From Eledone cirrhosa (lineage: Eukaryota), in contig OZ024743.1 in the NCBI GenBank assembly GCA_964016885.1, forward strand, positions 42,594,001-42,658,000: a stretch of DNA of 64,000 bases, in the 5' to 3' direction. The translations under genes were made by a program, and so were the position numbers. Of this stretch, positions 1 to 64,000 are shown piece by piece. The notes beneath the pieces were generated by a model. That model did not search any database, was not told the origin of the DNA, and saw nothing but the letters and a program-made list of their open reading frames with translations. Each line of letters opens with the position of its first letter. The stretch's first letter is position 1.

Positions 1-207
1 ATTAAGCCGTTGGAATAGGGAAAAAAAGAAAAAGAAAGAAAGAGCAAACCCAAAGAAGGAAAACAAAAGGAAAACAAAAGAAAAAGAAAGAAAGAAAACC
101 CTAAGTGAGAGAATGTTGTATTAACGTAATTTTATGTGTTGATGAAGCGAAAAGATATATATATATATAGTGGTTGAATTACGCGGAGTAAATAAAGCGT
201 GGATAGA

Positions 208-242
<35 letters not shown>

Positions 243-1675
243 ATAGTAATAACCGGAGAATTTTATCTAATGTTTAAATTTGATTAAATGTTTAATTTAT
301 CAATTAAATTATTGAGATCCATAAATTAAAAATTGAGATCTATATATTATTAAAAGAATATATATATATATATATATATATATACTATCAAATAATATTA
401 TTAAAATATATGTTATTATTACATAACATAATATACATTTATTATTAATCATCAACCAACAATTAATTATTAATTTTTCAATTAATTAACAATAAAAATT
501 ATAAGAAATAATAAAAAATAAAAAGTTATGTTTAAAATATATGTTTAAAATATAGGAATGTTCAGAGATTTTACCGAAGAAAAATCTCTTCTTAGTAATA
601 GCAATACAGCGTGCGGGAAATTAATTGATTTATTTGTAATTTAGATAGCGGTAAGGATTAAATGTTATAAAGGTTAAGATGATAAAAAAAGTTAAGATTA
701 TAAAAGAACCTTATATTATTTTATAGTAAGTTATAATTTTATAAATTTTATATATTTTATAAATCCACCTGTAATACAGTTGTGACTGTTAAAATATAAT
801 ACTGTTTACTATAGTGTCTTAATGTTTAAAGTTTTTTTATAAGAATATATCTAAAGCATAAACCGTAAAAAAACCTGTTATATGAGTTCATTCATAGAAT
901 ATATTCAATTTATACATTTCGATATATATACACACACACATATACAAACAGACATACATACATGTATACATACGCATATATACACACATATATATATACA
1001 TACATATACACACATACATATACATATATACATATATATATATAAATACAAAATACATAATATAAAATAAAATATGACTTATAATTTTTAAAAGAATTAT
1101 AATTTTAAAAGGAATTACAATTTTTTAAAAATATAATTATATAATTTTAAAAGGAATAATATTTTTAAGCAATGTAATTTTTAAGCAATATAATTTTTAA
1201 AATATATATAAGAATATATAGAAACAACACAGTATAAAATATGAATTATAATTTTTTATATCCATCGAAAATTAACAAAAAATCTTTTTTTTTTTAGAAA
1301 CTTTCAGTATGTTTATCTTAATTTTTTATACCCATTTTTTTTTTAATTTTCGTTATGCTTATCTAGAAGAATTTTCAAGGAAAAATTTTTAAGGAAAGAC
1401 ATTTTTCTTCATTTAAGAGAGTTTTTGGCAGTCATTTGAAGGAAACTAATTATTTATCGATAGTTTTAATAAGATGAGTTATATATTACATTTGAAATTC
1501 ATATTTAAACGTTGAATTTAATCTATGTTTGCAGCAACTGAAAAGATTGTTCCTTAAATTCACAGAATTTTTGCTTTTTAATATAAAAGAATATTTCCTC
1601 TATACAAAGAGCACAATTTTCAGAAGAAGCGTTAAATGGAGGAGCTTTGGAGATAATATTACAAAGTAAAGAATA
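1..1675 (-). mobile_element. 3' portion (C-terminal coding end, 3' UTR and pseudo-LTR) of a Penelope-like element, same family as 21150-24410
   Basis: Reverse-complement similarity to ~22450-24150. Minus-strand translation near 1505-1675 gives ...ENCALCIEEIFFYIKSKNSVNLRNNLFSCCKHR, a CxxC...C(R/K)H terminal motif. Confidence 0.75.
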
Positions 1676-1749
1676 GTTAATGTTCTTTTATTTTAGGTCC
1701 CATAGTAAGCTAGATAGAGAAGTGTGCAGATTTTTTGTTAATTCCTCTC

Positions 1750-2930
1750 ATGGATATAAAAAATTATAATTCATATTATATACTTACTGTGTTTTTTCTA
1801 TATATTCTTATATATATTTAAAAAATTATAATGCTTAAAAATTACATTGCTTAAAATATAATTCCTTTTAAAATTATATAATTATATTTTTTTAAAATTG
1901 TAATTCCTTTTAAAATTATAATCCATATATTTTAAACATAAATTTTTTTATTTTTTATTATTTCTTATAATTTTTATTGTTAATTTAATTAAAAAATTAA
2001 TAATTAATTGTTGGTTGATGATTAATAATAAATTTATATAAGGTTATGTAATAATAACATATATTTTAATAATATTTTTAGATAGTATATATATATATAT
2101 ATATATTGGTAACCGGAATAGAAAATGCTGACAAATTGTTCACAGTTGAAAAATGCTTTAATTAGGAATAAAAGAGTATTAGTAATTGTATGGGTTAGTA
2201 TTCAGTTGTGGTTTTAAGCTTTTAAGTTTTTACCGGTTGCGCATTTCTAAATGCTTTTCAAAAATAATTTTGAGATAGAGTGTCCGTGTTGTTTGCTCAG
2301 ATCTCAATTTTTAATTTATAGATCTTAATAATTTAATTGATAAATTAAAGATTTAATCAAATTTAAACATTAGATAAATTTCTCTGATATTATTATTTAT
2401 TTATTTATTTATCTATCCACGCTTTATTTACTCCGCGTAATTCATCCACTATATGTATATATATTTTCGTTTCATCATCTCATAAAATTACGTTAATGCA
2501 ACACTCTCTCACTTAGGGTTTTCTCTCTTTCTCTTTCTTTTGTTTTTCTTTTGTTTTCCTTCTTTGGGTTTGCTCTTTCTTTCTTTTTCTTTTTCTTTTT
2601 CTTTTTCTTGTTTTCCAACGGCTTAATTTAAATGTACGGGATTTAAACCTCTCCGACACTAATTTGCAGAATAGACCAATAATAAAATTAGTAACCCCAC
2701 TATCCGGGAGCTTCCAACCGACATGGTCGCATTCTTTAAGGGTATGTCAATATTTGTTTATAAAACTAATATATATTATATTTTATCTGATGAAAGTGCA
2801 CCATAATTGGCTTTGGTGTCCTTGAAATATGTATAATGAAATAAATATGGTTTTATAAATATAGTTTCCATTTGTTAATATATTGTATTTTAACTCCAAA
2901 AATGTGTTGAGTGCTTTATATCAGTTATAA
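1750..2930 (+). mobile_element. Deleted plus-strand copy of the same PLE 3' UTR/pseudo-LTR, forming a large imperfect inverted repeat with 1-1250
   Basis: 1930-2628 is largely the reverse complement of 1-560. 2640-2880 matches 24160-24400. Confidence 0.75.
2779..2843 (+). ncRNA. Type I hammerhead ribozyme in PLE pseudo-LTR
   Basis: tattttat-CTGATGA-aagtgcacca..tggtgtcctt-GAAA-tatgta-TA-atgaaata. Stem I is 8 bp with one GU; stem III is near-palindromic. Confidence 0.75.
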
Positions 2931-2991
2931 AAATATCTGCTTGTTGTATCCCGACAAATTAAATATAACTTCTGCATATATATATATATAT

Positions 2992-3047
2992 AGGAACCAG
3001 TAAGACCCCGACATTTGAGCTCAGCTGTCGGGGTCTTACTGGTTCCT
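2992..3047. repeat. Perfect ~22-bp-arm hairpin at the end of a short insertion in (TA)n
   Basis: aggaaccagtaagaccccgaca / tgtcggggtcttactggttcct. Confidence 0.85.
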
Positions 3048-3125
3048 ATTACCCACTCTACTACCCCAAGTATTGAGTACTTTGGTGCGTTATGGTCCAC
3101 CTGGTTCCTTACCACATTTCCTTCG

Positions 3126-3126
<1 letters not shown>

Positions 3127-3186
<60 letters not shown>

Positions 3187-3207
3187 AATATGTATATATA
3201 TATATAA

Positions 3208-3274
<67 letters not shown>

Positions 3275-3299
3275 TGTATATATATATATTTATATATAA

Positions 3300-3330
<31 letters not shown>

Positions 3331-3391
3331 AATATGTATATATATATATATATATATATAAATATGTATATATATATATATATATATATAA

Positions 3392-3428
<37 letters not shown>

Positions 3429-3436
3429 TGTATATA

Positions 3437-3476
<40 letters not shown>

Positions 3477-3484
3477 TGTATATA

Positions 3485-3545
<61 letters not shown>

Positions 3546-3567
3546 TTATATATATATATATATATAT
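3127..3567. repeat. (TA)n microsatellite with TAAATATG interruptions
   Basis: Direct reading. Confidence 0.95.
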
Positions 3568-5649
3568 AATTAAGTTAAAAATGTACATCCACATATGTAT
3601 ACTGAAATACTAGTATGCATATGAATACACACACGTATACATATGTAGATGTACCGAGTTTTTCACTGGTCACTTTACTGTGAGTGTCCAGCTATTCTGT
3701 ATGTAAACACACAGACAAACCGGTTTTTAGAGTCATACTGGTTTTTGAGGAAAAACCTTTCCTCTATTCTTCCAGAAAGCCAGGCAAGGAATATTGAACT
3801 AGTTTCGATGTTGTTACATCTCATCAGCAATATTTACCTATCTTCCGGCCTCTCTAGAGAATCGTAAAAGCACATATCGTTATATGCTTTTTCTATGAAA
3901 ATTAGTAGTGGGCAGACTAATTTGCATAGAGCGTGAGTACGTACCGGTTCAACGGAGACGATAAAAACAAATAACGAAACGAAATTAAATTTCGTTTCGT
4001 TTGTAACTCACTTTTGTATGACTGACGCTTAAACAATTAAGTTAAAAATGTACATCCACATATGTATACTGAAATACTAGTATGCATATGAATACACACA
4101 CGTATACATATGTAGATGTACCGAGTTTTTCACTGGTCACTTTACTGTGAGTGTCCAGCTATTCTGTATGTAAACACACAGACAAACCGGTTTTTAGAGT
4201 CATACTGGTTTTTGAGGAAACACCTTTCCTCTATTCTCCAGAAAGCCAGGCAAGGAATATTGAACTAGTTTCGGTGTTGTTACATCTCATCAGCAATATT
4301 TACCTATCTTCCGGCCTCTCTAGAGAATCGTAAAAGCACATATCGTTATATGCTTTTTCTATGAAAATTAGTAGTGGGCAGACTATTCGTTTCGTTATTT
4401 GTTTTTATCGTCTCCGTTGAACCGGTACGTACTCACGCTCTATGCAAATTAGTCTGCCCACTACTAATTTTCATAGAAAAAGCATATAACGATATGTGCT
4501 TTTACGATTCTCTAGAGAGGCCGGAAGATAGGTAAATATTGCTGATGAGATGTAACAACATCGAAACTAGTTCAATATTCCTTGCCTGGCTTTCTGGAAG
4601 AATAGAGGAAAGGTTTTTCCTCAAAAACCAGTATGACTCTAAAAACCGGTTTGTCTGTGTGTTTACATACAGAATAGCTGGACACTCACAGTAAAGTGAC
4701 CAGTGAAAAACTCGGTACATCTACATATGTATACGTGTGTGTATTCATATGCATACTAGTATTTCAGTATACATATGTGGATGTACATTTTTAACTTAAT
4801 TGTTTAAGCGTCAGTCATACAAAAGTGAGTTACAAACGAAACGAAATTTAATTTCGTTTCGTTATTTGTTTTTATCGTCTCCGTTGAACCGGTACGTACT
4901 CACGCTCTATGCAAATTAGTCTGCCCACTACTAATTTTCATAGAAAAAGCATATAACGATATGTGCTTTTACGATTCTCTAGAGAGGCCGGAAGATAGGT
5001 AAATATTGCTGATGAGATGTAACAACATCGAAACTAGTTCAATATTCCTTGCCTGGCTTTCTGGAGAATAGAGGAAAGGTGTTTCCTCAAAAACCAGTAT
5101 GACTCTAAAAACCGGTTTGTCTGTGTGTTTACATACAGAATAGCTGGACACTCACAGTAAAGTGACCAGTGAAAAACTCGGTACATCTACATATGTATAC
5201 GTGTGTGTATTCATATGCATACTAGTATTTCAGTATACATATGTGGATGTACATTTTTAACTTAATTGTTTAAGCGTCAGTCATACAAAAGTGAGTTACA
5301 AACGAAACGAAATTTAATTTCGTTTCGTTATTTGTTTTTATCGTCTCCGTTGAACCGGTACGTACTCACGCTCTATGCAAATTAGTCTGCCCACTACTAA
5401 TTTTCATAGAAAAAGCATATAACGATATGTGCTTTTACGATTCTCTAGAGAGGCCGGAAGATAGGTAAATATTGCTGATGAGATGTAACAACATCGAAAC
5501 TAGTTCAATATTCCTTGCCTGGCTTTCTGGAGAATAGAGAAAAGGTGTTTCCTCAAAAACCAGTATGACTCTAAAAACCGGTTTGTCTGTGTGTTTACAT
5601 ACAGAATAGCTGGACACTCACAGTAAAGTGACCAGTTAAAAACTCGGTA
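3568..5649. mobile_element. Retrozyme-like array (family A): 466/467-bp non-coding units, ~1.8 copies in one orientation then ~2.7 inverted, each with a type I hammerhead
   Basis: Near-identical units with an inversion junction near 4386. HHRs at 3790-3834(-), 4256-4300(-), 4535-4579(+), 5002-5046(+) and 5468-5512(+). Flanked by (TA)n on both sides. Confidence 0.85.
4535..4579 (+). ncRNA. Minimal type I hammerhead ribozyme (representative of 5 copies)
   Basis: aatattg-CTGATGA-gatgt aaca acatc-GAAA-ctag-TT-caatatt. 7-bp stem I, 5-bp stem II, palindromic stem III. Confidence 0.9.
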
Positions 5650-6054
<405 letters not shown>

Positions 6055-6069
6055 GGGGGGGGTTGTGTG

Positions 6070-6365
6070 GAGGAAGTTATAGTTCACTTGAAGCATTGTG
6101 TAATGAGGTATAAACGTTTGTATTTGTAAAGCCAAAACAATGCAGGTATGGACATAAAATACAAATGCAAATGCAAAAGATATTGTTGACAATTAGTCTT
6201 TTAACTTAAATTTATTTAAATAAATTTAAGATAAAAGACTAATTGTCAACAATATGTTTTGCATTTCCATTTGTATTTTATGTCCATGCCTGCATTGTTT
6301 TGGATTTACAAATACATACGTTTATACCTCTTTACACTATGCTTCAAGTGAAATATAACTTCCTC
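6070..6365. repeat. ~148-bp-arm imperfect palindrome between microsatellites; partial copy at 7476-7582
   Basis: Centre near 6217 (aaatttattt/aaataaattt); arms start gaggaagttata and end tataacttcctc. Confidence 0.85.
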
Positions 6366-6405
6366 TATATATATATATATATATGTGTGTATATATATAT
6401 ATATT

Positions 6406-6456
<51 letters not shown>

Positions 6457-6530
6457 TTTTATATATATATATATATATATAAAATAAAGTTAAATAAAAA
6501 GTCAAATGTTTAAGATTTAGCTTCGTTTAT

Positions 6531-6585
6531 TACTGTTATATATTTCAGTGACAGCCGTCTTTGGCTGTGACCTCTTCAGGCAGTC
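6531..6585 (-). ncRNA. Type I hammerhead (slightly degenerate); related copy at 46201-46256(-)
   Basis: Minus strand: actgc-CTGAAGA-ggtcacagcc..ggctgtcact-GAAA-tata-TA-acagt. First stem I pair is mismatched. Confidence 0.55.
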
Positions 6586-6964
6586 CGAATTAGTGTGGTA
6601 TAGGCAAGTACATATGTTGTTGAGGTGTATAATTTTGTCAATACTCTGATATGCCCAGTTCCTGGTTGGGTTGTTATTTCACTGAGGAACTGGAATCATA
6701 TGATTCCAGTTCCTCAGTGGTGACAGTCAGGTTTGCAATTTTCAAGAAAATTGCAAACTTGACTTTCACCACTGAAAATGAACTTGAAGATTGAGAAAGC
6801 ATGAAAGTACTTGTCCAATTAACACTTAACATTTAATATTCTACCATACTATTTCATTATAATATCATTATAATTCTTGCAATTCCTTTTATTAATATAA
6901 TCTTCTATACACAATCACACACACCCGTCTATATTTATTTATACACTGTATATATATATATAAA

Positions 6965-7470
6965 TATAAGTATGTACACGTACATACATATATGTATACA
7001 GACGTACATAGTATGTATATATATATATACATACATGCACACATATATATATGTACGTATGGATTCACCGAACATTTATTATAATGCTCGGTGTGTTTGT
7101 AAACAAATATCCCGTATTAAGCCGTAGTGTCTAGCAACAATCGTTGCTCGTTTGTTCAACACTGACAAAGGAACGCTGTACTAGTTTCAAGCTTATTAGC
7201 TATCGTCAGCAACGTATACCTTCCTGCCAGATTGTTGAACGTATATACTTACCTTATGCATATTAACGGCTGAGTAGCCCAATTTGCATATCGAGTGGGT
7301 TAATCGGCCGGGTGCACCGAAAACGATAAACGATAAACGATAAACGTGTACATACTTATATTTAAGTAACAGCCGTACTAAGAGTGGAAATGAAATTTCG
7401 TTTCATTTTTTCCTTTTATCGTTTTCGGTGCACCCGGCCGATTAACCCACTCGATATGCAACCTGGGCTA
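6965..7470 (-). mobile_element. Retrozyme-like unit (family B) with hammerhead at 7174-7214(-) and a short inverted duplication
   Basis: Minus strand: cgttg-CTGACGA-tagct aata agctt-GAAA-ctag-TA-cagcg. Similar to 24840-25745 and 44875-45350. Confidence 0.75.
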
Positions 7471-7580
7471 CCATGAAATAAATTTAAGGTAAAAGACTAA
7501 TTGTCAACAATATCTTTTGCATTTGCATTTATATTCTATGTCCATACCTGCATTGTTTTGGCTTTACAAATACAAACGTT

Positions 7581-7790
<210 letters not shown>

Positions 7791-7794
7791 ATTA

Positions 7795-8187
7795 TGAAAT
7801 ATGGTGACGGAGCACACGAGTTGGAATATATATATGTATATATAAATAGGGAGAGAGAAAAACCATTATTAGGAAGAAAAGTATTTTTTTTTCCTTTATT
7901 TTTTCTCTTTTTTCTGGGTTAGAAAATGTTTAAAACAAAATATTTTAATTTGTCTGAAGTGTTAATGTATTAGTTAATTTATGTATTAATTAACAATAGG
8001 ATTGATTGATTTATTTATTATTTTATTTATTTAATAATTGTCAATTACCGATTTCAGCCTGTTATGTATTATCAAATGGGGGAATTTGTATTGGTATAAA
8101 ATGTAGGTGAGAAGTTAAGGTGATGTTGAACATGTTAAGGAAATGGGAAAGAAAGAATAATATTATTTACAAACAAGGTTTTTGAAG

Positions 8188-8200
<13 letters not shown>
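7795..8200 (-). repeat. Inverted upstream pseudo-LTR of the Penelope-like element at 8500-13380
   Basis: Reverse complement of 13030-13380 and of 8850-8882. Confidence 0.8.
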
Positions 8201-8218
<18 letters not shown>

Positions 8219-8231
8219 ATATATGAAAATT

Positions 8232-8470
8232 AGAAATTAGAAATTATAAGCTTTCACCGTATTTTAGACTAAAGAAATTTCTAGCCTGATAGTGGGGTTT
8301 ATAACCCTCGGAGAAATGGAAAAAGATGAGTGGTACGGCAACACTCATCTTTTTCCATTTCTCCGAGGGTTATAAACCCCACTATCAGGCTAGAAATGTC
8401 TTTAGTCTAAAATACGGTGAAAGCTTATCATTTCTAATTTCTAATTTTCAAACTCGCGCACCGTTTCAAA
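8232..8470. repeat. Palindromic fragment of the tRNA-headed repeat family seen at 35566-36215
   Basis: Centre near 8340; shares ctcatctttttccatttctccgagggtt...ccccactatcag. Confidence 0.75.
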
Positions 8471-8499
8471 AACATACTTACATGTTTACATTTATAAAA

Positions 8500-13380
<4,881 letters not shown>

Positions 13381-13382
13381 AT

Positions 13383-13425
<43 letters not shown>

Positions 13426-13428
<3 letters not shown>

Positions 13429-14077
13429 GAAGAGAGAAGGAACATTTAGATATAATTAGTAATAAAATGTATCATACCTAAACTGCTCCTAGATTCCTCG
13501 ACTACGTAGTTTCGTGGCATAAACAAAAACAGTACATCATAAAGATATAGAGCCTTTGCGAGGTCTGCCGACTTATCAAGAGGATACCTCATTTTATAGC
13601 TTCAAGAACGCGTTTACAGGACGTGAGAAAGAATCCCAAAAGGCGGAGGGGGAGATTGTCACGCGATATAACGGTCGAGAAACAGAGCTAAGCCTCTTAT
13701 AACCTCGAAGAAAATACCAAGGAGGCGGAGGGGGTATTTATATCGAAGCCGTAGAAGAGGTGGTAAAGGAGGAGAGAAGTATGAGTAATGGCAGCTTTCC
13801 AGCAGTCACTACACTTCAAAGATTACTCGACCAGAGGGAGTTATGAACAATATATTTAGAAACACACAGATACATGCGGACACACACATATACATGAATG
13901 CATCCACATCCAACCGTGAGTCAATGGTGCCAACCCTACCGATGTTGCTCAATGAATGACTGGGACAGACCAATCCGGTTGAACCAGACTGAACCAGTAT
14001 CAGAGTTAAAAATACATTATGAAGAGAGAAGGAACATTTAGATATAATTAGTAATAAAATGTATCATACCTAAACTG
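13426..14077 (-). mobile_element. ~590-bp non-coding unit with a ~60-bp terminal direct repeat and a hammerhead (retrozyme/pLTR-like)
   Basis: attatgaagagagaaggaac...cctaaactg at 13425-13485 and 14016-14077; HHR at 13495-13584(-). Confidence 0.7.
13495..13584 (-). ncRNA. Type I hammerhead, U3-A8 core variant with long stem II
   Basis: Minus strand: tcctc-TTGATAA-gtcggca...tgccac-GAAA-ctacgtag-TC-gagga. Perfect stem I and an 8-nt palindromic stem III. Confidence 0.75.
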
Positions 14078-14080
14078 ATA

Positions 14081-14506
14081 CTAGCCGAATTACCCGCGCC
14101 TTGCTGCGTTTCACCCATTTTTTAAAAAGAAAATGATGATTGATTTTAAATCAGTGATTTAATTTATGGAGAAAAATCTCTGCATTTCAATATTACTCAA
14201 TGTAAAATGTAATGCATGAAAAATTAGAAAAGATTATTTTTTGTTATATATCAAATCAAAATTACATTATTAAATCTTATTCTTATTTTGTTTCTTGTAA
14301 ATATTTTTTCAAAATGCCAATTCAAAACGTTTGTGAATAGGCATCATATGTTGTCATTTGCCTATGGTTTAAATTTCATATGAATCGAAGGGAAAACATT
14401 CTTCACCTTAAAACATGCTAGTTCCCAATTATTATATGTTGTTATATATATGTACAAAATATTTCTCTATCGATATACAAATACATATATATATTTTTTT
14501 TTTAGA
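14081..14506 (-). mobile_element. Non-autonomous Helitron-like element fragment
   Basis: CTAG terminus next to a GC-rich hairpin (cgcgccttgctgcg). 14330-14400 matches 20247-20320. The other end is uncertain. Confidence 0.45.
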
Positions 14507-14531
14507 TTTAAACATTTACTAATATATAATC

Positions 14532-17106
14532 TACAATTAAATAATTGGTCTGGCACCCAGCGGTATTAGGGTCGCAACCCGGCAAAAGGGGCTCTGGTGA
14601 ATATCCAAGAGGTGTCTGTTTCGGCAACCGGCGGCTTCGGGTCGTTTCTGTCCCTGCGTCTGTGGAGAATCTGCGGCAAACAGGACGTTTTTTCCCCTCG
14701 TTCGGGATATACATACGGGTTTTTTGGGGACCGCTTGTGAATTCACTACTCCCATGACACTTCTTCCATGAATCCTACAAATACGAACTATGAATACGAA
14801 TTGCCTCCCCGCTACGAACGCAATGCAAAACAACAACTCTCCTACCGCTATGGCTCTACAGACTACTCCCGCAGTAGTCCCGCTCTTCAGACGAAGGAAG
14901 GAATTGAGGGTGGCGTGCTGGAACGTCCGAATACTTCGTGACGACAGTGTCCAGGCACTTACAATGAAGGCTCTGCGCAGGTACTGCGTTTGTGTCGCTT
15001 GCCTTTTAGAAGTTCGATTTCCCGGTGTTTGTCATCTTCCAATCACAGTTCCTGGCGAGGACATCTCCTACCACTTGTACCATAGTGGCGTGACTGACAA
15101 CAGTGGCCTTCACGGGGTCGCTGTAGCGCTCAAGCCCGACGCGCAAGCGGCTCTGCTGGCGTGACAGCCGATCTCACACCGACTCGCGCTGGTTCGATTG
15201 AAGGGTCAAATCTCCAACGTCAGCGTAATTGCCGTCTACGCTCCCACACTCAATGCGGACGAGGCGGACAAGACGCAGTTCTATGCCGATATCCAAACAA
15301 CCATGGATGGCGTCTCCTCCAGTGATGTTCTCATTATCTCTGGGGATTGGAATGCGCGGACAGGGCCAACTAATGATACAACACGGCATATTCTAAGACG
15401 CTTCGCCCTAGGCGTACCCTGTGACAATGGTCAACGGCTCGTATCCTTCGCGGATGCCAATCGTCTTATCGTCACTAACACCCGGTTCCAATATCCTCGG
15501 CGTCACCTCGTCACGTGGCGATCCAATGAGGGAAGAACGGCCAATCAGATTGACTGCATCCTTATCAGATCTCGTTGGGCCAGCTCACTGAGGACTCGCG
15601 TGCGTATCGAGGGGCTGATACGGGCAGTGAGCATGGGTCGGACCATACTCTTGTTCGAGCAACCCTTCGTCTGCGGCTGCAGGCAAACCTCCTCCCAACC
15701 GCAAGAAAAGGATCGACATCTCGCGACACAAGCTCGATGATGGAAATGCTTTCCGGCTAGAGCTGCGAAACCGATTACAAATACTGAGTAACGAAGTGGA
15801 ACAGCAACCGGAGCAGGAGTGGAATGCGCTCAGGGCGGCGACGGTTGAGGTGGCCAGAGAGCATCTCGGGTCGACCCAAAGACGCCATCGGCACTGGATC
15901 TCCGGCGGAACTCTTGAACTCGCGGAGAGGGCGAGAGTGGCCCGACTCGCGGCTGCATCCAATCTTCAAGATCTCCGACGTCGCACAACACGGGCTAATC
16001 GGGCCGATCGGAATGCACACTGGCGCGAATTTGCGCAGCAGACGGAGAGGGCAGCAGCCTGTGGTGACTCGCGCAAGCTCTACCAACTGGTGAAGCGGGC
16101 CAGCCGAAGCTGTACGGGTATCAGCGAGACGATCCGTGATCGGAACGGGGCGGTCATTACCAATCTTAATGACCGGCTAGTCCGTTGGCGGGACCATTTC
16201 TCCGAGCTGTTCAACCACCCGCCACCACCCACGCCAACCTACGTGCAGCCTTCCGGAGAAGAATACGGGACGTTAACGGGACAGATGTACAAGTTGCTCA
16301 TGAAAGGGTGCACACTGCAGCCGATGCTGTTTCGCCAAGTCGAAATTCATGACGTCACTGGTCTTGCCTGATGCCTGGCAGCCAATATCTCTCGAGGGCG
16401 TCGACCTGGATGATGTGGAGTCCTTCGTTTACCTGGGCTCAACAGTGGTTACAACGGGACAGGGCGCAGCCGAAGTCAAACGTCGCATAGGTGCTGCCAG
16501 ATCCACTTTTGGGCGCCTCCAGCGGTGTCTGTGGGACAGAAGAGAGATCACCTCGGCGACCAAAGGGCGAATCTACCAGGCCGTCCTTCGCACTATCCTC
16601 CTCTATGGCTGTGAAACATGGCCTATGAGGGTAGTCGATCAACGGGGGCTGGAGGTCTTCGACAATGACTGTCTCCGCCGCATTATTCTCTGTCCACGCG
16701 TTGATCGGGTACCTACCGCCAGTCATCGTCTTCGCCTGAATCTTCGACCCCTTCCTTCAGTGCTTCTGCAACGGCGCTTGAGATGGTTTGGTCACGCGGC
16801 TCGGCTCCCTGAGGGTGAACTGATCTACGATGTTCTCCTCCCACCTCCACTCCCTAACTGGCGCAAGCGTGTTGACGGGCAGCTGAAGACCTGGGCAACG
16901 ACGATCAAGGAGGACCTCTCAGAACTCTCAGGTCCGCAGGTCGTCGGCCTGCGCCGATGGAACCGTGACTGACTCGCTATCGCCAGTGACCTATCCCGGG
17001 ACCGTCGTGCGTGGGCTGCAATGGTTCGTGATGCCGTCAGGACAAGGGGAGAAGCCGGCTCAACCCGTCCAGTGTGAATGTCGACACAAGTACAAGTACA
17101 AGTAAG
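14532..17106 (+). mobile_element. RTE-clade LINE with both ends intact, RT core internally deleted
   Basis: APE motifs (ACWNVR, VIAVYAPT, GDWNARTG, NQIDCIL, GSDH), RTE C-terminus (FVYLGS, ILLYGCETW, RRLRWFGHAAR), (ACAAGT)3 tail, 12-bp TSD taatatataatc at 14520-14531 and 17107-17118. Confidence 0.9.
14790..17077 (+). pseudogene. RTE ORF (AP endonuclease plus RT C-terminal part) with stops, frameshifts and a deletion near 16265
   Basis: ORF track 14790-15164, 15198-15740, 15796-16371, 16349-16972; no YADD-containing segment. Confidence 0.85.
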
Positions 17107-17199
17107 TAATATATAATCCTCTCAAAGGGAGTAACTCACTCATATTTCAGTATTAAAATATAAATACGTACTTATGCATAAAAATTACACAAAATAATG

Positions 17200-17310
17200 A
17201 TTACATACACACACATGTATGTGATGAGTGTGGAAGGAAGGGGGCTGTGACAAACTATAGTAAACAGAGAACAGTGTACGCTACACCTGTGTTACTCATA
17301 CATATAAATG

Positions 17311-17392
<82 letters not shown>

Positions 17393-17620
17393 CTCTCTCA
17401 CGCACACACACACACTCACACACACACACACGCACACATACACACACATGTATGTGATGAGTGTGGAAGGAAGGGAGCTGTGACAAACTATAAGAAACAG
17501 AACAGTGCCGGTACACTTGCGTTACTCATACATATAAATGTAAACATATGCACACACATACTCACCACACACACACAAACACACACACACACACGCACAC
17601 ATACTTACGCACATATATGT
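17200..17620. repeat. Tandem duplication of a ~110-bp segment separated by (CA)n
   Basis: catgtatgtgatgagtgtggaaggaagg...gaacagtg at ~17214 and ~17447. Confidence 0.8.
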
Positions 17621-17727
17621 GTGCATATAATAATCATTTTCTCTGTGTTTGTTTATGTGTATGTTTGTGTAGATGTGTGTGTATGTAATAATTATTTTAA
17701 ACTAGAGTTGTTAGATTGGCTACACTT

Positions 17728-18018
17728 TTGTGAGTGTATATGTGTGAGTGTTTGTGTGTGAGTATATGTTTGTGAGTGCTTGTGTGTGAGTGTATGTGTG
17801 TGAGTGCTTGTGTGTGAGTGTATGTGTGTGAGTGTGTGTGTGTGAGTGTATGTGTGTGAGTGCTTGTGTGTGAGTGTATGTGTGTGAGTGCTTGTGTGTG
17901 AGTGTATGTGTGTGAGTGCTTGTGTATGAGTGTATGTGTGTGAGTGCGTGTGTGTGAGTGTATGTGTGTGAGTGCTTGTGTGTGAGTGTATGTGTGTGAG
18001 TGCGTGTGTGTATGTGTT
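17728..18018. repeat. TG-rich minisatellite (~28-bp period, tgtgtgtgagtgtatgtgtgtgagtgct)
   Basis: Direct reading. Confidence 0.9.
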
Positions 18019-18104
18019 GTCCAACGAGCCAAGTCCCGGGCAATATTGAAATAAATTAGAATTATCAAGAATAAAAAGTATATATATAGAGAGAGAGAGA
18101 GAGG

Positions 18105-18141
<37 letters not shown>

Positions 18142-18145
18142 GGGG

Positions 18146-18187
<42 letters not shown>

Positions 18188-19216
18188 ATGCAATAACTAG
18201 TTAGTTATCACATAACTAATAAGCTCTGTAGCCTACATAGAGCAATCTTTTTTCCTGTACCTTTCCGACGGAATTACTTCATATATATATATGTGTGTGT
18301 GTGTGTGTGCGTGTGTGTGTGTGTGTGTGTGTGAAGTAATTCCGTATATATATATATTTATGTATATATATGATGTAATTTTCTGGATTTCACAAAATCT
18401 GTGGATAAAATTTCTGTCTTGACTTTTTTTAATTGAGATTGAATTATTTTCCCATATCTTACGTTAAATATTTTCCATCTTGACGTTATAGTCACTTATA
18501 TATTATAAAATACTGTTGGCTTCTTGCTCACATTAATTTCTCTATTTTCATTTATATTTATACTCTGAATTTTTCCTAGTGTGCTTAAAATTATTTGTGA
18601 CTAATCCCGGTCTTTTTAAAAAAACTGCGATAATATTGCTTTATGGTGAACACCATACCTTTTGTTGACTTTTTTTCGGAATGTTTTGACTGCTGTTTCT
18701 TGTAAACAGACATTCGTCTTATTCTGACGTCACTAGCGCTGATCTCCATGTGTGTTTATTATCTTAATTCCACACGTTAAATATTTTCCATCTTGACGTT
18801 ATAGTCACTTATATATTATGAAATACTTGTTTCTACTTTAGACACAAGGTCAGCAATTAACCAGTACATTACTGGTACTTTATTTTATCGACCTCGTTGG
18901 CTTCTTGCTCACGTTAATTTCTCTTTTTTCATTTATATATATGTATATATATATATATGTATATATATTATAGTTATTATCTTCACGCCATAAGGGTTCA
19001 CACAGGTTGTTTTCGATTGTGCACCATGCGGTCTAGATTATGCGCGTAATTTTCGTTAAGACAAATATGACCGGCGTAAAGAAAAGTGACCGTCGCTATT
19101 AACGTGAGATCTCGTTAGATGCAGGGGGTGCGGGTAAACTTTCGTAATAATTATTGTGTTGTTGTTCCCTATTGTTGGGGCATAACACTTGCTAATATTA
19201 TAGTTAGGGAGAATAG

Positions 19217-19400
19217 ACGGTGGATTGGCAGTATCGGTAGATGGTCGGACGCCATGCTTTGAGGCATAGAGTTACGGGCCTTGCCATTCTGAGTTCAAAT
19301 CCCACCGAGGTTAGCTTTGCCTTTAATCCTTACGAAGTCGATAAAATAAAGTACCAGTAATGCACTGGGTAATTGCTGTCCTTGTGTCAAAAGTAGAATA
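19217..19400 (+). mobile_element. tRNA-derived SINE (octopus-type); other copies at 26273-26460(+), fragments at 18827-18896(-) and 20055-20122(-)
   Basis: A-box-like tggcagtatcgg, B-box gagttcaaatcc, shared 3' body gtcgataaaataaagtaccagt...ttgtg(t/c)caaaagtagaa. Confidence 0.8.
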
Positions 19401-19910
19401 GTTAGGGAGAATTTCTCTTGCCAATATTATATTTATTTATTTGTATTAAAGTGTGTATTGTGGTCAAATGCCAATTATGTGTATATGCTGTTATACGTAT
19501 CTTTGTTTCAAATTCTCTAAGGTGTTTGTGGGTTTGTGGTATTACTATCGAATTGTGTTTTTAATTGTATTGTCATATGTCAAGGATTGTTTGAGAATCA
19601 TCCTACGTGTGTGCGTCTGCATGTAATTATACTGATCCTGTTGTCGTGTTCCTGGTTGCTGTATGTTTGTGATAGTACTGGCCATTGACGCCAGCCTGTG
19701 TCTGTTCATGTGTGTGTATTACCGGGTATCCTAATCTTACTTTTCAGATATTTGGTCGTTGATTTCAAGCCCTACAATATCCTGTATCTATCACTTATGC
19801 AAAGCGAACATATTTTTGTTTCTTTAATATCCGGTTTGGTAATTCTCAAGAATGCTCCATTCTTTTATCTCTCGCTAAGTGTTTAGCGATATATTTAGCT
19901 TTATTGTTTA

Positions 19911-20507
19911 CTAGCTGAGGTATCCGGTAATACCCGAGAGCAGGGGCATTCTCAGTTCCCAGTAAAATGCCCAATGCCTCTCAGACAAAAAATGAAATCA
20001 AAATATAGGACAGATCATGAAAAGCGAAGACAAATTCATTTATGAAACAATAATTGTTTCTACTTTTGGCACAAGGCCAGCAATTAAAATCAGGGTATTA
20101 CTGGTACTTTACTTTATCGACGCCATAATATTGTTGATTGCATTGGTCAGGCGAAAAAATGTTTGTCAGAGAAGTTGGGTGTTGCTATAAGGAAAAATAT
20201 AGAACACCCATTGGGGTATTTTAATATTATTGACATTTGCTGAACTTTTGTGAATAGGCATCATATCTTGTCATTTACCTATGGTTTAAATTTCAAATAA
20301 ATCGAAGGAAAAAGATTTTCAACGGGAGTTTTGTGCCGCCGGGGAACTCTTTGATTAAAATGAAATATACGTAAGAAATCAAATGGGCATGAACCCCACA
20401 AACGTGTCAAGTTTCATCAAGATCGGTTTGTTAGTTTTTGAGTTTTAGGTTCACAAACAAATCCACAAACACACAAACAGACACAAATTGCCATTTACGT
20501 TTATAGA
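19911..20507 (-). mobile_element. Non-autonomous Helitron-like element
   Basis: On the minus strand it starts A|TC and ends CTAG|T, with a subterminal hairpin ggtat..atacc. Contains an internal (ACAA/ACAG) tract and shares sequence with 14330-14400. Confidence 0.55.
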
Positions 20508-20632
20508 TATTACTATTGGCGTTTGATTTAGCATTTTGGTATATATTAGTTACATTATAAAAGAATAGTTAATTATATTTACGTTTATGTATGTATATAC
20601 ACATATACATACATAAACATATACACACACAT

Positions 20633-20740
<108 letters not shown>

Positions 20741-20814
20741 AGGAGGTGAGTTTTATTGTAGCACAATAAAGCAATGCAAATATCGGATAAGTAGCACTCT
20801 ACAGTTTGTAGGAC

Positions 20815-21150
20815 TGGAGTATAAATAATATAAGATCAAAAGATGATTAAAAGAGTTCGAAGTATTTTATTATGCACATTTCAAAACCAAATATCATCAT
20901 GGGATGATATCTGCGTTCTCATCAGATAAAATAGGGATACATGATATGAAGCTTAAAAAACACTTTTGAATAGTGAAGTATTAAATCAACTTCACTATTC
21001 ACAAGTGTTTTTTAAGCTTCATATCATGTATCCCTATTTTATGTGATGAGAACGCAGATACCATCCCATGATGATATTTGTTTTTGAAATGCGCATACAA
21101 AAATACTTGGAACTCTTTTAACCATCTTTTGATCTTATATTATATATATA
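20815..21150. repeat. Head-to-head inverted pLTR pair with a hammerhead at 20863-20933(-) and a decayed mirror copy on +
   Basis: Minus strand: tattttat-CTGATGA-gaac..gatatcatcccatgatgatattt..gtttt-GAAA-tgtgca-TA-ataaaata. Mirror copy has GTGATGA and tgcgca. Confidence 0.75.
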
Positions 21151-23611
21151 TACCTTGGCATACTTAGCAAGAATATTTTAGACAGAATAATACCACAAAT
21201 TAAGGAATTATCTTATTTAGAATTATGGAAAGGAACTAATGAAGTTATCGAATGGTTTAAGGAAATTAAATATAATTATATTAATAAGTTTATTCAATTG
21301 GTATTGCTAATTATTACTCATCCATCACTCCTAATCTACTTAATAAAGTACTAACATATGCATTTAAACATACAGACTTAATTAGTAATGAAATGCACAT
21401 TATCTTATCGGCACGGAAAACATTAATTGAATTTAACAACCAAATCTGGACTAGAGCAGATAGAAATAATAATTTCGATATCACTATGGGATCATCCGAT
21501 TCCCCTCAGGTAACGGATTGTGTGGGGCTTTTTATAAATAATTCTCTACATAGAAAAATACCGGAGATGACCGGAGGTTTATATCGCGACGATATGCTAT
21601 TACTTATCGAAAATAATAACTGTGAATTAAATAAGAAAAGAAAAGAAATTATACAATGTTTTAATTACCTTAATCTAAAAGTAGAAATAGAGAATAACCA
21701 TAAAATAGTTAATTTTCGAGATGTAACCTTAAACCTTTACACATGTCTTCAGTATCCATTTCACAAACTAAACGAGAACTTAAACTACGTTAATTTTAAC
21801 TCTAATCACCCCATAATCCGTTAAAAATACTATAGTGAATTCTGTACAGCAGCGCATTTCTAGAATTTCAGGAATATATTTGATGATAAAGCACATTATT
21901 ACAACGAAGGAATATATTTGATGATAAAGCACATTATTACAACGAAGCGTTAGGAGGAGCTGGATATAGAAATAAAATTAAGAATAATAATATAACAACT
22001 AACCATAATCTTAACAATTTTAACAACTATAATAGAAAACCTTACAATAATTCGGAAAACAAAAAAAGAAATAGAACTAGGAATATATTATGGTTCGCTC
22101 CTCCTTTCTCATTAAATATTAAAACTCCTATTGCTAAACTATTCTTTAAAGCTCTTGACAAATGCTTCCCTAGAACACATATGTTGGTTCTTCATAATCT
22201 TAACAATTTTAACAACTATAATAGAAAACCTTACAATAGAAAACCTTAAATAACAATTGTTTAGCTAAAAATATAGTATATAATTTTAATGTAAAAACTA
22301 ATTTAAATTCATTTAATTATGTAGGATCTTCTTCCACGGAGTTTAAATCTCGTCTTAATAACCATAAATGCACTTTTACGAATTTAAGAAAAAAATCTTC
22401 AACTTCTCTATCTAGCTTATTATGAGACCTTAAATCAAACAACATTAAATATTCTTTACTTTGGAATATTATTTCAAAAGCTCCTCCATTTAACTCCTCT
22501 TCCGAAAATTGTGATAGAGGAAATATTCTTTATATTAAAAAGCAAAAGTTCCGTGAACGTAAGAAACAATCTTTTCAGTTGCTGCAAACATAGATTGAAT
22601 TCAACGTTTAAATATAAATTTAAAATGTAATATCTAACTTATTCTATTAAATCTATTGAACCTATCGATAAATCATTAGATTCCTTCATTTGACTGCTTA
22701 AAACTCTCCCTAAAAATGTTTTCCTTGAAAATTTTTCTAGATAAACATACTGAAAGCTTTTAAACGAGAGAGATTTTTGGAAAATATTTTTTTTGAAAGT
22801 TTCTCCTATTTTTTGAAAATTTCTCTTTTTTTTGAAAATTTCTCTTTCTTTGAAAATTTCTCGTATGGTTATAACAAATTAAGTTAAGCATACTGAGAGT
22901 TAAATATTATATAAAAAAGAATTAAAATTTATTTTTATACTGAATTTTTTATATATATTCTTGTATATTTTTAAAAATTATGTCTTAAATATTTTTTTTA
23001 ATTATATTGTTTCAAACTTATATTGCTTAAAATTATAAGAATATATTTCCAAATTGTAATTCCTCTTAAAATTATAATCCTTTTAAAATTATAACTCATT
23101 TTTTATTTTATATTTTATATTATGTACTTTATATTTATCTATATATATATGATGTATGTCTACCTATATGTGTATATATATGTGTATGTATCTATATATG
23201 GGTTGTGTATCTCTGTTTATATATATTATTGGTGCATGTGTCTATGTCTCTATATATGTATATATACAATTCGAATACACTCTGTTATAAATGGTTTCTT
23301 ACGGTTTATGCTAAACAAACTTATATTATAACAGTCACAACTATATAACTGGTAGATTTATGAGATATATAAAATTTATAAAATTTATAAAATTATAACT
23401 TACTAGTAAATAATATAAGGTTTTTATAATCTTAACTTTCTTTTATCATCTTAACATTTATAACATATAAGTAAATAACTTAATTTCCTTCACGCTGTAT
23501 TGCTATTACATAGAAACGATTTTTCTCCGATTTCTCCGAAAAATCTATGAATTTCCATAACTTTAGAAAAATTCCTATATCTTAAACATAAAAAATCTTT
23601 TTTTGTATATA

Positions 23612-23691
<80 letters not shown>

Positions 23692-24410
23692 GGTATGTAT
23701 ATATATATATGAATATATTCTGTTTAATAATATATAGATTTATAAATAATATATAGTTTTTAATAATATATAGATTTTAATAATATATAGATCTCAATTT
23801 TTAATGTGTAGATCTCAATAATTTAATTAATAAACTAAACATTTAATCAAATTTAAACATTAGATAAAATTCTCCGGTTATTATTATTTATTTATTTTCT
23901 ATTCACGCTTATTTACTCTGCCTAACTCATCCAATAAATATTTATTTTTTCGCTTCATCTAAAAATTTACGTTAATACAACAACCTATCACTTAGGGCTT
24001 TCTCTTTCTCTTTCTTTTTTTCTCTTTCTCTTTATCTTTCTCTTTCTCTTTCTTTTGTTTTCTTCTTTTCCTCTTAGAGTTTGCTCTTTCTTTTCTCTTT
24101 TTCGTTCTCTTTTCATTTTTTCTTTTTCCATACTCCAACGGCCTATTTTAAATCTACTGTGATTTAAACATATCCGACACTAATTTGCATAATAGACTAA
24201 ATAAATTTAATAACCCCGCTATCCGCGAGCTTCCAACATAAATGGTCGCATTCTTTAGGCGTATGGCAATATATATTCATAAAACTGATCTATATTATAT
24301 TTTATCTGATGAAAGCGCACCATAATTTGACTTGGTGTCCTTGAAATATGTATAATGAAATAAATATGGTTTTATAAATATAGTTTCCATTTGTTAATAT
24401 ATCGTATATA
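21150..24410 (+). mobile_element. 5'-truncated degenerate Penelope-like element (Naiad-like), with RT, GIY-YIG, long AT-rich 3' UTR and pLTR
   Basis: FDITMGSSDSPQVTDCVGLF, GGLYRDDML, YVNFNSNHP; NCLAKNIVY...YVGSSSTEFKSRLNNHK at ~22255-22370; terminal CCKH. Confidence 0.85.
24298..24362 (+). ncRNA. Type I hammerhead in PLE pseudo-LTR
   Basis: tattttat-CTGATGA-aagcgcacca..tggtgtcctt-GAAA-tatgta-TA-atgaaata. Confidence 0.75.
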
Positions 24411-24474
24411 TATATACATATATACAAACACATATACACACATACACACATATACACATATATATATACATGTG

Positions 24475-24520
<46 letters not shown>

Positions 24521-24535
24521 TATATATATATATAC

Positions 24536-24647
<112 letters not shown>

Positions 24648-24839
24648 CGGCGATGAATTAGTTTTGCGAGGTTTTTTATATGAAATCGTGTGTCGAAACA
24701 GATATTGTTATACTTGGGGAGGGTCATATTTGCGTAATATTGCCAGAATTAATAACAGAACACACTCACTGTTTGGTTGGTTTTCGCTTCTATTCATATA
24801 CACACACTCACATACATATACATACATATATATATATAT

Positions 24840-25745
24840 TCCTGCCAGATGGTTGAACGTCTGAAAGCATATACTTTCCTTATGCATATTAACGGCTGAG
24901 CAGCCTAATTTGCATATCGATTGAGTTCAGTCGGCCGGGCACACCGAAGACGATAAATGGAAATGGAATAGAATGAAACGAAATTTCATGTCTCACTCTT
25001 AGTACGGCACTTAATTAAATGTAAGTATGTATGTGTACGTACATACATATATGTATACAGACGTTCAGTAGTATGTATATACATACATATATACATGTAT
25101 ATATATATACATACATGCACACATATATATATGCACGTATCGGTTTACCGAACATTTATTATAATGCTCGGTTTGTTTGTTTGTAAACAAACAAACAGCC
25201 CGAATTACGCCGTACAGTATTTAGGCAACCACGTCACCTTTTTGTTCAACACTGACACAGGAACGATATACTTGTTTCAAGCTTATTAGCTATCGTCAGC
25301 ATCGTATACCTTCCTGCCAGATGGTTGAACGTCTGAAAGCATATACTTTCCTTAGGCATATTAACGGCTGAGCAGGCTAATTTGCATATCGAGTGAGTTC
25401 AGTTGGCCGGGCACACCGAAAACGATAAATGGAATAGAATGAAACAAAATTCCATTTCTCACTCTTAGTACGGCACTTACTTAAATGTAAGTATGTATGT
25501 ATGTATCGTTTTCGGTGTTCCCGGCCGACTGAACTCACTCGATATGCAAATTAGCCTGCTCAGCCGTTAATATGCCTAAGGAAAGTATATGCTTTCAGAC
25601 GTTCAACCATTTGGCAGGAAGGTATACGATGCTGACGATAGCTAATAAGCTTGAAACTAGTATATCGTATTTACAAACAAACAAACCGAGCATTATAATA
25701 AATGTTCGGTAAACCGATACGTGCATATATATATGTGTGCATGTA
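24840..25745. mobile_element. Retrozyme-like family B array: ~472-bp unit x1.4 plus an inverted partial copy; HHRs at 25263-25305(-) and 25624-25670(+)
   Basis: cctgccagatggttgaacg at 24841 and 25313; inversion near 25505; atacgatg-CTGACGA-tagctaataagctt-GAAA-ctag-TA-tatcgtat. Confidence 0.8.
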
Positions 25746-25851
25746 TGTATATACACGTATACATACATACATACTTACATATATATATATATTTATTGAA
25801 ATATGAATGTATGTATATTCTTCTTCTTGAAGTATGACATATTCACAATAG

Positions 25852-26100
25852 TTATAGAGACATATTGAGATTGGTGAGCCAGACTAAGGCGTCATTTGAA
25901 GTATTATGGGTCGCCTCCAGGCAGCCGGGAAACCATTTGAGGGGGCAATTCTGAATAACACGCAAGAATGTCTGGTCAGGGTCCCTCCGGTCACATGTTT
26001 GGTTGTCTATCATTCTCCACCGACGGGATTGATAGGCTGTCGTGTCATGCGTTGTCCGGGTTCAATTAAGGGACAACCATTGCTCTCTAGGAAGGACAAT
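25852..26100 (-). mobile_element. 3' fragment of a LINE (Ingi/Vingi-like C-terminus, decayed zinc knuckle)
   Basis: Minus translation LPREQWLSLN*TRTTH...WRMIDNQTCD...QT..VIQNCPLKWFPGCLEATH..ALVWLTNLNMSL*. Clade assigned from recalled motifs. Confidence 0.6.
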
Positions 26101-27654
26101 GTCAGCTGGGCTACATATGGGGTCCTAAACGAGTTTATGGGGTCTTGGACAAATTTGTGTGTGAGTATGTATAAATATATGTAAATGAGAGGTGTGTTTA
26201 TCTGTTTGTCTGATAATCACACAAATCAGTCTTTGAATGAAAGACTGCTAATCTTTCATTATTTTATAGTTAGGGCGGTGGATTGGCAGTATCGATAAAG
26301 CGTTGGACGCCATTCTTTGTAGCATAGAGTTACGCGCCTTTATGATTTGAGTTCAAATCCCGCCGAGGTTAACTTTGCCTTTCATCCTTACGGGGTCAAT
26401 AAAATAAAGTACCAGTAATACACTGTGATAATTGCTGGCATTGTGCCAAAAGTAGAAACAATTATTTTATAGTTAGTTCTTCAATAATGGGCATTGGATC
26501 TAGGTGTCTGAGAAAGTATCTAATTGTGCGAGAGTGAAAATGAAACAAATAACTAGAATTAAACAAAATAATTGCTACATGGTTTCAAACGTCACCTACG
26601 GCCCTTTTTCGGTATATTCAGTGCATAAGTAACAGGGATTAGGGAATGCCATGTGATTCAAAATATTTCGGGCGTTCCATGACATGAAAACATCAACACT
26701 GCAAGGTACGATAACCTTTGTGATCCTCTGTGGTGAGGAAGTTAAAAGATTGTGTGCAGTGTAATATGGAATACAATATCCGGTATGACTAATAATGTCG
26801 TTGGAAGAAATATATCAATTAGAAAACGTATAGCATTCATTGAGTTCATATGCCAGTGAGAGAAAAGTTTCTAATGATTTGATTGATCCGTTTTCGGGAA
26901 AATAAAGCAAGTTGACTTCTCACTTATTTAGTCGTTATTTTTAATATGATCGTTGTTCACAAATGCCTATGTTTAATTCCTGTATTTCCCATTATAATTA
27001 ATTAGATATCTCACTTCTATTTTCTCATACTGGCTTATATGCCACATTTTTAGAAGTAAGAAATGCAATCAAATTACTTGTTTGGCTTTCATTTTCAAAA
27101 CACAAAAGAATTCAATGTTTTTCTACAGTAAACATTAATATTTTAATAATAATATATTATTTTCCTCTATTTTAATGTATCTGTTGGAAAGCTAGAAAGT
27201 TAAGAACATCATTGTAACCCAGTTTAGATGAGAAATAATAGAAAAAATGTTATAACATTAACAAAAATAAAACGAATAAAATGAAAGTAAGAATATTAGA
27301 AGATAAGCCATTTGCAGACATAGTAGGAATTAGATCATTAATAGTTATCCGCTAAATAGCAGGTCGTATGATTGTTAGATATAATAGTGAATGTATTCAC
27401 TGTCTTTTTCATTAGATTAGTCAATCATAGGAAGACATCTGACGTTCATTAAATTGGGAGACTTTTGATTTGCTGTCAGAACGTTGAACAAGTTATTCTT
27501 CAAAGAAATTGCCAAGTTCAACGCAAATTGATTTGGATTCTAAAAACAACACTAACGAAGAATGATAGAATAAAAACATCAAATGCATGAATTAAAATAA
27601 GACATCAATAGAATCTAGATTCAATTGCCATATCAGTAAAAAGTCGAGCTGAAT

Positions 27655-28105
<451 letters not shown>

Positions 28106-28212
28106 TCCATGCTAGCGTGGAAGATAGATGTTAAATGATGATGATGATATATATATATATACGTTATTCCGGGTTGAATCGGAGGTAACCACAGTAAGTA
28201 AGGCACTCAATA

Positions 28213-28372
28213 CATAGCAGAGTATAACAGTTTTAATATAGATGAGATTCTACAGGACTAGAACTGTTTCATTCATTAGAAATCATCAGGAATCAGATTC
28301 TTGATGATTTCTAATGAATGAAACAGTTCTAGTCCTGTAGAATCTCATCTATATTAAAACTGTTATACTCTG

Positions 28373-28375
<3 letters not shown>
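28213..28375. repeat. ~80-bp-arm palindrome with a degenerate hammerhead-like core in each arm
   Basis: tagcagagtataacag...gaatc/a/gattc...ctgttatactctgcta; (C/T)TGATGA-tttctaatgaat-GAAA-cagt-TC with weak stem I. Confidence 0.7.
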
Positions 28376-29780
<1,405 letters not shown>

Positions 29781-30565
29781 ATTATTGCTTAACGTTGCTG
29801 TGAAATTTACAAAAAAAAAATCAGAAATTCTAAGAGAAATTTTTCAGCTTCGAGTGAAAATTATATCTATTAAAAATGAAACTGGGAATTATATTAATTT
29901 CACTATTAATGTTATCTATCTCATAACGGAATAAAATACAGAATGCTCTTCAATATTTTATATATTACCTCATGTACTTATTTAATATTACCAATTCATA
30001 TGAACACAAAGGCAACACACCATATAATTTCTGTTATATTTTAAGGTTATTACATTAGTTTAATTTTTGTAACCTTTTCAAATGGGTTTCTATAGAGAAC
30101 GTGGCGACTTAGTCGTATAGAGTGTACGCTGTGTATGCAGCTGTTTCCATTCATAGCTTCTAACCTACATAGTAGTTTTCTGTAGTTTAGTTGAGATTTG
30201 GTAGAAGAAATGTAGTGACTGAGGAAATAATTGAGTTATTCACACCTTTCTCAACATCAAATACTATATAGTTCAGCGTTGCATTTCATCTCTATTGGCT
30301 CTATTGTAATGAGTTTCAACTAACTATTACCAATGTGCTCAATCGTTCAGATTGTATACAAGTGATAGAAAATACACCATAAAGGCCAGGATTTATTTTC
30401 TTTCTACATAAATACGTATATGTGTATATATATTTGTTTGTGTGTGTGTTTTTTTCTGCGAGTGTACGTAAGTGCATCATTTTGTGAATGTGCATGTTTG
30501 TGTGGACATAGGTATATATATATATATATACACATACCACACACACACACACACTCACACACATA

Positions 30566-30611
<46 letters not shown>

Positions 30612-30768
30612 TGAATATATATAGAGGGAGAGACAAAGAAAGAAAGAAAGAAAGAAAGAAAGGGAGAAGGGAGAGAGAAAGAGAAAGAAAGAGAGAGAGG
30701 AAGAGAGAAATAATGAAAGAGAGAGTTAGAATGAGAGAGAGTGAAAAAGAGAGAGAAAGAGGGAGAGG

Positions 30769-30799
<31 letters not shown>

Positions 30800-31049
30800 G
30801 GGGGGAGAGAGGGAGAGAGAGAGAGTTGTTAGTTCCACAACAGTTATTAAACCATTTTCGCTGATCTTCAGAGTTTGAAAAGTCGCAAGGCGTGTCGTCG
30901 AAAATGGTTTATCAACTGTTGTCGAACTCTAACTTCTACCGAACTCCTTCCATGGACTGAGTGCTGAACCATTTTTTTGTCCTTTGTACTATACGAACAC
31001 GCCAGAAAACAACATGACGGTAACATAGACAACATAGAAATTAAAATAA

Positions 31050-31668
31050 TATCTAAACATAGAAATGATCCAACAGGTAGGCAAATCAGAGAGGCGAGCG
31101 AAATAGTGCTTAGAAAGTCAAAGAGAAACAGAAAAAAAATGAATTGAATAACAACAACCAGACAAACAATACTGACTTAAGAGAAATATAAATAGATAAA
31201 TATATATATACACAAGCACAATAACAACAAACACATATAAACACACACTAATAAACATAGATAGAATACAAAAACCAAAACACATACACCCAAGCGCGAA
31301 CACACACACCAAACACTATACACGCACGCAAACGCATGCGCAGAGACGGAGACAAAAATAAATAAATAAATAAAATAAAAATGGCGTAGACATTACAATA
31401 CAATACAGTAGGGGGAAACATGATAATAGTACCACTGATGATGTTGCAGATGTGCAACGAAAGAACTTTGTAAGACTATATATATTTTTATATCTGTATT
31501 TTTAACCGTTTGTCAGTTAATGACAAACATTGATGGCCAAATGAATTAACTATGGAGATATAAATGATGCAGACGCGAAAAAGAAAACCAACGAAACAAT
31601 GAGTGTGTTTTGTTATTATTTCTGGCAATAGTATTACAACAATATGACCCTCCCCAAGTATAACAATA
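31050..31668 (+). mobile_element. Solo pseudo-LTR related to the 3' end of the PLE at 32200-35503, with a degenerate hammerhead near 31432-31475
   Basis: Shared atggcgtaga, gaaagaactttg and atgaccctccc.aagtataac end; CTGATGA-tgttgca gatg tgcaac-GAAA-gaac-TT. A fragment lies on - at 24700-24790. Confidence 0.65.
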
Positions 31669-31714
31669 TATATATATATATATATATTTAGAGGTGTGAC
31701 ACACGAGTTGTGAT

Positions 31715-32104
31715 ATATTAGTAAAAAGGAAAAGAAAATGGTGACAATTTTTTCCCAGTGAAAAATAGTTTAATTAGGAATACGTATAAATTAGTAATAA
31801 GTATTAGTTAGTATTCAGTTTTAGTTTTAAGTTTTTACCGGTTGCGCATTTCTTATGCTTTTCAAAAATAATTTTGAGATAGAGTGCTCGAGATTTTTGC
31901 TCTAATCTCTAATCAGATTAGAGCAAAAATCACTGGCACTCTATCTCAAAATTATTTTTGAAAAGCATAAGAAATGCGTAACCGGTAAAAACTTAAAAAA
32001 ACTAAAAATGAATACTAACTAATACTTATTACTATTTTATAGTTATTCCTAATTAAACTATTTTTCACTGGGAAAGATTTGTCAGCATTTTCTTTTCCTT
32101 TTTA

Positions 32105-32110
<6 letters not shown>
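31715..32110. repeat. ~195-bp-arm inverted repeat; same sequence family at 2105-2300 and 50275-50323
   Basis: Centre near 31912 (gctctaatct...agattagagc). Confidence 0.85.
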
Positions 32111-32171
<61 letters not shown>

Positions 32172-32199
32172 CGTTTCTGAATTTGTTTAGCAAGATTCT

Positions 32200-35100
32200 T
32201 TATCATTTACAAAATTACGTTGGAGCCTCAAAAACAAAAACAAAATAACAATATACGCACATCACACACGCACGCACACACACACACACACACACATACA
32301 ACACACATCCCAACAACAACAGACACACAGACACAAACAAAAATAACAACACACACAACAATAATAACATACACGGAGACAACAACAACAACACATCTCA
32401 ACAACAGCACACATCAACAATAACGCACACACATTCTATGCCTCTCACCACTACCAAAATCTTAACAAACACACAGACACAGAAAACAGATAATGACAGT
32501 AACACAGAAATAAGGGAAGGTAATAGGATTGAAAGGAGAAGGGAATCTATCAATACTGACAGAGAAAATAACTAGGACGAACACACAGACACACAAAATA
32601 GAGTAGATAATAACAATGAGACAGGAGTAATAATGAGAGATATAGAAACGACCATGAAGCTGTTGGTGGAAATAGAAATAGAAATAACACAATTAACAAT
32701 AACAATAGCAATAGTACACATAAAGCAGCAGCCTGGAACTCGAGTTTTTATAATCCTTCCGATAAGTCTTTCGACGTGCGACGAGTCCACGCCACGACTT
32801 TGGCTTTTAACAAACGCACGCAATTGCCGTCGCAGGTCGATGAACAAACAGAAGCACAATTTAGTATAGCTAGATCTAAACTTAGAAACATTATAGAACA
32901 GTATAGTAAGAAGCAAAATAGAATCGAGGCCCAGCAACTGGGAGAAAAATCTGCAAATGGCTTGCGTAAGTTCATGCAGCGCTCGCGTAATGGAGAGATT
33001 GCATGCTTTCCAACAGACAAGTCTGGCAGAATGTCGGTTGACAGTCTGTCAAACTACATCCAGGCAATGCAACCCCACATCACTAACACAAGAGAGGTAA
33101 CACCACAAGAGCATGAGGATAGGGAAAAAATCCTCAATACCCATATGATGATGTAGACAAACATAATGCAGCCCAACAAAAGGACTGCCAACAACTTCCA
33201 GGCCTGGAACAATGACGTGCCAGCGTTGTATGGGCTTCGGAAAGACCATAAAACGTGCAGTGACCCTGTAACAGGACCACCAACACGGCCAGTCTGTGGA
33301 GCTAACATTGCTAGTAACTACAGACTTTCCTACTTCCTCTCCCCGATCATACGCCTCATCATTGAAATGTCCCCAGATATATGTGACAGCACGGAGGACC
33401 TCCTCAGCAGAATCAGCGAAGGTAACCGATCTAGGGACCTAACAAACTGCAAAATAGGCAGTATGGATGTTGTGTCCCTATATCCATCTATTGACGAGGA
33501 TTTTTCTGTGGAGAAATGCGTAGAAATGATCAGTGAGAGCAATGTTGAATTTCGTGGGATTGATACCAGTGAGCTGGGACTCCTACTTAAACTTACTTAT
33601 AGTAATAATTATCTAGATACATATGACTTTAGCAACCTGAGCCCTACAAGACCAGCAAGAGGCAGACAACCTACCATTACCTCAATGGCCAAGAAAACCC
33701 ACACAGATAGATGGAACGGGTGGACCAGAGCCATACGAAAACCACGATGAACTAAAGAAAATGATTGCACATGCGGTGGGGGCCAGTATAAAATTAACCC
33801 TTAAGGAACATATGTTCAAATTTAATGGAAAAACATATGCCCAAGAGGATGGAGCAGCCATTGGTGTTAGCATTGCAGGTGACATAGCTCACCTATTCAT
33901 GGTATGATGGGACAATAGACTTAAACTTAAAGAACAATTAGATGACACCAACCTCTTAATCCTGATAATGTACTCCCGCTACGTTGATGATATAAACATT
34001 GTAGTAAAAACACTCCCACTAGAGAACAGTCAGGAATTAGAGAAAAACACCATGGAAAGCATCCAGCAAATAGCTAACTCCGTCCACCAGAGTATTAGAG
34101 TTACTATAGACTACCCAAGCAAACACCCCAACCATCGGTTACCTGTACTAGACACAGAGCTCTGGTTAGATACTATCAATAACAAAAAACAGATCCTCCA
34201 TTCCCATTATGCTAAACCCATGACTTCCAAATATCTGATCCACCGAAACTCAGCTGTTTCGGACCACACCTAAATCAACATACTGATTGTGGATTTGGTA
34301 CGGGTGATGATAAACGTGTCCCGCATGTGCAACACCAAAGAACTAGAGAGACACATACAACACTTCATCCACCGTACGCAGTTCTCTGGTTACAATCAGA
34401 GAGATAAAATCAGAGTATATAGAGGAGCCAGAACCAAATGAGAAAAAATGGTAAATAATGATACAAATGGAACCTGCCCCTTGTATAGGAGCACATTTTT
34501 GGAATAGAATAGAAAGAACTAGGAATAAGGTTAATAGAATAAACTCATGGTATGATAGCAATAAATACCAGAGTGTAATGTTTATCGATACAACCCCTAG
34601 AGGTGAATTAGCTTACAAATTTAGAAGGGCCCTAGATAAACATAAACTCAATATTAAGATAGTAGAAAGACCAGGTACCTCCATAAAAACATTTATTAGC
34701 AATACATACCCTTTTCAAAGACCTCCCTGTATAGATAAGAAATGTATAATCTGTAAATTAAGCCCCCATATTAACTGTAAAACTAGAAATGTAGTATATA
34801 GCATAAGACGTACTGAAGGACAATGTAGAGATAAGAATATAGTGTACATAGGTGAGACAGCTCGAAGTATAGGGGAACGCATAAATGAACACTGGCGAGA
34901 CCTTCAAGATAGTAATGAATCATCTGTACTCTACCAACATGCTAAAATAGAACATAACGGTAAATTAGAGAACATAGAAATAAAAATAGAATCTACACAC
35001 AGAAAAGACGTAATGGTTAGACAAATCACAGAGGCAATAAACATAAATGAACTCCAACCAAAATTAAATAGAAAACATGAATGGAACAGCAACATCACAA

Positions 35101-35498
35101 CTTACAATTAAGGACAAAATGAAAACACACACGCACATAGAACAAACAACCAACCAGTAACATGTACATAAACAAATAAATAAACAAATATAAACACACA
35201 CAGACACCCAGATGTAACACATGCGCAAACTAAGCACACAACACACACCAAAAACAAGATGGCGTAGAACAGAACAAAGGAGAGGCACAAAAACAAAGAA
35301 AAGAATCCCCAGTCAATGAAGAGTTCACAGAATGTGTGACGAAAGAACTTTGACAATGTATAAACAATCATCTGGTTGTGGAACCAACCAACCAACTGGA
35401 AATTTATAAATTCCTAAATTTATAAATGTATTATAATAAATTGAAGTGAAAGCATTGGTGCGTGTGTTTCTTATTGGCAACATGACCCTCCCAAAGTA

Positions 35499-35503
<5 letters not shown>
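32200..35503 (+). mobile_element. Degenerate Penelope-like element (third lineage) with RT, GIY-YIG and pLTR
   Basis: PTDKSGR, LYGLRKDHK, PTRPVCGA, GSMDVVSLYPSI, QEDGAAIG, MYSRYVDDI, LPVLD, NVVYSI...YIGETARSIGERINEH; decayed HHR at 35312-35354 (gtca-ATGAAGA...GAAA-gaac-TT-tgac). Confidence 0.9.
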
Positions 35504-35565
<62 letters not shown>

Positions 35566-35567
<2 letters not shown>

Positions 35568-36215
35568 AGTAAGAATATTTACGAAACAGCGAGCCAATTT
35601 GAAATTATAAATATAAGCTATCGCCGTATTTTGACTAAAGAAATTAAAGAAATTATTTACCCTGATAGTGGGGTTAAGGACACTCGGAGAAATGGAAAAA
35701 GATGAGTATTGACGTACATGGGAGTCGAACCCACATCTGGTTTCGAAACCAGATGTGGGTTCGACTCCCATGTACTCCTATGTGTTGGTGTAATGGTAGC
35801 ACAGTGATCTGGATAACCAAAGATGTGGGTTCGACTCCCATGTACGTCAATACTCATCTTTTTCCATTTCTCCGAGGGTTCTTAACCCCACTATCAGACT
35901 AAATAATTTCTTTTATTTCTTTAGTCAAAATACGGCGATAGCTTATATTATAATTTCAAACTGGCTCGCTGTTTCGAAAATATTCTTACTTGACATTACA
36001 GTTGCTAAGATTATAGCTTCTCATTTGAATGAATGAAGGCGGGTGATGTGTTGGTGTAATGGTAGCACAGTGGTCTGGATAACCAAAGATGTGGGTCGAC
36101 TCCCATGTACGTCAATACTCATCTTTTTTCCATTTCTCCGAGGGTTCTTAACCCTACTATCAGGCGAAATAATTTCTTTAATTTCTTTAGTGAAAATACG
36201 GCGATAGCTTATATA
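35566..36215. mobile_element. tRNA-headed repeat (SINE-like): ~268-bp tandem units on + preceded by an inverted partial copy
   Basis: Cloverleaf-like heads at 35780-35849 and 36044-36114 (A box tggtgtaatgg, B box ggttcgactcc); palindrome centre near 35742. Confidence 0.75.
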
Positions 36216-36219
36216 TATA

Positions 36220-36303
<84 letters not shown>

Positions 36304-38314
36304 CGTACATGATTATGACTATATTCGTGTCTGTGTCCATTTTTACGTTTTGTTTATGTCCCAGTATCTTAGCGATTTCACGGCAGTAGGTCTATAATAT
36401 CGGTACAGTACTGTACAAAAAAAGAAACATTTATTTTGGTTGATATTGACAAAAATCTCTCGATCTGGCGCCCAAGCATGATTTTCATTGTAATAAAGAA
36501 AGGCGGTCAAATAATAAAATCATTTGCGGGCGTGGTACGAGCGGGTTTAGGTGTATGTGTGAGTGTGTATGGTGGTGTAGGTGTGGGAGTACATGCATGC
36601 TGCTAGTCCTTATATTTAACTGGTGCAAGTTAATGACCGTACTTTGAAAATATCTTGTATATTGATGGCTTTCATAGATTTCGACTCAGTTTGATGTAAA
36701 ATCCCTTAAACAATTGACAAATGTCAGATTCAATATCTGATGGTCACTCATCAACATACGTTAAAAGCATTTCTTAGAGATGCGTATTATTTTGTAATAT
36801 TGAATATGGAACGCAAGCAAACTATTTTTGGATGTGATAGAATTATGCAGTGTTTCATAGGATTATGTAACGTGTTTCACTTTTATTAATATTGTAATCT
36901 CAAACAAAGCATTGAGTAAATATTTATTATCCATTTCAAATTATATTTGTCCTTATCATTTTAAATATTCATGAAACTGCTATTATATTTAGATCAACCC
37001 ACAAATTTTCCCAATAATCTCGGTTGAAATTCCTTAAATCGTGACAGTAAATATGTTCCAATATTGACCATACTACACTCAATAATATCTCCACGTTAGA
37101 GAAAATGATCCTTGAATCGATTCTGATAACATCATAATGGTCTAAGATGTTGGCAAAAACCATATTTTTTCAATATTCCCTTATTTGAATTTATTCTAAT
37201 CTAAGCTTATTCACTATTTCGTTTATATATTTGTCTTTTATTTTAAAATCTACTGAATGCATAATAAACTAGATATTAAATATTAGGAATTATAATAAAA
37301 GGAGAGACGAAGTGATTTTAGAAAAGGTTATACTACTAGTGCGCACGTGAGATTTATATTAAAAAATAATAACATTCGATTTTTTGCAAGCAAAAAACTT
37401 CCTTAGATGTTTTTCTTTAGGCGGGTAGACTGTTAAATGAACATCACTATCCTTTTGTTATAGTGGTGACAGAGAATATTGTCGCGAATATTGTATCTGG
37501 GTTATTACACTGTGTCAAGATTGTGTATCTCTCTTCTGTCACTCATTAGAACTCTTGAAAATATATAGTATTCTGTAAATTATACATCGGCTGATTAGCT
37601 TAATTTGTATACCGAGCTGGCTTTGCCGAAAATGAAAAGCAGAATTGAATTTGTTTTTCGCTCTAACATTATCGAATATCTATAAAATTCTATTCATTTG
37701 CAACCAAACAGTCTCATAACGCTGTCTTCATTTTCAAATTTTCATGAAAATATAGGCACTGTTTTCCATTAGAAATATAGTAAGAAAAGAGTTATTTGCT
37801 TATAACACACCTTCACAAAATTGTAGCCTCTATATAAATATATTTCTTGCTAGAGTTAGCAAACAAATCTTCCTCAAATCCGATCGTGTCCTGTTCAAGA
37901 GACGGCATGGTTGACTATATAATATGGCGCCTAAATGCAAATAGTATAAGGTTAGATATAATGACATTAATAATAGAACTACATAGTCTTGAATTCGGGC
38001 TAAAGTATAGCAACGGCGGCAGCTTGAATGTATCGCAGCAACTAGATATGTTCTTGATATCCTCGAGAGATGTTACAGTGCCAAACAATCAAATATTATT
38101 TTTTTAATGCGTAGACTAGTGACTAATTTATCATGAGTGGCATGCTATATAAATATCTATTACACAATAGACACACTGACTAATGTTCATTGACTTAAAA
38201 TTTTGGGTATCGTGGGGGAAAATATATCAATATTGATTTGGTAAACATTAGTAACATTCACGCTTTAGTGAAATTGTATATGTATGTACATACACACACA
38301 CATACCCCCCCCCC

Positions 38315-38394
<80 letters not shown>

Positions 38395-39128
38395 ACACAT
38401 ATATATATATATATAAATATATATACGTGCAGCTCGAGCGTCATTAATTATAGAAGGCCTTCAGTCACCCATACATACATGTCTCCCTTCCCCACGCCAT
38501 TGATATTGTCCAAATGAAAGCTTATTGCTCAAGGTCACCTATGGAAGCTACGAGACCAACTCCAGCGAGTCAGACTTGGAGATTAAAAAAATCTTGTCTT
38601 GATAAAAGCACAGCATCCAACGAAGATACCCAGATAGAATTGAACACTATTCAACATGTAAACTGGAAATTGAATGATACGCCGAGCTAGTAGCAGTAAA
38701 TCTGTCAACAATAACATCAGGAAACTTTTTCAGAGCCTACAAATTCCACCAGTCAAACGGCAGATAATTCTGCCACTAGACATATATAATGAAACGAGAT
38801 TCAATATTTCATATGTTCGCTAGCATCACATTAAGATACTTTACCGGTGACATATCTGCATACTTACCGTCAAGACACCTCATGATTGTGTGTATGAGCA
38901 TCTGATGATGTCACATGTAAACTATTAATGATATAAGCATTATAGATGCACGTCATTGAAATATATATATACGGCAATGAAACAATCGTGAATAAAACAT
39001 AAATGAAAACTCGATCACACCTCATCATCTAAATTTATGTTAGCTGGGAATACACTACTGACACTAAGTGCTTTCGGATTGCCTACGGTTTATCCTCAAG
39101 GCCTTACAGCCTAACCACCATAGATAAG

Positions 39129-39184
<56 letters not shown>

Positions 39185-39199
39185 TAAAATAGCAGATTA

Positions 39200-39252
39200 A
39201 AGTTTAAGCAAAGAATCGCTGCTTTCACCCTTAACGGGATCTTCTGAAACTT
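39200..39252 (-). ncRNA. Type I hammerhead with a true hairpin stem III and a U4A core change (probably decayed)
   Basis: Minus strand: aagttt-CAGAAGA-tccc gttaa gggt-GAAA-gca gcgattctt tgc-TT-aaactt. Confidence 0.55.
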
Positions 39253-39294
39253 ATCGAGCCCTCTTTGGATTTTAGTCTTCAAATTTATTATTAT

Positions 39295-39431
<137 letters not shown>

Positions 39432-39563
39432 GATAAATCTACCAAGAGTTTACGGTAGTGTCCAATCCGTATGAAGAACTCAATGTATTCCGGATATCAT
39501 GGAAAGAAGAGATGTAATGAAAATCCACTTTCGGTGAAAGATAAACGGTATACAGAGTCAAGA

Positions 39564-40002
39564 TAAAATATTAAACAAATAATGAATAAACAATTCCTTA
39601 TATTAAACAAAAAAAGTTCATTATTTAACGATCGTTTCTAGGGTATATATGTGTTATAATTGGTATGCATATTCAACAGATCTATGTACAAAATTATACA
39701 AAATTATACAAATTATCAAGATTAAATATACATACCTAACACATATATACGCCGTCTTCCGAAATAATATTTCTGAAGACGGCGTATATATGTGTTAGGT
39801 ATGTATATATTTCTGAAGACGGCGTATATATGTGTTAGGTATGTATATTTAATCTTGATAATTTGTATAATTTTGTATAATTTTGTACATAGATCTGTTG
39901 AATATGCATACCAATTATAACACATATATACCCTAGAAACGATCGTTAAATAATGAACTTTTTTTGTTTAATATAAGGAATTGTTTATTCATTATTTGTT
40001 TA

Positions 40003-40010
<8 letters not shown>
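39564..40010. repeat. ~195-bp-arm inverted repeat with a 42-bp tandem duplication near the centre
   Basis: 39564-39758 is the reverse complement of 39815-40010; ttctgaagacggcgtatatatgtgttaggtatgtata occurs twice. Confidence 0.85.
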
Positions 40011-40040
<30 letters not shown>

Positions 40041-40755
40041 TATATATATACACATATATACATATATATATGTACATATATACATATATATATATGTGTG
40101 TGGGGGTGAGGTGGGAAGTGTCTACGTGTGTGAATGTGTTTGTGCAACTATGTGTCCGTGTGTGTATCGAATGTTTTGTATACGAAATAATTGGAGAGAA
40201 TTTTTCAATTAGATTTGTATGCACCGTTTCGCATTTTCGAAAGGAAATATTTTATACACAGCAAAGTACCTAGAATGCATTTATATTTCATTAGCTTTTG
40301 TTTGTACAATTAATGGTAAATATTGTATTTAAGAAACAATTAATATCCACATTTTAAAATTCAGTTTCTCATATTCAAATGCGACATCTGGTAATAAGAT
40401 TGTAAGTTACTCAAATTTGCGGGTTGGGCATTCGTAATTATTCTGCTACTGAAACAACTTAAACCATACTAATTGTACGTTGTAATTATAGAGTTAATAA
40501 AGTGTGACACCAAGAATACAGTGATCGACAGCATGTTCCCATAATAATACAAAAACATCGATATATACAAACAGGTCGAACACTAGCCTGGACCATCACG
40601 AAAGGACATGAATGGATAAAAATCGATAAAACTCTTCGATGGGTCTCTGTGAACTGTGAAGATACATCACGGGTTGCATAATGTGTATGCAAGTCATAGA
40701 TGCATATATTGATGGAACAGGAGGAATGCCTCTTCGATATATATATATGTGTGTT

Positions 40756-40794
<39 letters not shown>

Positions 40795-41676
40795 CAAGAA
40801 AGAAGAGTGACATGGTTTGCTATACAATAAGGGCTTTATTCACATTGCTGACAATTGTTTCTCTGAACTGGTAGGTCTAGAGATCGCTACCGCCTGATTT
40901 TGCGTCAATCGATCCCCAATACTTTGTTATAACAAGCAATTATATCTCACCAAACAATTACATCTCACATTAACACTCATGATCTTCAACAGTTGAACTT
41001 AGTTCTAAGTACATTATTTTACTACTACTACAGTCCTAGAAATATCACTTTCTTCTTGTTGTTATAATGAACACCCCAATGTATCCGTAATAGTATTCAT
41101 CATGTTCTCTATATATACCTTGCTTTCTTTACTACTGTATTACCTTATTGTCTCTATTGTTGTTGTTATTCTTGTCTTATTCATGCACGATTTATTATTG
41201 ACGCTGTGAAAGCTAAACCCCCATGATTCGAACTAACAAACCCTACATCTAATATAGGCCACTTAAATAACGAATCTACAACTCCACGTTACACCACATA
41301 AAAATTACCATCCTCACAACAATGAAAATATTTTATCTGTCAGATAATAAATAAATCTTCAACTTACGGCCAGGAAATCTTCAGTAAAGCAGATAGTCCA
41401 AAATTCCAGGCCCCAAGTTATCTCTTTCCCACCTCTGCACTATATCTAGTGTACCCCATGACAGCTTTCACATCTCAATTTCATACATCTGTATCGTATC
41501 AGTTCGTTTTACATGCTAAGGTCATCATTATACTCTATTTCTTACTTAGATTGATGTTGTGATTGTTTTAATTATTTACTATCTAGCGAATTTATTTGAG
41601 TATTGTTATTATTGTTCTGATTTAATACCACTACTATATATAGTAGCCATGCCTGTGTATATCCTTCATTCTCGCA

Positions 41677-41784
41677 TGCTCTGATGAATAGACTGGTTAT
41701 AACAGAGTATTGGTGATCGATTGACGCAAAATCAGGCGGGTAGCGATCTATAGACCTACCAGTTCAGAGAGACAATTGTCAGCA
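41677..41784 (+). ncRNA. Hammerhead candidate with ~80-nt stem II; inverted partner copy at 40790-40955
   Basis: tgct-CTGATGA-..actggt...accagt..-GAGA-caattg-TC-agca. The partner copy has GAAA but a decayed CTGATGA. Confidence 0.55.
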
Positions 41785-41994
41785 ATGTGAAAAAAGCTCT
41801 TATTGTATAGCAAACCATGTCACTCTTCTTTCTTGATTTATTATTACTCGAAGTATAAACTACATAGAAATCACCGCGTACTCGCAGCATCACTATGGAA
41901 ACGTCTTGTTGAGTCAAACTTAGCCAAGCGTTAATACTATCCACTACACGGAGTACTCTAGCTGGACTACCTATAACGATAATTTTTTATCCCG

Positions 41995-42062
<68 letters not shown>

Positions 42063-42399
42063 CATATACATATAAAGTATTTTTTATGCAACCCACACGA
42101 GTAAAGATATAAAAAAATATTGAAATTGCATATTTACAATAACTTTACCAGTTTAACACTTTCATGATTTTCAAAAGTCATGTGAGATGAGATATGTCGC
42201 TATGCTTTGATGGGTCTCGCACTACACTGACTTGGGTTGGGAAAAAAACTCATTCACCTGATTAGGCATGCGCCTTTGTTGAAGAATATATATATATATA
42301 TTGCCTTGTCCGACGAACGAATGAGGACGTTTTTTTCGTATTCGTCTTATTCGGGAAACCTCTGGTAATGAGGTAATTATATTGTATTGTTTATTATAC

Positions 42400-42490
<91 letters not shown>

Positions 42491-42987
42491 TATCAAAAAC
42501 TATTTTCTCGTTCAACTTTCCTTGTTATCTCTACAATACTAATTTTTCAAAACTTGATTTCGAAAACCAAAATAATGGTAGAGAAAATAGTAAATATTTC
42601 TCATATGTTTTAATGGCACGAACCATCGATTAGTAATTCCTAGACATTTGTTTCCCATATCCTTACGGCACGTCAGCATTCTAACTTAAAAACATATAGG
42701 TGTATTATTGAAGTAAGCAAATGACGTTTCTCTAGATCGTGACGTTTTGAAAACATTCAGGATATTTTCTTATACTTTCAATTAACAAAAGAACATATAC
42801 ATAACATGTCGATGAAGGCTACGCGATAACGACATTTTTTCCCATCTCTTCAGTTTAAGTCTCTCACTTCCAATTATACTTACAAATGCTAGTTCTGAGG
42901 TTGTGTGTGATACATTATTATATATATCTTTACATTTTCACAAATATATATATGTGTGTGTGGGTGGGTGTCTCTGTATGTGTGTGT

Positions 42988-43055
<68 letters not shown>

Positions 43056-44874
43056 GTGTGCGTGTGCGCGTACGTCCGTGTGTGCGTATGTACGTGTGTG
43101 CGTATGTACGTGTGTGCGTGTGTGTATGTTAATATGTATATGTGTATGTATGTATAATCTAAATAAAATAAGGATGGATATTGTTAAACACTGATGAGTA
43201 TCTCAGTCGAAATTTACATAAAATATTGAATAGAGTAAAATATTTACATAAGCTCTCACACTTATGGACAATACTACACACGCACACGCACACACACACA
43301 CACATACACACAAACACACACGTGTGTGTGTGTTAGCAAAGAAGCGGCACTAAGTAAACAGTTACCTAAGCCAAACAGACATCTGCCTCATTAGATTTGT
43401 TCAGCGACATTCTGGTGCACAATTTCGTGCATATGTATAATACTAAATGGGGATCAGTGGAAAATATATTTAACACACATGAACATTGTAACTCAATACA
43501 TATGAACATTGCACGTTAATATCATACCTACTCTAGAAGGACGAACATCAAAATTGATGTAGGTGGGATTGATCTCAGAACAAAAGCAGCTGCAATATAT
43601 AATATAGGATATTTTTACATAAGGCTGTGACTTATGCAAATCTAAATTTCAGAAAGAATAGAACATCTCTTGGGTTTTATTACCATTGTTACTCCCGGAG
43701 AGCCTCTGCACTTTCTTCGTATCCTATACATTCTCTTTCTATCTACTGTTTCGGATGAATGAAAATTAATATTTAGCAAAATTTAAACTGAGAAAAGAAA
43801 AACTGAAACAAAAAGATGATGATAAGGAGAATTTGTTTCCGTTGGTCTTAACATAGGGGGTAATATCTGTCAGTCGCAGTTCTGTTAAATGAAAACATGA
43901 ATTTGTAAGATAGAGGAAAGTTGAGATAGTGTCCCTATATCAATTCCTAAAACCATTTGAATTTTATTTATAGGAAGTCGGAACAAATAACGAGACATTT
44001 AATCCGAACTACTATAAGTTCTGCTGATTCGCCGTGTAAAAAAATGGAAACATACGACTTCTCTTTGATTTTATTACAATTCTTGAGACCGTCATCTCAT
44101 TTACCCTCGCATTGCAGATACTATCTCTGTTTTGCAGTAGTAGTTTTGTTGTAATTTTCATTCCGTGACAAGACATTATGGCAAGGCAGAGCAAAAGAAG
44201 TTGACAAAATACCAGGTATTATATCTCCGTTCCGTACATTTAATTTCTTAGAAAATTTGGATGAGTAAATTACGCCTGAGGAAGGTGTCCAGGGTATTGC
44301 TACCGTACCACCATCGCAACGATTTTGAAATCTTGACTACAAGGTGTAGCTAAGGCGCACCATTCATCCAAAGAGAAAAATATCACCCTCCCCTTTTCAT
44401 CTTTTTTCTTTTTTCTTTTTCCTCTCTTGTAATTAGCGACAGAAAGTTTTTAAGTAAATGAAATTTCTAATGTAGAAATTTCATCTCCAAAGTGTTTACT
44501 TAATATTTCTTCCATTAATTTCTCTTGAAGTCGACTAATTTTTGTTGATTCAGTAAAATACTTTAAATACTTCAGAGTAAATTAATTTCCTGACAAATAC
44601 CACGTTATTATTTGAAATGTTGTAATCTAACCATGGTGGGAAAATGTGTTTTGCTGACATGAAATTTAAAAAAAGTGAATTTGAATTTATATATTCAGTT
44701 TAAGTAAAATTTATTACTATGTATCAATGCATGTAATTCACGTACATGCTGATATATGTGGGGTTTTGCTTTTGTATATATGCATTTCTGCATAGGGATG
44801 TCTGGGCGGGAGCAACATCGGTTTGTAAGAATATATATATACGTATATGTGTAGATATATATATATATATATAT

Positions 44875-45350
44875 ATAAGTATGTATACGTACATACATAT
44901 ATGTATACAGACATACAGTAGTATGTATATACATGCATACATGCACACATATATATATATATGTACTTATGGGTTTACTTATTGGATTACAGACCATTTA
45001 TTATAATGCTCGGTTTGATTGTAAACAAACAGCCCGAATTATTAGCCGTACAGTGTTCGGCAACCATCGTTGCCATTTTGTTCAACACTGACAAAGGAAC
45101 GATGAACTAGTTTTTAGCTTATTAGCTGTCATCAGCAACGTATACTCCTGTGAGTTGATTGAACGTTTGAAAGTATATACTTTCCTTATGCATATTAACG
45201 GCTGAGCAGCCTGATTTGCGTATATATATGTGTGCATGTATGTGTGTATATACATACTACAGTACGTATGTATACATATATGTATGTACGTGTACATACT
45301 TTTATTTAAATAGCAGCCGTACTAAGAGTGAGAAATAAATTTTCATTTTT
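44875..45350 (-). mobile_element. Retrozyme family B copy with a G12A-inactivated hammerhead (45099-45141)
   Basis: Minus strand: cgttg-CTGATGA-cagctaataagcta-AAAA-ctag-TT-catcg. Confidence 0.7.
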
Positions 45351-45394
45351 TTTATTTATATATATATAGATACGTATGTATCTATATATATATG

Positions 45395-45459
<65 letters not shown>

Positions 45460-45484
45460 ATATATATATATATATATAATATAT

Positions 45485-45545
<61 letters not shown>

Positions 45546-45564
45546 ATATATATATATAATATAT

Positions 45565-45596
<32 letters not shown>

Positions 45597-45623
45597 ATAT
45601 ATATATATATATATAATATATAT

Positions 45624-45709
<86 letters not shown>

Positions 45710-45717
<8 letters not shown>

Positions 45718-46130
45718 GATATTAAATAAATCGAAACTATATTTATAAAACCATATTTATTCTATTATATATATTTCAAGGATACCAAAAACTTTGGTTC
45801 GCCCTCATCAGATAAAATACAAAGTTTGTTTTATAAATATTGACATATCCAAGAAGAAGATCTTAACGGTCCAATTTTTCAGGAAAAACTTGGAATCGTT
45901 AAGAACTTCTTCCTGGATATGTCAATATTTATAAAACAAACTTTGTATTTTATCTGATGAGGGTGTACCAACGTTTTAGGTATCCTTGAAATATATATAA
46001 TAGAATAAAAAGGTTTTTATAAATATAGTTTCTATTTATTTAATATCATTGAATATTATACTCCAGAAAAACTGTCGAGTGCTTCGAATCAGTTATAAAC
46101 ATATATATTTGTTGAATTAACAACAAATTA
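45710..46130. repeat. Inverted pLTR pair with core-intact hammerheads at 45758-45819(-) and 45946-46007(+)
   Basis: tattttat-CTGATGA-ggg..tatcctt-GAAA-tatata-TA-atagaata; related to 2740-2930. Confidence 0.8.
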
Positions 46131-47034
46131 AACATCCTTGTTGCTTATATATATAGTGACGAAACATAAGTCAATTGCATGAACTCATAATCCTTTATTT
46201 ACTGCTATATATATTTCTATGATAGCCATTGAATGGCTATGACCTCATCAGGTAGTTAGTCACTTCTTAGATATGCCAGCTCTGTATTTATGGTGTTGAT
46301 TGTATCAGAGCCTTGGGACATATGAGCTTGTTAGGAATAATTTAATGTTGTCAGCAGGAATAGTCTTAATTCTCATTGGTCAGTTTGTAGATGCTAGTAG
46401 GGTTGGTATTTGACCTCAAAGAGGTAGGTGGTGTTGTAAAATTCAAACCGTCAGGCAAGATGACAATAGTTCCATATGACTGATTTTCACAAAAAGCATT
46501 CCTGGTCAGATATATATTCAATTAAGGTTAATAGTATGAAATAGATACTACAGGTCATTCTTAAATTGAGGAATTTATGTGGAGTGGTGCTACTGAAAAT
46601 GATGGTTAGAGTAGAAAATTTACAAATAAAAAGACTTATGTAGGTTGGCTTGTACGTACACTCACACCCACCTCCACGGACACACACACACATCCACACA
46701 TACAAATTGAGGGTTTAATGATGGGTGGTAATACTTAAAATAATGGTTAGAGTCAAATACTTAGATAGTTTAGAAAATTTAGAAATAAAAGACTTATGTT
46801 GGTTGACGTGTACATACACTCACACCTACCCCCTCAGACACACGCACATCTACAAACGCAAATCCATACAGGTGTGTATATATACATATGAACGCACAAG
46901 TATATATATATATATAAAATATATATATAAAATATATATACATATATAAAATATATATATATATATAAAATATATATATATATATATAAAATATACATAC
47001 ATATATATATATAAAATACATATATATATATATA

Positions 47035-47800
47035 TGAAAATTAGAATTGGTGCTCTGAAATAGCTATATATATATGAATGTATATATAGTGTATTTTGCA
47101 ATACACTGTATGATTAATTAAAAGCATTTCGAAGACCTTATGCTATTGTTTTAGTGTAATGATAGTCTCACTTACTTTAAATTTTCAACAAACAGGGGGA
47201 GATAACTACTCCTCCTGTTTGCTGAAAATCATGGATGTTTGATTCTTATAGAATTCTAGTAAATAATCAGGAACTGATTATACAGAGCGGTTGCCGGTCA
47301 AGCAGAAATTGAAAATTAGAATTGGTGCTCTGAAATAGCTATATATATATATGAATATATATATAGTGTATTTTGCAATACACTGTATGCTTAATTAAAA
47401 GCATTTCGAAGCCCTTATGCTATTGTTTTAGAGTAGTGATAGTCTCACTTAATTTAATGTTCAGCAAACAGGGGAGATAAAGCCGACAGGGCCATGTTTC
47501 GCATTTGTTGATGCTTATCAAGGCTAACTACTCCTCCTGTTTGCTTAAAATCATGGATGTTTTATCCTGATTATTTACTAGAATTCTATAAGAATCAAAC
47601 ATCCATGATTTTCAGCAAACAGGAGGAGTAGTTAGCCTTGATAAGCATCAACAAATGCGAAACATGACCCTCTCGGCTTTATCTCCCATGTTTGCTGAAA
47701 ATTAAAGTAAGTGAGACTATCACTACTCTAAAACAATAGCATAAGGTCTTCGAAATGCTTTTAATTAAGCATACAGTGTATTTCAAAATACACAATATAT
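47035..47800. mobile_element. Retrozyme-like array (~280-315-bp unit, two direct plus one inverted) with U3-A8 hammerheads at 47481-47525(-) and 47634-47678(+)
   Basis: agcc-TTGATAA-gcat caacaa atgc-GAAA-catggccctg-TC-ggct; direct repeats start at 47035 and 47310. Confidence 0.8.
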
Positions 47801-47812
47801 ACATTTATATAC

Positions 47813-47890
<78 letters not shown>

Positions 47891-48325
47891 ATATATATTG
47901 GTAAAAGGAAAAGAAAATGCTGACAAATTGTTCCCTCTTAAAATGATGCAGCTTGATAGGCAGTCTGTTTCATCTGCACGGTAGAGGTACCAGTGTGGCC
48001 TATCTGGTAAGATGTTCGACTTGTCACTAAATCTAAGCTCTGGACAGCAGTAATCCGCATCATACAAATATATATATATATATAAATTACACACATATAC
48101 ACATACACAATACATACATATATACATATAATACATATACATATATATATATAAAATCAGGTTCAATAAAACGTGGTTTTGATGACTCCTAACCAGTAGA
48201 GGATCCGGTTGACCATCCCCCATAGGGACCACAAACTATGGGTGGTTGTTGTTGTACATTGGTCATTGGTACGGGGTGTAGGGGACCTACAGGGTGGGGG
48301 CGTTGTGGGGGGCCTTAACCGGGGT

Positions 48326-48495
48326 TTATCCATATAGCTTGAGGAAAGTTCCCGTTCTTAGGTGTCTGCAGGCACCGAATAAGTCGGCCCTTCTGTTTAA
48401 TAGCTTGGTTCCGCCATGAAGTATCTCGAGTGTTTCACTAAGACAGAGGTTGCAAATACCAGACCCTCCTCTGTCTGGGGGAACCTTTCTAACCT
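48326..48495 (-). pseudogene. C-terminal fragment of a Naiad-like PLE ORF
   Basis: Minus translation VRKVPPDRGGSGICNLCLSETLEILHGGTKLLNRRADLFGACRHLRTGTFLKLYG*. Confidence 0.7.
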
Positions 48496-48664
48496 ACGGA
48501 CCAGACCTAATATATATATATATATATTAGAAAGGAGAAGTAAGGCTCTATACGTAACATTGGTTATAGATAAAAGGTGAATTTGGAAATAGCACGCAAA
48601 ATATATTTTAGGGTGAATTTTCTTATTCCTTTCTTTTATTTGTCAAGGTGGCATTATTGAAAAA

Positions 48665-48722
<58 letters not shown>

Positions 48723-49530
48723 TTGAATATATAAAGGAACAAAGAATCAGTGTTGCATCGTATAAATATCCATTACATATTACACATGTTTCACTGTCGA
48801 TCAGCTCGAGGAATGATCTATTAATGATCGAACCTGTTTTAATGTGCAGGGCCGCGCCTGAGAGTGTACAAATATTTTCCGAAATCCTGTTTATAAGTTA
48901 GCAACATTCTATCATAGTGTTATCCAGCCGCATTTGTTCATTGCTTTAGGTCAGATAACGTCGCGGTAACTTTATAAATTAGCGGCTATACTAACCATCC
49001 TGGTCAAATCGTCCTGCGCATCCACGCACGTCGAACAGTCTGCCTAGCTTCCACTATCACATTGTTTGAAGTCAACATAAGGCAATACGAGAATGCGTTG
49101 GTGGTGAAGAGTAATGGGCGACGGAGTTAAGTTATAGAATATAAAATAAAGGAATAACAACAAAAAACAATCTATGCGATAAGGGTCAATGCTGACTACA
49201 ATATAACAGATGAGACAAAATAAAACAAAATGTGGAAAAAATATATTATAGACATAAAACGACAAAAGCCATACTGATATACATATATATATATGTGTGC
49301 GTACACACATATACACACACATACATACATATGAGCACACACATACATACATATGCTTACACACAAAGACACATACTTACCCTTACGTATATACATATAT
49401 ATACAAACCCACTTATATACAAGTACATATACAAATATTCACTATCCAACGACACATACATACACACGCACACACATATATATCCACACATAGTTAAACA
49501 TACATACACACATACACATACAAACACACC

Positions 49531-49580
<50 letters not shown>

Positions 49581-49584
49581 TATA

Positions 49585-49671
<87 letters not shown>

Positions 49672-50041
49672 CATACATACACACCAGGTGTTAATCTCTC
49701 CCTCCGCTTATGAGAATTTCACACTTGTTATAAACGCGTCAAGAAACGGTGGGTCTCTTGATAAGCCGTATCAACCTCACAGCGATGATGGAGTAATTTC
49801 CTCGGTCCGATTTGACGAAAGTTGATCGACTGTCGATATATATATATATATATATATAAAATGTATAATCCCGACGGGTCTTTGAAGAAAAAATAGGTAT
49901 ATTCTTGTCTATTGTTTCCTCATATTTTGTAATATATATATATATATATATATATAGACAGTCGATCGATTTTCGTCAAATCGGACCGAGGAAACAATGT
50001 TTCCATTGGTCTTTCCAATTGCTAATACAATCTATCGGTCG

Positions 50042-50175
50042 CAACTCCAGGTAAAAGGGGCAACGTGAAATAAAATGTCTTGCCCAATAACTTAACGCAT
50101 CGCCCGGTCCGGGATTCGAACTCACAACCTGACGATTGCGAATACAATTCTCTAACCACTGAACCACACGCCTTC
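50042..50175 (-). mobile_element. tRNA-derived SINE head (second family)
   Basis: Minus strand: ggcgtgtggttcagtggttaga...gtgagttcgaatcccggacc...gggcaagacattttatttcacgttg. Confidence 0.8.
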
Positions 50176-50323
50176 ACACACACACACACATTTTTGCAAC
50201 ACGAATTGGCGCGAAACTTATTTTAATACCTCTGGAGCCACTTTTTTCACATAAAACAGGCAGAATTTCCAAAACTGATCAGATTAGAGCAAACATCACG
50301 GGCGCTCTATCTCAAAATTATTT

Positions 50324-53300
50324 GCCCAATAAAGCCAAAATTGTATCTCAACCTAACGGGAGATAATTACATATAAAGGTTTACATGTATATATATATAA
50401 AGTCATAGATATATATGTGTTTTGCAACGCGTCACTTTGTGACTCAATGAAGAATTAATAAATTAAATAATCAGAGCTATATGTCATTAAACATGCCTAT
50501 AGAACCACTAGATAAAATATATACCGTTTCCTCTCCCAATTAGCATAAGTAACCATATAAAAATTCAATTAGACCAAGCTATAAGAATAAAGCCTCTGAT
50601 GATGAAATCTCCAACACATAACCGAAAGCAGCCCTTAGCAGCGGTTGCGACGGGGTATTTATCGAGTATTTCGACAGCGTGTATAAATCGACCAGATATA
50701 CAGTCAACTAAACAGAATTAGGTGTAAAATAAACTATTAGAAAAGTGAACATATTTAGTTACCTCTACCATGGTTTCGTCCGCATTTTAAGATATCCGAT
50801 AACATTGGAAATCTAGAGTTTCAGACTCTTCAGGCGTTAGCTCAAATTTAGACAGTTAATTTTCCAAAGTTATCGCGCCAAGAATACATTCAAAAATGGC
50901 TAAGAATCGTGACGTGGCATCGGTCAAGTTAGAAAGGATGTGATTAGTTGCTTACTGCTTGTAGGCTTTTGCTAGAAAACGCAGCCCAATAGAGCCAAAA
51001 TTGTATCTCAACCTAACGGGAGATTATTACATATAAAGGTTTACATATATATATATATATATAAAGTCATAGATATATGTGTGTTTTGCGACGGGTCACT
51101 TTCTGGCTCAATGAAGAATTAATAAATTAAATAATCAGAGCTATGTATCATAAAGCATGCCTATAGAATCACCAAATAAAATATATACCGCTTCCTCTCC
51201 CAATTAGCATAATTAACCATATAAAAATTCAATTAGACCAAGCTATAAGAATAAAGGCTCTTATGAAGAAATCACCGACATATAACCGGACGCAGCCCTT
51301 CGCAGCGGCTACGCCGGGGTATTTATCGACTATTTCGACACCGTGTATAAATCGACCAGATATACAGTCAACTAAACAGAATTAGGTGTAAAATAAACTA
51401 GAAGAAAAGTGAACATATTTAGTAACCTCTACCATGGTTTCCTCCTCTTTTTAAGATATCCGATAACATTGGAGATTTAGAGTTTCGGACTATTGAGTAG
51501 TTAGCTCAAATTTAGACAATTAATTATCCCAAGTGATCGCGCCAAGAATACATTGAAAAATGGCTAAGAAACATGAAGTGGCAGCAGTCAAGTTAGAAAG
51601 GATGTGATTAGTTGTTTACTGCTTGTAGGTTTTTTGCTAGAAAGCGCAGCCCAATACAGCCAAAATTGTATCTCAACCTAACGGGAGATTATTACATATA
51701 AAGGTTTACATATATATATAAAGTCATAGATATATATGTGTTTTGCAACAGGTCACTTTGTGGCTCAATGTAGAATTAATAAATTAAATAATCAGAGCTA
51801 TATATCATAAAACATGCCTATAGAATCACCAGATAAAATCTATACCGTTTCCTCTCCCAATTAGCATAATTAACCATATAAAAAATCAATTAGACCAAGC
51901 TATAAGAATAAAGGCTCTTATGAAGAAATCTCCGACAAATAACCGAAAGCAGCCCTTCGCAGCGGTTGCGACGGGGTATTTATCGACTATTTCGACACCA
52001 TATATAAATCTTCCGGATATACAGTCAACTAAGCAGAATTAGGTGTAAAATAAACTAGAAGAAAAGTGAACATATTTTGTTAAGTCTACCATGGTTTCGT
52101 CCGCATTTTAAGATATCCGATAACGTTGGAAATTTAGAGTTACGGACTCTTCAGGAGTTAGCTCAAATTTAGACAATTAATTTTCCAAAGTGATCGCGCC
52201 AAGAATGAATTAAAAAATGGCTAAGAATCGTGACGCGGCAGCGGTCATGTTAGAAAAGATGTGATTAGTTGTTTACTGCTTGTAGGCTTTTTGCTAGAAA
52301 GCGCAGCCCAATACAGCCAAAATTGTATCTCAACCAAACGGGAGATTATTACATATAAAGGTTTACATATATATATAAAGTCATAGATATATATGTGTTT
52401 TGCAACGGGTCACTTTGTGGCTCAATAAAGAATTAATAAATTAAATAATCAGAGCTATATATCATAAAACATGCCTATAGAATCACCAGATAAAATCTAT
52501 ACCGTTTCCTCTCCCAATTAGCATAATTAACCATATAAAAAATCAATTAGACCAAGCTATAAGAATAAAGGCTCTTATGAAGAAATCTCCGACAAATAAC
52601 CGAAAGCAGCCCTTCGCAGCGGTTGCGACGGGGTATTTATCGACTATTTCGACACCATATATAAATCTTCCGGATATACAGTCAACTAAGCAGAATTAGG
52701 TGTAAAATAAACTAGAAGAAAAGTGAACATATTTAGCTACCTGTACCATGGTTTCGTCCGCAGTTTAAGATATCCGATAACATTGGAAATCTAGAATTTC
52801 GGACTCTTCAGGAGTTAACTCAAATTTAGACAATTAATTTTCCAAAGTGATCTCGTCAAGAATACATTCAAACATGGCTAAGAATCATGAAGTGGCATCG
52901 GTCAAGTTAGAAAGGATGTGATTAGGTGTTTAATGCTCGTAGGTTTTTTGCTAGAAAGCACAGACCAATATAGTCAAAATTGTATCTCAACCTAACGGAA
53001 GATTATTACATATAAAGGTTTACATATATATATAAAGTCATAGATATATATGTGTTTTGCAACAGGTCACTTTGTGGCTCAATGAAGAATTAATAAATTA
53101 AATAATCAGAGCTATATATCATAAAACATGCCTATAGAATCACCAGATAAAATCTATACCGTTTCCTCTCCCAACTAGCATAATTAACCATATAAAAAAT
53201 CAATTAGACCAAGCTATAAGAATAAAGGCTCTTATGAAGAAATCTCCGACAAATAACCGAAAGCAGCCCTTCGCAGCGGTTGCGACGGGGTATTTATCGA

Positions 53301-56300
53301 CTATTTCGACACCGTGTATAAATCGACCAGATGTACAGTCAACTAAGCAGAATTAGGTGTAAAATAAACTAGATGAAAAGTGAACATGGTTAGTTACCTC
53401 TACCATGGTTTCCTCCTCTATTTAAGATATCCGATAACATTGGAGATTTAGAGTTTCGGACTCTTCAGGAGTTAGCTCAAATTTAGACAATTAATTACCA
53501 AAGTGATCTCTTTAAGAATGCATTAAAAAATGGCTAAGAAACATGAAGTGGCAGCAGTCAAGTTAGAAAGGATGTGATTAGTTGCTTACTGCTTGTAGGC
53601 TTTTGCTAGAAAACGCAGCCCAATACAGCCAAAATTGTATCTCAACCTAACGGAAGATTATTACATATAAAGGTTTACATATATGTATAAAGTCATAGAT
53701 ATATATGTGTTTTGCAACGGGTCACTTTGTGGCTCAATGAAGAATTAATAAATTAAATAATCAGAGCTATATATCATAAAACATGCCTATAGAATCACTA
53801 TATAAAATCTATACCGTTTCCTCTTCCAATTAGCATAATTAAGCATATAAAAAATCAATTAGACCAAGCTATAAGAATAAAGGCTCTTATGAAGAAATCT
53901 CCGACAAATAACCGAAAGCAGCTATTCGCGGCCGTAGTGACGGGGTATTTATCGAGTAATTCGACAGCGTGTATAAATCGACCAGATATACAGTCAACTT
54001 AAAAGAATTAGGTGTAACATAAACTAGAAGAAAAGTGAACATATTTAGTTACCTCTACCATGGTTTCGTCCGCATTTTAAGATATCCAATAACATTGGAA
54101 ATCTAGAGTTTCGGACTCTTCAGGAGGTAGCTCAAATTTAGACAATTAATTTTGCAAAGTGGTCGCGCCAAGAATACATTAAAAATGTCTAAGAATCGTG
54201 ACGTGGCAGCGATCAAGTTAGAAAGGATGTGATTAGTTGCTTACTGCTTGTAGGTTTTTGCTAGAAAACGCAGCCCAATACAGACAAAATTGTATCTCAA
54301 CCTAACGGCAGATTATTACATATAAAGGTTTACATATATGTATAAAGTCATAGATATATATGTGTTTGCAACGGGTCACTTTGTGGCTCAATGAAGAATT
54401 AATAAATTAAATAATCAGAGCTATGTATCATAAAACATGCCTATAGAATCACCAAATAAAATATATACCGCTTCCTCTCCCAATTAGCATAATTAACCAT
54501 ATAAAAATTCAATTAGACCAAGCTATAAGAATAAAGGCTCTTATGAAGAAATCACCGACATATAACCGGACGCAGCCCTTCGCAGCGGCTACGCCGGGGT
54601 ATTTATCGACTATTTCGACACCGTGTATAAATCGACCAGATATACAGTCAACTAAACAGAATTAGGTGTAAAATAAACTAGAAGAAAAGTGAACATATTT
54701 AGTAACCTCTACCATGGTTTCCTCCTCTTTTTAAGATATCCGATAACATTGGAGATTTAGAGTTTCGGACTATTGAGTAGTTAGCTCAAATTTAGACAAT
54801 TAATTATCCCAAGTGATCGCGCCAAGAATACATTGAAAAATGGCTAAGAAACATGAAGTGGCAGCAGTCAAGTTAGAAAGGATGTGATTAGTTGTTTACT
54901 GCTTGTAGGTTTTTTGCTAGAAAGCGCAGCCCAATACAGCCAAAATTGTATCTCAACCTAACGGGAGATTATTACATATAAAGGTTTACATATATATATA
55001 AAGTCATAGATATATATGTGTTTTGCAACAGGTCACTTTGTGGCTCAATGTAGAATTAATAAATTAAATAATCAGAGCTATATATCATAAAACATGCCTA
55101 TAGAATCACCAGATAAAATCTATACCGTTTCCTCTCCCAATTAGCATAATTAACCATATAAAAAATCAATTAGACCAAGCTATAAGAATAAAGGCTCTTA
55201 TGAAGAAATCACCGAAAAATAACCTGACGCAGCCCTTCGCGTCAGTTGCGACGGGGTATTTATCGACTATTTCGACAGCGTGTATAAATCGACCAGATAT
55301 ACAGTCAACTAAACAGAATTAGGTGAAAAATAAACTAGAAGAAAGTGAACATATTTAGTTACCTCTACCTAGGTTTCGTCCGCATTTTAAGATATCCGAT
55401 AACATTGGAGATTTAGAGTTTCGGACTCTTCAGGAGTTCGCTCAAATTTAGACAATTAATTTTCCAAAGTGATCGCGCCAAGAATACATTCAAAGACGGC
55501 TAAGAATTATGAAGTGGCAGCGGTCAAGTTAGAAAGGATGTGATTAGTTGCTTACTGCTTGTAGGCTTTTGCTAGAAAACGCAGCCCAATACAACCAAAG
55601 TTGTATCTCAACCTAATGGGAGATTATTATATATAAAGGTTTACATATATATATAAAGTCATAGATATATGTGTTTTGCAACGCGTCACTTTGTTGCTCA
55701 ATGAAGAATTAATAAATTAAATATTCAGAGCTAAATATCATAAATCATGCCTATAGAATCACCAAATAAAATATAAACCGTTTATTCTCCCAATTAGCAT
55801 AATTAACCATATAAAAAATCAATTAGACCAAGCTATAAGAATAAAGGGTCTTATGAAGAAATCTCCGACAAATAACCCAAAGCAGCCCTTCGCAGCGGTT
55901 GCGACGGGGTATTTATCGACTAGTTCGACACCGTGTATAAATCGTCCAGATATACAGTCAACTAAACAGAATTATGTGTAAAATAAACTAGAAGAAAAGT
56001 GAACATATTTATTTAACCTCTACCATGGTTTCTTCCGCATTTTAAGATATCCAATAACATTGGAAATCTAGAGTTTCGGACTCTTCAGGAGTTAGTTCAA
56101 ATTTAGACAATTAATTTTCCAAAGTAATCGGGCCAAGAATACATTCAAACATGGCTAAGACTCGTGAGGTGGCTGCGGTCAAGTTAGAAAGGATGTGATT
56201 AGTTGCTTACTGCTTGTAGGCATTTTGCTAGAAAGCGCAGCATAATAAAGCCATAATTGTATCTCAACCTACCGGGAGATTATTACATATAAAGGTTTAA

Positions 56301-59300
56301 ATAAATATATAAAGTCATAGATATATATGTGTTTAGCAAGGGTTCACTTTGAGGATCAATGAAGAACTAAGAAATTAAATAATCAGAGCTATATATCAGA
56401 AAACATGCTGATAGAATCACCAGATAAAATATAAACCGTTTCCTCTCCCAATTAGCATAATTAACCATATAAAAAAATCAATTAGACCATGCTATAAGAA
56501 GAAAGGCTCTTATGAAGAAATCTCCGACAAATAACCGAAAGCAGCCCTTCGCAGCGGTTGCGACGGGGTATTTATCGACTATTTCGACACCATATATAAA
56601 TCTTCCGGATATACAGTCAACTAAGCAGAATTAGGTGTAAAATAAACTAGAAGAAAAGTGAACATATTTAGCTACCTCTACCATGGTTTCGTCCGCAGTT
56701 TAAGATATCCGATAACATTGGAAATCTAGAATTTCGGACTCTTCAGGAGTTAACTCAAATTTAGACAATTAATTTTCCAAAGTGATCTCGTCAAGAATAC
56801 ATTCAAACATGGCTAAGAATCATGAAGTGGCATCGGTCAAGTTAGAAAGGATGTGATTAGGTGTTTAATGCTCGTAGGTTTTTTGCTAGAAAGCACAGAC
56901 CAATATAGTCAAAATTGTATCTCAACCTAACGGAAGATTATTACATATAAAGGTTTACATATATATATAAAGTCATAGATATATATGTGTTTTGCAACAG
57001 GTCACTTTGTGGCTCAATGAAGAATTAATAAATTAAATAATCAGAGCTATATATCATAAAACATGCCTATAGAATCACCAGATAAAATCTATACCGTTTC
57101 CTCTCCCAACTAGCATAATTAACCATATAAAAAATCAATTAGACCAAGCTATAAGAATAAAGGCTCTTATGAAGAAATCTCCGACAAATAACCGAAAGCA
57201 GCCCTTCGCAGCGGTTGCGACGGGGTATTTATCGACTATTTCGACACCGTGTATAAATCGACCAGATGTACAGTCAACTAAGCAGAATTAGGTGTAAAAT
57301 AAACTAGATGAAAAGTGAACATGGTTAGTTACCTCTACCATGGTTTCCTCCTCTATTTAAGATATCCGATAACATTGGAGATTTAGAGTTTCGGACTCTT
57401 CAGGAGTTAGCTCAAATTTAGACAATTAATTTTCCAAAGTGATCTCTTTAAGAATGCATTAAAAAATGGCTAAGAAACATGAAGTGGCAGCAGTCAAGTT
57501 AGAAAGGATGTGATTAGTTGCTTACTGCTTGTAGGCTTTTGCTAGAAAACGCAGCCCAATACAGCCAAAATTGTATCTCAACCTAACGGAAGATTATTAC
57601 ATATAAAGGTTTACATATATGTATAAAGTCATAGATATATATGTGTTTTGCAACGGGTCACTTTGTGGCTCAATGAAGAATTAATAAATTAAATAATCAG
57701 AGCTATATATCATAAAACATGCCTATAGAATCACTATATAAAATCTATACCGTTTCCTCTTCCAATTAGCATAATTAAGCATATAAAAAATCAATTAGAC
57801 CAAGCTATAAGAATAAAGGCTCTTATGAAGAAATCTCCGACAAATAACCGAAAGCAGCTATTCGCGGCCGTAGTGACGGGGTATTTATCGAGTAATTCGA
57901 CAGCGTGTATAAATCGACCAGATATACAGTCAACTTAAAAGAATTAGGTGTAACATAAACTAGAAGAAAAGTGAACATATTTAGTTACCTCTACCATGGT
58001 TTCGTCCGCATTTTAAGATATCCAATAACATTGGAAATCTAGAGTTTCGGACTCTTCAGGAGGTAGCTCAAATTTAGACAATTAATTTTGCAAAGTGGTC
58101 GCGCCAAGAATACATTAAAAATGTCTAAGAATCGTGACGTGGCAGCGATCAAGTTAGAAAGGATGTGATTAGTTGCTTACTGCTTGTAGGCTTTTGCTAG
58201 AAAACGCAGCCCAATACAGACAAAATTGTATCTCAACCTAACGGCAGATTATTACATATAAAGGTTTACATATATGTATAAAGTCATAGATATATATGTG
58301 TTTGCAACGGGTCACTTTGTGGCTCAATGAAGAATTAATAAATTAAATAATCAGAGCTATGTATCATAAAACATGCCTATAGAATCACCAAATAAAATAT
58401 ATACCGCTTCCTCTCCCAATTAGCATAATTAACCATATAAAAATTCAATTAGACCAAGCTATAAGAATAAAGGCTCTTATGAAGAAATCACCGACATATA
58501 ACCGGACGCAGCCCTTCGCAGCGGCTACGCCGGGGTATTTATCGACTATTTCGACACCGTGTATAAATCGACCAGATATACAGTCAACTAAACAGAATTA
58601 GGTGTAAAATAAACTAGAAGAAAAGTGAACATATTTAGTAACCTCTACCATGGTTTCCTCCTCTTTTTAAGATATCCGATAACATTGGAGATTTAGAGTT
58701 TCGGACTATTGAGTAGTTAGCTCAAATTTAGACAATTAATTATCCCAAGTGATCGCGCCAAGAATACATTGAAAAATGGCTAAGAAACATGAAGTGGCAG
58801 CAGTCAAGTTAGAAAGGATGTGATTAGTTGTTTACTGCTTGTAGGTTTTTTGCTAGAAAGCGCAGCCCAATACAGCCAAAATTGTATCTCAACCTAACGG
58901 GAGATTATTACATATAAAGGTTTACATATATATATAAAGTCATAGATATATATGTGTTTTGCAACAGGTCACTTTGTGGCTCAATGTAGAATTAATAAAT
59001 TAAATAATCAGAGCTATATATCATAAAACATGCCTATAGAATCACCAGATAAAATCTATACCGTTTCCTCTCCCAATTAGCATAATTAACCATATAAAAA
59101 ATCAATTAGACCAAGCTATAAGAATAAAGGCTCTTATGAAGAAATCACCGAAAAATAACCTGACGCAGCCCTTCGCGTCAGTTGCGACGGGGTATTTATC
59201 GACTATTTCGACAGCGTGTATAAATCGACCAGATATACAGTCAACTAAACAGAATTAGGTGAAAAATAAACTAGAAGAAAGTGAACATATTTAGTTACCT

Positions 59301-62300
59301 CTACCTAGGTTTCGTCCGCATTTTAAGATATCCGATAACATTGGAGATTTAGAGTTTCGGACTCTTCAGGAGTTCGCTCAAATTTAGACAATTAATTTTC
59401 CAAAGTGATCGCGCCAAGAATACATTCAAAGACGGCTAAGAATTATGAAGTGGCAGCGGTCAAGTTAGAAAGGATGTGATTAGTTGCTTACTGCTTGTAG
59501 GCTTTTGCTAGAAAACGCAGCCCAATACAACCAAAGTTGTATCTCAACCTAATGGGAGATTATTATATATAAAGGTTTACATATATATATAAAGTCATAG
59601 ATATATGTGTTTTGCAACGCGTCACTTTGTTGCTCAATGAAGAATTAATAAATTAAATATTCAGAGCTAAATATCATAAATCATGCCTATAGAATCACCA
59701 AATAAAATATAAACCGTTTATTCTCCCAATTAGCATAATTAACCATATAAAAAATCAATTAGACCAAGCTATAAGAATAAAGGGTCTTATGAAGAAATCT
59801 CCGACAAATAACCCAAAGCAGCCCTTCGCAGCGGTTGCGACGGGGTATTTATCGACTAGTTCGACACCGTGTATAAATCGTCCAGATATACAGTCAACTA
59901 AACAGAATTATGTGTAAAATAAACTAGAAGAAAAGTGAACATATTTATTTAACCTCTACCATGGTTTCTTCCGCATTTTAAGATATCCAATAACATTGGA
60001 AATCTAGAGTTTCGGACTCTTCAGGAGTTAGTTCAAATTTAGACAATTAATTTTCCAAAGTAATCGGGCCAAGAATACATTCAAACATGGCTAAGACTCG
60101 TGAGGTGGCTGCGGTCAAGTTAGAAAGGATGTGATTAGTTGCTTACTGCTTGTAGGCATTTTGCTAGAAAGCGCAGCATAATAAAGCCATAATTGTATCT
60201 CAACCTACCGGGAGATTATTACATATAAAGGTTTAAATAAATATATAAAGTCATAGATATATATGTGTTTTGCAAGGGTTCACTTTGAGGATCAATGAAG
60301 AACTAAGAAATTAAATAATCAGAGCTATATATCATAAAACATGCTGATAGAATCACCAGATAAAATATAAACCGTTTCCTCTCCCAATTAGCATAATTAA
60401 CCATATAAAAAAATCAATTAGACCATGCTATAAGAAGAAAGGCTCTTATGAAGAAATCACCGACAAAAAACCGGACGCAGCCCTTCGCAGCAGTTGCGAC
60501 AGGGTATTTATCGAGTATTTCGACAGCGTGTATAAATCAACCAGATATACAGTCAACAGAATTAGGTGTAAAATAAAATAGAAGAAAAGTAAACATATTT
60601 AGTGACCTCTACCATGGTTTCCTCGGCATTTTAAGATTTTAATATAACATTGGAAATCTAGAGTTTCGGACTCTTCAGGAGTTAGCATCAATTTAGACAA
60701 TTAATTTTCCAAAGTGATCGCGCCAAGAATACATTCAAAAATGGCTAAGAATCGTGACGTGGCAGCGGTCAAGTTGGAAAGGATGTGATTAGTTGCTTAC
60801 TCATTGTAGGCTTTTTGCTAGAAAACGCAGCCTAATACAGCCAAAATTGTATCTCAACCTAACGGGAGATTATTACATATAAAGTTTTACATATATATAT
60901 GTATAAAGTCATAGATATATATGTGTTTCGCAACGGGTCACTTTATGGCTCAATGAAGAATTAGAAAATTAAATAATCAGAGCTATATATCATAAAACAT
61001 GCCTATAGATTCACCAGATAAATATATACCGTTACCTCTCCCAATTAGCATAATTAACCATATAAAAAATCAAATAGACCAAGCTATCAGAATAAAGGAT
61101 CTTATGAAGAAATCTCCGACAAATAACCGAAAGCAGGCCTTCGCGGCCGTCGCGACGCGGTATTTATCGAGTATTTCGACAGCGTGTATAAATCGACCAG
61201 ATATACAGTCAACTAAACAGAATTAGGTGTAAAATGAAATAGAAGAAAAGTGAACATATTTACTTACCTCTACCACGGATTCGTCCGCATTTTAAGATAT
61301 GCGATAACATTGGAAATCTAGAGTTTCGGTCTCTTCAGGATTTAGCTCAAATTTAGACAATTAATTTTCAAAAGTGATCGCGCCAAGAATACATTCAAAA
61401 ATGGCTAAGAATTGTGACGTGGTAGCGGTCAAGTTGGAAAGGATGTGATTAGTTGCTTACTGCTTGTAGGTTTTTTGCTAGAAAACGCAGCCCAATATAG
61501 CAAAAATTGTATCTCAACCTAACACGAGATTATTACATATAAAGGCTTACATATATATATATATAAAGTCATAGATATATATGTGTCTTGCAACAGGTCA
61601 CTTTGTGGCTCTATGAAGAATTAATAAATTAAATAATCAAAACTATATATCATAAAACATGCCTATAGAATCACCAGATACAATATATACCGCTTCCTCT
61701 CCCAATTAGCATAATTAACCATATAAAAATCAATTAGACCATGTTATAAGAATAAAGGCTCTTATGAAGAAATCTCCGACAAATAACCGAAAGCAGCCCT
61801 TCGCAGCGGTTGCGACGGGATATTTATCGATTATCTCGACACCGTGTATAAATCGACCAGATATACAGTCAACTAAAAAGAATTAGGTGTAAAATAAACT
61901 AGAAGAAAAGTGAACATATTTAGTTACCTCTACCATGGTTTCGTCCGCATTTTAAGATATCCGATAACATTGGAAATCTAGAGTTTCGGACTCTTCAGGT
62001 GTTAGCTCAAATTTAGACAGTTAATTTTCCAAAGTGATCGCGCCAAGAATACATTCAAAAAGGTCTAAGATTTGTGACGTGGCAGCGGTCAAGTTAGAAA
62101 GGATGTGATTAGTTGCTTACTGCTTGTGGGCTTTTTGCTAGAAAGCGCAGGCCATTACAGCCAAAATAATATCTCAAACTATCGGAAAATTATTACATAT
62201 AAAGGTTTACATATATATATATATATAAATTCATAGATATATATGTGTTTTACAACGGGTCACTTTGTGGCTCAAAGAAGAATCAATAATTTAAATACCA

Positions 62301-64000
62301 GAGCTATATATCATAAAACATGCCTATAGATTCACCAGATAAAATATATTCTGTTTCCTGTCCCAATTAGCATAATTAACCATTTACAAAATCAATTAGA
62401 CCATGCTATAAGAATAAAGGCTCTTATGAAGAAATCTCGACAAATAACCGAAAGCAGCCCTTCGCAGCGGTTGCGACGGGGTATTTATCGAGTATTTCGA
62501 CACCGTGTATAAATCGACCAGATATACAGTCAACTAAACAGAATTAGGTGTAAAATAAACTAGAAGAAAAGTGAACATATTTAGAAACCTCTACCATGGT
62601 TTCGTCCGCATTTTAAGATATCCAATATCATTGGAAATCTAGAGTTTCGGACGCTTCAGGAGTTAGCTCAAATTTAGACAATTAATTTTCCAAAGTGATC
62701 CCGCAATGAATACATTCAAAAATGGCTAAGTATTGTGACGTGGCAGCGGTCAAGTTAGAAAGGATGTGATTAGTTGCTTACTGCTGGTAGGCTTTTTGCT
62801 AGAAAGCGCAGCCCAATACAGCCAAAATTGTATCTCAACCTAACGGGAGATTATTACATATAAAGGTTTACATATATATATAAAGTCATAGATATATATG
62901 TGTTTTCCGACGGGTCACTTTGTGCCTCAATAAAGAATTAATAAATTAAATAATCAGAACTATATATCTTAAAACATGCCTATAGCATCACCAAATAAAA
63001 TCTATACCGTTTCCTCTCCCAATTAGCATAATTAACCTTATGAAAAATCAATTAGACCAAGCTATAAGAATAAAGGCTCTTATGAAGAAATCACCGCCAA
63101 ATAACCGGGCGCAGCCCTTAGCGACAGTTGCGACTAGGTATTTATCTATTATTTCGACAGCGTGTATAAATCGGCCAGATATAATGTCAACTAAACAGAA
63201 TTAGGTGTAAAATAAACTAGAAGAAAAGTGAACATATTTAGTGACCTCTACCATGGTTTCGGCCTCATTTTCAGATTTCCGATAACATTGGAAATTTAGA
63301 GTTTCGGACTCTTCAGTAGTTAGCTCAAATTTAGCCAATTAATTTTCGAAAGTGATCGCGCCAAGAATACATTCAAAAATGGCTAAGAATTGTGACGTGG
63401 CAGCGGTCAAGTTAGAAAGGATGTGATTAGTTGCTTACTGCTTGTAGGCCTTTTGCTAGAAAACGCAGCCCAATATAGCAAAAATTGTATCTCAACCTAA
63501 CGGGAGATTACATATCAATTAGACCATGCTAACATGAAACATGCCTATAGAATCACCAAATAAAATATATACCGTTTCCTCTCCCAATTAGCATAATTAA
63601 CCTTATGAAAAATCAATTTTACCAAGCTATAAGAATAAAGGCTCTTATGAAGAAATCTCCGACAAATAACCGAAAGCAGCCCTTCGCGGCGGTTGCGATG
63701 GGGTATATATCGAGTATTTCGACAGCGTGTATAAATCGACCAGATATACAGTCAACTAAACAGAATTAGGTGTGAAATAAACTAGAAGAAAAGTGAACAT
63801 ATTTAGTTACCTCTACCATGGTTTAGTCCGCATTTTAAGATATCCGATAACATTGGAAATCTAGAGTTTCGGACTCTTCAGGAGGTAGCTCAAATTTAGA
63901 CAATTAGTTTTCCAAAGTGATCGCGCCAAGAATACATAAAAAAATGGCTAAGAATCGTGACGTGGCAGCGGTCAAGTGAGAAAGGATGTGATTAGTTGCT
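50324..64000. repeat. Satellite array, ~657-bp monomer, 21 copies, running off the window end
   Basis: ttgtatctcaa landmark at 50341, 51001, 51666, 52323, 52980, 53635, 54290, 54946, 55601, 56257, 56915, 57571, 58226, 58882, 59537, 60193, 60847, 61507, 62167 (variant), 62828 and 63485. Confidence 0.97.
54050..54129 (-). ncRNA. Type I hammerhead in satellite monomer (best copy; homologous site in every monomer)
   Basis: Minus strand: tacctc-CTGAAGA-gtccg-[aaactct agatttccaat gtt attggatatct taaaatg]-cggac-GAAA-ccatgg-TA-gaggta. Confidence 0.85.

What the first reader, a model, noticed from the sequence alone, without database searches (positions are those of the whole stretch)
50324..64000. 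657-bp satellite whose every monomer carries a minus-strand hammerhead ribozyme locus
Seen: each monomer has, on the minus strand, CTGAAGA-gtccg...cggac-GAAA-ccatgg-TA flanked by a stem I (perfect tacctc/gaggta at 54050-54129 and 57986-58065). Stem II carries an extra internal hairpin, and stem III is a 6-nt palindrome. Known: HHR satellites exist in newts (satellite 2), Dolichopoda crickets (pDo500) and Schistosoma (Sm-alpha), and metazoan non-LTR retrozymes are processed to monomeric and circular RNAs through dimeric type I HHRs. Inference: this is a >13-kb self-cleaving satellite or amplified retrozyme array with a large monomer. Read-through minus-strand transcripts would be cut into ~657-nt or multimeric RNAs that could circularise and be copied by a Penelope RT. 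I do not recall such a family described in cephalopods, but could not search.
Basis: partly seen in the sequence, partly recalled or inferred. Interest (0 to 1): 0.9.

Follow-up and report, generated by a model that had tools for sequence, protein, structure and literature searches.

The report
Dead-end array of Penelope-spread ribozyme repeat
This 23-kb repeat is one unusually long, now decaying insertion of a non-coding repeat family that carries a predicted self-cutting RNA motif and is scattered in thousands of copies through the genome, most likely pasted there by Penelope-type jumping genes, and its make-up suggests how such an RNA can give birth to a satellite.

Summary
The repeat and its minus-strand type I hammerhead are real, but this is not a stand-alone satellite. 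It is one 23-kb array (about 35 units of 654-665 bp, running 9 kb past the window) of a dispersed non-coding family with thousands of copies and subfamilies 71-97% alike that keep the hammerhead core and covarying stems. Dispersed copies abut (TA)n and end at two fixed points about 105 nt apart; 29 of 30 two-armed insertions with both ends at these points pair one of each, the Penelope-like (PLE) footprint. The array ends in such an inverted arm. It looks like a dead end: 15 of 21 window units keep the core, which decays at the background rate, and a variant fixed in all array units is absent from its four dispersed siblings. About 12 unit lineages radiate from an unresolved base, which fits birth as one long copy of a single monomer. 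Cleavage, expression and the partner PLE were not shown. Verdict: new family of a known kind (non-LTR retrozyme). The scan noted the same footprint in other, shorter families of this genome, but not this family.

The parts
50324..64000 (-). Tandem array of 654-665-bp non-coding units, ribozyme sense on the minus strand; continues beyond the window to about G000:C4:42667300 (about 35 units, 23 kb)
53401..54055 (-). One unit from predicted cut to predicted cut (655 nt; the predicted RNA monomer or circle)
54050..54129 (-). Type I hammerhead: stem I 54129-54124 with 54055-54050, CUGAAGA 54123-54117, stem II 54116-54112 with 54072-54068 enclosing an inner hairpin, GAA 54067-54065, palindromic stem III 54064-54057, predicted cut 54056/54055
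57986..58065 (-). Duplicate of the same hammerhead unit
53768..53790 (-). Short 3'-end site (288 nt after the cut): dispersed copies stop here and run into (TA)n
53662..53690 (-). Long 3'-end site (393 nt after the cut); the 105 nt between the two sites correspond to the PLE 'tail'
52977..60843 (.). Recent duplication of a six-unit block (period about 3,936 bp; five unit pairs 99.7-100% alike, the sixth mosaic); real or assembly-made is not settled
50190..50323 (+). Piece of the 3' end of another repeat (Neptune-like PLE, label from recall) fused to the array at unit position 437; the array's own 3' end is missing, likely deleted

Best explanation
The array is one insertion of a dispersed, non-coding hammerhead repeat family (a non-LTR retrozyme) that was likely written into a (TA)n tract by the reverse transcriptase and endonuclease of a Penelope-like element, likely from a circular RNA monomer, and that has since grown by local duplication and is decaying. 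Shown: dispersed copies, two fixed 3' ends at (TA)n, head-to-head arms with one long and one short end, copies that run across the predicted cut site, a core and stems kept across subfamilies, one founder variant in all array units, background-rate decay of the array's cores. Inferred: a source copy is transcribed through two or more units; hammerheads cut (probably as dimers through the palindromic stem III); the 655-nt monomer is closed by a host ligase; a PLE endonuclease nicks (TA)n and the two DNA ends prime at two internal TA-rich sites of the RNA, giving two arms joined at their 5' ends; here one arm ran round many times (about 12 units), and later block duplications and gene conversion raised the count to about 35.
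For: Dispersal: 3554 first-look candidates, 39 scored; 465 exact matches to a 22-nt core pattern and 2981 to the short-end pattern, controls 0. Ends: 67 of 90 outward ends in 62 loci map at position 288 or 393; among 41 two-armed insertions in 77 loci, 29 are long+short, 1 long+long, 0 short+short, 11 have one other end. Inverted 5'-truncated arms, a tail at one end and microsatellite targets are the PLE traits described in 10.1101/2021.04.23.441226 (passages). The array's far end is an inverted piece ending at 393 before (TA)n. Structure: 13 subfamily representatives, 89% of cells paired, 6 of 21 pairs changed on both sides, 0 of 500 shuffles reach the covariation score; subfamilies 71-97% alike over the unit; a young 690-nt sister subfamily has an intact core, a 6-bp stem I and the same short end. 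One template: three tandem units of L154 share 3 variants and both arms of L156 share 6 variants not seen in the other 24 loci of that subfamily. Founder and dead end: position 465 is A in 35 of 35 array pieces and C in all four dispersed loci of the array's subtype. Tree of 34 array units plus two sibling copies: about 12 lineages from an unresolved base.
Against: No cleavage or expression was shown. No autonomous partner was found: the unit has no similarity to the PLE proteins or PLE ends tested. In the older subfamilies, units of one locus were closer to each other than to the best unit elsewhere in only 2 of 30 tandem and 9 of 36 inverted pairs, with 48 shared against 562 unshared private variants, so the single-template signal rests mainly on the young subfamily. 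Dispersed arms reach only about three units in the loci seen (3-6 kb each), far short of 12. Many copies of the commonest subfamily have an A-C mismatch closing stem II. The monomer folds no better than shuffles (z -0.47); a typical array hammerhead gives z -1.45 and the opposite strand folds better. The 13 representatives were picked for an intact core and are related, so core invariance among them is by choice and the shuffle counts are not probabilities. End positions blur by a few bases where the unit's own TA tract meets (TA)n, and loci were chosen by similarity or pattern.
Confidence: 0.72

Rival explanations
1. Same family and same PLE-type insertion, but the insertion was short (one to three units) and the whole length came later from unequal crossing-over or replication slippage at the DNA level.
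For: Recent block duplications and shared variant tracts show DNA-level turnover; no dispersed arm longer than about three units was seen; array units lie 4.8% from their majority against 2.4% for dispersed copies; 10.64898/2026.07.22.740005 proposes this route (discussion read).
Against: About 12 lineages radiate from a base as deep as the sibling copies, so expansion would have had to be very fast and early.
Confidence: 0.35
2. The array is a working source locus: read-through transcripts are cut, circularised and give the dispersed copies or a functional RNA.
For: 12 of 34 units keep the core and the stem II closing pair; neighbouring intact units exist.
Against: Core mismatches 22 of 374 against 974 of 20277 elsewhere; a pattern for the array's subtype finds 21 matches in the array and 5 at four other loci, none with the array's fixed variant; most of the 69 array minor alleles are absent or rare in about 100 dispersed units. 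Being transcribed is not excluded.
Confidence: 0.1
3. The template was a linear, uncut multimeric transcript of a homogeneous tandem source, and the hammerhead serves only to release it or is vestigial; no circle is involved.
For: Copies crossing the cut site are also expected from uncut RNA; weak stems and A-C closure suggest slow cleavage; only 1 of 9 Xenopus dimers cleaved in vitro.
Against: 3' ends lie at internal sites, not at a cut or a poly(A) end; tandem units with a private haplotype need a homogeneous source for each locus; no large source array of this subtype was found.
Confidence: 0.2
4. The unit is simply the terminal repeat (pLTR) of an autonomous PLE, and the copies are its truncated ends.
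For: PLE pLTRs carry type I hammerheads with palindromic stem III (PMC4209133, part 2 read); a Hydra-like PLE here has a hammerhead with the same stem III (L112, L119).
Against: Units follow each other head to tail with no ORF between them, and no shared 5' continuation into a PLE ORF was found in 77 loci of this family or in the loci of two sister subfamilies, where scattered PLE hits were of mixed types. Descent from a lost pLTR remains possible.
Confidence: 0.08

Closest known systems
Metazoan non-LTR retrozymes (Cervera and de la Pena 2020, PMC7229834: coral, mussel, axolotl; parts 3 and 4 of 6 and passages read, supplement not seen)
   Same: Non-coding, AT-rich tandem units each with a type I hammerhead; short palindromic stem III; weak base of stem II in some families; PLEs in the same genome.
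   Different: Unit of 655-690 nt against about 170-400 nt; stem II carries an inner hairpin; the monomer is not strongly self-paired in prediction; expression as circles is not shown here; here the insertion ends give direct sequence evidence for PLE-type integration, which that paper proposes.
Vertebrate retrozyme survey (Li, Clavereau, Pollet, 10.64898/2026.07.22.740005; parts 1-3 of 5 read, supplements closed)
   Same: Monomers, dimers and multimers; units of 51-972 bp; link to PLEs.
   Different: No mollusc sampled; link drawn from co-occurrence and pLTR homology, not from insertion ends; arrays explained by unequal crossover; no pLTR homologue was found here.
Penelope-like elements with endonuclease (Neptune, Hydra, Naiad clades; 10.1101/2021.04.23.441226, passages read)
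   Same: Inverted 5'-truncated arm, extension at one end only, (TA)n targets, hammerhead in the repeated part (not in Naiad).
   Different: No ORF; the extension is about 105 nt rather than 30-40 bp.
Newt satellite 2 and axolotl HHR_Amex1/2 (as described in PMC7229834); cricket pDo500 and Schistosoma Sm-alpha (recalled, not read)
   Same: Hammerhead-bearing tandem repeats, dimer cleavage expected.
   Different: Here the family is mainly dispersed, and this array appears to be a single decaying offshoot.

Membership tests
Non-LTR retrozyme | Type I hammerhead in the tandem units | tested here: met
   21 of 21 loci, 15 with intact core; Rfam Hammerhead_1 26.9 bits, under the gathering score; covariation across subfamilies
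Non-LTR retrozyme | Non-coding, GC under 45% | tested here: met
   GC 34-36%; no stop-to-stop frame of 120 aa in the array
Non-LTR retrozyme | [quoted passage not shown] | tested here: met
   Neighbouring loci at 52069 and 52726 pass my core and stem check; their rnabob pipeline was not run
Non-LTR retrozyme | Unit size | tested here: inconclusive
   655 nt: above the 170-400 nt of PMC7229834, inside the 51-972 bp of Li et al.
Non-LTR retrozyme | Highly self-paired monomer (reported trait, not a strict criterion) | tested here: not met
   One unit folded as a linear strand, z -0.47 on 20 shuffles
Non-LTR retrozyme | Self-cleavage as monomer or dimer | not testable with these tools
   Bench test needed
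Non-LTR retrozyme | Expression as linear and circular RNA | not testable with these tools
   No RNA run available for the stretch
Non-LTR retrozyme | PLEs present in the same genome | tested here: met
   Broken PLE-like frames in the window; weak GIY-YIG match, E 0.0013, under the cut-off; clade labels are from recall
PLE-type insertion | Inverted 5'-truncated arm, extension at one end only, microsatellite target | tested here: met
   41 two-armed insertions, 29 long+short; ends at (TA)n
Autonomous PLE | ORF for reverse transcriptase and GIY-YIG endonuclease between pLTRs | tested here: not met
   No ORF, no similarity of the unit to ten PLE-like protein pieces (best E 0.076)
Classical satellite DNA | Family present mainly as long tandem arrays | tested here: not met
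   The first 100 listed core matches are single or paired sites; the array's subtype has one array; other large arrays are not excluded

The most novel reading that the evidence does not exclude
The array was born in one step: a Penelope-type reverse transcriptase ran round a single 655-nt ribozyme RNA circle about a dozen times (some 8 kb of cDNA) from one end of a (TA)n break and briefly from the other, so that a satellite arose directly from rolling-circle reverse transcription and only then began ordinary satellite turnover.
Probability: 0.4. Interest if true: 0.65.

Novelty: new member of a known kind. Interest (0 to 1): 0.42.

Why it matters
How animal retrozymes move is proposed but not shown. 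This family gives exact predictions: where the RNA is cut, where copying starts on each side of the break (288 and 393 nt after the cut), and which young subfamily (690 nt) to test. The array is an aged example that links retrotransposition to satellite birth: one founder haplotype, a PLE-type end, a star-like set of units, then duplication and decay. The kind is known and the scan has seen the same footprint in several shorter families of this genome, which limits surprise.

Tried and rejected
Expression: no RNA holder listed; two unlabelled contig runs of one sample were laid and hold the family, which says nothing on RNA. Two patterns taken from loose ends, meant to find a partner element, had no match in the genome. 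Partner search: unit against PLE-like proteins and against a neighbouring Neptune-like element gave only TA-repeat matches; 5' flanks of 41 single arms showed no shared continuation; a short-stem-II hammerhead pattern gave 15 matches, which led to sister subfamilies and to a Hydra-like PLE sharing only stem III. Junctions with other elements (L061, L032, L084) are explained as well by a shared (TA)n target or later deletion and were not used as proof. Rfam found no hammerhead in four dispersed loci, so Rfam is insensitive to the long stem II. The bacterial promoter scan is not relevant to this host. Array units show fewer transitions (41% against 54%) and more clustered changes (22% against 11%) than dispersed copies; divergence differs between the sets, so I draw no conclusion. 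The idea that the array sits in an inverted-repeat DNA transposon was dropped: the flanking inverted pieces are ends of a two-armed PLE-like family.

Full report
Observation. The array starts at 50324 and has units of 654-665 bp, about 90-94% alike, with a six-unit block duplicated almost exactly. It is AT-rich (GC 34-36%) and has no frame of 120 aa. Each of 21 units in the window has a hammerhead locus on the minus strand; Rfam scores only the two with a perfect stem I, below the family threshold. 15 of 21 keep the catalytic core and 10 also keep the pair that closes stem II. With the adjoining genome stretches the array runs to about window coordinate 73300, about 35 units and 23 kb, and ends in an inverted piece followed by (TA)n. 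Positions below count from the base after the predicted cut.

The family is dispersed. The window lies on a 379-Mb contig of a 3.0-Gb genome. That the host is an octopus is my inference from genome build and repeat content and from earlier scan notes; no call names it. One unit finds 3554 first-look candidates, of which 39 were scored. A 22-nt core pattern has 465 exact matches and a pattern for the short end 2981, with 0 in the controls.

Insertion anatomy. In 62 dispersed loci, 34 of 90 outward ends map at position 288 and 33 at 393, mostly running into (TA)n. In 77 loci (duplicates and array loci dropped) there were 41 two-armed, head-to-head insertions and 41 single arms; 29 two-armed ones pair a long with a short end, 1 pairs two long ends, none two short ends, and 11 have one end elsewhere. 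5' ends vary freely. Arms cross the predicted cut site and reach about three units. An inverted 5'-truncated arm, an extension on one end only and microsatellite targets are described for PLEs (10.1101/2021.04.23.441226, passages); there the extension is 30-40 bp, here about 105 nt. A neighbouring PLE-like insertion just beyond the array shows the same build with ends about 40 nt apart. The array's inverted arm ends at 393, so its main arm should have ended at 288; that end is missing, and the array is fused at position 437 to a piece of the other element's 3' end, most simply by a later deletion.

Is the ribozyme under selection? Not in the copies: array cores carry 22 mismatches in 374 bases against 974 in 20277 elsewhere, dispersed cores 17 in 764 against 1022 in 42077 once 38 subfamily-marking columns are set aside, none of which is in the core. 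Between subfamilies it appears so. A hammerhead pattern led to sister subfamilies that are 71-85% alike to the array unit, keep the same short end and mostly an intact core. On 13 representatives 89% of cells pair and 6 of 21 pairs change on both sides; no shuffle reaches the covariation score, 18 of 500 reach the count of pairs. The rows were chosen for an intact core and are related, so only the stem pairing is informative and the counts are not probabilities. Against strong activity: an A-G mismatch in stem I of the array's group, an A-C closure of stem II in many copies, and modest folding scores. A weak base of stem II and dimer-dependent cleavage are reported for axolotl retrozymes (PMC7229834, part 3), and small palindromic stems III for PLE hammerheads (PMC4209133, part 2).

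One template per insertion? In the older subfamilies the signal is weak: units of a locus are 95-96% alike, closer than to the best outside unit in 2 of 30 tandem and 9 of 36 inverted pairs, with 48 shared and 562 unshared private variants. In the young 690-nt subfamily (25 loci) it is clearer: three tandem units of L154 share three variants and both arms of L156 six variants not seen in the other loci. This fits one RNA, most simply a circle, but also a homogeneous tandem source.

What the array is. A pattern for its subtype has 26 matches: 21 in the array, 5 at four dispersed loci. All 35 array pieces that cover position 465 have A; the four siblings and 80 dispersed units have C. So the array stems from one founder haplotype and did not give rise to those siblings; most of its 69 minor alleles are absent or rare in about 100 dispersed units. 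The 34 near-full units fall into 15 groups at 96%; in a tree with two sibling copies, about 12 lineages radiate from an unresolved base (partial units left out, bootstrap not fully settled). Shared tracts of variants across lineages point to gene conversion. A long first copy explains this best, but fast early expansion, or conversion blurring a nested tree, would look similar.

Partner. None was identified. The unit has no similarity to ten PLE-like protein pieces from the window and its extension or to the neighbouring element's ends; a Hydra-like PLE shares only stem III.

Known and new. The kind is known: non-LTR retrozymes (PMC7229834; 10.64898/2026.07.22.740005). Four paper searches listed no description of cephalopod retrozymes; the main text of PMC7229834 has no 'octopus' or 'cephalopod', and a 2026 octopus repeat annotation has no 'ribozyme', 'hammerhead' or 'retrozyme' (PMC13282606, passages). 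Supplements were not seen, subscription papers are not searched, and Dfam and Repbase were not available, so the sequence may exist there as an unclassified repeat. I reached the PLE-footprint reading before looking at earlier scan notes; these report the same footprint for units of 310-534 nt, and a sequence look-up found no note on this family. They are unchecked AI notes and not independent support.

Verdict. A real, probably undescribed family of a known kind; this array is best read as a long, decaying, dead-end insertion. Interest 0.42.

Noticed in passing
window 3827(-), 4542, 5009, 5475(+): A second hammerhead family: 466-bp tandem units on two arms pointing apart.
   Followed up: no
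window 20820-21150: Two-armed element with a hammerhead whose stem II also carries an inner hairpin; in L084 an arm of it is joined head to head to an arm of the 655-nt family, both ending at (TA)n.
   Followed up: partly
window 2787, 24306, 45811, 45954: Further type I hammerheads with 8-bp stem I next to (TA)n, one downstream of a broken PLE-like frame at 21288-21824.
   Followed up: no
window 8992-12593 and 32620-35111: Broken PLE-like reading frames with C-terminal GIY-YIG-like part; weak Pfam match for 34455-35111.
   Followed up: partly
L021:9340-10000 and L022:1-1950: Two-armed Neptune-like insertion beside the array's far end, with 3' ends about 40 nt apart; a relative is fused to the TA tract of a 655-nt unit in L061.
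   Followed up: partly
L151-L180 (e.g. L154:807-2876): Young 690-nt sister subfamily, copies 96-99.7% alike, GUC cut site, 6-bp stem I: the best candidate for cleavage and RNA tests.
   Followed up: partly
window 54150-54260 (minus), upstream of each hammerhead: CCAAT-like and TTGGCGCG (E2F-like, label from recall) motifs kept across subfamilies and also seen in the Neptune-like element's end; possibly an internal promoter. Not tested against chance.
   Followed up: no
L112, L113, L119: Hydra-like PLE whose hammerhead has the same palindromic stem III as this family.
   Followed up: partly
window 14772-16972: Broken LINE-like frames with endonuclease and reverse-transcriptase-like text (label from recall).
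   Followed up: no
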